From a bacterium (GTDB lineage: Bacteria; Patescibacteriota; CPR2; UBA1875; CAIMLA01), in assembly GCA_037129835.1 (NCBI GenBank), contig JBAXUE010000001.1:174858-238857 (forward strand): DNA of 64,000 bases. The letters run 5' to 3'. Below, in pieces: positions 1 to 64,000 of the stretch; position 1 is the first letter of the stretch, and each line of letters opens with the position of its first letter. Under the pieces are notes generated by a model, which was given only the letters and a program-made list of their open reading frames with translations, did not search any database and was not told where the DNA came from. The translations under genes were made by a program, and so were the position numbers.

Positions 1-1312
1 CGCCCTAACAATAAATGTCACCACCGAGCTAGAAGGGACAGTTCTTTCGAAAATAATAAAACTTGTCGAAGAAGCACAAGGGAGTAAAGCCCCAATCCAA
101 AGGCTTGCAGATATTGTTTCAAGTTATTTTGTTGTTTTTGTAATCGGTATAGCTCTTTTGACTTTCCTTTTTTGGTTAACAATAGGCGGAATGGGTTTTG
201 AATTTGCTTTAATGATGGCCGTATCGGTTCTGGTTATTTCTTGTCCATGTGCTCTTGGGCTTGCCACCCCCGCAGCGATAATGGTTGGAACTGGAATCGG
301 AGCCAAGAACGGGATTCTGATCAAGTCGGGTGAGGCTCTGGAAAAAGCTGAACAATTAAAGGCGGTTGTTTTTGATAAAACAGGAACATTAACAAACGGT
401 AAGCCAGTGGTAACGGACATTTTGCTGATAGACAAAAAGACACCAGAAACAGAACTTATTTCGATAGCAGCTGCTATCGAGAAAATGAGCGAACATCCAT
501 TGGCGGATGCGATCATAGCAAAGGCAATATTAGAAAAAATAGAGTTACCAAGGGCAACTAGTTTTGCATCGGTTCCTGGTTTCGGGGCTTCTGCCTTTAT
601 CGGCAAAGTGCAATATTTTATAGGGAATGAAAAGTATTTTCTAAAAATAACGGGCTCGAAAATTGGCCTTAAAGCTATGGAAAATCTGGAGAAATCTGGC
701 AAGACTGTTGTTATTGTTTTTAAGAAAAGTGCTCCGATTGGTCTTATCGCGGTTGCCGATCAACCGAAGAACAATGCCGCTGAAGCAATCGAAAATATCC
801 AAAATCTCGGAATTGCCACTTATATGGTCACCGGTGATAATCAGCGGACTGCGGATGCGATTGCATCTGTTTTGGGAGTGGAATATGTGATTGCGGGTGT
901 ATTACCAGATGAAAAAGGCGAACACGTTGTTTCAATAAAAAATAATGAGGGCCCCGTTGCATTTGTCGGAGATGGCGTGAATGATTCGATTGCACTCGCT
1001 AGAGCTGATGTCGGGATTGCGATGGGCAGTGGAACTGATGTGGCTATCGAGTCTGGTGACATCGTCCTTGTAAAAAGTAGTGTCACGGACGTTTATAAGG
1101 CAATAAAACTTTCAAGGCTCACAATGTCAAAGATAAGAATCAACCTTTTTTGGGCATTTATCTATAATATTATCGGTATTCCTATAGCTGCTGGTGTTTT
1201 GTATTCGGCGTACGGTATTATTCTGAGACCAGAAATCGCAGGTGCAGCTATGGCACTTTCTAGTGTGAGCGTTATTACAAACTCACTTTTGTTGAGAATT
1301 CGAAAGCTATAA
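1..1312 (+). CDS. copA: Heavy-metal (Cu+) translocating P-type ATPase, 5'-truncated by window edge
   Basis: Reading frame is open from position 2. It contains the P-type ATPase hinge motif [36 protein letters not shown] and C-terminal TM helices. No start codon is present in the window. Confidence 0.85.
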
Positions 1313-1348
1313 TTTATAAATGTTCCAAAGTTTGTTAGAATGTAGAAT

Positions 1349-2305
1349 GTGAACTATGTAGATTTATTATTTATCATTGTTACCTTGATTTTCGCAATCT
1401 GGGGATATTTTAGAGGTGGGATAAAAGAATTTTATTCATTATTTTCTTTTTTTATTTCTATATATATCGCCCTAGTGTTATATAAAAATTTCTTATCATT
1501 GGTGGGTTGGATCACCTTCATGCCTGAAAGTTATGTCAAAGCTTTAGCTTTCTTTGGTATTTGGTTAATAGTAGAGGTGTTATTCTTTACGGTATTTTAT
1601 TTTGGCGCAGATAAATTGCCTCAGAGCTGGGAAAAATCTCGAACAAACGCAGCATTTGGTATACTTGGAGGAGGTTTAAAGGCACTTCTCATCTTATCAT
1701 TAATTTTTTTGTCACTACTTATGCTCCCTCTACCTAAGTATGTTCAAAAAAGTATTAGCAAATCATATTTTAGTAAGTTTGGTCATGACAACAGCCCTCA
1801 GTTAGTTTCTTTCGTAGACACAAACTTTAGTGGTCTTGGCAGTAATGTGATTAAAGCCGTTGCTGTTAGCCCGGATCAAAAAAAGATAGTCAAGCTTGGT
1901 TTTACGGAAAAAAATCCTATAATAAATATTGCAGAAGAAAAAGTAATGCTAACCAAAATTAATAAGGCTAGAACCGAAATCGGTGTTGATAAATTGGTTT
2001 TGGATGATAAGCTTTCGGAAGTTGCGCTTTCGCATGGGATAGAAATGTTTGCAGGAGGATTTTTATCTCATCTATCAGCAGACGGCAGTAGTCCGTTTGA
2101 TAGGTTGAATAAACAGCAAATAAGTTATTTTTTTGCTGGAGAAAATTTGGCGATTGCACCAGATTTGGATAGTGCCTTTAACGCACTAATGGAATCACCT
2201 GGGCATAAAGCAAACATTCTTTCTGGAGATTATGGCAAGGTGGGAATAGCGGTTTTAGGAGCTGGGAGCAAGGGTAATATATATGTACAAGAATTCACGG
2301 ATTAG
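1349..2305 (+). CDS. CvpA-like multi-TM N-terminus fused to a C-terminal CAP/SCP (YkwD-like) domain
   Basis: Four predicted TM helices, then GENLAIAPDLDSAFNALMESPGHKANILSGDYGKVGIAV, which is typical of the CAP superfamily. Confidence 0.55.
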   Translation: MNYVDLLFIIVTLIFAIWGYFRGGIKEFYSLFSFFISIYIALVLYKNFLSLVGWITFMPESYVKALAFFGIWLIVEVLFFTVFYFGADKLPQSWEKSRTNAAFGILGGGLKALLILSLIFLSLLMLPLPKYVQKSISKSYFSKFGHDNSPQLVSFVDTNFSGLGSNVIKAVAVSPDQKKIVKLGFTEKNPIINIAEEKVMLTKINKARTEIGVDKLVLDDKLSEVALSHGIEMFAGGFLSHLSADGSSPFDRLNKQQISYFFAGENLAIAPDLDSAFNALMESPGHKANILSGDYGKVGIAVLGAGSKGNIYVQEFTD

Positions 2306-2307
2306 TT

Positions 2308-2892
2308 ATGGTTAAGAAGTTGATCATCGCAACACTTGTGGCAATACTCTTTGTAGTATTCCTTCCTTATGGAATCGCACTATACTTGTCGCCGCAAAAT
2401 ACTTTAGCAAAAAGTGATGCCATAGTAGTAGTCTCTGGTGGTGATACCGACGCCAGAATTTCCGAAGGTGTAAGACTCTATGAACAAGGGTGGTCAAAAA
2501 AAATTATTTTTTCTGGGGCTGCTGCAGAAGGAGATGTCTCAAACGCTTTAGCGATGAAGCATATAGCCATAGATAGTGGAATTCCAGAATTGGCGATAAT
2601 GGTTGAGGAAAACTCCAAGACTACTCTAGAAAATGCTCGATTCACTGCCCAGATAATCAAGAAAAATAATTATAAGAGTATTATTCTGGTTACATCGCCA
2701 TACCATCAAAGGCGAGCATATAGTTTATTTAGAACTGAACTAGGTGATAATTTCACTATTATTAATCATTCGGCAAAAGATACAAATTGGAGTAAACGAA
2801 ACTGGTGGGACAATAACGTCGCTCGTTTTTTAACATTTGGTGAAGTTTCAAAGCTTTTTGTAATATTTTTCCAGAGTTTGGGGAGTAACTAA
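2308..2892 (+). CDS. DUF218/YdcF(SanA/ElyC)-family envelope protein
   Basis: N-terminal TM segment, VVVSGGDTDARI...IIFSGAAAEG...LVTSPYHQRRA motif arrangement of the DUF218 family. Confidence 0.6.
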   Translation: MVKKLIIATLVAILFVVFLPYGIALYLSPQNTLAKSDAIVVVSGGDTDARISEGVRLYEQGWSKKIIFSGAAAEGDVSNALAMKHIAIDSGIPELAIMVEENSKTTLENARFTAQIIKKNNYKSIILVTSPYHQRRAYSLFRTELGDNFTIINHSAKDTNWSKRNWWDNNVARFLTFGEVSKLFVIFFQSLGSN

Positions 2893-3737
2893 TGAGAGAA
2901 AATGAGATATACGATAACGAAGGCCGTATTCTAAAAGCTGGTGGAATTATTATTAATAACAATAATGATATTTTGTTATATTTGAACGAAGATAGAGGAT
3001 TTGCATTCCCTAAAGGCCATTTGGAACAAGGTGAGACTTTCGAAGAGTGCGCGCACAGAGAAGTAAAAGAAGAAACAGGCTTAGATGTAGTGATTGTTGA
3101 TTATTTGTCACCAATTATCTATTTGAACCAGCACGATAACAAAGAAGTCTATATTGAGATGTTTCTAATGAAGCCATTGAATTTGGAACTTTCAACAGAG
3201 CTAAACGACGACACCCTACTGTGGGCAGATTATAATACTGCTGTTGTAAATTTGAAGCCCAATAATAAGCACCAGCATAATAGTCTTTCAGACTATTTGG
3301 TTAAAAATAAAGACAGTATATATAGAGAAAAGGTTCTTTCGGCCAACGGAGAAGTAATGAAGGCGGGAGCTTTGATTTATCGAGATTGTGGAAAAGAATT
3401 TTTACTAACCCATAGAATAAAAAGGGCGGATTATAGTTTCCCGAAGGGACATCTAGAAGCTGGTGAGTCATTTGAAGAAGCTGCAAAAAGAGAGATTATC
3501 GAAGAAACAGGCTGTGCCGTTAAAATTATCAAACCACTCGAAGATTTTAACTATGAATATCCCGAGTCTGGTAAAGTTTGTGTCAGGATGTTTTTAGCAG
3601 AGTGCGTGAGTCAAGGGGATAATCACGAATCATTTGAATCCCCGGTGTGGGTAAAGCGGGAAGAAGTAGAATCTACACTTACTTATGAAAATCTTAAAGA
3701 ATATTTTAAAGAGAATACAAAGGATCTTTTTTTATGA
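2892..3737 (+). CDS. Tandem-domain NUDIX hydrolase
   Basis: Two Nudix boxes: GHLEQGETFEECAHREVKEETGL and GHLEAGESFEEAAKREIIEETG. Confidence 0.75.
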   Translation: MRENEIYDNEGRILKAGGIIINNNNDILLYLNEDRGFAFPKGHLEQGETFEECAHREVKEETGLDVVIVDYLSPIIYLNQHDNKEVYIEMFLMKPLNLELSTELNDDTLLWADYNTAVVNLKPNNKHQHNSLSDYLVKNKDSIYREKVLSANGEVMKAGALIYRDCGKEFLLTHRIKRADYSFPKGHLEAGESFEEAAKREIIEETGCAVKIIKPLEDFNYEYPESGKVCVRMFLAECVSQGDNHESFESPVWVKREEVESTLTYENLKEYFKENTKDLFL

Positions 3738-4999
3738 AAATTGCAGTAGCTATGTCGGGTGGGGTCGATTCTTCTGTCGCTGCGGCATTGATGGTCGATA
3801 AATATGGTACACAAAATGTTTTCGGCGTGACTATGAAACTATTTTGTTATGGTGAAAGCGGCGGTAGCGATAAAAGTTGTTGTTCGTTAGACGCGATAGA
3901 CGATGCAGCTATGGTTTGCAAACAGCTTGGGATAAGTCACTATGTTGTAAATCTAGAAAAAGATTTTGAGGCAGAAATAATAGATAATTTTATTTCAGAA
4001 TATAGTCAAGGAAGGACCCCAAATCCCTGTGTGAGATGTAATAGTCTCATTAAATTCAAGCATTTATTACGAAAGGCACAGGAGCTGGGTGCTGATATTC
4101 TAGTTACGGGTCATTATGCTCGGATTCTCCCTTCTTTGTCATCCCTGGTAGTTAACCCAGGGATCTCTAGCGGCCCCTCTGACTTGTCTAGCGAAGCCTT
4201 GGTCATCGACTCTGAGGTGAGCCTCATCGCTCAGACTCGAAGGGCGAAGATGGAAGAAGATCCTCATTTTCGTAAGGATGACAACGTTTTGGGACTTTTC
4301 TGCGGTCTTGATTCCGCCAAGGATCAATCATATTTCCTTTACAATCTTGATCAATATCAGCTGGGCCACATTTGGTTCCCACTAGGGGAGCTCACAAAGC
4401 CGGAAACACGTAAATTGGCTGAGAAATATGCTCTTAAAACGGCTCAAAAGACAGAATCGCAGGACATTTGTTTTGTAACAACTACCACACAGGATTTTTT
4501 ATCCAATAAGATAAAGATAAAAGCGGGAAACATAGTAGATAAAGCCGGGAATGTACTCGGTAAACACGACGGGATACCTTTTTATACCATAGGACAGCGA
4601 AAAGGTCTCGGAGGAGGGTTTACAGAGCCAATGTATGTTACAGGGTTCGACCTTGTAAGAAATGATCTCGTCGTGGGAAGAGAAGAAGAACTATATGATG
4701 ATGAGATGATGGTGAGTGATATACATTGGACTTATGGAGCACCCGATTTACCCACTGAGATGGAAGTAAAGATTCGGTATAATTCTAAAGCGAGTTCCGC
4801 TTCACTAAATACTTCGAGCGAAGTTGAGAAGTCACGGTCTGATAGTTCTCGATCTGGCAACTGCCGGACTTCGAACAATAAAGTATTAATTAGATTCCAA
4901 AAACCTCAAAAGGCCATTACCCCTGGGCAAACTGCTGTTTTTTATATAAAAGAAGAGGTCGTTGGCGGAGGCATTATTGAGTCTACTAGAAAATATTGA
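3734..4999 (+). CDS. mnmA: tRNA-specific 2-thiouridylase MnmA carrying an in-frame ~50-aa insertion
   Basis: N-terminal PP-loop motif MKIAVAMSGGVDSSVAAALM, plus a CxxC motif, GHYAR, DQSYFLY and a C-terminal TPGQTAVFY. The protein is about 60 aa longer than typical MnmA because of two extra segments. Confidence 0.9.
   Translation: MKIAVAMSGGVDSSVAAALMVDKYGTQNVFGVTMKLFCYGESGGSDKSCCSLDAIDDAAMVCKQLGISHYVVNLEKDFEAEIIDNFISEYSQGRTPNPCVRCNSLIKFKHLLRKAQELGADILVTGHYARILPSLSSLVVNPGISSGPSDLSSEALVIDSEVSLIAQTRRAKMEEDPHFRKDDNVLGLFCGLDSAKDQSYFLYNLDQYQLGHIWFPLGELTKPETRKLAEKYALKTAQKTESQDICFVTTTTQDFLSNKIKIKAGNIVDKAGNVLGKHDGIPFYTIGQRKGLGGGFTEPMYVTGFDLVRNDLVVGREEELYDDEMMVSDIHWTYGAPDLPTEMEVKIRYNSKASSASLNTSSEVEKSRSDSSRSGNCRTSNNKVLIRFQKPQKAITPGQTAVFYIKEEVVGGGIIESTRKY
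4134..4285 (+). mobile_element. About 150-bp palindromic insertion element with 9-bp terminal inverted repeats (TTGTCATCC ... GGATGACAA), inserted in-frame in mnmA
   Basis: Terminal inverted repeats at 4135-4144 and 4277-4285. Inner hairpin ATCCCTGG-N7-CCCAGGGAT at 4141-4164, plus a second imperfect hairpin TCGACTCTGAG-N13-CTCAGACTCGA. It encodes LSSLVVNPGISSGPS...EEDPHFRKDDN, which is absent from MnmA homologues at the GHYAR/LDSxKDQSYFLY junction. A second copy lies at 16242-16318. Confidence 0.6.
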
Positions 5000-5035
5000 C
5001 TGTAATGATATAATAAAAGCACAGAAATGCAGTCT

Positions 5036-5066
5036 ATCAGGTTCTCTTACAGAGAGCCTGTTTTGA
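5036..5066 (+). terminator. Hairpin CAGGTTCTCT-tac-AGAGAGCCTG followed by TTTTG; putative mnmA terminator
   Basis: Inverted repeat with a T-run, 37 nt after the mnmA stop. Confidence 0.45.
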
Positions 5067-5108
5067 TAGATACGGTTCGTACCATTTATTCAGTAGGAGG
5101 TGAGTACA

Positions 5109-5372
5109 GTGAAGACTGTCCGCGAAAGAGCGCTTCCAGAAGAAGTGGTGGTAGAGGCTCTTAGTCTTACTACCGCTGAGTCAGCGAAGGTAAGTACGCT
5201 AGTGCGCTGGTTGCAGTGCAACAAAAAATGGCGTCGTGACCGAGACAACAAATTTTCTGAGAAGCAACTAGGGGACGCTCTACGTGCTACCGAAACGGAC
5301 TTTCCTGATTATGAGCGCCGAATGGTACTTATGAACAAGCTGCTGGTACTAGATCAGGAGCGAGGGGGATGA
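5109..5372 (+). CDS. Hypothetical protein in a GC-rich island (GTG start after AGGAGGTGAG)
   Basis: ORF of about 88 aa. RBS AGGAGG at 5094-5099. GC content is clearly above the flanks. No recognisable motif. Confidence 0.4.
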   Translation: MKTVRERALPEEVVVEALSLTTAESAKVSTLVRWLQCNKKWRRDRDNKFSEKQLGDALRATETDFPDYERRMVLMNKLLVLDQERGG

Positions 5373-5392
5373 TCTTCTTGTACGAAAAACTG

Positions 5393-5456
5393 AATCGGCG
5401 GACAAAAGTAGCCGCCTGAGGGTCGCAGTGCGCAAGTGCTAGCGACCCTCGTCCTT
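5393..5456 (+). terminator. Two consecutive GC hairpins (GGCGG-N9-CCGCC, then GAGGGTCGC-N15-GCGACCCTC) followed by TTTTATT
   Basis: Inverted repeats are directly visible, with a T-run after the second hairpin. Confidence 0.5.
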
Positions 5457-5457
5457 T

Positions 5458-5486
5458 TATTGACGAAACATACATTTGGGTATAAA
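5458..5486 (+). promoter_or_regulatory. Sigma70-like promoter TTGACG-17-TAAAAT upstream of the 5547 ORF
   Basis: The -35 and -10 hexamers are separated by 17 nt. They are followed by a GGAGG RBS before the ATG at 5547. Confidence 0.4.
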
Positions 5487-5546
5487 ATACATCACCGTAG
5501 TCGGAGGGCAGAAAGCTGCCAGCCATTATCTATCTGGAGGTATGAT

Positions 5547-5972
5547 ATGGGGATGTCACTGCGCGACAAAGTTCTAGACAGAGTACAGTCGGCCGTCTCG
5601 GCAAGATCGCCAGTAATCATTGCTTACGATTTTGTCAGCGCCTACGAAATCGCTATTGATAGTGGCGACAATGAAGGCGATGACCTTGCCTGTGCTGTCG
5701 GTACTGCTCTTGAGGAGTATTTACTAGAGAACAGTCCAGACTTCGCGGCGAATATCGCTGTGAGGGCGTACATCTCTGCAATCGACATCGGTGGGGATAC
5801 CGGAACAGAGATTTGCAATCAGCTCAGAGTCATCTATACACGCGCGTGTGAAAAGTCAGGGGAGTTTCTTGCTTCTCTGCATTACCACCAGAACGGAATC
5901 GGTGCTGACCTGGCATACTTGGGTCGGAATGGCTGTACGGTTCGACCAAAATTCGGTTTTGGCCGTTCCTAG
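5547..5972 (+). CDS. Hypothetical protein (about 141 aa) in the GC-rich island
   Basis: ATG preceded by CTGGAGGT. The listed ORF start at 5436 lacks an RBS. Acidic and Ala-rich. No recognisable domain. Confidence 0.45.
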   Translation: MGMSLRDKVLDRVQSAVSARSPVIIAYDFVSAYEIAIDSGDNEGDDLACAVGTALEEYLLENSPDFAANIAVRAYISAIDIGGDTGTEICNQLRVIYTRACEKSGEFLASLHYHQNGIGADLAYLGRNGCTVRPKFGFGRS

Positions 5973-6052
5973 CTCGACTACGGTAGGTGCCCCTTTTGGG
6001 GGCGCCTACCAAGAGCATTGAGAATAAGCTATATTTAAGATAATATATTGAT

Positions 6053-7948
6053 ATGAGAATAAACGAAGTAAGAGATAAATATATAAAGTTCTATATAGAT
6101 AGAGGACACACCGAGATTGAGTCTTCTTCTTTAATTCCCCAAAATGACCCTACGACACTGTTTACTGGTTCGGGCATGCAACAGCTTATGCCATTTTTGC
6201 TCGGGACATCACATCCTAAGGGGAATATGTTAGTCGATTCGCAAAAATGTTTTAGAGCTGACGATATCGATGAAATTGGGGACAATAGGCACACTACTTG
6301 CTTTGAAATGCTCGGAAATTGGTCACTTGGTGAATATTTTAAACAAGAGCAATTATCTTGGTTTTTTGAATTTATTACAAAAGAGCTTTTGCTCGACCCA
6401 AATCGTTTATATGTCTCTGTCTTTATCGGTGATAAAGCTAACAATATACCCAAAGATAATGAATCCGTCGACATTTGGCAGAAACTTTTTCAAGAAAAGG
6501 GGATCGAGGCAAAGGCAGTAGAGATTGGTTCTGAAGAAAACGGTTATTCTGTCGGCATGCAAGGCGGTCGAATTTTTTATTATGATTCAAAGAAAAATTG
6601 GTGGAGCCGTGCTGGAATCCCTTCCGAAATGCCTTCTGGTGAGCCAGGCGGTCCTGACAGCGAAATGTTCTATGAATTTACTGAGATTGAGCACGACAAA
6701 TCTTATGGGGAACATTGTCATCCAAATTGTGATTGTGGAAGGTTTATGGAGATAGGGAACTCGGTTTTCATGCAATATATTAAAAATACCGATGCAACTT
6801 TTGCACTTCTGCCAAAACAAAATGTGGATTTTGGCGGTGGTTTAGAGAGGCTTACAGCAGTCACCGAGGGACATTCAGATATATTTAAAACTGATATTTA
6901 TCAGAATATTATGGACAAGATTGCCGAAATAACAGGGAAAAAATACGCAGATGCAGATTTTGATACGATAAAGTCATTCCGTATCCTAGCAGATCATATC
7001 AAGGGAGCGACATTTATCATTGCAGATGGAATAAAGCCGTCAAATCTGGGGCAAGGATACGTAGTCCGTAGATTAGTAAGAAGAGCTATCCGGTACGCGC
7101 AGCTCGCTGATATTTTTGAGCAAAATATGTGTTCAGAAATCGCAAAAACGGTAATCGCAGATTATAAAGAGAATTATCCAGAGTTGGCAAAAGCCGAGAA
7201 TACAATCATTTCTGAGCTCAATATCGAGGAAAATAAATTTTTGAAGACTCTAGAGAGCGGACTTAAGGAGTTCGAGAGATTAACTAGAAGCAGGGACAGG
7301 CTTTCTGGCAAAGAAATATTTGAACTATTTGCTTCCCATGGCTTCCCTTTTGAGCTTACTAGGGAATTGGCCGATGAAAAAGGGATAACACTAGACGAGG
7401 TAGGCTATAAAATCGAGTTTGAGAAACATCAAGAGGTTTCCCGTGCAGGTATCCACGAAAAGAAATTTGCCAGTGGACTAGAGAACAAGGAAGACCCGAA
7501 AATTATTCAATATCATACCGCCGCACATCTGATGCTAGCGGCTCTAAAAAAAGTATTAGGCGAAGGTGTTCATCAGAAAGGTTCTAATATCACCGCTGAA
7601 CGTATCCGTTTTGATTTTTCCCACCCTGAAAAGATGACAGATGTAGATAAGAAGGCAGTTGAGGACTGGGTAAACGATAAGATATCTCAAAATCTTGAAG
7701 TATTTATGACTGAAACTAATCCAAAGACTGCTAAAGAAAAGGGCGCAGAAGGAGAATTTTCTGATAAATATGGCGATAAAGTTACTGTATATAGCATTGG
7801 AGGAGATATCGATAGTGCTGAAGCAGTTTCAAAAGAGATATGTACTGGACCTCATGTGAAGAATACTTCAGAGATTGGCCGCTTTAGAATAAAAAAAGAA
7901 GAGTCTTCTAGTTCTGGCGTACGGAGAATTAAAGCGATTTTAGAATAA
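6053..7948 (+). CDS. alaS: Alanyl-tRNA synthetase, short form lacking the C-Ala domain
   Basis: Class II core LIPQNDPTTLFTGSGMQQ. Editing-domain motifs HTAAHLMLAAL and CTGPHV. The protein ends at 631 aa, right after the editing domain. Confidence 0.9.
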   Translation: MRINEVRDKYIKFYIDRGHTEIESSSLIPQNDPTTLFTGSGMQQLMPFLLGTSHPKGNMLVDSQKCFRADDIDEIGDNRHTTCFEMLGNWSLGEYFKQEQLSWFFEFITKELLLDPNRLYVSVFIGDKANNIPKDNESVDIWQKLFQEKGIEAKAVEIGSEENGYSVGMQGGRIFYYDSKKNWWSRAGIPSEMPSGEPGGPDSEMFYEFTEIEHDKSYGEHCHPNCDCGRFMEIGNSVFMQYIKNTDATFALLPKQNVDFGGGLERLTAVTEGHSDIFKTDIYQNIMDKIAEITGKKYADADFDTIKSFRILADHIKGATFIIADGIKPSNLGQGYVVRRLVRRAIRYAQLADIFEQNMCSEIAKTVIADYKENYPELAKAENTIISELNIEENKFLKTLESGLKEFERLTRSRDRLSGKEIFELFASHGFPFELTRELADEKGITLDEVGYKIEFEKHQEVSRAGIHEKKFASGLENKEDPKIIQYHTAAHLMLAALKKVLGEGVHQKGSNITAERIRFDFSHPEKMTDVDKKAVEDWVNDKISQNLEVFMTETNPKTAKEKGAEGEFSDKYGDKVTVYSIGGDIDSAEAVSKEICTGPHVKNTSEIGRFRIKKEESSSSGVRRIKAILE

Positions 7949-7954
7949 ATGTAA

Positions 7955-7980
7955 GAGGCCGCCCGATGGGCGGCCTTCTC
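7955..7980. terminator. GC hairpin GGCCGCCC-gat-GGGCGGCC between convergent genes
   Basis: Perfect 8-bp GC stem between the alaS stop and the stop of the minus-strand gene. Confidence 0.45.
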
Positions 7981-7987
7981 ACTCGTA

Positions 7988-8533
7988 CTAGTGATGGAAA
8001 ACAGGTTGTAGGGCTTTTGCCTTCTCACGTTTCTTTGGTGGTTCACCTAGCCTTCGAACGTAGCCGATAAGTAAGACGACGTACGTAAAGCCGACATTAC
8101 TCATTGCTAGGTATATCCAGTAGGCTTGGTTGCTGACGCCACTTGGTCTTAGGCCTAGAGATAGCACGGTGGCGAAGATTGGAATCGCGACTAAGGTCGC
8201 AAGAGCTCCCATCTTGTCAGACTGTGTTTCTCTGATAGTTCCTGTCGCTTCGCATTTGACTACGTCTAGTCGGCTGAGAACCAGGAGGACTACCGCAAGC
8301 GTAAGGAAAGGCCATAGTGCTCCTAGTCGGATAAGGACGCTGAAGGCTATACTACAAACCAAGAAGTAGAAACCGCCGAAGGCGATCATCCTTTTGAACG
8401 CTGGCGTGTAATCTTCGTCATCTTCGTTTAGAAACGTTGCAGCCAAAAGCTTACAAAAGTGCAGTATAGCTACATCGATATGAGTGAGTAGAGTCCCATC
8501 TTGTTGAAGAATGGGATCAAATTGACGGTACAT
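7988..8533 (-). CDS. Hypothetical integral membrane protein
   Basis: Several hydrophobic helices. Convergent with alaS. Slightly GC-richer than the flanks. Confidence 0.45.
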   Translation of the reverse strand: MYRQFDPILQQDGTLLTHIDVAILHFCKLLAATFLNEDDEDYTPAFKRMIAFGGFYFLVCSIAFSVLIRLGALWPFLTLAVVLLVLSRLDVVKCEATGTIRETQSDKMGALATLVAIPIFATVLSLGLRPSGVSNQAYWIYLAMSNVGFTYVVLLIGYVRRLGEPPKKREKAKALQPVFHH

Positions 8534-8716
8534 CGGATCCCTCCCTAGTCGTTTTGTCGTCCGAGGCGCTTATTTTACTCGCTTTTGGCTACACTTTCAA
8601 GGCATTTTGTTTGCATGAAATATGTAGAAATATAGAGTCTTTAGAAATACTTATAGATTGTTTGAATATCTTTAATCATTGCGATACAATAAATAAGTAA
8701 GAATTGAATTAAATAA

Positions 8717-9970
8717 ATGAAAATACTTCCAAGGATAAAGAAAAAAGAACCAAGGGTGCCACATTATGTGTCACTTGATATTGGTACAGAGTTTGTAAAG
8801 GCTTTGATTTTTCGTATTGATGAAGGTAGGGGCATAATTGTTGGTACTGGCCGTCAGCGTCAAAGGCTTGGCGATATGCACGGTGGTACGGTTACGGATA
8901 TTGCCGGAGTTGTTGAAAATTGTTCTAAGGCGCTTGATAAAGCTGAGGAAATGGCGGGAGTTGTCGCGGACCAATGTATCATCGGTATCGCCGGCGAGCT
9001 GGTAAAGGGCACAACGACTACAGTTCATTATGAAAGACTAAATTCAACAAAAAAGATAGACCTCGCTGAGCTCAAAAACATCGTAAATAAAGTTCAGTGG
9101 AAGGCATACGATGCCGCTCGTGAGCAGCTGGCTTGGGAAACTGGCCAGGAAGAGCTAGACGTGAAGCTTGTTTCAGCCTCGATTGTAGACGTTAAAATAG
9201 ACGGATATAAAGTTACTAACCCAGTCGGATTTCAGGGTAAGGATGTTTCAATAGGGATATTTAATGCATTTGCACCGATGGTACATCTTGGGGCACTTCA
9301 AACTATCGCCGCCGACCTGGGTCTCGAACTCGTTAGTATCGCTGCTGAGCCATATGCGGTCGCAAGATCTGTTGGAGTAGACGAAGCTGGAGAATTCAGC
9401 GCGATATTTATCGATATTGGCGGTGGTACAAGCGATATCGCGGTTGTACGTAACGGCGGTCTCGAGGGGACAAAAATGTTTGCTATCGGTGGCAGAAGCT
9501 TTACTAAGCGCGTAAGCCAGTCGTTCAATGTACCTTTTGCAAAGGCTGAAGAAATAAAGATTACATACGCAACGGATGGTTTAGAAGAAGACGACGCCGA
9601 TAAAGTAAGAGACGCCCTAGAGCTAGATGCTGAAGTTTGGCTATCTGGCGTAGAACTTTCACTTTCAGAGTTTTCTGATGTTGATTCATTGCCTTCTAGA
9701 ATTTTGCTTTGTGGCGGCGGCTCTGCTCTTCCAGAGATTAAGAAAGCACTTGAGAGTAAGGACTGGTATAAAGACCTGCCTTTTGCCAAGAAGCCGAAGG
9801 TAAGTTTTATTAAGCCAGAAGATGTTGCGAATATGGTAGATGATTCGGATACAATCAAGGATCAGCAGGATATCACCCCAATGGGACTTGCAAGTTTGCT
9901 TGTTGATATGGACATAGAAGATGAAGTAATGCCATCAATATTACAAAAAATAGTAAGATCAATGCAGTAG
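8717..9970 (+). CDS. Actin-like ATPase of the FtsA/PilM family
   Basis: N-terminal phosphate-1 motif VSLDIGTEFVKALIF, IGIAGELVKG, and C-terminal ILLCGGGSALPEIKK, which is the actin-fold adenosine motif. Confidence 0.6.
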   Translation: MKILPRIKKKEPRVPHYVSLDIGTEFVKALIFRIDEGRGIIVGTGRQRQRLGDMHGGTVTDIAGVVENCSKALDKAEEMAGVVADQCIIGIAGELVKGTTTTVHYERLNSTKKIDLAELKNIVNKVQWKAYDAAREQLAWETGQEELDVKLVSASIVDVKIDGYKVTNPVGFQGKDVSIGIFNAFAPMVHLGALQTIAADLGLELVSIAAEPYAVARSVGVDEAGEFSAIFIDIGGGTSDIAVVRNGGLEGTKMFAIGGRSFTKRVSQSFNVPFAKAEEIKITYATDGLEEDDADKVRDALELDAEVWLSGVELSLSEFSDVDSLPSRILLCGGGSALPEIKKALESKDWYKDLPFAKKPKVSFIKPEDVANMVDDSDTIKDQQDITPMGLASLLVDMDIEDEVMPSILQKIVRSMQ

Positions 9971-9985
9971 AGTGAGGGAATAGAA

Positions 9986-11587
9986 GTGGTTACACCAAAA
10001 ACAATTTATTTAGAATCTGACGAAGAGATTACTTCGGTTATAGATAAAATAAGAAAAACGGAGTTTGCAGATATTGTTCTCGTGATACCAAAGGGAGCCA
10101 CTATAACTCAAAGTATTGTAAATTTAAAGTTAATTAAGAAAAAAGCCGAATCTTTAAATAAAAATATTTCTATCGTTACTGGCGACAAAGTAGCAAGAAC
10201 TCTCGCTGAAAAGGTTGGTATTGCTACTGGTGCGACGGTGGGAGCCCTGGGTGCTGAAGTTTTTGAACCAGCTGTTGCTACGGGTTCTGCAAATGACCCA
10301 TTACAAGAAACAAACGAGGTAATTTTTGATAAAGAAGCGATCCCAATCGAATCAGATGATTTGGTAATAACCGAGGGCGAAGATACGGAAGCAGAAGCTG
10401 AAGAGAAAGAAGAACTTCTAGAAAATATTAAAGAAAATGGGAAAAAGACAAAAAAGGATAATTTGATGCCAAGTTTTCCTTGGAAGAAAATTCTTCTTTT
10501 TGGCGGGATTCCGCTTATAGCACTTCTTGTTGCGGCCTACATATATTTACCTCAAGCAAAGGCTAATATTTTTGAAGATGCGGAAAAAACACCCGTCACC
10601 TTAGACATCAGTGGCCAAAAAGGGGTCAAGCTAGATTTAGAAAAATCAGTTATACCAACCCAGGTAATAGAGGTTACTAAAGAGTCGAGCAAAAAATCGC
10701 CTGCTACAGGGAAGAAAGATGTTGGGACAAAAGCTACGGGTGTAATTACTATTGCTAATACCACAGCATCTGATTCATTACCGGTACAGACCTTTTCACC
10801 ATCGAGTAATACTGCGCTCGTCTATACCGCGACTCAAGCAGTTGTTGTTAAGGCTAAAACAGTTGAGAATATAAATGTTACAGCATCTGGAATAGGTGAA
10901 AATTATAACGGATTTACGAGCAGTGAATTTTTCGCAATAAAAGCTCCATCGGTTTCTGGAACATGTAATTCTGGGATGGCTGGAGGTACAACAAAGCAAG
11001 TTACTATAGTTACCCAAGGCGATTTTGACTCGGCAAAAGAAGCCTTAATCAAAACCGCTACAGAAGAAGCGACAACAGATTTTAACGCAAAAGCGAAGGA
11101 TTTAAAACTTATTGAGAGCACCAAAAAGACTGAAACAGTATCCGTAACATCGTCCCCAGAAGTTGGGGCAGAAGGCGAATCTTTCACAGTCATAGCTAAA
11201 ATAAGTGTCAGGGCGCTTGCGATTTCAAACAGCGATTTATCTGCACTTATTAAATATGAAGTAAAAAGACAGCTTGGCGGTACAAAAGAAATCATTGACG
11301 ATGGTTCGGGCGTTGTTAGCTTGTCAGTTGATGCTGCGAACCTAGACGAAGGTACGCTTTCAGGAACAGTCACTACCACTGCCTTTGTTGCGCCGAAGCT
11401 TGATAAAGAAAAAATACAGATAAATCTAGAGGGTCTTAATGACTCTCAAGCCAAGTCATATTTACTCGGATTAGACGGTGTTGGCACCGTCGAGCTAGAA
11501 TATTTCCCTTCATTTATCAAATCTTTCCCAAGAATAAAGGACCATATTTACGTAAATGTCAAAGTCTCAGATAGCTCAAAGGAATAG
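9986..11587 (+). CDS. Bitopic membrane protein: about 160-aa cytoplasmic domain, acidic linker, one TM, Thr/Ser/Val-rich extracytoplasmic domain
   Basis: TM segment ILLFGGIPLIALLVAAYIYL. No recognisable catalytic motif. Gene is directly downstream of the actin-like ATPase. Confidence 0.5.
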   Translation: MVTPKTIYLESDEEITSVIDKIRKTEFADIVLVIPKGATITQSIVNLKLIKKKAESLNKNISIVTGDKVARTLAEKVGIATGATVGALGAEVFEPAVATGSANDPLQETNEVIFDKEAIPIESDDLVITEGEDTEAEAEEKEELLENIKENGKKTKKDNLMPSFPWKKILLFGGIPLIALLVAAYIYLPQAKANIFEDAEKTPVTLDISGQKGVKLDLEKSVIPTQVIEVTKESSKKSPATGKKDVGTKATGVITIANTTASDSLPVQTFSPSSNTALVYTATQAVVVKAKTVENINVTASGIGENYNGFTSSEFFAIKAPSVSGTCNSGMAGGTTKQVTIVTQGDFDSAKEALIKTATEEATTDFNAKAKDLKLIESTKKTETVSVTSSPEVGAEGESFTVIAKISVRALAISNSDLSALIKYEVKRQLGGTKEIIDDGSGVVSLSVDAANLDEGTLSGTVTTTAFVAPKLDKEKIQINLEGLNDSQAKSYLLGLDGVGTVELEYFPSFIKSFPRIKDHIYVNVKVSDSSKE

Positions 11588-11588
11588 C

Positions 11589-11987
11589 TTGAGAGGAAGA
11601 ATACTTGCTATAGACGTTGGTGAAGCTAGAGTTGGATTGGCAATATCTGATGAGCTTCAGATTATTGCATCTCCTTTGGGTTTTGTTAGTCGTGAAGATT
11701 CTTTTCAAGAAATTGATTCTATTATTAAAAAAGAAGGTATAAGTGTTATATTAGTAGGAATGCCACTTCTTGCGAGCGGTGAGATGGGTTCGCAAACAAA
11801 GGATATCCAGAAATTTGCGAAAGAATTAAAGCAAACTACAGATCTGAATATTGATTTCGAAAATGAAATACTTTCTTCGGTTGAGGCAGAGAATAGACTA
11901 AAAGAGATGAAAAAACCTTATCAAAAAGGGGATATAGACGCGATGGCTGCTTGTATTATTTTAGAAACTTATTTAAGAGGGGTATAG
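11589..11987 (+). CDS. ruvX: Putative pre-16S rRNA nuclease / Holliday-junction resolvase-like YqgF
   Basis: ILAIDVGEARVGLAISD motif. The in-frame TTG at 11589 just after the upstream stop is the likely start. The ORF track start at 11556 overlaps the upstream gene. Confidence 0.75.
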   Translation: MRGRILAIDVGEARVGLAISDELQIIASPLGFVSREDSFQEIDSIIKKEGISVILVGMPLLASGEMGSQTKDIQKFAKELKQTTDLNIDFENEILSSVEAENRLKEMKKPYQKGDIDAMAACIILETYLRGV

Positions 11988-11988
11988 A

Positions 11989-13029
11989 TTGAAAAATAGC
12001 TTTATCGACAAGACATTGGTTTATATAAAAGAGAAACTCTGGCCCAAACTACTTTTGGGGCTTATTGCTTTAGTTTTTTTGGTAGCTTTGATTACGTTTT
12101 TTATTTTTAGCAGTTTTATTAATACGGGTAATGGCGGTAAAAATGATACTAACTTTGTAGTAGTTAATGGCCAGGGATTAAAAGTAATATCTACAAATCT
12201 CAAGACCAAAAATATTATCAGTAACGACCTTTTGTTTATGATATATATGAAATATGCAGGCCTATCTGGGAATATTAAAGCAGGAGACTATATTTTATCT
12301 CCATCTATGACTCCGATGCAGATTGCAGATATCCTTTCCCAAGGTAAGGTCGCGAGCAGAACGATAACTATCCCTGAGGGTTGGACCGTGGCGGAGATCG
12401 GCACTTATCTTGAGAAACAAGGGATAGTAAAGAAGTCTGATTTTGTCTTAGCCTCAAATAAAGAATATTCTTATGATTTTCTGTCCAGCAAGCCAGCAGA
12501 TGTTGGTTTAGAGGGCTTTCTTTTTCCAGACACTTATCAGATATCTATTACTGCAGACTCTGAATCTATTATTAAAACAATGTTAGATAATTTTGGGAAA
12601 AAAGTAACTCTTGACATGCGTCTGGCTGCGAAACAAACTGGATTTAGTCTTTACGAGACTATTACTCTCGCTTCTGTCGTTGAAGAAGAAGCTAATAAAC
12701 CAGCAGATCGAAAAATAGTCGCCGGGATATTTATTTCAAGACTCAATGAGGATATGATGCTTCAGTCTGATGTTACAGTAGCTTATGCGCTCGGTGAAGA
12801 CAGAAAAGAGTTAACGGCAGCAGATATTTCCCTAGATTCACCGTATAACACCTATGTTGTAGCGGGTCTTCCTAAAGGTCCAATCAGTAATCCTGGTCTG
12901 GAATCTATAAGCGCAGTTATTTACCCAGAGATAACTGATTTCAGATACTTTATCGCGGCCAATGATCAGATTTACTATGCCAAAAATATCGAAGAACATA
13001 ACGCAAATGTGGCTAAATATCTCAACTAA
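11989..13029 (+). CDS. mltG: Endolytic murein transglycosylase MltG (YceG family)
   Basis: N-terminal TM, IPEGWTVAEIGTYLEKQGIV, and a YceG-like C-terminus. The ruvX-mltG neighbourhood is conserved. Confidence 0.85.
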   Translation: MKNSFIDKTLVYIKEKLWPKLLLGLIALVFLVALITFFIFSSFINTGNGGKNDTNFVVVNGQGLKVISTNLKTKNIISNDLLFMIYMKYAGLSGNIKAGDYILSPSMTPMQIADILSQGKVASRTITIPEGWTVAEIGTYLEKQGIVKKSDFVLASNKEYSYDFLSSKPADVGLEGFLFPDTYQISITADSESIIKTMLDNFGKKVTLDMRLAAKQTGFSLYETITLASVVEEEANKPADRKIVAGIFISRLNEDMMLQSDVTVAYALGEDRKELTAADISLDSPYNTYVVAGLPKGPISNPGLESISAVIYPEITDFRYFIAANDQIYYAKNIEEHNANVAKYLN

Positions 13030-13067
13030 AGTAGTTTATTAATAAAACTATTTTGTGCTCAATGTAC

Positions 13068-13096
13068 TTGACAAAACAAGCCAAATAGCTTAAAAT
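13068..13096 (+). promoter_or_regulatory. Sigma70-like promoter TTGACA-17-TAAAAT
   Basis: Perfect -35 hexamer with 17-nt spacing to the -10, upstream of the LysM/CHAP gene. Confidence 0.45.
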
Positions 13097-13113
13097 TTAT
13101 ACTGTTTTAAGTT

Positions 13114-14382
13114 TTGGAGGTGGGTATTAGTACTCACACAAAAAGACTAATCGGTTGGATAAAAAATATAACCGCCGTATTGGCAAAAATATATAATAAA
13201 ATTAGTCATAAAGACCCAGATGTAAATCTAGGCACCAATAATGATATTGCTGGGAAAAATATAGTAAGCAAGTCTGGTTTTAAAACAGCAAGAAAAAAAT
13301 TAATTGTTTTTTTTCGCAGTCCACTAAGTGATATTTCCCACGTAAGTGTGATTATTGTTATTTGTATTGCCCTAATCACAGGACTTTCTTCAATTGTACC
13401 TACAGGTGGTCAGGTGTCGATCAATCCTTTTCTTACTAAGAAGATTGATTCCGCCGCCAACTATGTTTCTTCTGATGAAAAAAGGATATTTGAGGCGGAC
13501 CTTGTTACTACGCTCGCAAGTATACACAGCGATAAGCTAGGCCAAGATGCCGCGTCCGTGACGGAAAGTCTTTATAAAAAAGAAAATAATACTTCTGCGG
13601 AAGTAACAACAATAGCTAATGTGCCATTATTGGCACCCGCAATTGCTACTAGTAGCCAAGTCGGTCCTACATCTACATACGTCGTTCAAGATGGTGACAC
13701 ACTTTCACAAATTGCCTCGAAGTTTAATATTTCTACTGACACAGTTAGGTACGCGAATCAGCTTGATGATGAAAATAGTATCAAGCCTGGCTCTAGCCTT
13801 ATAATATTGTCAACTAGCGGTATTTTGTATACTGCTGATCCGGGAGATACAATCGCATCAGTTGCAGCAAAATATAATCTCAAAGAAGATGATATTATTG
13901 CGCAAAATAATTTGTATGGTGACGAGCTCACCGTGGGGATGAAAATAGTTTTACCAGATGCAGAAATACCGGCAGCTCCGACTCCTACACCAGATCCACA
14001 AGAAGAATCCTCAGTAGGAAATAATAGTAATAATTATGATCCTGGTATTTCATATGTCAAAACATCAACTGGACCTAACCATTTTCCATATGGTTGGTGT
14101 ACTTGGTGGGTAGCTCAAAAACGATATGTTCCTTGGAGTGGTAATGCTATCGATTGGTATTATAATGCTCAGTCATATGGTAGGCCAGTTGGCAGTACTC
14201 CTGTACCAGGATCCATACTTGTAACAGCAGAAAGTGGTTATGGACATGTGGCTTACGTTGAATCAGTTAATGGCAACGGCTCATTTAATGTTTCGGAAAT
14301 GAATTATCAAGGCTGGGGCATCGCCTCAAATCGTACGATTAGTAGGGGTGACGGAACACCAATAATCGGGTTTATATACTAA
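13114..14382 (+). CDS. Peptidoglycan hydrolase: TM anchor, two LysM domains, C-terminal CHAP domain
   Basis: LysM motifs YVVQDGDTLSQIASKFNIS and YTADPGDTIASVAAKYNL. The CHAP region has a conserved Cys (YGWCTWWVA) and His (GHVAYVESV). The start codon is ambiguous (TTG at 13114 or downstream). Confidence 0.75.
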   Translation: MEVGISTHTKRLIGWIKNITAVLAKIYNKISHKDPDVNLGTNNDIAGKNIVSKSGFKTARKKLIVFFRSPLSDISHVSVIIVICIALITGLSSIVPTGGQVSINPFLTKKIDSAANYVSSDEKRIFEADLVTTLASIHSDKLGQDAASVTESLYKKENNTSAEVTTIANVPLLAPAIATSSQVGPTSTYVVQDGDTLSQIASKFNISTDTVRYANQLDDENSIKPGSSLIILSTSGILYTADPGDTIASVAAKYNLKEDDIIAQNNLYGDELTVGMKIVLPDAEIPAAPTPTPDPQEESSVGNNSNNYDPGISYVKTSTGPNHFPYGWCTWWVAQKRYVPWSGNAIDWYYNAQSYGRPVGSTPVPGSILVTAESGYGHVAYVESVNGNGSFNVSEMNYQGWGIASNRTISRGDGTPIIGFIY

Positions 14383-14454
14383 GAATAAGCAAAGAAGCCG
14401 TGACAATAGGCCTTTCTGGTGCTATAATTATGCTTTGCAAAAAAGGAAAAATAT

Positions 14455-15747
14455 ATGTTTTGTGACAAAGCAGAAATCTCAATTAAGGCCGGTAATGGCG
14501 GCAATGGACACCTGTCTTTTTTGCATGAAAAATATCGGGAATTCGGTGGCCCAGACGGCGGTAACGGCGGAGATGGGGGAGATGTAATTTTTAGAGTTAA
14601 TTCTAGCTGGAATACGCTGTATCATTACAAAACAAATCGTAATCTATCAGCCGAAAACGGCGTAGAAGGGGTTGGTAGAGAGAAGCACGGCAGAAACGGG
14701 AAAGATCTTATTATTGATGTTCCAGTCGGAACTTCAATTTATGATGTAGAAACAGGAAATATTATCGCAGATCTAGAACAAGATGGTTCAGAGGTGGTAA
14801 TTGCTAAGGGCGGCCTGGGTGGTTTCGGTAATGCTCATTTTGCGTCTTCTACAAGACAAACTCCGAGGTTTGCAGAGCTAGGAACTAAAGGTGAAGAAAA
14901 GAGCCTGAGACTTGAGCTCAAGCTGATAGCAGACGTAGCTTTAGTAGGCCTTCCTAATATTGGTAAATCGACACTACTTTCTGTAATTTCGGCTGCAAAG
15001 CCCAAGATAGCTGATTATCAATTTACTACTATTGTTCCAAATCTTGGAGTAGTAGAAAGATTTGGAGTAGATGGGTTTGTTGCACTAGACTTACCCGGTC
15101 TTATCGAGGGAGCCGCTGAGGGCAAAGGTCTTGGTGACGAATTTCTACGTCATATTGAAAGAACTAGAGTCGTAGTTCACATTATTGATGGTATGGGCGA
15201 AAATATCACTGAAGATTATGCCAAAATTAATAAAGAAATATTGGCTTACAATAAAGATATTCTGAAAAAACCACAAATATTGGCAGTTTCCAGAATCGAT
15301 TTATTAAATGAAAAAGAAATAGCCGAGAAGTATGCAGAAACTAAGTTAATTATTGACGCTAATCCCAAGATATTTAAATCCGTAAAAGAGCCATTCATGT
15401 TTTCTGCAGTTACTCATAAGGGTGTTAATGAGCTAGTCTGGGCGATATCAAAAGAACTAAAAAGTGTACCGAAGGCAGTTAGCAAGATTGAACAAAAAGT
15501 TTATACAATCGCCGACGTAGATGATAAATCTGTACCAAAAATTGAAAAAATTGAGAAAGGCTATTCCGTGATTTCAGATAGATTAAATGGCTTTGTGATT
15601 AAAACTGATTTTTCAAATCCTTACGCAGTAGAGAGAATTTACGACATAATGACCAAGATGGGAATAATCAAAAAGATTGGTAAGATGGGTGCCATTTTCG
15701 GAGATAAAATATATTTAGGCGAAAAAACTGTCGATTATAGGGGATAG
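14455..15747 (+). CDS. obg: GTPase Obg/CgtA
   Basis: Gly-rich Obg fold region GGPDGGNGGDGGDVIF, plus GLPNIGKST G1 and DLPGLIEGA G3 motifs. Confidence 0.9.
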   Translation: MFCDKAEISIKAGNGGNGHLSFLHEKYREFGGPDGGNGGDGGDVIFRVNSSWNTLYHYKTNRNLSAENGVEGVGREKHGRNGKDLIIDVPVGTSIYDVETGNIIADLEQDGSEVVIAKGGLGGFGNAHFASSTRQTPRFAELGTKGEEKSLRLELKLIADVALVGLPNIGKSTLLSVISAAKPKIADYQFTTIVPNLGVVERFGVDGFVALDLPGLIEGAAEGKGLGDEFLRHIERTRVVVHIIDGMGENITEDYAKINKEILAYNKDILKKPQILAVSRIDLLNEKEIAEKYAETKLIIDANPKIFKSVKEPFMFSAVTHKGVNELVWAISKELKSVPKAVSKIEQKVYTIADVDDKSVPKIEKIEKGYSVISDRLNGFVIKTDFSNPYAVERIYDIMTKMGIIKKIGKMGAIFGDKIYLGEKTVDYRG

Positions 15748-15835
15748 GGCGTTTTAATAACACCAAAATCTAAATTTATTTATAAAATTGTGCCAAGGCA
15801 CGATTTTTTACTAACTTTTAGTATATAATGGCTAT

Positions 15836-16756
15836 ATGAATATCAAGGAAGCTAGTATTTGGGCTAGAAAAGTCCTGAAAGATAACGAAGTTGACTCGCC
15901 AGAGGCATCTGCGGATTTTTTGCTCAGGCAACTTTTAGCCATTGATAAAGCTCAGATGCTGACTCACCCAGAAGAGAAAATACCCAAGCTACAAGAGCTT
16001 AAGTTTCGCCGCTGGGTAAAGAAAAGATCAAAACACGAACCAGTCTGGTATATTACTGGGAAAATTGAGTTTATGGAGCTAGATCTCGCTGTTAATCAAA
16101 GTGTTCTTATCCCGCGACCTGAAACAGAGTTATTGGTTGAGAAAATACTCGCTCAATACAAAATACAAAATACAAAATACAAAATATTAGATGTCGGTAC
16201 GGGTAGTGGGACTATAATTCTTTCTTTGGCAAAACATCTTCCTTTGTCATCCCTGGTCGCAAACCCAGGGATCTCTAGCGTTCCCTCCGAAGGAGATCCT
16301 CGTGTTCGTAAGGACAACATATGCTTTTTTGCCTCTGATATTTCTTCAACAGCTCTGGATACAGCTAAGAAAAACAAGAAAAATAATAATATTGCTCCAG
16401 AAATCAAGTTTGTGGAAGGGGATTTGTTCGGTCCTTGGGCGGGAGAAAAATTTGATCTTGTCGTTGCAAATCTACCATATGTGCCTCACGAAGACATGGC
16501 TACTCTCGCATTTGATTTAACTCATTATGAGCCAAGAGTCGCCCTGGATGGAGGTATCCTAGGTCTTGAAGTCTATAAAAGATTTATTGAAGAATTGCCA
16601 AATTATTTAAATCCTGGCGCGAAAGTATTTATGGAAATCGGTTATGATCAGGGAAGATATATCGAGGATTTTGTACATAAATATTTGCCGAAAGCAAAAG
16701 TAGAAACACTGGGTGACTACCGCCAAATTGATCGAATAGTTGTCATAGAAACCTAG
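15836..16756 (+). CDS. prmC: Release-factor glutamine methyltransferase PrmC/HemK with an in-frame ~25-aa insertion
   Basis: LDVGTGSGTI SAM motif and the NLPY (NPPY-type) catalytic motif. Extra segment LSSLVANPGISSVPSEGDPRVRKDN lies between the SAM motif and motif II. Confidence 0.85.
   Translation: MNIKEASIWARKVLKDNEVDSPEASADFLLRQLLAIDKAQMLTHPEEKIPKLQELKFRRWVKKRSKHEPVWYITGKIEFMELDLAVNQSVLIPRPETELLVEKILAQYKIQNTKYKILDVGTGSGTIILSLAKHLPLSSLVANPGISSVPSEGDPRVRKDNICFFASDISSTALDTAKKNKKNNNIAPEIKFVEGDLFGPWAGEKFDLVVANLPYVPHEDMATLAFDLTHYEPRVALDGGILGLEVYKRFIEELPNYLNPGAKVFMEIGYDQGRYIEDFVHKYLPKAKVETLGDYRQIDRIVVIET
16156..16183 (+). repeat. Heptanucleotide tandem repeat (ATACAAA)x4 inside the prmC coding sequence
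   Basis: Four perfect 7-nt units, translated as QNTKYKIL. Confidence 0.8.
16242..16318 (+). mobile_element. Internally deleted (~75 bp) copy of the palindromic in-frame insertion element, inside prmC
   Basis: Shares CTTTGTCATCCCTGGT-N5-AACCCAGGGATCTCTAGCG and GATCCTC-N4-TTCGTAAGGA(TG)ACAAC with the mnmA copy, both nearly identical. Lacks the central ~80 bp. Confidence 0.55.
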
Positions 16757-16816
16757 AAAACAAAACATATACGTGCTAAAATCTTTTCGTCATTCTGAAC
16801 TTGTTTCAGAATTCTA

Positions 16817-16892
16817 CGGGCCCTTAGCTCATCTGGTAGAGCGCGTCCATGGCATGGATGAGGTGGCAGGTTCGAGTCCTGTAGGGTCCACC
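16817..16892 (+). tRNA. tRNA-Ala (anticodon GGC), CCA encoded
   Basis: Cloverleaf folds manually. Acceptor GGGCCCT/AGGGTCC contains the G3:U70 Ala identity pair. Anticodon loop is ATGGCAT. Confidence 0.85.
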
Positions 16893-17058
16893 AGATATTC
16901 AGCAGGCCCTATTTTATTAAGATGGTTTGCACCGAGGAGGTAGCAGGTTCCCAGCCCGACAGAGTCATTCTGGCGGGAAGTCGTGCCCGCCCGCCCGTAG
17001 TATGACGAAGGAGGGTTGGGTCCACCATATTGACCCCATATTACTTGGTTGGAACAAA
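16893..17058 (+). other. GC-rich structured non-coding segment downstream of tRNA-Ala. Candidate ncRNA or tRNA-end remnant plus one copy of the intergenic repeat family
   Basis: Hairpin GGCGGG-N8-CCCGCC. GGGTCCACCA at 17018-17027 duplicates the tRNA-Ala 3' end. Positions 17010-17056 resemble the repeats at 19837 and 25425. The 62-aa ORF at 16927..17115 is unlikely to be coding. Confidence 0.3.
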
Positions 17059-17085
17059 GAGGTAGAAATACCTCTTTTTGTGTTA
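17059..17085 (+). terminator. Rho-independent terminator AGAGGTA-gaaa-TACCTCT + TTTTTGTG
   Basis: Perfect 7-bp stem followed by a T-run. Confidence 0.6.
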
Positions 17086-17095
17086 ATATTATCTT

Positions 17096-17740
17096 ATGAG
17101 GGCGTTATTTTCTGAACCAACCGTTAAATTCTGCGAAGAAGCAACCAGGGGTATAATCAAAAGACCTTATTATGCTTTGTCCAATTTTGCATTCTTCATT
17201 TCCGCAATCGCGATTTTCGTCAAGGGGAAGGGTTCAAAACTTTCAAAAATATTTGGCACCACCGCTTTATTAATCGGGTTCTTTTCTTTGGTGTACGATT
17301 CAACCTATATTTATCTTGCCCAGTTGTTTGATATCAGCGGGATGCTTTTATTTGTTAACGTTTTGTTATACCTAAATCTTAAGAATGTATTCAAAGCAAA
17401 AACCCTACTACTTACCCAGTTGCTTTTATTCGTTTTAAATATGATTTTAATTATCACTTTTCAAGGTCACTCGGGTAATATCATATTTGGATTATACATA
17501 ACTGCAGTAGTTGTTTCCGAGGTTTATTTAATAAATAGTAAGATACACACAAATTTATGGAAATGGTTGGTGCCCTTCGGAATTTTTATTATCAGTTTCC
17601 TGATATGGATTTTGGATGCAAGGAAAATATTTTGTTCACCTGTCGGGTTACTCAATGGTAGGGCAATATTTCATTATCTTAACGCGATTGTAATTTACCA
17701 GTTATACAAATTTTACGATTCACAAAAAGAGTTAACCTAA
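17096..17740 (+). CDS. Hypothetical polytopic membrane protein (about 6-7 TM)
   Basis: Hydrophobic periodicity only. No recognisable motif. Confidence 0.45.
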   Translation: MRALFSEPTVKFCEEATRGIIKRPYYALSNFAFFISAIAIFVKGKGSKLSKIFGTTALLIGFFSLVYDSTYIYLAQLFDISGMLLFVNVLLYLNLKNVFKAKTLLLTQLLLFVLNMILIITFQGHSGNIIFGLYITAVVVSEVYLINSKIHTNLWKWLVPFGIFIISFLIWILDARKIFCSPVGLLNGRAIFHYLNAIVIYQLYKFYDSQKELT

Positions 17741-17765
17741 ACAGATCGTTCCCAGTTCTTGCCAT

Positions 17766-17880
17766 TCCAACAATTCAAGAACCAACTGGTTCCAATGAGA
17801 TAACAGGCAGTCCACCATAAATTTAATGGCTAATTGGAGCCATTAAATTTATATACCCAATTTTCAGTTGGAACCTTTTT
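17766..17880 (+). repeat. Intergenic structured repeat, copy a (nested inverted repeats, GTCCACCATAAATTTAATGGCT core)
   Basis: Shares CAGTCCACCATAAATTTAATGGCTA-N-GAGCCATTA...TTTATATACC-AA-TTT-CAGTTGGAACC with 25425-25530. Outer inverted repeat GTTCCAA/TTGGAAC. Inner palindrome TTTAATGGCT/AGCCATTAAA. Confidence 0.6.
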
Positions 17881-17939
17881 AGGGATAAATACAAATAATA
17901 ATTTGCCCACTAATGCTATAATTATGAAAAGGAGAAACT

Positions 17940-18320
17940 ATGAATAAAAATATAATATATGTAATTATTGCTGTCGTGATTGGAGTATTGGCTGTCGGTG
18001 GCTATTTTGTTTTTCGAAATAATGGTAATAATACGAATAACAGCCAAAAGCAAACAACAACTCCAACAGCAGCTGAAACAACTAATTCCGTTAGGATTAA
18101 GGACTTCGCCTTTAGCCCGTCAGAAATAAAAGTAAAAAAAGGTACCACTGTAACTTGGAAAAATGAAGACTCGGCAACGCATAAGATAAAGTCAGACGCC
18201 TTTGAGTCAGGTGATCTTGCAACTGGTGATACATATCAATTTAAATTCGAGAGCACGGGGACATTTAGTTATATCTGTTCCATACACCCCTCGATGAAAG
18301 GAACGGTGACTGTAGAATGA
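17940..18320 (+). CDS. Membrane-anchored type-1 copper (cupredoxin; amicyanin/plastocyanin-like) protein
   Basis: N-terminal TM, Thr-rich linker, and a cupredoxin fold with ligands H (ATHKI) and C-x2-H-x2-M (CSIHPSM), an amicyanin-type spacing. Confidence 0.6.
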   Translation: MNKNIIYVIIAVVIGVLAVGGYFVFRNNGNNTNNSQKQTTTPTAAETTNSVRIKDFAFSPSEIKVKKGTTVTWKNEDSATHKIKSDAFESGDLATGDTYQFKFESTGTFSYICSIHPSMKGTVTVE

Positions 18321-18538
18321 TAAGAGAAATTGCTACATTCCAAATCCTCGGCCTCCCTGTAGTTGTCTATGGGGGATTGGTGACATTAACAGCATTTGCC
18401 TTTACGGCATATATAGGATATACAAACAAAAGCGGCAAGGGGAAAATACCATTCAAGTGGCACTCCAGAATGGTAATAGCCTCTTTTGTCCTTGCACTTA
18501 TTCATGCATTCTTTGCTATTTCATTGTTTGTTGGATAG
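18317..18538 (+). CDS. Small two-TM membrane protein
   Basis: Two hydrophobic helices. Stop/start overlap with the upstream gene. Confidence 0.35.
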   Translation: MIREIATFQILGLPVVVYGGLVTLTAFAFTAYIGYTNKSGKGKIPFKWHSRMVIASFVLALIHAFFAISLFVG

Positions 18539-18551
18539 GAAGTGAGGTTTA

Positions 18552-18834
18552 TGTGACTAGAGTAAAAATAAGTGATTCAAACATAAGGCATTGCCGATGC
18601 CCTGGGTGTCCGGTTCAGGTTGAAAGTGATTGTGCAAATAGGATATTAAAAGAAAAAAAGGTAGATGAGAGTGCCGGTAATATAGGTGAACTTTACTGTG
18701 CTACGGGAAAATCCACTTGTAATGATCTTAATAAAAATGAAACCTGTATTTGTTCATCATGTCTTGTCTGGGATGAAAATAATCTTGGTTCAATGTATTA
18801 CTGTCTCCGTGGTAGTGCGGAAGATAATGGATAG
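18552..18834 (+). CDS. Small cysteine-rich protein (about 94 aa, about 14 Cys), possible metal-binding domain (DUF2769-like?)
   Basis: GTG start after a GGAAGTGAGG RBS. Motifs CRCPGCP, CxNDLNKNETCICSSC and YYC. Family assignment is from memory only. Confidence 0.4.
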
Positions 18835-18845
18835 AGTTTGATCTG

Positions 18846-19796
18846 ATGAATATACCCGATATTATCGAATCTTTTGGTTTCCCGGTTACTTTAGCTTTTT
18901 CAGCAAAAGGTAGAGCATTTTTTAGCGAAAGAATAACTGGTAATATTTGGGAAATAAAGGGAGACAAGATGGATCTTGTTTACAAGTTCCCAATTGTAAA
19001 TATTTCAGGGCATCACGAGACTGGGCTCATAGGAATCGCGGTGGATCCTGATTTTGACATCAGCGGTTATATATATGCTTTCTATACCTATGGTCGAGAT
19101 GAATACTCGATGAAGAATAAAGTGGTTCGATTCTTAGTTGGAAGCGGGAAAGAGGAGACGATTTTAGATAATATTCCTGCTGGCCGAATCCATAATGGCG
19201 GCATCATCGCCTTTGCTCCGGACAAAACCCTATATATCGGCGTTGGTATCGGTAACGAGGTTATGGATAGGTCTCAAGATATCGACTATCTCGGAGGTAA
19301 AGTCTTACGAATAAATAATGATGGCTCGATACCTAAAGATAACCCGTATAAGGAATCTCCGGTTTACTCCTATGGTCATAGGAATATATTTGGCCTCGCG
19401 TTTCATCCTAAAAATGGCAAACTCTTTATAAGCGAGGATGGCCCAGAAAAAAATGACGAAATAAATATTATCCAACCCGATGGAAATTACGGCTGGCCGG
19501 AGGTTACGGGAAAAGTCGGGAGTCCAAAGTTTGTAGACCCCATCATTACCTATACTCCCACTATTACTCCTACCCAATGTTGTTTTGATGAAAAGTATTT
19601 TTACTTTGGGAGCTATAATGATGGGGCAGTACATCGATTAACACTTGGTGGAAAGGATTATAATAAGGTCGAAAAGGATGAGACTGTATATCGTGGGAAA
19701 TCATTCGGGGTAATCGGGGTTTTCCATAGCCCAGATCACCAGTTTTATGTTACAACACCGAATAGAATCTCAAATTTTTCTCCAGAGGTAAGCTGA
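18846..19796 (+). CDS. Soluble quinoprotein glucose/sorbosone dehydrogenase-like beta-propeller (GSDH family)
   Basis: HNGGIIAFAPDKTLYIGVG, GGKVLRINNDGSIPKDNPY, YSYGHRNIFGLAFHP and GNYGWP, as in PQQ-dependent sugar dehydrogenases. Confidence 0.7.
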   Translation: MNIPDIIESFGFPVTLAFSAKGRAFFSERITGNIWEIKGDKMDLVYKFPIVNISGHHETGLIGIAVDPDFDISGYIYAFYTYGRDEYSMKNKVVRFLVGSGKEETILDNIPAGRIHNGGIIAFAPDKTLYIGVGIGNEVMDRSQDIDYLGGKVLRINNDGSIPKDNPYKESPVYSYGHRNIFGLAFHPKNGKLFISEDGPEKNDEINIIQPDGNYGWPEVTGKVGSPKFVDPIITYTPTITPTQCCFDEKYFYFGSYNDGAVHRLTLGGKDYNKVEKDETVYRGKSFGVIGVFHSPDHQFYVTTPNRISNFSPEVS

Positions 19797-19836
19797 TAAC
19801 TATATCTTTGAGTTCTTCCAAGCCATCAGTTCTTTA

Positions 19837-19930
19837 ACCAATAAGTTCCAACTATTTTCGAAGTAGTCCACCATTTTGACCACATCGAAAATACTTGGAA
19901 CCAAGGGGAGACACGAAAGTGTCTCTTTTG
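19837..19930 (+). repeat. Intergenic structured repeat, copy b, ending in the terminator hairpin GGAGACAC-gaaa-GTGTCTC + TTTTG
   Basis: ACCAATAAGTTCCAACTATTTTCGAAGTAGTCCACCAT shared with copies c and d. Internal inverted repeat GTTCCAACTATTTTCGA / TCGAAAATACTTGGAAC. Terminator at 19907-19930. Confidence 0.6.
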
Positions 19931-19982
19931 TATTCTAAAAGGTGTTTTTATGGGTTATTATATACTCAGGTATAGGGGGAAC

Positions 19983-22823
19983 ATGAAAATAGCTAAATTT
20001 AAACTTGCTTACCTTGGCCTTTCGGTGCTTTTGCTTATCTCAGCAACTTTTGTTGGTTTCAAATTTCTTTATAATAATTCTGCAGGTCAGCTAGCCAAGG
20101 GCTCATTTTATATTAGCCAATTTATTGACTCGAACTGGAAGGAAATCTACGACGAGTCCTTTGGGGTCGAATATCAAACTAAAACTTTTACTATTGCACC
20201 ACGTGACGGCAAGGTTCAGATACAGATAAATCAAAAGAATATTCCTTATTCGGATGTTGAATTTGTCCATTTGAATGCTTGCGGGGTGAATATTACTCCT
20301 GAATACGCAAAGTATGCGGTTACCGGTGAGAGCGTCCTAGCGGATATATCGGCCGATGATAATAACGTAATCGTCGCCCACGAGAAGCCAGTTGAAATAC
20401 TTTGGAACATGCCAATTGGTTGTACAGGCACAGCCACCATGACGATGAAGGCGAACGAGTACAGCTCAGCTGAAGCAGGAGCAATTCGCTTTCCATACTC
20501 TGGTGCTCCTAATCAGACTTATCAATTTATAAACAACGGAACCATCACCATAGACGGTAACATCAAGGAAGTTGACGGCATCGCCACTCCAAACTATTCA
20601 CCTACTTGGCTATCTGGCACTGGCCATCCTGGAGGTAGTACATATATCTATATGCAAGATGATGCAAAATACGTCTATCTTTCATATGACATCACCGGTG
20701 ATAATACCAATGAGCACGGACCTGACTGGCTCAAGATCATGGCGCTAAATACTAAAGACGGTAAAGAAAAAGAATATAAGATAAATGATGATCCAGGCCA
20801 ATACGGTCAATGTGGTTTTGGTCTGACTGGTAAAGTTTCATACAAACACCAGACATGTGAGGCAAAGATACCAAAGGCAGATCTGGTTGGTAGTCATCTC
20901 TCATTCTACTCGCTGTATTATGGAACTTTTTCAGGACCTCAGTTTAATAATTATCCTAGCGTTATAACAAGCCCATCAAATACACTGCCGGTTGTGAAGG
21001 GAATGGTATCTGACAATAGCGAAACTCCGGGAAACATCGGGGCTGTAAAATTCCGTGTCAGAGATAGAAATTCTTACTCGACCAGAGAAGAAGACAGTGG
21101 GGCATATGATGGTGTTTGCACTGCAGATGATGGAGTATTCTCTGGGTCTGAAGAGAATTTCACCTGTACTGCCACCGAAGCACTCTCTTATGGCATTAAC
21201 TATGCCTTTGATCTGGAGCTAACTCTGGAGGGCAGTAGTGTCCCGAATGCATACGGAGAGGCCGATTTTACACTCTACGATAATGATTATTCAATCGTTC
21301 ATGATTATAGCGACACCCTGGGTAGTTATCCAATTGGTCAATTTGTAAAGAATGGCAACAAGCTATACGGTGCTACAACTAGTGGTGGTGAACATGGCTA
21401 TGGCAATATATATTCGATGAACATAGACGGTACAAACATGACCAGTATTCACTCCTTTGATGGACAAGGTGATGTAGCTGGCGGTTACACAGTCAGTAAT
21501 TCCTTGGTTTTATCGGGTTCATATCTGTATGGTATGGTCCAAGGTGGAGGCGATGTCGATCAGGGCGGTGTATTCAGACTGAATGTAAACGGAAGCGACT
21601 ATTCAATGATTCACTCATTCAGCGGGTCCACCGACGGATACACCCCCTATGGTTCACTGACTGTATTAGGGAGTCGTCTGTATGGTATGAATGTCAATGG
21701 GGGAATAAATAGTCGGGGAACTATTTTTGGACTGGATATGGACGGGACCAACTTCTCGGTTATTCATAGTTTTGCAGGTCCTGAAGGTGGTAATCCTTTT
21801 AGCACCTTGATTGAGTCGGGTGGCGTTCTGTATGGTATGACAAACTCCGGTGGACTTCAGGATAATTTTGGTGTAATCTTTTCTATCTTGCCATCCGGTG
21901 CCGACTATCATATTTTACATTCATTTTCTGCATCTGATGGCTTTCAGCCGAGTGGGTCATTAACGCTCATTGGGGAAACACTGTTTGGGGCGACTCAGAG
22001 TAGCGGAGCAGAAAGTGGCAATGGGATTATCTTTAAAATCCAGAAGTCTGGGGCCGACTATTCTATCATTCATAATTTTGGCGATGATTTAAACGATGGG
22101 GACCTACCAACATATTCGTCGCTTCAGCTTTGGGGTGACAAACTATATGGAGTCACTGACATCGGGGGAGATAATAACATGGGGACAATATTCTCTATAA
22201 ATACGGATGGTACTGGCTACTCGCTGTTACATGAATTCGCTGGAGGCCCCTATGATGGTCAAACGGGTAGATTCTCGGTGCTCATTTCTAATGGCGTGCT
22301 TTACGGTACGACTTTTTATGGTGGCACATCAAGTCAGGGTGCCATGTTCAAAATGACACTTCCTGGGGCTGTCAGTAACCCAGGCAGTAGCGGTCCAGTA
22401 TTCACGAATCTACCCAGCGCTACCACGGTTATCAATATTACAGATGGTCAGACCATCACTACAAATCCCTATACTTTAAAAGTGAAGCCAACAGATGCCG
22501 ATGGTATTCAAAAGGTTGAGTTTTATATCGATAATATCCTTATCTGTACTGATACTACCGCCGATGTTGATGGCGTATATTCATGTGATTGGGATACTAG
22601 TAAATATCACTCAGATGTTAAAGTCTTGGCTTATGATACGAATGGCAATGTATCCACTGCACTAACTCGTTCGGCTACTGTGAGGCTGGCCAGTACGACT
22701 ACAGGAACATTGCCAGAGACAGGTGGTAAGAATAATCTAGGAAACATCTTATGGCTCATCGGTTTACTCGGCGTAGCGTTCGTAGGTGCTCGTTCAACAC
22801 TAAAGGATAAGGGAGGGGAATAA
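19983..22823 (+). CDS. Large sortase-anchored surface protein: signal peptide, N-terminal domain, about 8 tandem ~40-aa beta-propeller-like repeats, Ig-like domain, LPETG sorting signal
   Basis: Repeats of the form G-x-LYG-x-T-x-GG-x4-G-x-[IV]F-x-[IL]-x3-G-x3-S-[IV]-[IL]HSF (GloVer-like). C-terminal LPETGG followed by a hydrophobic segment and a basic tail (ARSTLKDKGGE). ATG at 19983 preceded by an AGGGGGAAC RBS. Confidence 0.75.
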   Translation: MKIAKFKLAYLGLSVLLLISATFVGFKFLYNNSAGQLAKGSFYISQFIDSNWKEIYDESFGVEYQTKTFTIAPRDGKVQIQINQKNIPYSDVEFVHLNACGVNITPEYAKYAVTGESVLADISADDNNVIVAHEKPVEILWNMPIGCTGTATMTMKANEYSSAEAGAIRFPYSGAPNQTYQFINNGTITIDGNIKEVDGIATPNYSPTWLSGTGHPGGSTYIYMQDDAKYVYLSYDITGDNTNEHGPDWLKIMALNTKDGKEKEYKINDDPGQYGQCGFGLTGKVSYKHQTCEAKIPKADLVGSHLSFYSLYYGTFSGPQFNNYPSVITSPSNTLPVVKGMVSDNSETPGNIGAVKFRVRDRNSYSTREEDSGAYDGVCTADDGVFSGSEENFTCTATEALSYGINYAFDLELTLEGSSVPNAYGEADFTLYDNDYSIVHDYSDTLGSYPIGQFVKNGNKLYGATTSGGEHGYGNIYSMNIDGTNMTSIHSFDGQGDVAGGYTVSNSLVLSGSYLYGMVQGGGDVDQGGVFRLNVNGSDYSMIHSFSGSTDGYTPYGSLTVLGSRLYGMNVNGGINSRGTIFGLDMDGTNFSVIHSFAGPEGGNPFSTLIESGGVLYGMTNSGGLQDNFGVIFSILPSGADYHILHSFSASDGFQPSGSLTLIGETLFGATQSSGAESGNGIIFKIQKSGADYSIIHNFGDDLNDGDLPTYSSLQLWGDKLYGVTDIGGDNNMGTIFSINTDGTGYSLLHEFAGGPYDGQTGRFSVLISNGVLYGTTFYGGTSSQGAMFKMTLPGAVSNPGSSGPVFTNLPSATTVINITDGQTITTNPYTLKVKPTDADGIQKVEFYIDNILICTDTTADVDGVYSCDWDTSKYHSDVKVLAYDTNGNVSTALTRSATVRLASTTTGTLPETGGKNNLGNILWLIGLLGVAFVGARSTLKDKGGE

Positions 22824-22828
22824 ATACT

Positions 22829-24829
22829 ATGAATTTTAATTTAAAAAAGACATTCAGCAATATTTTAGTTTTTGTTTTTATGTTTAATTTTTTAATGCCA
22901 GTAGCCCAGGCTGCAGCGCCAGTACAAAGTGTTTTTTTATACGAGCCTGGGGTTAGTCCAACCAATATTCAAATAGACTTTTATCCAAACGAATGGAGCG
23001 ATGTAATAGATTATTGGACGGTTGAATACAAAAAAAGTACCGATACTACCTGGACATCTATGCTATCCGCAAATAACGGGGGCAGCAATTGGGCGCGCAT
23101 TACCGGCTTGTTGCCGGGAACTTCATATGATATTAGGGTTTATGCGACAAACAGTGATGGACAGGGTCCATATAGTGATATTACTACAGTTTCTACCCCG
23201 TCATATGGGCCTGCTGCAGTAGATTTTTTTGGCAGTGGAAGAAACGACTATGGTGAGGATTGGACCGAGTCTAATAGCGACAATACAAATACGTCTTTTA
23301 GTAATCCTAGCGGTGTCGCCATAGACAAGAATCATCATAGGTTATTTGTTGCTGATGGTGGTGGCGATGGTGATCGTAATCATAGAATTATGGTCTTTAA
23401 TCTGGATAGTAATAATGAACCCCTGGACCACATAGCAGATGCGGCAATTTACTCTGTGGATATAGATGGTGATGAGTCGCTTTTGAGAGCGCCAAGAAAT
23501 GTCTTGTACGATAATGACAGTGACACCTTATTTATAGCTGATAGTGATAACGGTAGGATTGTGGTTGTAGATGGCTCCGAGGATCTTATTGTCGAGGGTA
23601 CAGAAGACGACCCTTGGGCTATCCCAGTGGCACAGAACATCTTGGGAGCTGGCGATTTTGATTACCCTCTTGGTATGACCCTAGACAGTGTAAATGGCAG
23701 ATTGTTTGTTGCAGAGAAAGATAAAACAAAAGGTAGTGTTTACGGCAGTGTAAACGTATTTGACGTAAGACCTGCAGGAAGTACTGCAAAAACGATGTGT
23801 GGTGTAACTACAACGGGCATCGAAGATACGACTCCTTCATGCAGCTTGTGGGCAAGTGATGCACTTAGACCTAGAGATGTTGCCTTTGATAGCGTAGGTC
23901 AAGTTCTTTATGCTGCGTATGCAGACCAAAATAGGGTTTTGTCCTTTGATGCTAGAGCTGAGGAAAGTGAAAATAAAACAATGTGTGGAGTGACTACGAC
24001 TGGACTACCCACTAGCGATACAACTGCCATGACCCCATCTTGTGTTTTGGGTCAAACAAATATGGATGATACCGATGGCGATACCACTCAAAGTGGACTA
24101 GATGTTCCCAGAGGTTTGTGGTTTGATCAAGATAACGACCGCCTGTTTGTAGCTGATTTGGGTAATAACCGCGTTCTACAGTTTAATGGTCTGTCATCTA
24201 TGACTAATGGCATGGATGCGACTGCTGTTTTTGGACAAGGGGCCTTTACACAAGACAATAGTCAAACAACTCAATATGAGCTCGATAGTCCAAATGCAGT
24301 TACTATAGACCCTATCACCAAGCGTTTATATGTTAGCGATAACCAAAACAATCGTATAATGGTCTTTGCCTTAGAGGATCCACCAGAGCCACCAGCAACC
24401 CCACCAACTTTCGTCGATTTACCTGGTACAAGCTCTGCTATTAACGTCACCGAAGGCCAAACGATTACAACCAACCCATACACCATAAAGGTAAAACCAA
24501 CAGATACTGACGGTATCAAGAAAGTCGAGTTCTATATCGATAATATTCTTATTTGTACCGATACAACAGCAGATAGTGACGGTGTCTACTCCTGTGATTG
24601 GGATACCTCGAAATACCACTCTGATATCAAAGTGCTGGCCTATGACACAAATGACAATGTATCAACAGCCCTAACTCGCTCTGCTACTGTGAGACTAGCT
24701 AGTACTACTACAGGAAAGCTTCCAGAAACTGGCGGTAATAATAATCTAGGAAACATCTTATGGCTCATCGGTTTACTCGGCGTAGCTTACGCAAGCAGAC
24801 GCCTGATGCTCAAAAAAATAAATATTTAA
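22829..24829 (+). CDS. Sortase-anchored surface protein: signal peptide, fibronectin-III-like domain, about 6 NHL-type beta-propeller repeats, Ig-like domain, LPETG sorting signal
   Basis: Signal peptide MNFNLKKTFSNILVFVFMFNFLMPVAQA. NHL-like repeats (SNPSGVAIDKNHHRLFVADGG...NHRIMVF, NNRVLQF, NNRIMVF). C-terminal 130 aa are about 90% identical to the C-terminus of the upstream gene, including LPETGG. Confidence 0.75.
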   Translation: MNFNLKKTFSNILVFVFMFNFLMPVAQAAAPVQSVFLYEPGVSPTNIQIDFYPNEWSDVIDYWTVEYKKSTDTTWTSMLSANNGGSNWARITGLLPGTSYDIRVYATNSDGQGPYSDITTVSTPSYGPAAVDFFGSGRNDYGEDWTESNSDNTNTSFSNPSGVAIDKNHHRLFVADGGGDGDRNHRIMVFNLDSNNEPLDHIADAAIYSVDIDGDESLLRAPRNVLYDNDSDTLFIADSDNGRIVVVDGSEDLIVEGTEDDPWAIPVAQNILGAGDFDYPLGMTLDSVNGRLFVAEKDKTKGSVYGSVNVFDVRPAGSTAKTMCGVTTTGIEDTTPSCSLWASDALRPRDVAFDSVGQVLYAAYADQNRVLSFDARAEESENKTMCGVTTTGLPTSDTTAMTPSCVLGQTNMDDTDGDTTQSGLDVPRGLWFDQDNDRLFVADLGNNRVLQFNGLSSMTNGMDATAVFGQGAFTQDNSQTTQYELDSPNAVTIDPITKRLYVSDNQNNRIMVFALEDPPEPPATPPTFVDLPGTSSAINVTEGQTITTNPYTIKVKPTDTDGIKKVEFYIDNILICTDTTADSDGVYSCDWDTSKYHSDIKVLAYDTNDNVSTALTRSATVRLASTTTGKLPETGGNNNLGNILWLIGLLGVAYASRRLMLKKINI

Positions 24830-25380
24830 GACTTATCCTTGCTGGGGTTGGGGTTGCTTCGCTTCTTGCTTTTGGTATTTTCTTTCCATGGAAACCATTT
24901 GCCGATAACTTGTTCAACAAGAATGGACTAAACATCACCATGTCTAAAGAAGAAGAGGGATCCTTTCAAGATTTTGGTATAGAGATACCGAAGCTTGATG
25001 TAAAAGCGCCGGTTATGGCCAACGTAAATGGTGATAATAAGTCAGAATACAACAAGTCACTGACGAAGGGACTCGCTCACTACAAGGGGACCTCTCTACC
25101 TGGCGAAAAGAGCAATATCTTTGTTTTTGGTCACTCAAGTAGCGACACAGACGGTGGACGTTACGCTAAAATATTTAGAAAACTAGACGATCTAAAAAGT
25201 GGCGATAAGATAACTGTGTATTATAAGAGCAAGAAACATGAGTACACAGTAACCGATAAGAAAGTTGTCGAGGCCGACGACCTTTCACCTCTCAACCTGA
25301 CTGATGGTGAACAGCTAACTTTGATGACCTGCTGGCCGATAGGAACCGTAGAAAAGAGATTGATAGTTATCGCGAAATAG
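24760..25380 (+). CDS. Sortase (transpeptidase), N-terminal TM anchor
   Basis: Catalytic His in IFVFGHSS, TLxTC motif LTLMTCWP, and a downstream Arg. The ATG at 24760 has an AGGAAA RBS and overlaps the last 70 nt of the upstream LPETG gene in another frame. Confidence 0.8.
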   Translation: MAHRFTRRSLRKQTPDAQKNKYLRLILAGVGVASLLAFGIFFPWKPFADNLFNKNGLNITMSKEEEGSFQDFGIEIPKLDVKAPVMANVNGDNKSEYNKSLTKGLAHYKGTSLPGEKSNIFVFGHSSSDTDGGRYAKIFRKLDDLKSGDKITVYYKSKKHEYTVTDKKVVEADDLSPLNLTDGEQLTLMTCWPIGTVEKRLIVIAK

Positions 25381-25424
25381 CATCTATTCTAGACTGATTC
25401 AGCACTTTCCAGGCGAGTAATTCC

Positions 25425-25530
25425 TTTACCAACAAGTTCCAACTATTTTCGACGCAGTCCACCATAAATTTAATGGCTATTTAGAGCCATTATTTTTATA
25501 TACCAAATTTACAGTTGGAACCTTTGAGCG
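25425..25530 (+). repeat. Intergenic structured repeat, copy c
   Basis: Near-identical to copy a over CAGTCCACCATAAATTTAATGGCTA and TATATACCAAATTTACAGTTGGAACCTTT. Confidence 0.6.
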
Positions 25531-26891
25531 TGAGATGGTATTATTTCGGTATGGAGCAACTAGGTCAAAATCAATCAATCGAAACTGATGACGTTAAACC
25601 GCCAGAAGTCTTTGAGGCTAAAGCAGATGCTGATCCTGCCTTGGCGGCATATTCTTCTCAACCTGAGAATAATCCACTCTCGCAAGCTTTTATGGAAAAA
25701 TATGGGGTTGAATATTCCGACCCTCAAGCCTTAGCTGAAAATCCAGACAAACCTTCACCGGAAATTTCTATGGTGATCCCGGTTCACAATGAGGGTGAAA
25801 GTATTGTTGGGTTGCTCGAGTCCCTAGCGTCACAGGTAAGCGATAAAAGCGCCGAAATTGTATTAGTAATAAATAATGACACAGTCGGGACTAGAGACAT
25901 TATTGATAAGGCAATCGCGGAAGGTAAAATTGACGGTTCTAAATTGCGCCTAGTCGATTGTAGCTACGAAACAAAAGAAGATGGTGATGCTAAGATGGGC
26001 GGGGTTGGGTTAGCCAGGAAAATTGGTATGGACTATGCCGTAAGCTCTGGCTCTGAAACGATAGTCTCCTTAGACGCAGACTGGAAGGTCGAAGACGGCT
26101 TTATTGACCAGGTTGACCAAACAATGTCGCCAGATATCGATGGATTCACCTTTCAAACTGAAGGAATTGCTAACGATGATAGTTCACGTGAATATATGAG
26201 GGTGATGGGTCAGGTCCAGCGCTACAGAGAAGCACTAGGTATTTCTGCAATAAAAAAAGAGGTTGATTTAGAATCGCCGCTAGACAAGAATACAGGTGCA
26301 GTCCATGTGGTCAGAGCTTCTAGCTATGCCAAGGCTGGTGGCATGGTCCCTGTCGTCACAGGTGAGGACGGTAGGTTTGGTGCAAGGGTTTCTGAGAGTG
26401 GCGCTCGACTAAAGAAATCAGAAATTACAGTTGGCGTTGAAATTAGGGAGAGTGACACGCCGGGTGGTCAAGGGGAAAGCCTAAAGAAATTCAACGAAGG
26501 CCTTGTTACAAACCCAGATAAGCCGGGCGAATATATCACGATTGATGAGGCTCAAGAAAAGATGGATAACAGCAAAGAATTTCAGGCAGAACAGAAAAGA
26601 CAAGAAAAAATTGATGAGATCTCAAAAGAACTTATCCAAGAACTTACTAGTTTTTATAACAATAACAAAGAAAAATTACAGACATTAGAAATTGAAGACA
26701 TTGATTCAATTAAAGAAGAGGCAAATACCAGTCCGCTAATAAGCAAGTATCTACTATCTTCAGAGAACGATTTTAGCCAACTGATTGGGATACTTAAGGA
26801 CAGCACTACAGTAGATCAATTCATTTCGGGATTAAGAGATAAGCTGGGCGACGCTGTTAAGGGAAGGGTAGAGGAGTCCGTAGCTTCGTAA
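25515..26891 (+). CDS. Family-2 glycosyltransferase with long C-terminal charged/coiled-coil tail
   Basis: ISMVIPVHNEGESI and a DxD (LDAD) arrangement. C-terminal 130 aa are Lys/Glu-rich. Confidence 0.6.
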   Translation: MEPLSVRWYYFGMEQLGQNQSIETDDVKPPEVFEAKADADPALAAYSSQPENNPLSQAFMEKYGVEYSDPQALAENPDKPSPEISMVIPVHNEGESIVGLLESLASQVSDKSAEIVLVINNDTVGTRDIIDKAIAEGKIDGSKLRLVDCSYETKEDGDAKMGGVGLARKIGMDYAVSSGSETIVSLDADWKVEDGFIDQVDQTMSPDIDGFTFQTEGIANDDSSREYMRVMGQVQRYREALGISAIKKEVDLESPLDKNTGAVHVVRASSYAKAGGMVPVVTGEDGRFGARVSESGARLKKSEITVGVEIRESDTPGGQGESLKKFNEGLVTNPDKPGEYITIDEAQEKMDNSKEFQAEQKRQEKIDEISKELIQELTSFYNNNKEKLQTLEIEDIDSIKEEANTSPLISKYLLSSENDFSQLIGILKDSTTVDQFISGLRDKLGDAVKGRVEESVAS

Positions 26892-26916
26892 ATCTTCTTC
26901 CATTCTTTTAACTCTC

Positions 26917-27015
26917 CCACCAATAAGTTCCAACTATTTTCGACGCAGTCCACCATATATTTAATTGCCGATTCGGGTCATTATTTTTTTGTACTTATTT
27001 TTCGCTGGAATGAAA
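26917..27015 (+). repeat. Intergenic structured repeat, copy d (3' half degenerate)
   Basis: ACCAATAAGTTCCAACTATTTTCGACGCAGTCCACCATATATTTAAT is shared with copies b and c. The right arm has diverged. Confidence 0.5.
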
Positions 27016-27083
27016 GAGGGCGTTTGATTTCTGCTTTTCGATATTATTGAGTTATAATTAAACAAATAATTATTAGGGGGGAT

Positions 27084-27788
27084 ATGTTTTTATATAAAAT
27101 AAACAATCTGACAAAAACTTACGGCGAAAAAGAGGCCAAAGTAGTTGCGCTAAATGACATCAATCTTGAGATTCCTTCAGGGAAATTTATAGTTATTCTG
27201 GGAGCGAGTGGCTCAGGTAAAAGTACGCTGCTAAATATTATGGGAGGTATGGACAAGCCGACTTCGGGCGAAGTCTTTTTTAATGATCAAAGTATTTCAA
27301 AATATAATAAAGGGGAACTAACAAAATATCGGAAAAGTAATATTGGTTTTGTTTTTCAATCATATAATCTACTGCCAGATCTAACAGCTCTTGAGAATGT
27401 AGAATTTTCAACAGAAATAGCCAAACTACCGAGGATAAAAGCAGAAGAAGCCTTGGGTCTAGTAGGGCTAGATAAGAGACAAAGACATTATCCAAGTGAA
27501 ATGTCGGGTGGCGAGCAACAGCGTGTATCTATAGCAAGGACGCTGGCCAAGAATCCGAAGGTTTTACTTTGCGATGAACCAACAGGAGCCCTTGACTATA
27601 AAACGGGCATCAAGGTCCTTGAACTACTCCACAACGTACACGAAGACGGACTTACCTCGGTGATAGTGATTACTCACAACCAAGATATTGCCAAGATTGC
27701 TGATATGGTAATAAAGATGCGCAGCGGTGAGATAATTGATATAAATGAAAACAAAAAGCCGCTCAAGCCTTCGGAAGTGAAGTGGTAA
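27084..27788 (+). CDS. ABC transporter ATP-binding protein (MacB/LolD/FtsE-like)
   Basis: Walker A GASGSGKST, signature LSGGEQQRV, Walker B LLLCDEPTGALD. Confidence 0.9.
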   Translation: MFLYKINNLTKTYGEKEAKVVALNDINLEIPSGKFIVILGASGSGKSTLLNIMGGMDKPTSGEVFFNDQSISKYNKGELTKYRKSNIGFVFQSYNLLPDLTALENVEFSTEIAKLPRIKAEEALGLVGLDKRQRHYPSEMSGGEQQRVSIARTLAKNPKVLLCDEPTGALDYKTGIKVLELLHNVHEDGLTSVIVITHNQDIAKIADMVIKMRSGEIIDINENKKPLKPSEVKW

Positions 27789-27789
27789 G

Positions 27790-30108
27790 GTGAAAACCGG
27801 CAACAAAATAATCGTTCGACGTAATTTTGAACAACTTGGCGCCTTTATTTCAACACTTTTAATAATTGCGGTCGCCGTTGGGTTTTTTGTTATTATTAAA
27901 TCAGTGGTCGCTTCTTACCAAAATAGAGGAGAAGAGTATTTTCAGACAAATGCCTTGGCCGAATATTCTTTTTTTGGTGAAGGCTTTAATGAATCGGATG
28001 TTTCGGAAATAAATAATGTCGCAGGGGTCAAAGATGTTTTTGCCCGCAATGTTTTTGATGTCAAAAATGAAGACAAAACCTTTCGTGTTATATCGGCTCC
28101 ACAGAGTCCTCAAATAAACATTCCATATATTTATGAAGGCGAGATGCCGAAAGGGTCAGCTCAGTGCTTACTCGCCAAAAAATACGCTGATGCCAACGGT
28201 TTACATCTTGGTGATTATCTCGATATCACTATAGCTGGTCAGGTATACAAACTAAAGATTACTGGCCTAATGGCTTCCCCAGAATATGTTTATTTGTCAA
28301 AAAATGTTGCAGTCCCATTTGCTAACCCTAAAGAATTTGGGATTGTTATGGTTGATAATGATTTTTTTCAAATTATCGGTAATCCATACTATAACGAAAT
28401 ACTTTTGTCTTTTAACGCCGACGCAAATCAGTCAAAAACTGTCGAAAGTGTAAAAAAAGCGATTGATAGCAGTAAAATTGTTTCTGAAACTGAGAAAAAG
28501 GATCAGTTGAGCTATAGTTTTTTTAAGGCAGATTTGAAGCAAATCAACCTTTTTGCCTATATCTTTCCTCTTGTATTTTTATTTATTACGGGAGTAATTA
28601 TACTGGTAATCCAAAAAAGAAATGTTATTCACGATCGACGACAAATCGGTGTTATGAAGGCGATGGGGCTGTATGATCGAGAAATTATTTGGATTTATGT
28701 CAAAAGTGCCTTACTACTATCGACTTTGGGAATATTTATAGGAATCATTCTGTCGATACTTATCGGTCAGTTTATCGTAAGTATGTTTGGTTCTATGTAT
28801 GAATTGCCGAATTATATTTATCAAAATGATTTTATTACATGGATTGTTCCTGCGTTAGCAGTTTTGGTCATTAGTACGATAGCCAGTTTTTGGGCCGTAA
28901 TATCGGTCACCAAGATTGTTCCAGCTGAAGCTATGCATGCAGAAACTCCGAAACAAGGTAAGGATATCTGGCTTCAAAGATGGAGATTTTGGGACCATTT
29001 GTCATTTAATAGTCGATATGCCATCAAGTCGGCAGTCAGAAATCGCGGAAGATTTTGGGCGGTAGTTATCGGGATGATTGCCACAATTTCATTGTTATCA
29101 TTTTCCTTTGGTTTTAAGGATTCGCTCCAAGAAACAGTAACTAATGGTTTTGAGAATACTGCCAAATATGACCTCTCAGTTTATCTAAGTGAAGTCCCTT
29201 TTGAGACGGATCAATCGTTTCTAGGAGATAAAGGTGTAATTGATTATCAAAAAACAAATCTTATAAAGACTACCATCAAGAACGGATCCAAAAGTAAAGA
29301 TGTTACGCTTGAGATTTCTAATGATATTTTCTCGATGCATAATATCAAGAATCTAGAGGGAAACAGACCCGATATCGCTAATGGCATAGCTTTGCCAAGA
29401 TACATCGCGAAATTAATGGACGTAAAGAAGGGCGATATAGTAAGTATTTCAACTTCTGATAAGCAGATTGATACAGAGGTAACTGTTTCTGACATTACCG
29501 ATCAAACCGCCAATTTTTATGCCCTAGCTACTTATGATTTTGCTCAAGAATATCTAAAATTAGATAATAAAAGTTATAATACAATCTTTATAAAAAGCAA
29601 CAATCCGAGTGCGTTGCGAGATAAAATTACCGAGAGCAATACCTCAATGTGGGTTACTTTGAGATTAGAAGACGCAAAGAGCTTGAAGAATATGATGATG
29701 ATATTTGATCCATTTATATATTCACTGATTTTCTTTGCGATGGTTTTGGGGGTGGCAGTCTTGTTTGCTATTATGACTATCAATATTGCCTCGAGAGAAT
29801 ATGAATTTGTACTCCTGAGGGTAATGGGTTATTCGCCACTACAAATAATTGTCGCGTATATCAAAGAGCTTCTGATACAGATAATTATTGCACTACCTCT
29901 TGGTATTGTACTTGGGAATCTAATGCTCATGGGTATAGGCGACGCGTTTTCTACCGATGCCTTTGAAATGATTGGTCGGATTTATCCCACAAGCTATCTA
30001 TACTCGTTTTTGCTTTTAATTTCTGTGATGGTAATTGTAACTTTCTTTGCCTTCAGGAAAATCAACAAGCTTGATCTTGTAGCTGGCCTTAAAGAGCGAG
30101 AAGAGTAG
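27790..30108 (+). CDS. ABC transporter permease, double FtsX-domain (MacB-type) with large extracytoplasmic domains
   Basis: Two blocks of four TM helices with FtsX-like C-terminal hairpins. Stop/start overlap with the ATPase. Confidence 0.8.
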   Translation: MKTGNKIIVRRNFEQLGAFISTLLIIAVAVGFFVIIKSVVASYQNRGEEYFQTNALAEYSFFGEGFNESDVSEINNVAGVKDVFARNVFDVKNEDKTFRVISAPQSPQINIPYIYEGEMPKGSAQCLLAKKYADANGLHLGDYLDITIAGQVYKLKITGLMASPEYVYLSKNVAVPFANPKEFGIVMVDNDFFQIIGNPYYNEILLSFNADANQSKTVESVKKAIDSSKIVSETEKKDQLSYSFFKADLKQINLFAYIFPLVFLFITGVIILVIQKRNVIHDRRQIGVMKAMGLYDREIIWIYVKSALLLSTLGIFIGIILSILIGQFIVSMFGSMYELPNYIYQNDFITWIVPALAVLVISTIASFWAVISVTKIVPAEAMHAETPKQGKDIWLQRWRFWDHLSFNSRYAIKSAVRNRGRFWAVVIGMIATISLLSFSFGFKDSLQETVTNGFENTAKYDLSVYLSEVPFETDQSFLGDKGVIDYQKTNLIKTTIKNGSKSKDVTLEISNDIFSMHNIKNLEGNRPDIANGIALPRYIAKLMDVKKGDIVSISTSDKQIDTEVTVSDITDQTANFYALATYDFAQEYLKLDNKSYNTIFIKSNNPSALRDKITESNTSMWVTLRLEDAKSLKNMMMIFDPFIYSLIFFAMVLGVAVLFAIMTINIASREYEFVLLRVMGYSPLQIIVAYIKELLIQIIIALPLGIVLGNLMLMGIGDAFSTDAFEMIGRIYPTSYLYSFLLLISVMVIVTFFAFRKINKLDLVAGLKEREE

Positions 30109-30389
30109 TGGTCCCGCTTTTTTGTAAAATTCTTAAAACGGTTTGGTCCGGTGACCGTTAGTCACATTTATTTGGCGATATTGACACTAGAATATAACAG
30201 TAATTTGTGCTAAGATAACGTGATTATATCGTCATATAATATTTAAAACATATACAATAAAATAATAAATTATCAAAATAATAATAAGTTCAAACTAAAT
30301 AAATATTTTCCGTACGGTCAGCATGTTTTACCGGCAACAAAAGGGCTGCAATCTTAGTTTTGTACCCTTGCGAAAATAAAGGAAACGAT

Positions 30390-31547
30390 ATGAAAATACT
30401 AATGGATGCTCCAACGAAGATAAATGGCGGCCTTACTACTCATACGAATGGTATTTTTCAAGCTGCTTTAATAAATCCTGATATAAATATATTGGGTATT
30501 GATTTTAGTAGAGACGTTCTGAAACCTCAAACTATCAGCAAAGGAGCGGCTGGTAAAATAATAACTTACCCACTACCCGAAGATTTCTTTAAAAGATTGT
30601 ATTATGAAAATTCGTTAAAGGCCTTTACTGCTAAAATGAAAAACAAAATTAATATTTTTGAAAGTAATATAATATCTTTTAAGCCCGATTTAATTATGAT
30701 AAATGGAACTACTTGGAAGCAATTTGCTCTTTTTTGTGCAGCAAAAAAATTCAATATCCCCGTTATCCAATATCATGGGAGTTGTATTACAAACGAAACA
30801 AAACACTATCCGAAGTATGTACAAGAAACTATTAAAAAAATTGAATGTAGTTACATGCACCCGGTAGTCAAAATGAGAATATTCCCTTCTCAAATTATAA
30901 AAACTACCCTTGAAGATCAAGTGTGGAAGAAAAAATCGATTAACTCAATCATAATACACAGCGGTGTTAGAATTTCAGAAATGAAAATAAACCCCGGAGC
31001 AGGAAATTATTCAGTTGGGATGGTCTGTAGATGGTCTCCAGAAAAAAATCCAAATTATATTGTTGAATTAGCCGACTTTAATAGGAAGAAAAATGGACCG
31101 TTAACATTTAATATCGTATCCGAGCTTGAGGCCAATCACTCGAATTATGAAAAAGCCTCAGAGAGTTGTATCGTTTTTACTCCAATGGCATATGACTTAC
31201 TTGTAGATTTTTATCGAAATTGTAGTGTTATTATCTGCCCATCTCTTTTTGAAACATATGGTAGAGTCCCGCTAGAAGCAGTTGCGCATGGAGTACCTGC
31301 GTTAGTTAGCCATAATATGGGAGTTGCTGAAGTGTACAAAAAGGTAGGATTAGCTGATTTAATCGTCGATTTTAATGATGTTAACTCTGTCTATAAAAAG
31401 ATAATATCTCTAAAGAATTATCAAATTCCAAGAGAAATAGTAAACGAAATAAGGCAATATTATTCAGAAGAAAGAGTTTACGGGGAATACATGGAATTAT
31501 TTAGGAGTGTAGCGAACCATTCATTGGCTTTTGGTCTTGGTCTTTAG
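30390..31547 (+). CDS. Glycosyltransferase family 1 (GT4-like)
   Basis: C-terminal CPSLFETYGRVPLEAVAHGVPALVS E-x7-E-type motif. ATG at 30390 after an AAAGGAAAC RBS. The track start at 30360 lacks an RBS. Confidence 0.7.
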   Translation: MKILMDAPTKINGGLTTHTNGIFQAALINPDINILGIDFSRDVLKPQTISKGAAGKIITYPLPEDFFKRLYYENSLKAFTAKMKNKINIFESNIISFKPDLIMINGTTWKQFALFCAAKKFNIPVIQYHGSCITNETKHYPKYVQETIKKIECSYMHPVVKMRIFPSQIIKTTLEDQVWKKKSINSIIIHSGVRISEMKINPGAGNYSVGMVCRWSPEKNPNYIVELADFNRKKNGPLTFNIVSELEANHSNYEKASESCIVFTPMAYDLLVDFYRNCSVIICPSLFETYGRVPLEAVAHGVPALVSHNMGVAEVYKKVGLADLIVDFNDVNSVYKKIISLKNYQIPREIVNEIRQYYSEERVYGEYMELFRSVANHSLAFGLGL

Positions 31548-32372
31548 TTTTTCTTTTAGTTTAATATTCTCTTTCTTGAGTTTTTTTATTTCATCCATGT
31601 ATTCCTTTATTGTAGTAGCAAAAAAGGAAAGAGAATCACTGTGTAGGGTCTTTTTGATTTTCACGTGTGATTCGTCTTTGTATTTTGTTAGTTCATGATT
31701 GCGTTCCCATCTATATGTGTAAGCATTTTGGTGGACCCTGTAGGTGAAAATATAATCATCAATGAAACCAACATTAAGTTTTTTCTCTGGCTTTGATAGT
31801 TCTAGCCATAAAAAATAATCTTGTGTTCGGTCTAGCCACGATGGCCAGGTGATATCTTCCAGGGTTTTTCTGCTGATTGTGGGTGTACCGTTATGAATAA
31901 AATTCTTAATAATAAGTCTTTCATAAAAATGGTCGTCTGGGAATTTGCTCTGATAAGTAACGGGAATAAACTTTCCCGTTTCGTTAATCCATTTTGCCTT
32001 GCCATAAAACCAGTCAACATCTGGATTTTCTGTTATGTATTTTGCTCGTGTTTTTAAACTATTGGGCGGTAGCATATCATCGTCATCCATAAAGATGACA
32101 TAATCATTTGTGGCCGAAGCAAGGCCTATTTTATAGTTGCAACCAGTGCCCTTATTCGTTTTATTGGTGATAGTGATTAGGTTTAGATATTTGCCTTTAG
32201 CTTTATTGAGATAATCAGAAGTCATATCCGTCGAGGCGTCATCGATAATAATATGCTGGAAAGTAAAATTATCGCCAGATTGCTGCTGAACACTTTTTAT
32301 GCATTTTTCTAAATAGCCAGATTTTAAACGGTTATATGTTGGTGTAATTATAGAAAATGATACTTTTTTCAT
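31521..32372 (-). CDS. Glycosyltransferase family 2
   Basis: FSIITPTYNR and the acidic motif FMDDDDML, with a GT-A fold arrangement. Confidence 0.8.
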   Translation of the reverse strand: MKKVSFSIITPTYNRLKSGYLEKCIKSVQQQSGDNFTFQHIIIDDASTDMTSDYLNKAKGKYLNLITITNKTNKGTGCNYKIGLASATNDYVIFMDDDDMLPPNSLKTRAKYITENPDVDWFYGKAKWINETGKFIPVTYQSKFPDDHFYERLIIKNFIHNGTPTISRKTLEDITWPSWLDRTQDYFLWLELSKPEKKLNVGFIDDYIFTYRVHQNAYTYRWERNHELTKYKDESHVKIKKTLHSDSLSFFATTIKEYMDEIKKLKKENIKLKEKLKTKTKSQ

Positions 32373-32406
32373 TTATTCTTCCTTAATACTGAGTTAAGAT
32401 TATAAC

Positions 32407-33036
32407 ATGAAAACAGTAATTTTTGATTTTGATGGCACTCTTGCGGACACATTTGTCTTTGCTTTAGAGATTGCGAACAAGTATGCGGCCAAATACCATC
32501 TCGGTCAATTTACCCCCGATGATTTGGAGAAAATGAAAAAATTGTCGCTTGCAGAGATTGTAAAAAAATATAAGATTTCTTGGTTTAATTTGATAAGAAT
32601 GGTTTTAACATCACGTCGTGAAATAACGGCTAGGTTAGAAGAAATCAACACATTTCCTGGGCTGCCAGAAATGATGAAAAGACTCCATGAAGAAGGCTAT
32701 CAGATCGCTGTCGTATCGACAAATTCGAAGAAAAACATCGATTATTTTGTAAATAAATATTTTCCTGATGATGTTTCTATAATCCACACTTCGCTTAACC
32801 CATTTAACAAGGATATGATTTTAAGAAAACTGCTTACGAAATTTGATATTCAGTTGAAAGATGCACTGTATGTAGGAGACGAAATTCGCGACATAGATGC
32901 TGCCAAAGGGGCCGGGATAAAAGTTATCAGCGTTGATTGGGGATATAACAGTAAGACTTATCTAAAAGAAAAAAATCCAATCGTTGTGAGTAGCTCCAAG
33001 GCATTATATGAGACAATCGTAAAGCTATTCAAATAA
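32407..33036 (+). CDS. HAD-superfamily phosphatase (phosphoglycolate phosphatase-like)
   Basis: Motif I VIFDFDGTLADT, motif II VVSTNS, motif III K...GDEIRD. Confidence 0.75.
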   Translation: MKTVIFDFDGTLADTFVFALEIANKYAAKYHLGQFTPDDLEKMKKLSLAEIVKKYKISWFNLIRMVLTSRREITARLEEINTFPGLPEMMKRLHEEGYQIAVVSTNSKKNIDYFVNKYFPDDVSIIHTSLNPFNKDMILRKLLTKFDIQLKDALYVGDEIRDIDAAKGAGIKVISVDWGYNSKTYLKEKNPIVVSSSKALYETIVKLFK

Positions 33037-33067
33037 AGGCTTTTTTCTGCTAGAATGTAGCTTAATT

Positions 33068-35506
33068 ATGGCAAAATACGACCACAAAAAAATAGAAAAA
33101 AAGTGGCACGACGTTTGGACTGAAACAGAAATATATGTCGCTAACGATAATGATGAGCGCGAAAAGTACTATAACTTAGTGATGTACCCATACCCCTCGG
33201 GGGATTTACATATCGGACACTGGTACAACTTTTCTGGTGGTGATTTTTACGCTCGTTATAAAAGAATGAATGGTTATAACGTCTTAAATCCTATCGGATT
33301 TGATTCGTTTGGGCTTCCCGCAGAGAACGCGGCTATTAAGCGTGGTATCGCTCCCAAGACGTGGACATATGACAATATAGATAATATGCTGAAACAGTTA
33401 CATCGAATCGGGGCGAGCTATGATTGGGATAGAATGGTTATTACTAGTGACCCCGAGTATTACAAATGGACTCAATGGATGTTTCTGGAGCTGTACAAGA
33501 GGGGGCTAGCTTATAAAAAGAAACAAGTAGCCAACTGGTGTACAGATTGTAATACGGTTCTTGCTAATGAACAGGTTGTAGACGGCAAATGTGAGCGCTG
33601 TGGCAATGATGTAATCCAAAAAGAACTTGATCAGTGGCTTTTTAAGATTACTGACTACGCCGATGAGCTTATCTCTGGTCTTGATCAGGTTGATTGGCCA
33701 GAACGCACCAAAATAGCACAACGCAACTGGATAGGTAGAAGTGAGGGCGCAGAAGTTAATTTCAAGGTGGATGGTTCGAAGCATGTAATTAAAGTATTTA
33801 CTACTCGTATTGATACTCTTTATGGCGCTACTTTTATGGTTCTTGCGCCAGAAAACCCTCTAGTCGAAAAAATAACTACTAAAGAGCAATTTGAATTGGT
33901 AGAAAAGTACATATCTATGACAAAGGGCAAAACTGAGCTAGATAGAATGCAAGAAAAGGTCAAAACAGGAGTTTTTACCGGAGCCTATGCATTAAACCCT
34001 ATAAATAATGAGAAAATACCCGTTTGGATAGGCGACTACGTTCTGATGGGCTATGGAACAGGTGCTATTATGGCCGTTCCTGCTCATGACGAACGTGATA
34101 ACGAATTTGCCAAGAAATATAAGTTACCTATTATAGAAGTAGTCGAGCCAATTAATAATAAAAAAGAAATAATGTTCACCGCCTACGGCAAGTTAATTAA
34201 TTCTGGTGATTTCACTGGCCTTACATCTGAAGAAGCAAAAACTAAAATTATAGCCCTTCTATCTAAAGAGGAAAAAGCTACCAAGAAAATAAATTATAAG
34301 CTTAGGGATTGGTTAATTTCACGTCAAAGATACTGGGGCTCTCCAATACCAATAGTTTACTGTGACAAATGTGGTGAGGTACCAGTGCCAGAAAAAGATC
34401 TGCCAGTAGTGCTTCCAGAGGAAGTGAACATGAAGTCAACTGGTGAATCTCCTTTGAAATATGAAAAGGATTTTTATGATACAACTTGTCCAAAGTGTGG
34501 CGGTAAAGCAACTCGCGAAACCGATACTATGGACACTTTCGTATGCTCTAGTTGGTACTATCTGCGATATGCAGATCCTAAAAACGATAGAGAATTCGCA
34601 TCTAAAGAGAAAATGAAACAGTGGCTGCCTGTAGATATGTATATTGGTGGCGCAGAGCACACAGTACTTCATTTATTGTATTCACGTTTCTTCACAAAAG
34701 CACTTAGGGATGGGGGATATTTAGATTTTGACGAGCCATTTATGAAACTACGTCATCAGGGGATGATACTAGGGCCTGACGGGTTGAAAATGTCAAAATC
34801 AAAAGGAAATGTAATAGATCCTGACATAGAGGTAGAAAAGTACGGTGCCGACGCTATTCGTATGTATCTTTCGTTTATGGGACCGTACGAACAAGGTGGA
34901 CCATGGAACCCGAACGGTCTCGTCGGCGTCCGTAGGTTTCTTGATAAATTTTATGAATTTGCGCAAATAATTTGTTCAGCATCTAATAATCAAGATGCTA
35001 ATAGTATTAAACAAGCCGATTTAGACAAGATTATTTCTAAATTGATTGATAAAGTCTCAAGAGATTTTCCCGAGATGAAATTTAATACCTGTATTTCCGG
35101 TTTCATGGAAACCATGAACAGCCTTGTGGCCTTAGCGAAAGAATTTCCCATTACGGATAATAGTAAGGTGTGGAAGAAGGCAATTTCGCAGATGTTACTT
35201 GTGATGGCTCCATTTGCACCCTTTCTTACAGAAGAGTTGTGGTATAACCTTGGCAATAATGGCAGTATTCACCTTCAGCAATGGCCAACTTCAGATAAAT
35301 CTTTATTAATAGATGACTTAGTAACGGTCGCGATTCAAGTAAATGGCAAAGTACGCGATACTTTGCTTGTTTCGCCAGGTGCAGAAGAGGTAGATTTGTT
35401 GAAAATAGCGAAAGAATCTGATAAAGTCGCAAAATATCTTGAAGGTAAAAATATTTTAAAATCATTCTATGTTAAGAGTAAAATCCTTAGCATTGTCACG
35501 GATTAA
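33068..35506 (+). CDS. leuS: Leucyl-tRNA synthetase
   Basis: HIGH motif (DLHIGHWYNF), KMSKS motif (LKMSKSKGN), zinc knuckles CxxC and a CP1 editing domain. Confidence 0.92.
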   Translation: MAKYDHKKIEKKWHDVWTETEIYVANDNDEREKYYNLVMYPYPSGDLHIGHWYNFSGGDFYARYKRMNGYNVLNPIGFDSFGLPAENAAIKRGIAPKTWTYDNIDNMLKQLHRIGASYDWDRMVITSDPEYYKWTQWMFLELYKRGLAYKKKQVANWCTDCNTVLANEQVVDGKCERCGNDVIQKELDQWLFKITDYADELISGLDQVDWPERTKIAQRNWIGRSEGAEVNFKVDGSKHVIKVFTTRIDTLYGATFMVLAPENPLVEKITTKEQFELVEKYISMTKGKTELDRMQEKVKTGVFTGAYALNPINNEKIPVWIGDYVLMGYGTGAIMAVPAHDERDNEFAKKYKLPIIEVVEPINNKKEIMFTAYGKLINSGDFTGLTSEEAKTKIIALLSKEEKATKKINYKLRDWLISRQRYWGSPIPIVYCDKCGEVPVPEKDLPVVLPEEVNMKSTGESPLKYEKDFYDTTCPKCGGKATRETDTMDTFVCSSWYYLRYADPKNDREFASKEKMKQWLPVDMYIGGAEHTVLHLLYSRFFTKALRDGGYLDFDEPFMKLRHQGMILGPDGLKMSKSKGNVIDPDIEVEKYGADAIRMYLSFMGPYEQGGPWNPNGLVGVRRFLDKFYEFAQIICSASNNQDANSIKQADLDKIISKLIDKVSRDFPEMKFNTCISGFMETMNSLVALAKEFPITDNSKVWKKAISQMLLVMAPFAPFLTEELWYNLGNNGSIHLQQWPTSDKSLLIDDLVTVAIQVNGKVRDTLLVSPGAEEVDLLKIAKESDKVAKYLEGKNILKSFYVKSKILSIVTD

Positions 35507-35509
35507 GTG

Positions 35510-36001
35510 ATGATAATATTTATTAATGGTAATATGAATTCTGGGAAAACTACCGTATCAAAGGTGTTAGAGAAAAAAATACCAAATACTGCAAGACTTG
35601 AAGTAGATGCTTTGAGGCACTTTATTTCTTGGATGCCTGTCCACGATAGTGTTAGATATAATTTGGAAAACACTGTTTCTCTAATTCGTAATTTTGTAAA
35701 AAACGGATTTAATGTAGTTGTTCCATATCCGCTTTCACCAGAGAGCTATAAATATTTAAACAAAGAGTTAAGCGATATTGAAACAGAGGTTTTTTATTTT
35801 ACCTTAAATCCTTCTATTAAGCATTTGCTCTTAAATCGTGGGACAAGAGAGTTGCCCAAGGAAGATATTGAACAAATAAACTTTTTGCATGCAGTTAAAA
35901 TTGCCGAAGTAAATTTTGGTATCACGTTAGATAATTCAGAGCAAACACCTGAAGAAACCGCCAACATTATTATTCAGTCTATTAAGGAACGCACCCAATG
36001 A
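35510..36001 (+). CDS. P-loop NTPase / small-molecule kinase-like protein (AAA_33-like)
   Basis: Walker A GNMNSGKTT, about 160 aa. Starts 4 nt after the leuS stop. Confidence 0.5.
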   Translation: MIIFINGNMNSGKTTVSKVLEKKIPNTARLEVDALRHFISWMPVHDSVRYNLENTVSLIRNFVKNGFNVVVPYPLSPESYKYLNKELSDIETEVFYFTLNPSIKHLLLNRGTRELPKEDIEQINFLHAVKIAEVNFGITLDNSEQTPEETANIIIQSIKERTQ

Positions 36002-36069
36002 TTAATGATTGTGCTGGATTAACTTTTGTGCTATAATTTGCTTTGTTTTTAGTAATTTGAAAGTAGAAA

Positions 36070-36525
36070 ATGCAGGAGATATCGGTAAAGGAAATATTTA
36101 AGAAGCAAATGGGCGCATCAGAAGATGTGGAGCTAGATTTTGACCCAGAGCAAATTGATATACCGGAATCAATAATCCTAAAGTCCTTATCGGGGAAAGC
36201 TAAGTTATTTCGTTTGGAAGATACAGTAATGGTAACTGTCAAATTAAAGGCCGAGCTGAACCTAATATGTGATCGCTGTCTTGATAATTTTGATACAAAA
36301 GTCGAATTTGTCGCCGAGAGAGAATATCTTTTTGACCGGAAGCAAGAGAATGAAAACGACGAAGGTTATGTAGATAAATACTTCAACGTGGACATATTAC
36401 CAGAAGTTCGGGAAGAATTAATACTCGCAGTACCGACCAAAAATCTTTGTAAAAAAGATTGTGTGGGGATATGTCTGACATGTGGAGTCAATCTGAATCA
36501 CCAAGAATGTAAATGTAAAATATAG
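36070..36525 (+). CDS. yceD: YceD/DUF177 family protein (23S rRNA accumulation protein)
   Basis: C-terminal CxxC...CLTCGVNLN Cys cluster. Conserved position upstream of rpmF. Confidence 0.75.
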   Translation: MQEISVKEIFKKQMGASEDVELDFDPEQIDIPESIILKSLSGKAKLFRLEDTVMVTVKLKAELNLICDRCLDNFDTKVEFVAEREYLFDRKQENENDEGYVDKYFNVDILPEVREELILAVPTKNLCKKDCVGICLTCGVNLNHQECKCKI

Positions 36526-36550
36526 TTACGGAATACTAAAAGGAGTAAAA

Positions 36551-36781
36551 ATGGCAGTACCAAAGAAAAAGAAAACATCTTCACAGGGGAAGCAAAAAAG
36601 ATCACATGACGCGCTGGTAATAACCAAGCTAGTTAAATGTTCTAAATGCGGTGAATCCGTAAGATCACACACAGCATGTGCTACATGTGGCTACTACGGG
36701 GACAAAAAAGTTTTGAATATTGAGAGTAAGCTAGATAAAAAACTCAAAAAAGAACAGAAAAAAGACGCAAAAGAGGAATAA
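36551..36781 (+). CDS. rpmF: 50S ribosomal protein L32
   Basis: MAVPKKKTS N-terminus and a CxxC...CxxC zinc ribbon. Confidence 0.9.
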   Translation: MAVPKKKKTSSQGKQKRSHDALVITKLVKCSKCGESVRSHTACATCGYYGDKKVLNIESKLDKKLKKEQKKDAKEE

Positions 36782-36790
36782 GCATAAAAA

Positions 36791-37291
36791 ATGGCTTCAA
36801 ACAGGCACCTCTCCAGAATAATAGCTTTCCAAACCCTATACGAATGGGAGTTTTTGCGGCATAAATGTTCTGAGGATATGACCGAAGGCGTTGATCCAAA
36901 GGCTGGGCTAGAGCCAGCAATGGAACGGAATTATAATGAATATGCTAAAAGCCTAGAGAATCGCACTTTTATTGAGAATTTGGTATGGGGAGTTATCGAT
37001 AAGCAAACGAACATTGATGCTATCCTGGCACCTGCTGCTCCAGATTGGCCGATAGACCAAATTTCTCTAGTAGACCTCGTAATAATGAGAATGGGTATTT
37101 ACGAGCTCTTGTTTGCCGTAGAAGTGCCTCCTAAAGTGGCTATAAACGAGGCTGTCGAGCTAGCAAAGGCTTTTGGGGGAGAGAATTCATCAAAGTTTGT
37201 AAACGGCGTCCTGGGGACTGTATTTCGAGCATCTGATAAATATGATCCTACCGAAGATAAAAGATTGTTAGAAAAAAAGAAAGGCAAGTAA
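36791..37291 (+). CDS. nusB: Transcription antitermination factor NusB
   Basis: RIIAFQTLYEWEF N-terminal helix. About 165-aa all-helical protein. Confidence 0.8.
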   Translation: MASNRHLSRIIAFQTLYEWEFLRHKCSEDMTEGVDPKAGLEPAMERNYNEYAKSLENRTFIENLVWGVIDKQTNIDAILAPAAPDWPIDQISLVDLVIMRMGIYELLFAVEVPPKVAINEAVELAKAFGGENSSKFVNGVLGTVFRASDKYDPTEDKRLLEKKKGK

Positions 37292-37335
37292 TTTACGGTT
37301 TAGTGTTGGGAATTTGAAATATCGAATTTCAAACA

Positions 37336-38040
37336 TTGGCCGAGAAAGGCAACATGGAACTAGAAAAAATAGAAGAAATTCTCGGAGTAACCTTCAAAGA
37401 TAAGGAGTTTTTGCAAACTGCGCTTACACACCGATCATACTTGAACGAGAACAGAGAATTTGCAAAACATAATGAAAGATTAGAGTTTTTGGGCGATGCA
37501 GTTCTTGAGTTAGTGACTACAGAATATCTTTATAGGAACTATCAAAATCCAGAAGGGGAGCTGACGAATTGGCGTAGTGCACTTGTGAAAACAGAAACGA
37601 TTTCTGGGGTTTCTAAGGAGCTCGGTGTAGAGGAATTTATACTTATGAGCAGAGGAGAAACCAAAAGCTTCGGACGTAGCCGACAACTTATTCTTGCGAA
37701 TACCTTTGAAGCAATAATCGGAGCGATATATCTGGACCAGGGACTAGAAGCCGCGAACAAATTTATTACAAAAAATCTTCTTTTTAAACTAGACCATATC
37801 CTCGAAGCAAAATTATATATTGACCCCAAAAGCCAGTTTCAAGAGATGGCACAGGAAAGAGACGGCATCACCCCGAGATATAATGTTGTTTCAGAAGAAG
37901 GTCCAGATCATGACAAGACGTTTATAGTTGGAGTTTTTGTCGGTGAAAAAAAGTGGGGTGAAGGCAACGGAACCTCGAAACAGGTTGCACAGCAGAGTGC
38001 AGCAGCGGATGCAATAAATAAGTATAAAGAAAAATTATGA
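37336..38040 (+). CDS. rnc: Ribonuclease III
   Basis: Signature ERLEFLGDAVLELV, catalytic E in FEAIIGAIYLD, and a C-terminal dsRBD. Confidence 0.9.
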   Translation: MAEKGNMELEKIEEILGVTFKDKEFLQTALTHRSYLNENREFAKHNERLEFLGDAVLELVTTEYLYRNYQNPEGELTNWRSALVKTETISGVSKELGVEEFILMSRGETKSFGRSRQLILANTFEAIIGAIYLDQGLEAANKFITKNLLFKLDHILEAKLYIDPKSQFQEMAQERDGITPRYNVVSEEGPDHDKTFIVGVFVGEKKWGEGNGTSKQVAQQSAAADAINKYKEKL

Positions 38041-38375
38041 TTGATGTCTTCCACCATCTAATCCATGAACATACGAACAAAGAAACAGAAAAATACCAAA
38101 AAATTCACGAAAAAAAATGGATTATATTCATAGATAAATATATTTACCTAGTTGCACTTGTGGGTATATTGATGACCCTGCCTCAAATATATGATATTTG
38201 GATTTTAAATAAAGTCGACGGTGTATCGGTTATTTCTTGGTCTAGCTATGGTTTGATGGCAGTTTTTTGGACTATTTATGGTTTGGGTCATAAGGAAAAA
38301 GTAATTATTTACTCAAATATCTGTTGGATAATTCTCGATTTCTTAATTGTTTTAGGCGTATTTATCTTCAGATAG
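38037..38375 (+). CDS. Small three-TM membrane protein, hypothetical
   Basis: Hydrophobic helices. Stop/start overlap with rnc. Confidence 0.4.
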   Translation: MIDVFHHLIHEHTNKETEKYQKIHEKKWIIFIDKYIYLVALVGILMTLPQIYDIWILNKVDGVSVISWSSYGLMAVFWTIYGLGHKEKVIIYSNICWIILDFLIVLGVFIFR

Positions 38376-38446
38376 GGAGAATTGAATGCGGGTATTCTTA
38401 AAAACGTTGCTACTAGCAGTGTTTTTTTAGTACAATATATAAGTTA

Positions 38447-41400
38447 ATGTATTTAAAAAGAATTGAAATTATAGGCTTTAAATCATTCGCGCAAAAAAGC
38501 GTGCTTGATTTTGATATATCTGGAACGACTGGGATTACGGCTGTAGTCGGTCCTAATGGTTCTGGCAAAAGTAATGTCGCTGACGCAATCCGTTGGGTTA
38601 CTGGCGATCAGAGTAGCAAAAATTTACGCAGCAAAAAAAGTGAAGATATTATTTTTTGCGGTAGTTCGGTAAGACCAAGAGGTTCATATGCGCAGGTTAC
38701 TTTGTTGCTTGCAGATAAAGAACCATTCAAGTTTCAAGTTAATAATAGAGAATTTGAACTTTCTGAACTTGAAATATCAAGAAAGCTTTTTCGATCTGGA
38801 GATAGTGATTATCTGATAAATAATAAAAAAGTACGGTTGACTGATATTCAACAGCTGTTAGCTTCTCTTGGTTTTGGTCAGTCCTCTTACACTGTTATCG
38901 GCCAAGGGATGGTTGATAGACTACTTTTCTTTTCACCATCTGAGCGAAAAGTCCTTTTCGACGAAGCGGCTGGGGTAAAGCAGTATGAAATTAAAAGAGA
39001 ACAAAGTTTACGCAAATTGGAGTCTACGGATTTAAATTTGATAAGACTAAGAGATATTTTGACTGAGTTAGAGCCAAGAGTTACGAATCTCCGAAGGTTA
39101 GTAAAAAGAGCCGAAGGCAGAAAAGAGTTAGAAGCCCAAATCCAGGAAGTCCAAACAAAATATTACGGAGCGCTAGTGGCTGAATATTCTAGTATTGTCG
39201 AATCAGCAGAAGTAAAAAAGACAGATATTAACAACAAAATATTACAAATCGAGAATAAAATCACCTTACTCTCTGAACGTCATCAATCAGCAACTATAAA
39301 TCCTTTTACCGAAGAGAGAAAACAGCTCGAAGATGATATTGCCCACGAAATTTCTAGAAGGAATAATCTCAGAGAAGGTGTTGCTTATCTCCGTGGCCAA
39401 ATAGAGAGTCTTAAGAGAAATGAAGATCAATCAAAGTCGAAGAAAAAATATCTGGAAACAGAAAACGAAAGTATCGAGGCAAAGCTAGCGGAACTGAGGA
39501 AGGAAATAAGCCACGGCTCAAAAGAGCTAAAAGACTTGAATAGTGAAATCAAGACTGAACAATCAAAGTTATTGGAAATAGAAAAAACTTTAGAAGTTTT
39601 AGATCAAGAACTTGCGAATCCGAAGACAGATAATTTTTCAAAGGAACTGGCTGCCGCAGAAACAAAAAAGGAAGAAATCGAAGCCAAGAGGCAAGAAATA
39701 ACTGCGAAGCTTTATAATTTACGGCAAGAACATAGTATTTCTCAAGAAAAACAAGAGCAGGCAGCGAGGAGCCATAAAGCCCTAGCGGAAATAGTATCGT
39801 CTTTAAATTCTGTCCTTCAGGCGACCCAGTCAAAATTTTCAGATGCAAAATTACGTGAAAATCAAATAAAAAAGAACATTGCGTTAAAAGAGAATGAGTT
39901 AGATAAAGTTGCTAAAACTCTCGATAATGTCGAAAAAGACCTACACGAACTTGCTTCTCAGGTTACTGATTCCAATATTTCAGAGCTAGAAAGCGAAATT
40001 TCTCTTGTTGTTATAAACCACCGTGGTTTACTTTCAAAAATCTCAGCAGCGAAGAATGTCGCGGATTTTGCGAAAATTAAACTTGAATATATAGATTTTG
40101 GTGCAAATCTCGATAAAATGTTAAGCCGATTTAAATATGTCGCCAAAGCAGTTAATCATAAGGAACGTGATCGCATAGAAAATCTTTTGCTAGAAGCGAG
40201 AAGTAGAACAGCGGTTAAAACCAAAGAATTACAGGCTTTGCAATTTGATTTAGTTAGAACTGAGTCTGAAATCTCGTCTCTAGAAGCCAAGATAGCCGAC
40301 ACGGTCACGCAGATAAAAACTAGGGAATTAGAGAAACAGGCTCTTGAGTTAGTGGAAACTACAGAAGTCGATGAACGTCTGGAATCAGAGCTTGCTAAGC
40401 AATTAGGTAAATATAATGAAAAACTTGCAGTTTTGGCAATCGAAATTCGAAAAAACAGCGGGGCTGCCAGTGAACGCCAAAATATGGTATTGAGGCAAAA
40501 GGACCTTTCACAACAAAAGCACAGAGAACTAAGGCAAATTATTCACAATCTAGAGCTAGAAATTTCAAGAAAACAATCAAGGCAAGATAATTTTGAGGCA
40601 GATATTCAAAAAAATGAATCGCGAATTATTATGATAATAAATGAAATCTCAGATATTGAGAAAGCAGCTACTGTAGCGGGCGGGGGAGAGAGTGAGCAAG
40701 CAATTGTCGCAAAAGAAAGAGAGCTTTCAAGGGCGGAAGAGGATATAGCTAAGCTTCGCGGTGGGCTTACACAGCTGATTGCCAAAGAAAGAGAGCATGA
40801 GCAGAGAACTTCAGGACTCCAAGTAGAACGACAGAATCTTGAAAGAGAAAAAACAAACTTTATTGCTCAATTATCAGCTCTTGATATTGATTTTGCCAAA
40901 GTGACCATTCGTTTAGAAGACGTAAATTTCGAGATTAATTCCTCTAATATAAATATTCCAACAGGGGTAAAATATGATTTGCTAGATCAAATGGAAAAGG
41001 ACGTTTTGAAGCTTAAAATAGATAATATCCGTAGAAAAATAGATACTACTGTCGGAATAGACCCAGAGATGGAGGCAGAATATCATGAGCTTGAAGCTAG
41101 GGCGACTGCGATGACCGCTCAGGTTACAGATCTTGCAAATGCCAAAGCCGATTTAGAGAAAGTTGTTAGTGAGCTCGATGAACGAATAAAGGGGCAATTT
41201 TCAACTGTATTTAAAGAAATAGCGATTGAGTTTAATAAATATTTTTCTACGTTGTTTTCTGGGGGAACGGCAAAGTTATCATTAGGTGAGAATGAAGATG
41301 GAGTATTTGGTATTGATATATCTGCGAATCCGCCTGGAAAAAGAATTCAGAGTTTATCTTCTCTATCTGGCGGTGAACGCACTATGACATCTCTTGCACT

Positions 41401-41659
41401 GCTTTTCGCCATCCTTTCAGTCAATCCTAGCCCCTTTGTTGTGCTAGATGAGGTAGATGCTGCGCTTGATGAATCAAACACTATTAGATATGTAGAAATA
41501 CTGAAAGATTTAGCAAAAAAGACTCAATTTATTGTAATCTCACATAATAGAGATACGATGAAATCTGCTTCGCTCTTGTACGGCGTGACTATGGACGAAA
41601 GTCATATCTCGAAACTTCTTTCGGTGAAACTAAACGATGCCTTGGTCTTGGCAAAGTAG
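38447..41659 (+). CDS. smc: Chromosome partition protein SMC
   Basis: N-terminal Walker A GPNGSGKSN, long coiled coils, C-terminal LSGGERTMTSLALLFA signature and DEVDAALD Walker B. Confidence 0.9.
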   Translation: MYLKRIEIIGFKSFAQKSVLDFDISGTTGITAVVGPNGSGKSNVADAIRWVTGDQSSKNLRSKKSEDIIFCGSSVRPRGSYAQVTLLLADKEPFKFQVNNREFELSELEISRKLFRSGDSDYLINNKKVRLTDIQQLLASLGFGQSSYTVIGQGMVDRLLFFSPSERKVLFDEAAGVKQYEIKREQSLRKLESTDLNLIRLRDILTELEPRVTNLRRLVKRAEGRKELEAQIQEVQTKYYGALVAEYSSIVESAEVKKTDINNKILQIENKITLLSERHQSATINPFTEERKQLEDDIAHEISRRNNLREGVAYLRGQIESLKRNEDQSKSKKKYLETENESIEAKLAELRKEISHGSKELKDLNSEIKTEQSKLLEIEKTLEVLDQELANPKTDNFSKELAAAETKKEEIEAKRQEITAKLYNLRQEHSISQEKQEQAARSHKALAEIVSSLNSVLQATQSKFSDAKLRENQIKKNIALKENELDKVAKTLDNVEKDLHELASQVTDSNISELESEISLVVINHRGLLSKISAAKNVADFAKIKLEYIDFGANLDKMLSRFKYVAKAVNHKERDRIENLLLEARSRTAVKTKELQALQFDLVRTESEISSLEAKIADTVTQIKTRELEKQALELVETTEVDERLESELAKQLGKYNEKLAVLAIEIRKNSGAASERQNMVLRQKDLSQQKHRELRQIIHNLELEISRKQSRQDNFEADIQKNESRIIMIINEISDIEKAATVAGGGESEQAIVAKERELSRAEEDIAKLRGGLTQLIAKEREHEQRTSGLQVERQNLEREKTNFIAQLSALDIDFAKVTIRLEDVNFEINSSNINIPTGVKYDLLDQMEKDVLKLKIDNIRRKIDTTVGIDPEMEAEYHELEARATAMTAQVTDLANAKADLEKVVSELDERIKGQFSTVFKEIAIEFNKYFSTLFSGGTAKLSLGENEDGVFGIDISANPPGKRIQSLSSLSGGERTMTSLALLFAILSVNPSPFVVLDEVDAALDESNTIRYVEILKDLAKKTQFIVISHNRDTMKSASLLYGVTMDESHISKLLSVKLNDALVLAK

Positions 41660-41722
41660 ATTTCGTTGACAAAAGGCTAATTTTAGGCTAAAATTTATAG
41701 GCGTAATAACTAGGAGATACCG

Positions 41723-42142
41723 TTGGTTGTAATCAGACTTACTAGAATAGGAAAGAAAAAGCAGGCGTTTTATCGTATCGTAGCAGCAGACTCTCATCGT
41801 TTTGTTAATTCAAAATTTATTGAAATTCTTGGTTGGTATAATCCAAAAACCAAGGAAGTTTCACTCAAAAACGACCGAATTACTGAGTGGATTTCTAAAG
41901 GCGCTCAGCCTTCTATTACTGTAGCAAAGCTACTTAAAGCTAGCGGTATGAAATTACCAGATTGGGTCAAGATAACCGAAAAAGTTAGTAAACCCAAGAA
42001 GGAGCCAGTAGTAAAAGAGGTTAAAGCAGAGGAAATAGTCGAAGAGCAGCCCATAGAGGAAGATACAACTTCAAAAAGTGAAGAAGTAAGCACTGAGACT
42101 GAAATAAAAGAAGAAATCGCCGAAACTAAAGAGGCAGAATAA
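41723..42142 (+). CDS. rpsP: 30S ribosomal protein S16 with acidic C-terminal extension
   Basis: VVIRLTRIGKKKQAFYRIVAADSHR. TTG start. Confidence 0.88.
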   Translation: MVVIRLTRIGKKKQAFYRIVAADSHRFVNSKFIEILGWYNPKTKEVSLKNDRITEWISKGAQPSITVAKLLKASGMKLPDWVKITEKVSKPKKEPVVKEVKAEEIVEEQPIEEDTTSKSEEVSTETEIKEEIAETKEAE

Positions 42143-42209
42143 AAAAAATCCTGGTTGCACCAGGATTTTTTATTGTATATAATGAAATTACCTAATTAAG
42201 GAGAATGTC

Positions 42210-42581
42210 ATGGCAGAAAAAGAAGCCGATCAGGAGTTCGTAGAATACGTAGTAAAACAGCTGGTAACAAAACCAGAAGCAGTGGTGACCACTAGAAAGA
42301 TCGATGAGCTCGGAGTTCTTATAGAGCTCACAGTCGATCGAGAAGATATGGGAGTTATTATAGGTAAAGAGGGTAAAACAGCTAAATCAATAAGAACTTT
42401 ACTTCGAGTCCTTGGAGCTAAGATTGATTCAAGAATTAATCTAAAAATAGTAGAACCAGAGGGCGGAGAAGCGCCTGTTAAGGTGGCTAAAACCGAAGAA
42501 GTTGAAGAACAGCCAGTTGTTGCTGAAGTTGTCGTAGAAGAAGATGACGATGAAGCTCCTATGGCTGACCTAGATCTGTAA
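42210..42581 (+). CDS. KH-domain RNA-binding protein (YlqC/UPF0109-like) with acidic tail
   Basis: KH motif VIIGKEGKTAKSIRTLLRV. Conserved position between rpsP and trmD. Confidence 0.75.
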   Translation: MAEKEADQEFVEYVVKQLVTKPEAVVTTRKIDELGVLIELTVDREDMGVIIGKEGKTAKSIRTLLRVLGAKIDSRINLKIVEPEGGEAPVKVAKTEEVEEQPVVAEVVVEEDDDEAPMADLDL

Positions 42582-42662
42582 CAGAAATATTTTAATAACA
42601 AAGCCAGAAGACTATCTGGCTTTGTTTTGTTATAATAAGAAAATATCAATGGAGAATAAAAA

Positions 42663-43337
42663 GTGAATTTTGTCGTTATAACCTTATTTCCCGAAATGTT
42701 TGAGGGAATAATTAGTAATAGTATCTTGGGTCGAGCAGGAGAAAAGAATCTAATTTCTGTAGATTTTATAAATCTTAGAGATTTTGGCCTGGGCGCAAGA
42801 AAACAAGTCGATGATACGCCTTATGGTGGTGGATCGGGGATGGTTCTGCGTGTCGACGTAGTTGAGAAGGCGATAGAATCAGCAAAATTGAAAATTCAAA
42901 ACACTGAATACAAAATATTACTTATGACCCCACAGGGGATTAGGCTTAAACAAGATAACCTTAGTGAAATGGCTGCAAATAACAACAATTATATTGTCAT
43001 TTGTGGTCATTATGAGGGTTTTGACGAGAGAATACGCAGCTTGGTTGATAAAGAGATTTCAATCGGTGATTTTGTCTTAACGGGTGGGGAAATACCTGCA
43101 ATGGCATTTATTGATGGGATTTCTAGGCTACTACCTGGTGTACTAGGCAGTGCTAATTCTCACGTTGACGAAACACATTCCGAAAACGGTAGGATAGAAT
43201 ACCCTCAATATACCAGACCAGAAAGTTGGGATGGAGTTGATGTGCCGACGGTGCTTTTGTCAGGTAATCACAAGAAGATACAAGAATGGCGCGATAACGC
43301 TTCAAGGGTAAAAAGTCATAAAGTTGTTGAAAAATAA
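42663..43337 (+). CDS. trmD: tRNA (guanine37-N1)-methyltransferase
   Basis: FxVITLFPEMF N-terminus, YGGGSGMVL, GHYEGFDER, and a SPOUT knot fold. Confidence 0.9.
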   Translation: MNFVVITLFPEMFEGIISNSILGRAGEKNLISVDFINLRDFGLGARKQVDDTPYGGGSGMVLRVDVVEKAIESAKLKIQNTEYKILLMTPQGIRLKQDNLSEMAANNNNYIVICGHYEGFDERIRSLVDKEISIGDFVLTGGEIPAMAFIDGISRLLPGVLGSANSHVDETHSENGRIEYPQYTRPESWDGVDVPTVLLSGNHKKIQEWRDNASRVKSHKVVEK

Positions 43338-43360
43338 CGAAAAATTTACTATTATAGCTT

Positions 43361-43570
43361 ATGATAAGGAGGAAAATGACTAAAATAATTGTAGATGATG
43401 ATATGTGTATTGGTTGCGGTTCTTGTATTTCGGCCTGTCCGGAATGTTTTGAACTAAGCGAAGACGGAAAATCACTTTCAAAAGGTGTTTCTTGTGATAG
43501 TTGCGATCTAGACGAAGTCGCCTTGGATTGTCCAGTTCAAGCAATAACGATAAAAAAAGATGAGTCTTAG
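43361..43570 (+). CDS. Small 4Fe-4S ferredoxin
   Basis: CIGCGSCISACP cluster-binding motif. 69 aa. Confidence 0.7.
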   Translation: MIRRKMTKIIVDDDMCIGCGSCISACPECFELSEDGKSLSKGVSCDSCDLDEVALDCPVQAITIKKDES

Positions 43571-44198
43571 AAGCTGGCAAATAATTAGCGCAGTAATCGG
43601 AGTATTATTACTAGTTGCTGTTGTTTTTTTATTGATATTTGGATCTAAGATATCTGATTTTAATAAATTAAAAGAAGCTGAAATTAATTTAAACTTAGAC
43701 AAGCAACAAAAAAAACTAGAATTAGAGTGTCAAAGATTTAAAGAAGTAGTTACTACCACCTATATAGCTGATGATATTTTCGGTTCTTTTGAATTTTCTT
43801 ATCCAAAAGTTTGGTCTACTTTTGTAACAAAGGCCGTAAATTCAAATCAAAAGGGGACAATGACCTTTAGAGGGGATCCAAGCATGATAATTTTAAATGG
43901 AACCGATTATAATAATGCATATACAGCTATTAAAATTGAAGTTATTGCTCAAAAATACGTAGATTATTTATCGGGTGCTGAATATAATTTAGGCAAGCTA
44001 CTTTTTACGGAATCGGATATAACCGTTTCTGGCATAAAAGGGAAAAGTTTCGTTGGCAAACCTAAAAATCGCGACGTTACAATGAAATTTATCATAGTAC
44101 CAATAAGAGATAAGACCTTGTATATAGGGACCGATGATGTGGATCGTTTCTCAGACAATTTAAATAACGTAGTTGATAGCTTTAAAATCTATAAGTAA
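43560..44198 (+). CDS. Membrane-anchored hypothetical protein
   Basis: N-terminal TM IISAVIGVLLLVAVVFLLIF, then a coiled region and a beta-rich domain. No known motif. Confidence 0.45.
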   Translation: MSLRSWQIISAVIGVLLLVAVVFLLIFGSKISDFNKLKEAEINLNLDKQQKKLELECQRFKEVVTTTYIADDIFGSFEFSYPKVWSTFVTKAVNSNQKGTMTFRGDPSMIILNGTDYNNAYTAIKIEVIAQKYVDYLSGAEYNLGKLLFTESDITVSGIKGKSFVGKPKNRDVTMKFIIVPIRDKTLYIGTDDVDRFSDNLNNVVDSFKIYK

Positions 44199-44268
44199 AT
44201 TTATATATAAGTATATAAGCCATTAGACTTCTTTTATTAACCAAACAGAGATATAATAGTTTTTCGAT

Positions 44269-46335
44269 ATGGAAAAAAATAAGTTTATTTTACATTCAAA
44301 ATATAGTCCTGAGGGAGACCAGCCGACAGCAATTAAAAAATTAGCCGCCGGTATTGATAATGGTCTTAAGCATCAAACATTACTAGGAGTAACAGGTTCT
44401 GGGAAAACTTTTACAATGGCCAAGCTTATCGAACATGTCCAAAAACCAACTTTAATTATTTCCCATAATAAGACTCTTGCCGCTCAACTTTATTCAGAAT
44501 TTAAAGAATTTTTTCCTGATAATGCAGTTCACTATTTTGTATCATATTATGATTACTATCAACCCGAGGCATATATTCCAAGAACAGACACATATATCGA
44601 AAAAGATGCCGATATCAATGAAGAGATAGACCGATTGCGCAACGCTGCTACCAGCGCGCTATTGTCACGTTCGGACACCTTGATTATCGCTTCTGTTTCT
44701 TGTATCTACGGCCTGGGTAATCCTGAAGAGTATCAAAATCTTTCAGTGGCTATAAAAGTAGGGGAAGAAAGAAGTAGAGATAGGGTTTTGAGATTACTTT
44801 CGGATGTCCAATATGAAAGAAATGACAAGAGCCTAGAAAGGGGCAATTTCAGAGTTCGTGGGAGTATCCTTGATATTTTTCCTTCGTATGAAGAATTCGC
44901 ATATAGAATTGAATTTGATGGAAATATTGTAGAAAATATAAAGCTAATTAACCCTCTTACTGGCGAGATTTTGAATAAATTTCAAGAAATTACAATATAT
45001 CCAGCAAAGCATTTTGTTACTACCAAAGAAAGAATAGCCGAAGCATCAATAAAAATACAAAAAGAACTTGAAGAACGGGTTAAATTTTTCGAATCGGAGA
45101 ATAAGTTACTCGAAGCCCAAAGAATATCACAAAGAACAAATTATGACTTAGAAATGCTGTCAGAGCTTGGCTATTGCTCGGGGATAGAAAATTATTCGAG
45201 ATTACTTTCTAATCGTGAGGTGGGCAGTGAGCCGGCAACGTTAATTGACTATTTCCCTGATGACCTACTTATCTTAATAGACGAGTCACACATGACAGTT
45301 CCGCAGATTAGGGGTATGTACAATGGCGATCAGGCTCGCAAGCAAAACTTGGTGGACTTTGGTTTTCGTCTTCCGAGCGCTCTCGATAACAGACCTATGA
45401 AATTCAATGAATTTGAATCTCATATCAAACAAGCTATTTATGTGTCGGCAACACCGGCTGAATATGAACTTAGAAATAGCACAGGTGGTAAAGTCTCTAC
45501 TAGTGCGGAATTTTATGAAAATAGACGAAAAGGGATCGAATACGAAGCGATTGCGGAGCAGGTTATTCGACCTACGGGGTTAATTGATCCTACTATAGAA
45601 GTACGACCAATCGAGGGACAAATAGATGATCTAATTAAAGAAATCAGAAATAATACGGCCAAAAATCACCGAACTATCATTACAACACTTACAAAAAGAA
45701 TGTCTGAAGAATTGTCTCAATATTTATCAGAACTTGGTATTAAGGTGAAATATATTCATTCGGATATTCACACGCTTGAACGCCCAGAAATATTGCGGGA
45801 TTTACGGCTTGGTGTTTATGATGTTATTGTCGGTATTAATCTCCTACGGGAGGGGATAGATTTGCCAGAAGTATCTTTGGTTGCTATTTTAGATGCTGAT
45901 AAAGAGGGTTTTCTGCGTGGGGAGCAAGCCTTGATACAAACCATAGGACGAGCAGCAAGGCACCAAGAAGGTCGGGTAATAATGTATGCAGATAGGATGA
46001 CTGGATCGATGGAACGGGCAATAGCGGAGACAGATAGAAGGCGTAAGATACAAATCGAATATAATGATAAAAACGGTATTACCCCACAATCAATCAAAAA
46101 GGCTATATCGAATTTGGTTCACTCAAAAGAAATAGAAAAAGAAGCCCCAGAATTTGATATAACTAAAGTTCCGGCCGAAGATTTAGGGCGTTTGGTTAAG
46201 GATTTGGAGAGAAAAATGGATCTAGCGGCTAAAAATCTCGAGTTTGAAAGAGCGGCAGACCTAAGAGACCAAATATCATCTATTGAGCAAATAAAAGAGA
46301 AGAATAAGATTAGTAAGCACTTAAAGAGTTTATAA
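44269..46335 (+). CDS. uvrB: Excinuclease ABC subunit B
   Basis: Helicase motif [10 protein letters not shown] and a C-terminal UVR domain ([10 protein letters not shown]). Confidence 0.93.
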
Positions 46336-46342
46336 ATGGGCT

Positions 46343-46370
46343 GAGGCCAGAATGCAAGCATTCTGGCCTC
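46343..46370. terminator. Hairpin GAGGCCAGAATGC-aa-GCATTCTGGCCTC after uvrB
   Basis: Perfect 13-bp inverted repeat. Confidence 0.5.
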
Positions 46371-46379
46371 ATAAATCTC

Positions 46380-46760
46380 GCCATTGATGGGGGTACTAGT
46401 TCGCGGAAACTCTTGGAAATGCAGCATTTGCAGCAGTGATGAGGTGGTTTGCAAGAGCGCGATTGCTGCTAGAGTACTTTCTGGCAGTTTCCTGCGGCGT
46501 TGTGCCTACGAACTTGTCGCATGAGGAGCCCTTGGGTAAGTGGTTATTGCGACAGTTTGTTTGAAGTCTGTTAGCCAGAGCGTACTCCGCCGTACCTTCT
46601 TCGCAGTTGCAAAGAAAGATAGAACACAATCCAGCTTTTGTACAGATCATCCGGGCACCCCCTTTCGTGGGGTTGCTTTGAGGGATAGAACTTGACACAA
46701 AAAAAGAGAGCTATAAACACCAGCCTTGTTGGCTAGGGTTACTCTCTTTGTGTATTCGTA
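46380..46760. other. GC-rich non-coding island (candidate structured ncRNA; identity unresolved) ending in a minus-strand terminator-like hairpin AGAGAG-N-CTCTCT + T7
   Basis: No plus-strand ORF. Only weak minus-strand ORFs. GC is clearly above the genome average. Conserved RNase P (GGAAAGUCCGG, ACAGAANCCGGCUUA) and tmRNA landmarks were sought by eye and not convincingly found. Confidence 0.3.
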
Positions 46761-46829
46761 TCACATGTCTATTATAATACAGCAAGTCAAAAATAGGAAT
46801 AATTAGGCCTCTTGGGGCGCGTAAAAGCC

Positions 46830-46858
46830 TTGAAATATCTTGACATCCGCTGTAGAAT
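46830..46858 (+). promoter_or_regulatory. Sigma70-like promoter TTGAAA-17-TAGAAT for uvrA
   Basis: Hexamers with 17-nt spacing, 39 nt upstream of the uvrA ATG. RBS GAGGTGAGG. Confidence 0.45.
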
Positions 46859-46896
46859 GGAGGAGTTCTATCGCTAATTTTTGAGGTGAGGTCAAG

Positions 46897-49716
46897 ATGT
46901 ATGAAAATATTGTGATTCGTGGTGCCAGAGAGCACAATCTAAAAAACATTGATGTTACTATCCCAAGGGATAAGTTGGTTGTCATAACTGGTCTTTCTGG
47001 TTCAGGCAAGTCATCGCTCGCTTTTGACACTATTTATGCAGAAGGCCAAAGAAGATATGTAGAAAGTCTATCTAGTTATGCTAGGCAATTCTTGGGTCTA
47101 ATGGAGAAGCCAGACGTAGATCAAATAGAGGGTCTATCACCGGCGATTTCAATCGACCAGAAATCAACTACTAGAAACCCACGTTCTACTGTGGGTACAG
47201 TCACTGAGATATATGATTATCTTAGATTACTATTTGCTCGTATTGGCATACCTCATTGCCCAGTATGTGGTCGCGTGATCACAAAGCAAACTATAGTTCA
47301 GATTGTTGAGCAAATTTTAAGTAAACCCAAAGATAGTAAGTTTATGATATTAGCTCCTATTATCAAGGACAAAAAAGGAGTACACAAGTACGTTTTTGAT
47401 GGTCTAAAAAAAGCTGGATACGCTCGAGTGAGAGTAGATGGCAAGCTTTATGATATTGAAGAAGAGCATGGACTTGATAAAAACAAAAAACACACAATCG
47501 ATGCAGTAATTGACAGACTTATGGTAGACCCAGAAATCACAAAAAGACTGACTGAGTCGGTGGAAAATGCTCTTAATCTTGGCGAGGGTGTGATGATCTT
47601 CCTCGATAGTGATACTCAAGAAGAACAAGTTTTTTCACAAAATTTTGCTTGTCCAAATTGCCATATTAGTTTACCCGAGATCACTCCTAGAAGTTTTTCG
47701 TTTAATAGCCCTCATGGTGCATGCCCAGTGTGTACTGGCCTAGGGACTAAGTTGGAAATAGATCCCTCTCTGGTAATGCCAAATCAGAAATTAACAATAG
47801 CAGAGGGTGCCATTAGGCCTTGGAGTAGGACGACCGCGAGGATGAGTTGGTACAGTAAAATCCTTGAAGAAGTAGGCAAAAAATATGATTTTTCGGTAAA
47901 TGACTCAGTGGATAGCCTTAGCGATAAGGTAATTGACATTATTATGTACGGGACTGGACAAGAGAGTTTTACTGTACATTTAGGTACTAGAGTCTATGAG
48001 GCAACCTACGAAGGTGTTATCGCCAATCTCGAACGGCGTTATCATGAGACTGACTCAGATTATGTCCGTAAGGAAATTGAAAAATATATGGCGCTTCGAG
48101 TTTGTCCTAAATGTAAGGGAAAAAGGCTAAAACCTGAATTTTTAGCAGTAACCATAGATGGAAAAAATATTTATGACGTTACAAATATGTCTATTGATAT
48201 AACTGCTGATTTATTTAATGAAATCAAACTAAGCGATCGCGATCTAGAAATAGCAAAGCAAATATTAAAAGAAGTGAGAGAGCGACTCGGCTTTTTAATT
48301 AATGTTGGATTGAATTATCTTACTCTTGACCGTTCGGCGAATACTTTATCCGGTGGAGAGGCGCAAAGAATCCGTCTAGCGACGCAAATCGGTTCTTCTT
48401 TAATGGGCGTTATTTATATATTAGATGAGCCATCTATCGGCTTGCACCAAAGAGATAATTTTAGGTTAATCGAAACATTAAAGAGATTAAAATCTCTTGG
48501 TAATTCTGTGATCGTCGTAGAGCATGATGAAGACACGATGAATGAAGCAGATTGGATTATCGATGTTGGTCCAGGTGCTGGTGAGCACGGCGGCGAAATA
48601 ATAGCCGAAGGAACGCCAGAACAGATAAAGAAGAACAAGAATTCTCTTACCGGACAGTATTTGTCTGGCCATAAAACAATCGAAGCGCCAGAGAAAAGAA
48701 GAAAGGGTAACGGGAAAGATATTACTATAGTAGGTGCCGCCGAAAATAATCTTAAAAATGTAACAGTTTCGGTTCCATTGGGAATGTTGGTACTTGTTAC
48801 GGGAGTATCTGGATCGGGTAAATCAAGCTTAATAAATGATATTTTGGCAAAAAAATTATCTCAGGTTTTTCATCACGCTCAGGAGCCAGCCGGCAAACAT
48901 CTTGAAATCTTAGGACTAAAAAATCTTGATAAAGTTATTGATATAGATCAATCTCCGATCGGCCGAACTCCTAGATCAAATCCAGCGACGTATACCGGAG
49001 TATTCACAGATATACGCGATCTTTTCGCCGGTACGCCTGAGGCAAGAATAAGAGGATATAAACAAGGACGTTTTAGTTTTAATGTTAAAGGCGGTCGTTG
49101 CGAATCATGTCGAGGCGAAGGTATTTTAAAAATAGAGATGCACTTTTTGCCCGATGTCTATGTGACATGTGAAGAATGTGCCGGGAAAAGATACAATAAA
49201 GAAGCATTGGAAATCCATTATAAGGGAAAAAATATTTCTGACGTTCTTGATATGACTGTAGCTGAAGCATACGAATTTTTCCAAAACATCCCTCAAATTA
49301 AGCGCAAACTCGAAACACTTGTAGAGGTTGGCCTAGGATATATTCGCTTGGGACAGCCAGCGACTACACTTTCGGGGGGAGAGGCACAACGCGTCAAACT
49401 GGCTTCTGAACTCGCAAAAAGAGCAACTGGTAAAACTTTATATATCTTGGATGAGCCCACCACGGGTCTTCATTTCGATGATGTAAATAGACTCATGACA
49501 GTGCTAAATAAGCTAGTAGATACTGGAAATACAGTTTTGGTTATTGAGCATAATTTAGAAGTAATTAAGTGCGCAGATTGGATTATCGACCTTGGACCAG
49601 AGGGTGGCAATGCTGGTGGAGAAATCGTGGCAACAGGAACGCCTGAAAGCGTTGCTAAAAATCCTCGATCCTTCACTGGCCAATATCTTGCCAAGGTTAT
49701 TAATAATAGAACCTAG
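46897..49716 (+). CDS. uvrA: Excinuclease ABC subunit A
   Basis: Two ABC modules ([20 protein letters not shown]) and zinc-finger Cys pairs (CPNC...[12 protein letters not shown]...CEEC). Confidence 0.93.
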
Positions 49717-49764
49717 TCAGAAGGGACTATCTAAGTATTTGTAGCAAGTCACACCTCGAAAGGA

Positions 49765-50046
49765 GTGACAATCGTGGTAATACTGAGAAACCCATCAGAC
49801 TACAAAACAATGTCAACGGTTGAGCTTAGGTCGGAGAAGAGAATTCTTGAGATGATAATCTATATCGAGGATTTCTTCTATATAGACAATCTCAAGAAAA
49901 CCGTGGCCGAAGGTGGCACAGAGATTATAAATGTGTTACCTCGCGGATATCTATCACGAGTGCTCATGGCATCTCGGATCGTTAAAGGCGCCAATAGCAG
50001 AGTCGATATAATCGAACTTGAGCTCGCGCGGCGGGCAGACCCTTAG
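49765..50046 (+). CDS. Hypothetical small protein (about 78-93 aa)
   Basis: ORF between uvrA and uvrC. No recognisable motif. Confidence 0.35.
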   Translation: MTIVVILRNPSDYKTMSTVELRSEKRILEMIIYIEDFFYIDNLKKTVAEGGTEIINVLPRGYLSRVLMASRIVKGANSRVDIIELELARRADP

Positions 50047-50052
50047 GGGTCT
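50023..50052 (+). terminator. GC hairpin GCGGGCAGACCC-tta-GGGGTCTGCCCGC
   Basis: Perfect 12-13-bp stem overlapping the stop codon of the small ORF. Confidence 0.45.
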
Positions 50053-50074
50053 GCCCGCTAGAAAGTAAACATTT

Positions 50075-51499
50075 ATGAATAATAATATTATGCAAGAGAA
50101 GCTAAATAATTTACCAAAAAATCCCGGAGTCTATCTGTACCGAAATATAAAGGGCAATATTATTTACGTTGGGAAGGCAATTAATCTAAAAAATCGAGTA
50201 ACTTCATATTTTCGTGGCAACCATGATATAAAAACCGTAGAACTCGTAAAAAACATTTCCGATTTTGAGTGGATCGTAGTTGGTTCAGAGATTGAGGCTT
50301 TACTACTTGAGGCAGAACTGATTAAGCGCTATAAGCCTCACTATAATATAGATTGGAAAGACGACAAAAATTATTGCTATATCAAAATAACCAAAGAGGA
50401 TTATCCTCGCATTTATATAGTTCGTCAAGTTGTGGATGACAAGGCGGACTACTTGGGTCCATATATCGATGCTAATGCTGTCAGAATGAGTTTAAAGGTC
50501 TTACGAAAGGCTTTTCCTTTTTGTACCTGTACTTTGAATCCCGACTCTACTTGTCTCTATTATCATTTAAATCTCTGCCATGGTCATGGTTCAAAATATA
50601 TTTCAAAAGTTGACTACCAGTCGAGTATTAGGGGATTGGTTAATTTTTTATCAGGTAAGCGCGAAGAAGTTATGAAAGATTTGAGAAGACTAATGAAGAT
50701 GTATTCAAATTCCAAACAATTTGAGCTTGCAGCAGATATCAGAAACCGCATAGCAGCATTAGAGAGAATGCGCTATCAGCACGTCATAGAAGAAAAAAGA
50801 GAAGTTGAGCTCGACAAGGCGCTAATTACTTTAAAAACCGTTTTAGCATTACCTCAGCTACCAAGAAGAATCGAGTGTTATGATATCTCAAATATATTCG
50901 GACGTAATGCAGTTGGCTCGATGGTTGTATTTAAGGATGGGATACCCAGTAAGAACGATTATCGACGATTTGAGATAAAAACAGTGAAAAGGATTGATGA
51001 TTATGCGATGCATCGGGAGGTGCAGAAACGTCGTTTTGCAAATCTTATTAAGGGCACAAAAGATTCGTTCAAAGAAGTACCGGATTTGGTTATTATAGAT
51101 GGCGGTAAAGGCCAACTTTCGTCGGTAATGGAAATTGTAGAGCCTCTACACTTGCAAACGAAGTTTGTTGGTTTGGCGAAAAGATTGGAAGAATTAGTTG
51201 TTTTGACTTCTGATGGAAGCTTCGATACGGTTCAGCTCGAGTTAAATTCGGAAGCATATTTTCTGGTACAACGTATTCGTGACGAGGCGCATCGTTTCGC
51301 TATAACCTATCATCGGAATCTTCGATCCAAAGAACTGACAAGTTCTAGTTTAGACAATGTTCCTGGGATTGGCCCTATAACAAAAAAGAAATTAATGACA
51401 AAGTTTGGTTCACTTGATATGATAAAGGCCGCATCGGAGGAAGAGTTGTCGGGTATGTTGAGTAAAAAAGTTATACAAAAACTGAAAGAATATTTATGA
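50075..51499 (+). CDS. uvrC: Excinuclease ABC subunit C (compact form)
   Basis: GIY-YIG motif (GVYLYRN...IYVGKA), UVR domain, endonuclease V-like region and C-terminal HhH (GIGPITKKKL). Confidence 0.9.
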   Translation: MNNNIMQEKLNNLPKNPGVYLYRNIKGNIIYVGKAINLKNRVTSYFRGNHDIKTVELVKNISDFEWIVVGSEIEALLLEAELIKRYKPHYNIDWKDDKNYCYIKITKEDYPRIYIVRQVVDDKADYLGPYIDANAVRMSLKVLRKAFPFCTCTLNPDSTCLYYHLNLCHGHGSKYISKVDYQSSIRGLVNFLSGKREEVMKDLRRLMKMYSNSKQFELAADIRNRIAALERMRYQHVIEEKREVELDKALITLKTVLALPQLPRRIECYDISNIFGRNAVGSMVVFKDGIPSKNDYRRFEIKTVKRIDDYAMHREVQKRRFANLIKGTKDSFKEVPDLVIIDGGKGQLSSVMEIVEPLHLQTKFVGLAKRLEELVVLTSDGSFDTVQLELNSEAYFLVQRIRDEAHRFAITYHRNLRSKELTSSSLDNVPGIGPITKKKLMTKFGSLDMIKAASEEELSGMLSKKVIQKLKEYL

Positions 51500-52458
51500 A
51501 AAAAATAGTTGTAATGGGTGGGGGTACAGGACTCGCTACCTTACTTAGGGGAATCAGAGACTATCCAATTGATATTAGCGCTATAGTAACTATGACCGAT
51601 GACGGTGCAAGTTCGGGAAGATTGCGAAAAGACGTCGGGATATTACCCCCTGGCGATATCCGTAAATGCATCGCAGCCCTTTCTGACGATGAGACAATGC
51701 TTACTGAACTGTTTGAGTACAGATTCAAAAAAGGTTTCGGTATCTCTGGTCATAGTGTTGGCAATCTATTAATCACGGCCTTAAAAGAAATGACGGGCAG
51801 TTTTGAATTAGCAATCGCTGAAATATCTAGTATTTTGAACATCCGTGGGAAAGTTTTGCCAGCAAGCCTTACTGATGTGGATCTCGTTGCTGATTTTGAA
51901 GATGGTCGGAAAGTAATTGGTGAATCGAAAATCACAAAATATGGATATAAACACAAAATTACTCAAATATCATTGACTAAAGCTGCTAAAATCAATCCAG
52001 AAGCACTTGAATCTATTGAAAACGCAGATGTTATTTTTGTTGGCCCAGGAAGCCTCTATACCAGTGTAATACCAAATTTCTTGCCAACAAAAATGAAAAA
52101 GACTTTTAATGACAGTACCGCCTTTAAGGTATTCGTCTGCAATGTATCAACAGAGAGGGGGGAGACAGAGGGTTTTACTGTTTCAGACCACATAGAATCG
52201 TTACGAAAACACGGAGTTGCCTGCGATGCAGTGCTAGTTAACAGCAATACCTTGGCTAGTTGTACAGGAGATGGCTATGTTTGTTCGGTCCCAAATGATA
52301 GCGAGGGAATAGACCATATATGTATATATTCGGATTTAGTAAGTGAAGAAAATCCGCTGTATCATGATCATAATAAGCTTGGGGTTGCGGCGTGGAAAAT
52401 AATCTTAGGGAGTCAAAAAATTAAAAAAAACACAACCAGAAAGCCAATTGTGTTATAA
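51496..52458 (+). CDS. yvcK: YvcK/UPF0052 (CofD-like) family protein
   Basis: MKKIVVMGGGTGLATLLRG Rossmann-like N-terminus characteristic of gluconeogenesis factor YvcK. Confidence 0.8.
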   Translation: MKKIVVMGGGTGLATLLRGIRDYPIDISAIVTMTDDGASSGRLRKDVGILPPGDIRKCIAALSDDETMLTELFEYRFKKGFGISGHSVGNLLITALKEMTGSFELAIAEISSILNIRGKVLPASLTDVDLVADFEDGRKVIGESKITKYGYKHKITQISLTKAAKINPEALESIENADVIFVGPGSLYTSVIPNFLPTKMKKTFNDSTAFKVFVCNVSTERGETEGFTVSDHIESLRKHGVACDAVLVNSNTLASCTGDGYVCSVPNDSEGIDHICIYSDLVSEENPLYHDHNKLGVAAWKIILGSQKIKKNTTRKPIVL

Positions 52459-52511
52459 AAAACTATTGTGGTTGTTTACGAAATGCTTAAAAAGTAGTAA
52501 AATGTCTTGGT

Positions 52512-52730
52512 ATGAAAAACATTTTTGAAATAATAATAGTTGTATTCTCAATATTCGTAGTAATAGCAATATTGCTACAGCAGAAAGGCTCGGGTCTTTC
52601 AGGGGTTTTTGGCGGTTCCGACGTATCATATCTTTCGAAGCGTGGCGCTGAAAAATTTTTAGTATATTTCACAATTTTTTGTGTAATCGTGATATGCATT
52701 AGTGCTTTATCATTAATAATATTTGTCTAA
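52512..52730 (+). CDS. secG: Preprotein translocase subunit SecG
   Basis: Two TM helices separated by LLQQKGSGLSGVFGG, a typical SecG signature. Confidence 0.65.
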   Translation: MKNIFEIIIVVFSIFVVIAILLQQKGSGLSGVFGGSDVSYLSKRGAEKFLVYFTIFCVIVICISALSLIIFV

Positions 52731-54490
52731 TGAAACTTTCTGGCCTTGGCATTAGGTTAAAATTAATGCTCAAAAAAATAGCTATAGATGTTAAGAATAC
52801 CCACATCAAAGATTTGCGTAACCGCTTTTTGTCTTCACTAAAGAAAATTCCTGATATTATTCATCTAAAGAATTTAGTATTTTTTAGCGGAATACTAAGT
52901 GTTTTGGTCTTAGTTTTATTTGTTCAAAGATTTAACAGTTTAGGTAAGTACTATATTATTAAGAAGCCTGAGTATGGTTCTACATATAATCAGGGCGTCG
53001 TGGGGTTAATAGATAAAATAAACCCATTATTTATTCGCAATGAAGCAGAAAACACGGCTACAAAGCTGATATTTTCTGGTTTAACTAGGGTGGTTGATGG
53101 TAATACAATAATCCCAGATTTGGCTAAGTCATGGACTGTTTCAGAGGACGGCAAGGTTTATGATTTTATTTTGAAAAAAAATATCAGCTGGCATGACGGA
53201 GAGACATTTACTGCCGATGATGTTATATACACAATCGGGCTAATACAGAATAGCGAGACGAAAACTTCTTTATTCAATACTTGGAACGGTGTTACGACAC
53301 AAAAGGTAAATGACTATGAGGTGAAATTTACCTTACCCGCACAATATCCGGATTTTTTAAATGTGGCATCTCAGGCAATGTTGCCAAAGCATTTATTAAG
53401 TTCAGTCGACCCAAAAAACATCAAGATTGCCGAATTTAACCAAGTACCTGTCGGTACAGGGCCATATAAATTTATTCGCTTTGATCAGCTGGGTTCTCAG
53501 TCAGAGGTAGTTCTCGAAAGTAACGACAATTTTGCTATAAGTAGACCTTTTATTCAGGGAATCAATCTTATTATTTATGATGACGACAAATCTCTTTATG
53601 ATGGTTTGGCAAGAAGGCAAATAGACGGTGTTTTAGAGATTAATCCCGAAAGCTTCTCTGAAATAAAGAATTTCTCAAATACTAATATTAAATCAATATA
53701 TTTTCCTGAAGCACAGGTTTTGTACTTAAACACAAAAAATACTATTCTTTCGGATAAATCAGTGAGAGAAGCAATTACGGCCTCTATTGATCGAACATCT
53801 TTGATAAACAAGGTTTTTGGAACCAGGGCACAAGCGCAATCCACACCGATTGGGCCGGGGCAACCAGGATATGACAGCGATGCAAGTTCGGTCAAATTTG
53901 ACATCTCTAATGCTAATAAAATCTTGGATTCATTGGGCTGGGTAATGGGTCAAGATGGTAATAGATTTAAAGATGGTAAAAAATTAGAACTTAGGCTTAT
54001 TTATCCAGATAATTATGAAAATTTTGAAGTCGCGTCGATTCTAAAAACTCAGCTTAGAACAATCGGAATCAACATAAGTCCTGTCGGAGTCGACCCAGGA
54101 GTACTTAGCTTTAGTTATATCAAATCTAGAAATTTTGACCTACTTCTTGTTCCACAAAACCTTGGAGTGGGCCAGGATTGGTTTAGTTTCTGGGACTCGT
54201 CTCAAATAAATTTCCCTGGACTTAATTTGAGCGGTTTCTCAGATAAAAGACTCGATAAGTTTGTTGAGCAACTTCACAAGAGTGGTGACGCTACATATCG
54301 TGCAGAAAGATTTAAGCAAGCCCAAGCAGTGATATTAGAACAGAACCCAGTCGTTTACCTTTATCGGAGAGAACATCTGTCAGCTATTGCCGATAAGGTT
54401 AAGGGTTACGAACAATCAAAATATGGCACTTCGCTGGATATTTTAAATAATATTTATGCATGGTATATAAACACTAAAGATACTTATTAG
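52730..54490 (+). CDS. ABC transporter substrate-binding protein, family 5 (peptide/nickel, OppA/DppA-like), membrane-anchored
   Basis: N-terminal TM anchor and SBP_bac_5 signature region LAKSWTVSEDGKVYDFILKKNISWHDGETFTADDVIYT. Confidence 0.8.
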   Translation: MKLSGLGIRLKLMLKKIAIDVKNTHIKDLRNRFLSSLKKIPDIIHLKNLVFFSGILSVLVLVLFVQRFNSLGKYYIIKKPEYGSTYNQGVVGLIDKINPLFIRNEAENTATKLIFSGLTRVVDGNTIIPDLAKSWTVSEDGKVYDFILKKNISWHDGETFTADDVIYTIGLIQNSETKTSLFNTWNGVTTQKVNDYEVKFTLPAQYPDFLNVASQAMLPKHLLSSVDPKNIKIAEFNQVPVGTGPYKFIRFDQLGSQSEVVLESNDNFAISRPFIQGINLIIYDDDKSLYDGLARRQIDGVLEINPESFSEIKNFSNTNIKSIYFPEAQVLYLNTKNTILSDKSVREAITASIDRTSLINKVFGTRAQAQSTPIGPGQPGYDSDASSVKFDISNANKILDSLGWVMGQDGNRFKDGKKLELRLIYPDNYENFEVASILKTQLRTIGINISPVGVDPGVLSFSYIKSRNFDLLLVPQNLGVGQDWFSFWDSSQINFPGLNLSGFSDKRLDKFVEQLHKSGDATYRAERFKQAQAVILEQNPVVYLYRREHLSAIADKVKGYEQSKYGTSLDILNNIYAWYINTKDTY

Positions 54491-54556
54491 TTTTATTGAC
54501 CCAAGTAGGATAATCGAGTATAATATTACAGCATTTCAAGTGCAGACTTGGCTTCT

Positions 54557-54643
54557 GCGGACGTGGCGGAATTGGTATACGCGCTAGCATGAGGGGCTAG
54601 TGATCGCAAGGTCTTGGAGGTTCAAGTCCTCTCGTCCGCACCA
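54557..54643 (+). tRNA. tRNA-Leu (anticodon GAG), long variable arm, CCA encoded
   Basis: Manual cloverleaf: acceptor GCGGACG/CGTCCGC, anticodon loop ATGAGGG, T arm GAGGTTCAAGTCCTC. Confidence 0.8.
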
Positions 54644-54644
54644 A

Positions 54645-54721
54645 GGGCGCCTAGCTCAGTTGGTTAGAGCATCTCGTTTACACCGAGAGGGTCAGAGGTT
54701 CGAATCCTCTGGCGCCCACCA
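54645..54721 (+). tRNA. tRNA-Val (anticodon TAC)
   Basis: Acceptor GGGCGCC/GGCGCCC, D arm GCTCAGTTGGTTAGAGC, anticodon loop TTTACAC, T loop TTCGAAT. Confidence 0.85.
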
Positions 54722-54829
54722 TTCGACTCGCTAACTCGCTCATGGCTTACAGCCATAGAGTTTGAGGGGAGAATGTCCTGAGTGAGGTTGTAAAACCGAA
54801 TCGAATGGACAAAAGTAAATATTATTTGT

Positions 54830-54905
<76 letters not shown>

Positions 54906-54951
54906 CTTAAATAAGAGAATAATTTTCATCGTTGGTTTGAAAGTTTTACGA

Positions 54952-55026
54952 GCGAGAGTAGCTTAGCGGTAGAGCGCAACCTTGCCAAGGTTGAGGTCGC
55001 GGGTTCGATCCCCGTCTCTCGCTCCA
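54952..55026 (+). tRNA. tRNA-Gly (anticodon GCC)
   Basis: Acceptor GCGAGAG/CTCTCGC, anticodon loop TTGCCAA, T loop TTCGATC, discriminator U. Confidence 0.85.
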
Positions 55027-55040
55027 TTAATATTATTTAG

Positions 55041-55114
55041 GGCCTGATGGCGGAGTGGTTACGCAGCGGTCTGCAAAACCGCGTACCCCGGTTCAATTCC
55101 GGGTCAGGCCTCCA
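55041..55114 (+). tRNA. tRNA-Cys (anticodon GCA)
   Basis: Acceptor GGCCTGA/TCAGGCC, anticodon stem-loop GCGGT-CTGCAAA-ACCGC, T arm CCCGGTTCAATTCCGGG. Confidence 0.8.
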
Positions 55115-55199
55115 GCCCGGGTGGCGGAATTGGTATACGCGACGGACTTAAAATCCGTTGGCTTCGGTCTTGCGGGTTCAAGTCCCGCCTCGGGCACCA
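55115..55199 (+). tRNA. tRNA-Leu (anticodon TAA), long variable arm
   Basis: Acceptor GCCCGGG/CTCGGGC, anticodon loop CTTAAAA, T arm CGGGTTCAAGTCCCG. Abuts tRNA-Cys. Confidence 0.8.
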
Positions 55200-55282
55200 A
55201 GAAAAGCTTCGAATATTATCGAGGCTTTTCTTTTATAAAATATATAGTGATTTATTTTATAAAATTAGTGTATAATATCCTC

Positions 55283-55741
55283 ATGACAAAAAAAGCTAAA
55301 GAATCTCTTTCGAGCGAATTCAAGGAAGAAATAAAAAAATCTCGTAGCGGGTTAAACGGAGTATTTAATGTAATTATCGCAATATTAACAATTATATTAA
55401 TTTTCGGTACAGTCGGAATGGCTGCCTATCAGATGTTGTATAAATCAACTAATGTTGAGAATAAAACCGTAGAAGAAAAAATCGAATCCCGCCCCAAAGA
55501 GGAGGCGGTAGTCGCGACAACAACACCAGTGCCGACATCAACACCAGTACCCGTAGTTGCTACTCCGGAGCCAACAGCTGAACCTGTGGTATCAAAAAGT
55601 GGCGAATACACTGTTGCCGCTGGAGATGTTTTGGGAACAATAGCCAGTAAATACAATACCACGGTTGCAAAACTAAAGGAGCTTAATAGCATTACAGATG
55701 AGAATTCCTTGCAAATAGGCGATATAATAAAAGTACCATAA
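55283..55741 (+). CDS. Membrane-anchored LysM-domain protein with Pro/Thr-rich linker
   Basis: ATG after a TATAAT box at 55271. TM helix, PTSTPVPVVATPEPT linker, and C-terminal LysM YTVAAGDVLGTIASKYNTTVAKLKELN. The track ORF start at 55055 overlaps the tRNAs and is rejected. Confidence 0.65.
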   Translation: MTKKAKESLSSEFKEEIKKSRSGLNGVFNVIIAILTIILIFGTVGMAAYQMLYKSTNVENKTVEEKIESRPKEEAVVATTTPVPTSTPVPVVATPEPTAEPVVSKSGEYTVAAGDVLGTIASKYNTTVAKLKELNSITDENSLQIGDIIKVP

Positions 55742-55769
55742 TAATATAAATATTAATTTAGGAGGTAAC

Positions 55770-56318
55770 ATGAGTGTTTGGTTAATAGTCATAATAGTCA
55801 TCGCGGCGGTGATACTTTTCGTTATAGTAACTTACAACGGACTTATTACGTTGAAAAATAGAGTCCAAGAAGCAGCCAGTGATATTGATGTCCAATTGAA
55901 GCGACGCTTTGAGCTTATCCCAAATTTAGTAAACACAGTAAAGGGGTATGCCAAACACGAGACTGAGCTTTTCGAAAAAGTAACTAAAGAACGAGCTAGT
56001 ATGGCGAACGGCTCTACTGCTGATAAAATAAATTCTAGTAATCAGCTTTCCGAAACATTAAAATCTCTTTTTGCTGTAGCAGAAGCATACCCTGACTTAA
56101 AGGCTAATCAGAATTTTCTTCAGATGCAGGCCGATCTTACAGATACACAAGATAAAATAATGGCCTCACAAAGATTTTATAATGCAAACGTGCGAGATTT
56201 TAACACAAAACTCCAGGTGTTTCCTACAAATATCTATGGTAAACAGCTAGGGTTTACACAATTTGAATTCATTGAGGCTGCAGATGCAGAAAAACAAAAT
56301 GTTAAAGTTGAATTTTAG
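55770..56318 (+). CDS. lemA: LemA family protein
   Basis: N-terminal TM, then LITLKNRVQEAASDIDVQLKRRFELIPNLV, the canonical LemA region. Confidence 0.85.
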   Translation: MSVWLIVIIVIAAVILFVIVTYNGLITLKNRVQEAASDIDVQLKRRFELIPNLVNTVKGYAKHETELFEKVTKERASMANGSTADKINSSNQLSETLKSLFAVAEAYPDLKANQNFLQMQADLTDTQDKIMASQRFYNANVRDFNTKLQVFPTNIYGKQLGFTQFEFIEAADAEKQNVKVEF

Positions 56319-56339
56319 TTATTTACCTTAAAACCCTTA

Positions 56340-57251
56340 ATGGCAACTACTTATACTCACATTACAGAGAATAAAACAAAGACATTTATAATTGTCTTGT
56401 TTTTCCTTTTCTTAATTATGGGGGTTGGTTACATAATGGCTTTGTCTTTCGATATTTATTGGCTTTTCCCCGCGGCGGTAGTGATCGCATCAGCCCAAGC
56501 CATTATTTCTTATTGGTGGAGCGACAAGATTGCTCTCGCCATTTCCGGCGCAAAAAAAGTAGAAAAAATAAATGAGCCAGAGCTATATAAACTTGTGGAA
56601 AATCTTTCTATCGCATCTGGACTCCCAATCCCTGGGGTGTATGTTATTGAAGATATGGCCCCAAACGCTTTTGCTACAGGTAGAAATCCCGAGCATTCAG
56701 CCATTGCCGTTACAAGGGGTTTATTAACTAAGCTTAGCAAGCCTCAACTTGAAGGGGTTCTAGCGCATGAATTTTCGCATATCGGTAACGACGATATTTT
56801 GCTGCAAACAGTTTTGGTTGTTTTAGTTGGTGTCGTTGTAATGATTTCAGATTGGTTCTTGAGAATTTCCTTTAGCAACGGAATAGATAATGATAATAGT
56901 GATTCTTCACAAGCGCATCTTATTTTTATGGCCGCTGGTATTGTCCTTGCATTATTATCTCCTCTTTTTGCGACACTTATTCAATTAGCAGTTTCAAGAC
57001 AGCGAGAATACCTCGCTGATGCTAGTGGGGCACTGTTAACTAGAAACCCAGAGGGTTTAGCGACAGCGCTTGAGGCTATTTCCGCTGATTCTGTACCTCT
57101 TTCACATGCGAATAAAGCAACTGCACATATGTATATTGCTAATCCTATGGCAGATCATAAAGGTTCTGCTAGAGGCTGGTTCGCCGGTATGTTTAGTACA
57201 CACCCTCCTACTGAAGAACGCGTTAAAGAACTGAGAGAAATGGCGATGTAG
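56340..57251 (+). CDS. htpX: M48-family zinc metalloprotease (HtpX-like)
   Basis: HEFSHIGNDD HExxH motif between TM helices, and a downstream Glu in REYLADASG. Confidence 0.8.
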   Translation: MATTYTHITENKTKTFIIVLFFLFLIMGVGYIMALSFDIYWLFPAAVVIASAQAIISYWWSDKIALAISGAKKVEKINEPELYKLVENLSIASGLPIPGVYVIEDMAPNAFATGRNPEHSAIAVTRGLLTKLSKPQLEGVLAHEFSHIGNDDILLQTVLVVLVGVVVMISDWFLRISFSNGIDNDNSDSSQAHLIFMAAGIVLALLSPLFATLIQLAVSRQREYLADASGALLTRNPEGLATALEAISADSVPLSHANKATAHMYIANPMADHKGSARGWFAGMFSTHPPTEERVKELREMAM

Positions 57252-57314
57252 ACAATCTCCGCCTCATATATAATAAAAGGTCCATAATAGGGCCTTTTTT
57301 GGTATAATATATAT

Positions 57315-59348
57315 ATGAAAAGTTTATCCATTGCTGAAGCAAATAAAAGAGCAGAAAAACTCAGAACTGAGCTCGATAAAATTCGATATGATTATCATGT
57401 TCTAGATACGGAAAGTGTCTCGGAATCCGTAAAATCTTCTTTGATGCACGAGCTTTCATTGTTAGAAGACGAATTTCCTGAGTTAATTACACCTGAATCG
57501 CCGACACAAAGGATTGCCGGAGAGCCGTTGCCAGGCTTTAAGAAAGTAGTTCATAGCATACCTGGGAATTCGCTTAATGATGTTTTTAATGAATCAGAAA
57601 TATCTTCCTGGGAAAAAAGAATCAAATCAATTGCTGAGAGCGACGAGATTTTTGAAGGAAAAATAAATTATTTCGCTGAGTTGAAAATAGATGGTTTATC
57701 GGTTTATCTAGTTTACAAAGATGGGCTTCTGCAAACAGCGGCTACTAGAGGTAATGGAAAAATAGGGGAAGATGTGACGGCCAACATCAAAACCATCGAG
57801 GCAATTCCCCTTAGGCTGCGTCTCGACACAAAGGAATTGTTAGACATTACAAATAATGGAAATATTGAAGTCAGGGGCGAAGTATTTATGACTCACAAAG
57901 AGCTAGAGAGAATAAACAAACAACGCGAAACAAATGGCGAAGCGGTTTACGCAAACCCACGAAATCTAGCAGCTGGGACTTTGAGGCAGTTGGATCCCAA
58001 AGTAGTAGCTGGTAGAAAGCTTGAATTCGCAGTTTGGGCTGTTTTTGACTCCAAGGCCAAAACACATGAAGAGGAACATTCATTAGCAAAAAAACTAGGC
58101 TTTAAGGTCGAAGAACATTCGAAACAATGCAAAGATATATCTGAGGTTGTTGAATTTATAGAAAAATGGGATAAACCAAGACATGTTTTGCCTTATCAAA
58201 CAGACGGTATGGTTATAAATGTAAATAATTCAAAAATATTTTCACGACTTGGGATGGTAGGTAAGGCTCCCAGAGGGGCGGTAGCTTATAAATATTCGGC
58301 AGAACAAGGCACCACGAAGATTCTTGAAATTCGAGTAAATGTAGGCAGAACCGGGGCGATTACACCATTTGCTGTCATGGAGCCAGTGAAGCTTGCTGGG
58401 ACTACTGTTACAAGAGCAACTCTTCATAATGCAGACGAAATAGATCGTAAGGATATACGACTGGGGGATACGGTAATAGTACAAAAGGCTGGAGATATCA
58501 TTCCCGAAGTAGTTCGAAGTCTCCCTGAACTTAGAGACGGTAAGGAAAAAAAATTCGTTATGCCAACAAAATGTCCGATTTGCGGTGGTCCAGTATCAAA
58601 GCCCGAGGGCGAAGCCGTGGCAAGATGTATTTCTACTGATTGTTTTGCGATCGAAAAAGAAAGAATAATACATTTTGTTTCTAGAGACGCTTTTAATATT
58701 GAAGGTTTGGGAGAAAAAATAGTTGAGCAGTTAATAATCGAAGGAATTATTGCAGACGCTGCCGATTTGTTTGTATTAGAAAAGGGTGACCTCGAGCCCC
58801 TAGAGAGATTTGCGGATAAAAGTGCTAGTAATCTAGTAGCTTCGATATCTGATCACAAGAGAATACCTCTAAATAGGCTAATATATGCACTTGGGATACG
58901 CTTTGTCGGTGCCATAACGGCTAACGATCTAGCTAATTATTTTGATAACTTGGACCAAATAGCAAAAGCAACAAAAGATGAGCTTACGTCGATTGAGGGT
59001 ATCGGAGAAGTCGCTTCTGAGAGTATTGAGAGTTGGTTCAAAGACAATAAAAACAAGAAATTGATTGCCAAGTTGATTGAATCTGGGGTTGATTTTGAAA
59101 AAAAACGAAGTGTATCCGATAAACTTAAAGGTATGACGTTTGTAATAACCGGTAGTCTAGAGTCAATAAGTCGAGATGTGGCAGAACAAAAAATCAGAGA
59201 ACTCGGCGGAAAAGCCACCAGCTCAGTATCTGCGAATACCTCTTATTTAGTTATTGGCGAGAAGCCAGGCTCAAAGCTGGCGAAAGCAGAGCAGTTCGGA
59301 GTAAAAATAATTTCTGAATCGGAGTTTCTAGCTTTAATTAACCAATAA
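57315..59348 (+). CDS. ligA: NAD-dependent DNA ligase
   Basis: Adenylation motif ELKIDGLSVYLVY (KxDG), OB fold, zinc finger CPICGG...C, HhH and BRCT domains. Confidence 0.92.
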   Translation: MKSLSIAEANKRAEKLRTELDKIRYDYHVLDTESVSESVKSSLMHELSLLEDEFPELITPESPTQRIAGEPLPGFKKVVHSIPGNSLNDVFNESEISSWEKRIKSIAESDEIFEGKINYFAELKIDGLSVYLVYKDGLLQTAATRGNGKIGEDVTANIKTIEAIPLRLRLDTKELLDITNNGNIEVRGEVFMTHKELERINKQRETNGEAVYANPRNLAAGTLRQLDPKVVAGRKLEFAVWAVFDSKAKTHEEEHSLAKKLGFKVEEHSKQCKDISEVVEFIEKWDKPRHVLPYQTDGMVINVNNSKIFSRLGMVGKAPRGAVAYKYSAEQGTTKILEIRVNVGRTGAITPFAVMEPVKLAGTTVTRATLHNADEIDRKDIRLGDTVIVQKAGDIIPEVVRSLPELRDGKEKKFVMPTKCPICGGPVSKPEGEAVARCISTDCFAIEKERIIHFVSRDAFNIEGLGEKIVEQLIIEGIIADAADLFVLEKGDLEPLERFADKSASNLVASISDHKRIPLNRLIYALGIRFVGAITANDLANYFDNLDQIAKATKDELTSIEGIGEVASESIESWFKDNKNKKLIAKLIESGVDFEKKRSVSDKLKGMTFVITGSLESISRDVAEQKIRELGGKATSSVSANTSYLVIGEKPGSKLAKAEQFGVKIISESEFLALINQ

Positions 59349-59787
59349 ATCGGTCTAGAATATCGGTAATTATATCTTCGTGGAGACCGAAATGTTCCGC
59401 AAAGCTATATATTGTGTAGCTATTTTTGTCTCCAGGTACCACCTCTCTTGAAATTTCAGCCTTGTCGATGAGTGCTAATAAATCATTTGCGCTTATGCCC
59501 CTGTATGAGAAACCTTCAGGATTCTCAGGGTGAGAATCTGCATAAGAAACATACGCAAGCCGTATTGTTGTGGCCGCCTCTTTTTTTAGTATATTAACTA
59601 GTGGCGTAAAGTATTTTTCTATTTTAAGTTCAGCTGCATTATCTTTTTTTGATAATTCAAACTTTTCCGTCTGGTTATTACCTGTTGAGTCGCTGTTGTT
59701 TTCTGGTCCCATATTCTTCCATAATTTATACTTAAATGTTATACTGATTTGGTAATTTAGGCAAATAAATGAATCAAATAACAACAA
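59338..59787 (-). CDS. Hypothetical protein (convergent with ligA; true start probably at an internal Met)
   Basis: ORF only. No recognisable motif. Confidence 0.35.
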   Translation of the reverse strand: MLLFDSFICLNYQISITFKYKLWKNMGPENNSDSTGNNQTEKFELSKKDNAAELKIEKYFTPLVNILKKEAATTIRLAYVSYADSHPENPEGFSYRGISANDLLALIDKAEISREVVPGDKNSYTIYSFAEHFGLHEDIITDILDRFIG

Positions 59788-60059
59788 AGGAAGTTTCTAA
59801 TCTGGCTATCTTGGCTAGGGTGGGGCTGACATCAGAAGAGGAAGTGGCGCTGGCTTCACAGATGACCGATATCCTAGAGTTTGCTTCAGAGCTTGAGAAA
59901 GTGAACACAGACGGAGTATTACCGACTAGCCAGGTTTCAGGACTAACTAGTGTATTTCGAGAAGATAAAGCAGTTGATTCCATATTTTCTAGGGATGAGC
60001 TACTTTCAAATACACCGGAGGTAGAGTCAAGCTCGATTAAGGTGAAAAAGGTATTATAG
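59769..60059 (+). CDS. gatC: Glutamyl/aspartyl-tRNA amidotransferase subunit C
   Basis: VSNLAILARVGLTSEEEVALASQMTDILEFASEL, a typical GatC. Confidence 0.8.
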   Translation: MNQITTKEVSNLAILARVGLTSEEEVALASQMTDILEFASELEKVNTDGVLPTSQVSGLTSVFREDKAVDSIFSRDELLSNTPEVESSSIKVKKVL

Positions 60060-60061
60060 GA

Positions 60062-60496
60062 GTGAAAAAGATTCTTTCTAACAAATTATTAAAAAGGCTT
60101 ATTATTTTCGGATTAATCTGGGGGCTGATATCTTGTTTTTTTATTGGATTATTTGAATTTTATAGCTATCAAAACATTTTTGTTTCATATCTAAGTTATA
60201 CTGTATTCCTTCCAGCAAAAATTGTAACCCTATTATTACCAATTAGAAACACTTTGTTGGAGGTATATCAGCAATTCAGTTTTCAAAATTTAATAAATAT
60301 CGAAACCGCTGGTTCCGGCTTTGGCATGATAGTAGTACTAGGCTTAGTATGGATCATTAGATACATTCTCATTTGCGTTTTTTTCGTGGGAATTATTCTT
60401 GGCGAAATATTACTAGCCCTGCTAATTTCTGTGTTGTTTTCTACAGCCCTGTATCCGTTTTTGCTTAATAGAGGATTTAAACATGTCATTAATTAG
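60062..60496 (+). CDS. Hypothetical four-TM membrane protein inserted between gatC and gatA
   Basis: Hydrophobic helices only. Confidence 0.4.
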   Translation: MKKILSNKLLKRLIIFGLIWGLISCFFIGLFEFYSYQNIFVSYLSYTVFLPAKIVTLLLPIRNTLLEVYQQFSFQNLINIETAGSGFGMIVVLGLVWIIRYILICVFFVGIILGEILLALLISVLFSTALYPFLLNRGFKHVIN

Positions 60497-61946
60497 TATT
60501 TCAGAATTGAATAAAAAATTTACACAAAAGCCTGATTCTATTTTAGATAACATGCAAAAAGCCCTTATTAGAATTGACGAAGCTGAGGACGAAGTAAATG
60601 CGCTAGTAACAGTAGCCGCTAAGGAGGCAATTGTAGATGCAAAAACTTCTGTGGAAAGATACGCTTCTAAAAAACCATTAAGCGCTATTGACGGCATCGT
60701 AGTTACAATAAAAGACGTTTTTTGTACAGATGGGATTCGTACAACTGCTTCTAGCAAAATGCTTGAGGAATTTGTTCCGGTTTATGATGCAACCGTGGTA
60801 AGTAAGCTTAAAGAAGCGGGTGCTATCATGGTCGGGAAAAATAATTGTGACGCCTGGGCACATGGTGCCAGTACTGAAAATTCTGACTATGGTGTTACTA
60901 AAAATCCTTGGGATTTAACTCGGGTTTCTGGAGGTTCTTCCGGAGGTTCTGCAGCAGCTGTGGCACTAGGGGAATGTGATTTTTCTATTGGTTCTGATAC
61001 TGGTGGTTCCATTCGTCAACCTGCCGGATTTTGCGGTGTCGTCGGCCTTAAACCGACATATGGACGAGTTTCTCGCTATGGTCTTATTGCAATGGCATCT
61101 TCCTTGGACTGTGTTGGACCCTTGGCAAAAAGTACCGTAGATGTAGCACAGATTTTAGAAGTTATTGCTGGACATGATGAAAAAGATTCTACGTCAGTAA
61201 ATATTCCTGTACCAAAATACACTGAACTGATAGACAAGCCATTGAGAGGTAAGAAAATCGGTTGGGCGAAAGAATATTTTGATGTTGCCTTAAATAAGGA
61301 AATAAAATCAGCAATCGAGAATGCAAGAGACGAATTTATAGCGCTGGGTGCTGAAATTGTGGATATTAGTCTTCCAAATATAAAGTATGGAGTTCCTGTT
61401 TATTATATAATTCAACCAGCCGAAGTTAGCTCAAATCTTGGTAGATACGATGGAATAAAATATGGGTACAGTACTGAGAACAGTGAAAACTTGATAGACC
61501 ATTATTTTAAATCGAGAGATGAGGGTTTCGGCGCTGAAGCAAAAAGACGAATAATGCTCGGAACTTTCGTCCTATCAGCCGGCTATTATGATGCTTATTA
61601 CAACAAGGCAATGAAGGTTCGCACTCTTATCAAACAAGATTTTGAAAAAGCTTTTGAAAATGTAGATATTATTCTTTCGCCTGTTTCACCGACAACTGCA
61701 TTTAAAATAGGGGAGAAAACAGCCGATCCGATGGAAATGTATTTAGCAGACGTCTATACAGCGGCAATAAATCTATCTGGCAATCCCGCCTTGTCACTAC
61801 CTTGTGGTTTTGATTCGAACAAATTGCCTATAGGGATGCAGATTATTGGGAAACATTTTGACGAAAGCTTGGTTTTAAATTTTGGTAATATGTATGAAAA
61901 AAAGACAGAAAAAGATGATTGGAGAGGCTACAAAACTGTAGTATAA
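60483..61946 (+). CDS. gatA: Glutamyl/aspartyl-tRNA amidotransferase subunit A
   Basis: Amidase signature GGSSGGSAAAVA, Ser-cisSer-Lys triad context. Confidence 0.92.
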   Translation: MSLISISELNKKFTQKPDSILDNMQKALIRIDEAEDEVNALVTVAAKEAIVDAKTSVERYASKKPLSAIDGIVVTIKDVFCTDGIRTTASSKMLEEFVPVYDATVVSKLKEAGAIMVGKNNCDAWAHGASTENSDYGVTKNPWDLTRVSGGSSGGSAAAVALGECDFSIGSDTGGSIRQPAGFCGVVGLKPTYGRVSRYGLIAMASSLDCVGPLAKSTVDVAQILEVIAGHDEKDSTSVNIPVPKYTELIDKPLRGKKIGWAKEYFDVALNKEIKSAIENARDEFIALGAEIVDISLPNIKYGVPVYYIIQPAEVSSNLGRYDGIKYGYSTENSENLIDHYFKSRDEGFGAEAKRRIMLGTFVLSAGYYDAYYNKAMKVRTLIKQDFEKAFENVDIILSPVSPTTAFKIGEKTADPMEMYLADVYTAAINLSGNPALSLPCGFDSNKLPIGMQIIGKHFDESLVLNFGNMYEKKTEKDDWRGYKTVV

Positions 61947-61955
61947 GGAGAAAAA

Positions 61956-62720
61956 ATGGGTAAAAATCAAAAATTAAAAGAACAAAGAAAGATCGATAAG
62001 GTTAGAAAACAGCTTACGAAAGAAAAAAAGCTGAAGCTAAGCGGTCTTGTCTTTCTTGGAATTATTCTCGGTATAATCGTTGGAACGGGCGTATATTTTG
62101 GTACCTTGGGTTTGAAAAATTGGTTCGGTTCAAATAATAGCAACAAGACTAAGCAGGTGGACAGCTCAAAATTAAAAACTTATAAAAAAGGAGAACATGT
62201 GTATACACAAGCACCAGATATGCAAATAGACACGAGTAAAAATTATGTCGCAAAATTTGAAACAATTAACGGTAATTTCGAAGTTGCTTTGAATGCCAAG
62301 GACGCTCCCAAGACTACAAATAATTTCGTAGTTCTTGCAAAGGATGGTTTCTATGACGGTTTGACTTTCCATAGAATAGTCAAAGACTTTATGATTCAGG
62401 GCGGTGACCCGGATGGTACTGGTTCGGGAGGACCTGGCTACAAGTTTGATGACGAAAAATTCTCTGGTGACTACACTGTTGGGACAATCGCGATGGCAAA
62501 TTCTGGCAAAAATACAAATGGTTCACAATTCTTTATTATGACAGGTGACTATTCTGGCGGAAAACTTCCTAAAGATTATATAATTTTTGGAAAAGTTACA
62601 TCTGGTCTTGACGTTGTTACAAAGATTGGATCAACAGAAACTAAAGCTGGCTCTGGCGGAGAAAACTCTACACCAGTTAGTAAGGTTACGATTAATAAGG
62701 TAACAATCGAGGAAAAGTGA
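61956..62720 (+). CDS. ppiB: Membrane-anchored cyclophilin-type peptidyl-prolyl isomerase
   Basis: N-terminal TM. FHRIVKDFMIQGGDP...GGPGY...GTIAMAN cyclophilin motifs. Confidence 0.85.
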   Translation: MGKNQKLKEQRKIDKVRKQLTKEKKLKLSGLVFLGIILGIIVGTGVYFGTLGLKNWFGSNNSNKTKQVDSSKLKTYKKGEHVYTQAPDMQIDTSKNYVAKFETINGNFEVALNAKDAPKTTNNFVVLAKDGFYDGLTFHRIVKDFMIQGGDPDGTGSGGPGYKFDDEKFSGDYTVGTIAMANSGKNTNGSQFFIMTGDYSGGKLPKDYIIFGKVTSGLDVVTKIGSTETKAGSGGENSTPVSKVTINKVTIEEK

Positions 62721-63178
62721 GTCTACTTACAGGATTATTCGGATTATTAGTCGTCGTGATATTGGTTGTTTCGATACCAGTATTTTTCGGCGGTTTTGGA
62801 AGAAAAGACAAAAATAAAACGTCTAAGAATGGTGATGGTCACGGCATAGACAAACAATTTGTTAGAAATAAATGGTTGGAAATAAACAAGATATTTCGAC
62901 TCGGTGGTGGTAGTAATCTAAAATCTAGTGTGATGGAAGCAGATAAATTGGTTGATTATGTCTTGGTCGGAAAAAAAATTAGTGGTAATACGATGGGCGA
63001 ACGGTTAAAATCGGCAAAAAAATACTTCCCGAATCAGGCAGATTATAATGATCTCTGGTTCGCACACAAAGTAAGGAATAATATTGCTCACGAAGCAACA
63101 CATCAGCTTGGTGTCGGAGAAGCAAAAAGAGCGATGGAATATTTTGAGAAATCTTTAAAAAAACTGGGAGCACTATGA
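62717..63178 (+). CDS. Membrane-anchored hypothetical protein with a possible HEPN-like R-x4-H motif
   Basis: N-terminal TM. C-terminal helical region with HKVRNNIAHE (R-x4-H). Weak evidence. Confidence 0.4.
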   Translation: MSLLTGLFGLLVVVILVVSIPVFFGGFGRKDKNKTSKNGDGHGIDKQFVRNKWLEINKIFRLGGGSNLKSSVMEADKLVDYVLVGKKISGNTMGERLKSAKKYFPNQADYNDLWFAHKVRNNIAHEATHQLGVGEAKRAMEYFEKSLKKLGAL

Positions 63179-63462
63179 ATAAAAAACTATTCAAATCGAT
63201 AGGCATCTTACTCGGTTCGTCGGTGGCCGTAACTGTGTTGACAGCATTGGTTCTTGGATTCCCATATGCGTATCTAAAAGAATATTATGGAGTAGTATGT
63301 ATCGTGGCACCCTGCCCGGAGCCTTATCTGATTTTTGGATATCAATTTGTTGGCGCATATTTCTTGAGAGACTTATGTATTTGGTTTGTTTTTATCGCCT
63401 TTATTGTTTTTTTATATAATTACCTAAAAACGAAGAACGTGCTGTGGAGAAAAGTTAAATGA
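63175..63462 (+). CDS. Small three-TM membrane protein, hypothetical
   Basis: Hydrophobic helices. Translationally coupled to its neighbours. Confidence 0.4.
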   Translation: MNKKLFKSIGILLGSSVAVTVLTALVLGFPYAYLKEYYGVVCIVAPCPEPYLIFGYQFVGAYFLRDLCIWFVFIAFIVFLYNYLKTKNVLWRKVK

Positions 63463-64000
63463 ATAAATATGAAGTGGTTATTGGTTTAGAAGTCCATGCT
63501 CAGCTGAAAACAAAGAGTAAGATGTTTTGTACTTGTAACAATATGTCAGTTGACGCAGAACCGAATACAAATGTCTGTCCAGTTTGCCTGGGAATGCCAG
63601 GGATGTTGCCAGTCGCCAACAAAAAGGCACTAGAGTGGACATATCTACTAGGGATGGCTCTGGGTTCGAAAATACCAAATGAATTTAACTTTGAACGTAA
63701 AAACTATTTCTATCCAGACCTACCAAAAGCATATCAGATTACTTCAAGCTCAGTTCCTCCAGTGATTGGTGGGACGCTAGATATTGAGATTGATGGAAAC
63801 ATTCGCACTATAAGGATTCACCATGTGCATCTAGAAGAAGATGCAGGAAAGCTGACCCACCCAAGCGTCGGGGGTTATAGTTTGGTAGATTTGAACAGAG
63901 CGGGAACACCTCTGATGGAAGTAGTGACAGAGCCAGTTATGAGAAGTCCTTTAGAGGCTAGAATATTTATGCAAGATTTTCGAAGTATTCTGAGGTATCT
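63459..64000 (+). CDS. gatB: Glutamyl/aspartyl-tRNA amidotransferase subunit B, 3'-truncated by window edge
   Basis: MNKYEVVIGLEVHAQLKTKSKMFC...NVCPVCLGMPG N-terminal GatB signature. Continues past position 64000. Confidence 0.85.
   Translation, partial: MNKYEVVIGLEVHAQLKTKSKMFCTCNNMSVDAEPNTNVCPVCLGMPGMLPVANKKALEWTYLLGMALGSKIPNEFNFERKNYFYPDLPKAYQITSSSVPPVIGGTLDIEIDGNIRTIRIHHVHLEEDAGKLTHPSVGGYSLVDLNRAGTPLMEVVTEPVMRSPLEARIFMQDFRSILRY

Follow-up and report, generated by a model that had tools for sequence, protein, structure and literature searches.

What lies in the 561 bp between uvrB and uvrA in this Patescibacteria genome, and on which strand should it be read? In the window, by which we mean the whole 64,000-nt stretch of DNA analysed, the last position of uvrB is 46335 and the first of uvrA is 46897. 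The first-pass annotation described a non-coding, GC-rich gap of 560 bp with hairpins at both ends and proposed a structured RNA. The length was correct, but a conserved minus-strand gene lies inside the gap. When ORFs of ≥150 aa were counted as genes, the gap was essentially tied as the longest ORF-free stretch rather than being outright the longest, since a gap with a tRNA cluster spans 564 bp; it is, however, the longest one that is explained neither by RNA genes nor by ORFs of 110–150 aa. Its elevated GC content was confirmed (0.47–0.52 at 46300–46700 versus 0.389 for the whole window), and so were the perfect 13-bp hairpin after uvrB (an inverted repeat at 46342–46371 with 14-nt arms, 100% complementary) and the minus-strand AGAGAG...CTCTCT hairpin with a T7 run, which we located at 46699–46749. 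Both hairpins are real and exceed chance, but the one on the uvrB side is of the terminator type and does not delimit an RNA gene. Compared with shuffled sequences, the whole gap folded with z = -3.1 on the plus strand and z = -5.0 on the minus strand. The features discussed below are collected in Table 1.

Table 1. Features of the uvrB–uvrA gap and its flanks, in coordinates of the window
Feature	Position	Strand	Basis
uvrB, 688 aa, left flank	44269–46335	+	ORF list; Pfam UvrB domains; homologues with 70–87% identity
Perfect GC-rich hairpin, 13 bp with 4-nt loop	46342–46371	.	inverted repeat; fold
Family-A small protein gene, 84 aa	46396–46650	-	ATG at 46650; stop codon 46396–46398
Shine-Dalgarno GGGGGTG within small hairpin CCCC-ACGAAA-GGGG	46656–46672	-	sequence; minimum-free-energy fold
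Promoter-proximal leader module, match of covariance model R1	46675–46776	-	cmsearch, 79 bits, E = 9e-13
Leader hairpin and U-tract (U7 at 46699–46705)	46699–46749	-	folds; covariation
Putative leaderless upstream ORF, GTG + 17 codons, stop in hairpin	46711–46764	-	GTG 6 nt after -10 box
-10 box TATAAT of predicted small-gene promoter	46771–46776	-	conserved in leaders
uvrA promoter TTGAAA-17-TAGAAT, conserved right boundary of slot	46829–46858	+	promoter scan, 10/12
uvrA, 939 aa, right flank	46897–49716	+	ORF list; Pfam UvrA domains

A small gene under protein-level selection

We found that the 84-aa frame on the minus strand, where only weak ORFs had been suspected, is a conserved coding gene with syntenic homologues. 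GenBank already lists it as a hypothetical protein (WCP14_01205 / MEI6266492.1). BLASTP against the syntenic ORFs of two relatives (L085 and L089) gave 46–48% identity with E-values of 6e-20 and 5e-15, the lowest E-value among the syntenic homologues was 5e-21, and matching DNA at these loci was limited in blastn to a 50-nt patch. The correct frame scored 56–71 bits and the other frames 35 bits at most. Nonsynonymous differences were fewer than synonymous ones (pN 0.34–0.41 vs pS 0.75–0.88, with synonymous sites saturated), and GC3 of the ORF was 0.51 compared with 0.30 in uvrB and uvrA. With homologues, amino acids conserved beyond nucleotides, an ATG and a Shine-Dalgarno sequence 5 nt upstream of it, this ORF, referred to below as family A, is a gene under protein-level selection.

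The protein contains five conserved Cys (C3, C9, C16, C33 and C44) and the motif CExGTAEYAxAN, and no signal peptide or membrane segment was detected in it. Outside the slot, family A had no match in Pfam, NCBIfam, PADLOC, PHROGs or a PDB profile search, nor in tblastn against phages and plasmids; 5.8 billion clusters returned only the protein itself, and phmmer against 1.84 billion representatives returned itself and a tandem-repeat artefact (P0122). No relative of the 84-aa ORF was found in GTDB genomes, JGI metagenome contigs or IMG/VR viral contigs, and a collection of 15 billion proteins did not contain those of families A and B from L085, L089, L090 and L091. AlphaFold2 run on the single sequence gave an unusable model (pLDDT 45.8). 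From the five conserved Cys, and because neither a signal peptide nor a membrane segment is present, a small cytoplasmic metal- or redox-binding protein seems most likely; with no homologue outside the slot and no usable model, this function is a guess. A type I toxin–antitoxin system was considered and rejected: family A has 84 aa and no hydrophobic segment, whereas a hydrophobic toxin of <60 aa would be required, and neither an antisense promoter nor a PADLOC match was identified.

Could the GC-rich body (46380–46700) nevertheless be a structured non-coding RNA, such as an RNase P RNA that has diverged, one resembling 6S RNA or one of a new class, with the ORF incidental to it? Its GC content above the genome average and the folding of the whole gap beyond shuffles speak for such an RNA. 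The partial resemblances to RNase P motifs that the first-pass annotation had noted by eye, and had itself called unconvincing, found no support in the Rfam covariance models. An Infernal search of the whole 64-kb window at the gathering score returned only tRNAs located elsewhere, and with permissive filters at E ≤ 10 both strands of 46200–47000 gave four chance-level matches, to miRNA, lncRNA and rli43 models (12–16 bits). RNaseP_bact_a and RNaseP_bact_b matched neither the window at the gathering score nor 46200–47000 at E ≤ 10, the 6S, tmRNA and SRP RNA models had no Rfam match, and ARAGORN reported no tRNA and no tmRNA in 46200–47000. The excess folding of the gap vanishes without the two terminal hairpins: with both removed, the body (46385–46660) did not differ from shuffles in this respect (z = -0.67 on the plus and -1.78 on the minus strand). 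Across the body, homologous loci keep the amino acids and the protein frame, and not the nucleotide sequence or structure. Besides, relatives hold unrelated sequence or none at the same site, and the whole segment is missing from the closest ones; such behaviour would not be possible for an essential RNA like RNase P. We consider the structured-RNA reading largely refuted and give it hardly any credence.

Promoter and leader hairpin upstream of the gene

Upstream of the small ORF, nine loci share a leader in which a -10 box (TATAAT in eight, TACAAT in one) is followed at a fixed distance by a hairpin. The -10 box lies ~25–30 nt upstream of the hairpin, and the Shine-Dalgarno sequence of the ORF lies 35–60 nt downstream of the U-tract. 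Sigma-70-like promoters with this -10 box were called in L085 and L095 (both 10/12) and in L090 (11/12); the promoter scan of the window itself called no promoter for the small gene, and its -35 element is weak. The outer stem of the hairpin is GAGAG/CUCUC, and the sequence of the inner stem, CUAGCC/GGCUGG here, varies among genomes with pairing always kept. U3–U7 directly follows the stem in all nine leaders; the built-in terminator scan flagged the inner stem only. A covariance model of this module (R1) matched the 64-kb window in a single copy (the next best match had 19.8 bits) and also occurred once each in L085, L089, L090, L091, L093, L094, L095 and L099 (56–85 bits), and no further copies were found in the window or in 26 loci.

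Folded individually, the nine leaders reached -24 to -36 kcal/mol with z of -4.0 to -8.4, and the leader hairpin of the window alone gave z = -4.3. RNAalifold with the loci of relatives, a check suggested in the first-pass annotation, gave a positive result on the minus strand: 7 of the 15 pairs in the ~70-nt leader hairpin showed a compensatory change. In the model-based alignment, 90% of cells paired compared with 37–49% when partners were slid, and the covariation score was reached by none of 500 shuffles. Wobble cells were asymmetric (13 G.U vs 3 A.C), an asymmetry that speaks for the minus-strand RNA. At the level of aligned sequences, these results show that the leader hairpin is kept by compensatory changes on minus-strand RNA. 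Besides, pairing is predicted between the A-rich 5' flank and a segment that includes the U-tract and extends past it, cognate partners pairing better than non-cognate ones (p = 0.01), and in minimum-free-energy folds of eight of the nine leaders the predicted pairing begins no more than 1 nt from the predicted 5' end. As modelled, the hairpin looks like an intrinsic terminator. Closer to the ORF, the Shine-Dalgarno sequence of the family-A leader is probably masked by a short pairing stretch, and pairing between a Shine-Dalgarno and an anti-Shine-Dalgarno segment is predicted in most relatives, for example CACCU/AGGUG in L090 and L095 and UCACC/GGUGA in L099.

A (G/A)TG occurs at +6 from the -10 box in 9/9 leaders, and the frame it opens runs for 11–17 codons to a stop inside the hairpin, again in 9/9. 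Because the chance of such a frame is ~0.47 per sequence and the sequences are related, this signal for a leaderless upstream ORF is only suggestive; the candidate peptides are not conserved and are without runs of regulatory codons. No alternative antiterminator fold, ligand-binding aptamer or RAT, ANTAR or T-box motif was found in the leaders. In the window, a 12-nt inverted repeat connects the leader of the small gene with the 5'UTR of uvrA; it was dismissed as a shared operator, not being systematic across loci. The fallback proposal of the first-pass annotation, in which an attenuator precedes a gene for a small Cys-rich protein, was right about the ORF and about a hairpin in its leader, which covaries, while attenuation itself is a prediction.

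Inserts at the uvrB–uvrA site in related genomes

Fifteen loci were typed (the window, L083–L086, L088–L095, L098 and L099), and each of them has uvrB on one side of the site and uvrA on the other. Four (L083, L084, L086 and L088) contain only a spacer of ~87 bp, and the other 11 (the window, L085, L089–L095, L098 and L099) contain a 0.45–0.65-kb insert with a small ORF on the minus strand. These ORFs, 60–130 aa long, fall into at least five unrelated orphan families (A–E): BLASTP E-values were ≤1e-11 within families, and no match was found across them. A hydrophobic C-terminus was seen in family B only. Some close relatives have the insert and others, including the closest ones, lack it, and the distribution of the families over the UvrB tree is scattered and incongruent with it. 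GC3 of the cassette ORFs (0.51–0.74) contrasts with that of host uvrB (0.30–0.53). There is one cassette per slot and never more. An intact ORF with a start codon, a Shine-Dalgarno sequence and a terminator was present in 11/11 inserts, and dN/dS was 0.22 between the L094 and L095 ORFs, consistent with purifying selection within cassette families. No terminal inverted or direct repeats and no transposase remnants were detected at the inserts. For family C, an alignment of four sequences gave a structure model with pLDDT 67.5, and Foldseek of this model against PDB found nothing at E < 0.4. The 80 UvrB loci taken from GTDB (≤63% identity) were too distant and had nothing in common with the gap, and L087 was discarded as a further locus, being a chance match to the promoter pattern. 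Gene callers had missed or mis-stranded several cassette ORFs; for L085 and L091 they reported a plus-strand ORF instead.

The borders of the inserts differ in what is conserved. On the right, the uvrA promoter, which contains a direct repeat (CTTGAAA/CTTGACA), is kept in all loci of the clade with or without an insert. On the left, the perfect hairpin lies between the convergent uvrB and the small ORF, at the 3' end of the latter; in all relatives with an insert a perfect hairpin likewise occupies this site, each time with another sequence, and insert-less loci have none. The hairpin is flagged as terminator-like in L085 (both strands) and L095, and it is a convergent terminator-type element that is part of the cassette. 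The leader module occurs in 9 of the 11 inserts, spanning families A–C. The leader of L098 (family E) is of another kind, and in L092 (family D) the locus is cut inside the leader. Leader identity was 63.7% within and 61.5% between cassette families. Similarity of leaders was weakly correlated with that of the uvrA 5' end, and it tracks neither host nor cassette cleanly.

Proposed working of the cassette and other readings

From these comparisons we think it probable that the gap holds a replaceable minus-strand small-gene cassette, expression of which is gated by an attenuator/stabiliser hairpin in the leader. Its parts would follow each other on the minus strand (46776 down to 46342; Table 1) as the promoter, a 5'-terminal hairpin of ~70 nt with its U-tract, the stretch pairing with the Shine-Dalgarno sequence, the 84-codon ORF and the perfect hairpin, at which both converging transcripts, of the small gene and of uvrB, would end. 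Promoter and transcription start of the small gene are predicted, as are its translation and the termination at the U-tract. As an expression gate, the leader hairpin would end the majority of transcripts at the U-tract (attenuation); in those that read through, the fully paired 5' end would shield the RNA from 5'-dependent RNases, and the ribosome-binding site would be masked. Translation of the leaderless upstream ORF into the hairpin may promote read-through. Whole cassettes would be swapped or lost via homologous recombination, with uvrB as one arm and the leader and uvrA promoter as the other; we infer this recombination from the incongruent distribution among the 15 genomes.

Several other readings of the element and the insert should be weighed against this gated cassette. 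The promoter, hairpin and U-tract are the sole parts common to cassettes with unrelated ORFs, the hairpin and U-tract resemble a complete intrinsic terminator ~70 nt from the predicted start, and no promoter was evident on inspection between the U-tract and the ORFs; these points would suit a free-standing, trans-acting small RNA gene of ~70 nt, with the downstream ORFs as passengers of leaky read-through. However, the element was never seen without a downstream ORF, both are lost together in the four insert-less genomes, and it is present in one copy per 64 kb and nowhere else in the loci examined. Conservation does not extend to its single-stranded parts, the 5' flank and the loop, which leaves no evident targeting seed. 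Besides, the ORFs are under purifying selection and their Shine-Dalgarno sites are located 35–60 nt past the U-tract, and read-through must therefore matter. A small RNA gene seems unlikely to us. An insert without present function, decaying as a pseudogene or as what a mobile element left behind, might be suspected from its orphan proteins, its atypical base composition and its absence from the closest relatives. Against it stand ORFs that are intact and selected, with start codons, Shine-Dalgarno sites and terminators in every insert, pN below pS and low dN/dS within families; compensatory substitutions maintain the leader structure, and neither terminal repeats nor transposase remnants occur. 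A remnant is accordingly rated as scarcely credible.

The arrangement also invites comparison with the integron platform (Pc, attI, cassette ORF, attC), in which a fixed promoter and site are combined with interchangeable promoter-less ORFs and a distal hairpin conserved in structure and variable in sequence. On this view the leader hairpin would serve recombination as DNA, and the slot would work as a dock of the integron type with an attI-like element, a cassette ORF and an attC-like hairpin. The conserved promoter and hairpin, the variable ORF and the distal hairpin travelling with each cassette fit such a dock, as do the conserved outer and variable inner stem, as in attC sites, and the incongruence of ORF families with the host phylogeny. 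In contrast, no integrase adjoins the slot, whose neighbours are uvrA and uvrB, no recombinase was found within the 7–8-kb loci examined, and inspection of the junctions revealed no GTTRRRY / RYYYAAC core sites. Only single cassettes and no arrays were observed. attC sites are imperfect folds of 60–140 nt with extrahelical bases, whereas the distal hairpins are perfect GC-rich palindromes of 12–14 bp, typical of terminators; the excess of G.U over A.C cells (13:3) and the U-tract also suit an RNA element. A DNA recombination site is thus very unlikely.

The gated cassette resembles several known systems in part. Stable hairpins with a U-tract between the promoter and the ribosome-binding site of the ORF are found in terminator-based attenuators, which include the trp/his leader-peptide type, antibiotic-responsive ribosome-mediated ones, and riboswitch and protein-dependent antiterminator platforms. 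The candidate upstream ORF in all nine leaders, short and ending inside the hairpin, would be a further likeness. Unlike attenuators, the uvrB–uvrA leader showed no antiterminator fold, aptamer or known protein-binding motif and no Rfam match, and its upstream ORF would necessarily be leaderless and mostly GUG-initiated. Pairing at the 5' end blocks 5'-end-dependent RNases in the ompA, ermC and aprE leaders, and 8/9 leaders are similar in that predicted pairing starts at most 1 nt from their predicted 5' end. However, these stabilisers are short hairpins without a U-tract, whereas the slot leader extends over ~70 nt and doubles as a terminator-like structure.

With regard to exchange, the closest likeness is to the minimal mobile elements (MMEs) of Neisseria, reportedly described by Saunders and Snyder in 2002 and by Snyder et al. 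in 2007. In both cases two conserved genes flank differing whole-gene cassettes, or none, among strains, and the site is without transposase, integrase or terminal repeats. The host groups are alike as well, since natural competence, originally a feature of Neisseria in this context, has been reported for Saccharibacteria (PMC10633639). The MME definition given in PMC3082526 fits the uvrB–uvrA slot. Differences from the Neisseria elements are that the cassettes here are single small orphan ORFs (60–130 aa) and that 9/11 inserts, of families A, B and C, stand behind one promoter and structured leader. Because this leader is common to them, exchange would be limited to the ORF and terminator. 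We infer MME-like exchange by homologous recombination. Nothing relevant was found in the literature as a described equivalent of the slot.

These observations bear on annotation: in reduced, AT-rich genomes, what looks like a GC-rich "gap" can hide an unrecognised or mis-stranded small gene and not an RNA. Patescibacteria genomes are minimal, yet this clade keeps a hypervariable slot with at least five unrelated orphan proteins, and three families (9/11 inserts) use one conserved structured leader. As a broader and tentative reading, to which we give a minor share of our confidence, a Saccharibacteria-like clade of Patescibacteria may maintain a "plug-and-play" dock between uvrB and uvrA. The orphan small-protein genes in it, restricted to particular lineages and foreign in base composition, would be interchangeable and would be expressed from one constant promoter through the ~70-nt terminator/stabiliser hairpin, which a translated leaderless micro-ORF might open. 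If true, the dock would be an integrase-free, single-slot analogue of the integron with which these bacteria sample new small proteins. Since it is transcribed divergently from uvrA, its proteins might take part in stress responses or in interaction with the host bacterium. A leader of ~100 nt with an ORF of 60–130 codons would provide an experimental handle on how ultrasmall episymbionts acquire, express and exchange accessory small proteins. Natural transformation now makes Saccharibacteria genetically tractable (PMC10633639), and the leader could be put to use in them as a portable element for expression.

The small gene between uvrB and uvrA

The gap between uvrB and uvrA spans 561 bp, with a GC content of 0.47–0.52 at 46300–46700 versus 0.389 window-wide. 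When genes were taken as ORFs of at least 150 aa, it tied in length with a 564-bp gap at a tRNA cluster; six tRNA genes account for the latter, and no third intergenic stretch is of comparable length. Another 436 bp, in which no ORF reaches 110 aa, make up the next-longest gap left unexplained in the window. Compared with shuffles, the whole uvrB-uvrA gap gave folding z-scores of -3.1 (plus strand) and -5.0 (minus strand). The first-pass annotation, which had described a GC-rich gap with two hairpins, was largely right in what it observed. However, its main interpretation, a structured noncoding RNA filling the GC-rich body, is essentially excluded. Rfam at gathering score detected only tRNAs in the whole window, all outside the gap; permissive filters (E ≤ 10) gave four chance-level matches in the gap region (miRNA, lncRNA and rli43 models), and ARAGORN found no gene there. 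Also, the body without its terminal hairpins (46385–46660) folded like shuffled sequence (z = -0.67 plus, -1.78 minus), and relatives show a protein-coding insert.

Features of the uvrB-uvrA slot and other sites (window positions unless a related locus is named)
Feature	Locus	Position	Strand	Remark
uvrB	window	44269-46335	plus	
Perfect palindrome hairpin	window	46342-46371		adjoining uvrB
Family-A ORF	window	46396-46650	minus	
Leader, covariance-model match	window	46675-46776	minus	79 bits; next best in window 19.8 bits
Hairpin AAAGAGAG...CTCTCTTT, then T7	window	46699-46749	minus	
12-nt inverted repeat AGGGATAGAACT / AGTTCTATCGCT	window	46681-46692, 46864-46875		
uvrA promoter repeat	window	46829-46858		
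uvrA 5'UTR motif	window	46862-46879		
uvrA	window	46897-49716	plus	
Gap at tRNA cluster	window	54491-55054		
Six tRNA genes	window	54557-55196		
Next-longest unexplained gap	window	5000-5435		
Ferredoxin-type ORF	window	43361-43570		
Second variable spot	window	44199-44268		
Extra ORF 5' of uvrB	L083	2683-2946	plus	
Extra ORF 5' of uvrB	L084	2679-2942	plus	
Extra ORF 5' of uvrB	L085	2664-2936	plus	
Extra ORF 5' of uvrB	L091	2194-2445	plus	
Extra ORF 5' of uvrB	L092	1844-2131	plus	
Gene call over cassette	L085	5242-5448	plus	68 aa
Gene call over cassette	L091	4714-4929	plus	71 aa
Family-E ORF in slot	L098	4565-5166	minus	130 aa

The window comes from a Saccharibacteria-like patescibacterium. 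Its top GTDB UvrB matches were from Saccharibacteria, with at most 63 % identity; closer homologues, graded from 70 to 87 % identity, came from a protein search, and their loci were fetched. Four of these, L083 (UvrB 87 %), L084 (86 %), L086 (81 %) and L088, are empty, having only a spacer of about 87 bp that contains the conserved uvrA promoter. The L085 gap (UvrB 84 %) measures 558 bp, and blastn aligned it to the window only at the uvrA promoter and one 50-nt patch, whose minus-strand translation is an identical peptide with synonymous differences in the DNA. The minus-strand ORFs of the window (84 aa) and L085 (80 aa) are 46 % identical (E = 5e-21), and L089 has a third homologue at the same site (48 %). 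Thus the annotation's label of a weak Cys-containing frame did not hold, and its fallback of a small protein gene did. Judged by sequence comparison, the frame is a real gene, because it has syntenic homologues, scores 56–71 bits in the ORF frame and at most 35 bits in every other, shows pN (0.34–0.41) below pS (0.75–0.88, synonymous sites saturated), and already has a GenBank entry (hypothetical protein WCP14_01205 / MEI6266492.1). Searches of 5.8 billion protein clusters and 1.84 billion representatives gave this family A no relatives outside the slot; one additional match, P0122, was rejected as a tandem-repeat artefact. NCBIfam gave no match and PDB no relative, and the AlphaFold model was unusable (pLDDT 46). 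Having five invariant cysteines and neither a signal nor a membrane segment, the protein is probably cytoplasmic and metal- or redox-binding, which is a guess.

Occupants of the slot in related genomes

Loci L089–L095, L098 and L099 each carry a 0.45–0.65-kb insert holding one minus-strand ORF. Five mutually unrelated families were distinguished: A (window, L085, L089; 80–84 aa, cysteine-rich, motif CExGTAEYAxAN), B (L090, L091, L099; CGDCH...C-x3-C and a hydrophobic tail), C (L093, L094, L095, plus protein matches P0125 and P0126; about 91–128 aa), D (L092; 107 aa) and E (L098; 130 aa). BLASTP gave E ≤ 1e-11 within families and no match below 0.3 between them, and none matched Pfam, PADLOC or PHROGs. 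Family C has four members only, every one from this clade. Over the cassettes of L085 and L091, gene callers placed plus-strand ORFs in lieu of the conserved minus-strand ones; such miscalls explain why the family-A and -B proteins of L085, L089, L090 and L091 are missing from large protein collections.

The slot is hypervariable: cassettes are present, absent or replaced among close relatives, and in a UvrB neighbour-joining tree both subclades contain family A, family B and the empty state. GC3 was 0.51–0.74 in cassette ORFs versus 0.30–0.53 in adjacent uvrB, which explains the GC-rich gap and suggests that the cassette DNA has a different origin or history. The reading of the insert as a decaying remnant is contradicted on three counts: the ORFs of all 11 inserts are intact, selection is purifying (dN/dS 0.22, L094 versus L095) and the leader shows compensatory changes. 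Between the ORF and uvrB stop codons, each cassette carries a perfect GC-rich hairpin, with a cassette-specific sequence alike only in closely related cassettes (L094, L095); insert-less genomes are without it. In L085 and L095 it is flagged as terminator-like on one or both strands. Our reading is that this hairpin serves as terminator for the cassette itself and would also end uvrB transcription.

With the insert, neither terminal repeats nor target duplications nor recombinase genes were found. Cassettes may be replaced by homologous recombination through conserved flanks, a plausible route given the natural competence of Saccharibacteria (PMC10633639); PMC3082526 defines the same behaviour for Neisseria 'minimal mobile elements'.

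uvrA promoter and upstream genes

Overlapping the -35 of the uvrA promoter is a tandem direct repeat, CTTGAAA-N3-CTTGACA, with its units spaced by one helical turn; N6-GTAGAAT comes next. This 30-nt pattern is kept in all clade loci, with or without insert, and might be a site for a response-regulator-type factor. Directly 3' of the -10 box, the motif GAGTTTCTGGCGCTAAAT (window variant GAGTTCTATCGCTAAT) occurs in 15 of 15 loci and could be an operator or 5'UTR element. A 12-nt inverted repeat places AGUUCUAUC in the small-gene leader and the uvrA 5'UTR; as a general feature it was rejected, being weaker in L090 and unsystematic over nine loci.

Gene order is conserved as rpsP-KH-trmD-fdx-(212 aa)-uvrB-uvrA. 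The 69-aa ORF two genes upstream of uvrB (64 aa as called in L001, 61–66 aa in relatives) has ferredoxin-type 4Fe-4S Pfam matches and is kept in all relatives. Besides, a second variable spot lies between the 212-aa gene and uvrB, where some relatives have an extra 83–95-aa ORF that lacks Pfam matches and is absent from the window, L086, L093 and L094.

A conserved, covarying leader hairpin

On the ORF strand of nine inserts, a TATAAT box (TACAAT in one) is followed exactly 6 nt on by (G/A)TG, then by a two-part hairpin (outer stem GAGAG/CUCUC conserved, inner stem genome-specific), a U-tract of 3–7 nt, a short segment of variable sequence, a GGAGG-type Shine-Dalgarno and ATG. Sigma-70-like promoters on the -10 box were predicted in L085, L090 and L095; the window has a weak -35, and the scan called none there. 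Folded singly, the hairpins gave -24 to -36 kcal/mol (z -4.0 to -8.4). RNAalifold found 15 pairs, 7 with compensatory double changes; in the model-based alignment 90 % of cells were paired versus 37–49 % with partners slid, and the covariation score was reached by none of 500 shuffles. By these comparative measures, a conserved, covarying RNA hairpin in the leader is shown. Its stem cells held 13 G.U versus 3 A.C, which argues that selection acts on the structure in the minus-strand transcript. Pairing joins the A-rich 5' flank to the U-tract and following bases, better in cognate than in non-cognate combinations (permutation p = 0.01), and 8 of 9 minimum-free-energy folds show base pairing within one nucleotide of the predicted 5' end. 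The leader model R1 matched once per leader-type insert locus and nowhere else in the loci searched. In L098, the most distant relative examined (UvrB 71 %), the region upstream of the slot ORF differs and R1 gave no match; since this ORF lacks the leader, either the slot is older than the leader or the leader was replaced.

These features are consistent with attenuation, in which most transcripts would end at the hairpin and U-tract about 70 nt from the start. In read-through mRNA the hairpin would form a blunt 5'-terminal stem shielding against 5'-end-dependent decay, and a second small hairpin is predicted to mask the Shine-Dalgarno site. The (G/A)TG lies at the predicted transcription start and opens a frame of 11–17 codons with its stop inside the hairpin in 9 of 9 leaders, a statistically weak signal (chance about 0.47 per sequence, sequences related); through such a leaderless upstream ORF, read-through might be coupled to translation. 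It is unlikely that the element is a free-standing small RNA with the ORFs as passengers, as it always came with an ORF and is not conserved in its unpaired parts. The layout of an integron-like DNA recombination site would be formally similar, but the 7–8-kb loci examined have no integrase, the slot is without core sites or cassette arrays, and both the U-tract and the wobble-pair asymmetry speak for RNA.

In the literature we found no description of a single-gene uvrB-uvrA replacement slot in this Patescibacteria clade, nor of its at least five orphan small-protein families or shared covarying terminator-like leader. The slot with its leader is a variant of the minimal mobile element and leader attenuator rather than a separate category; its interest would be higher if the leader were a switch coupled to translation or a site dedicated to docking new small genes.
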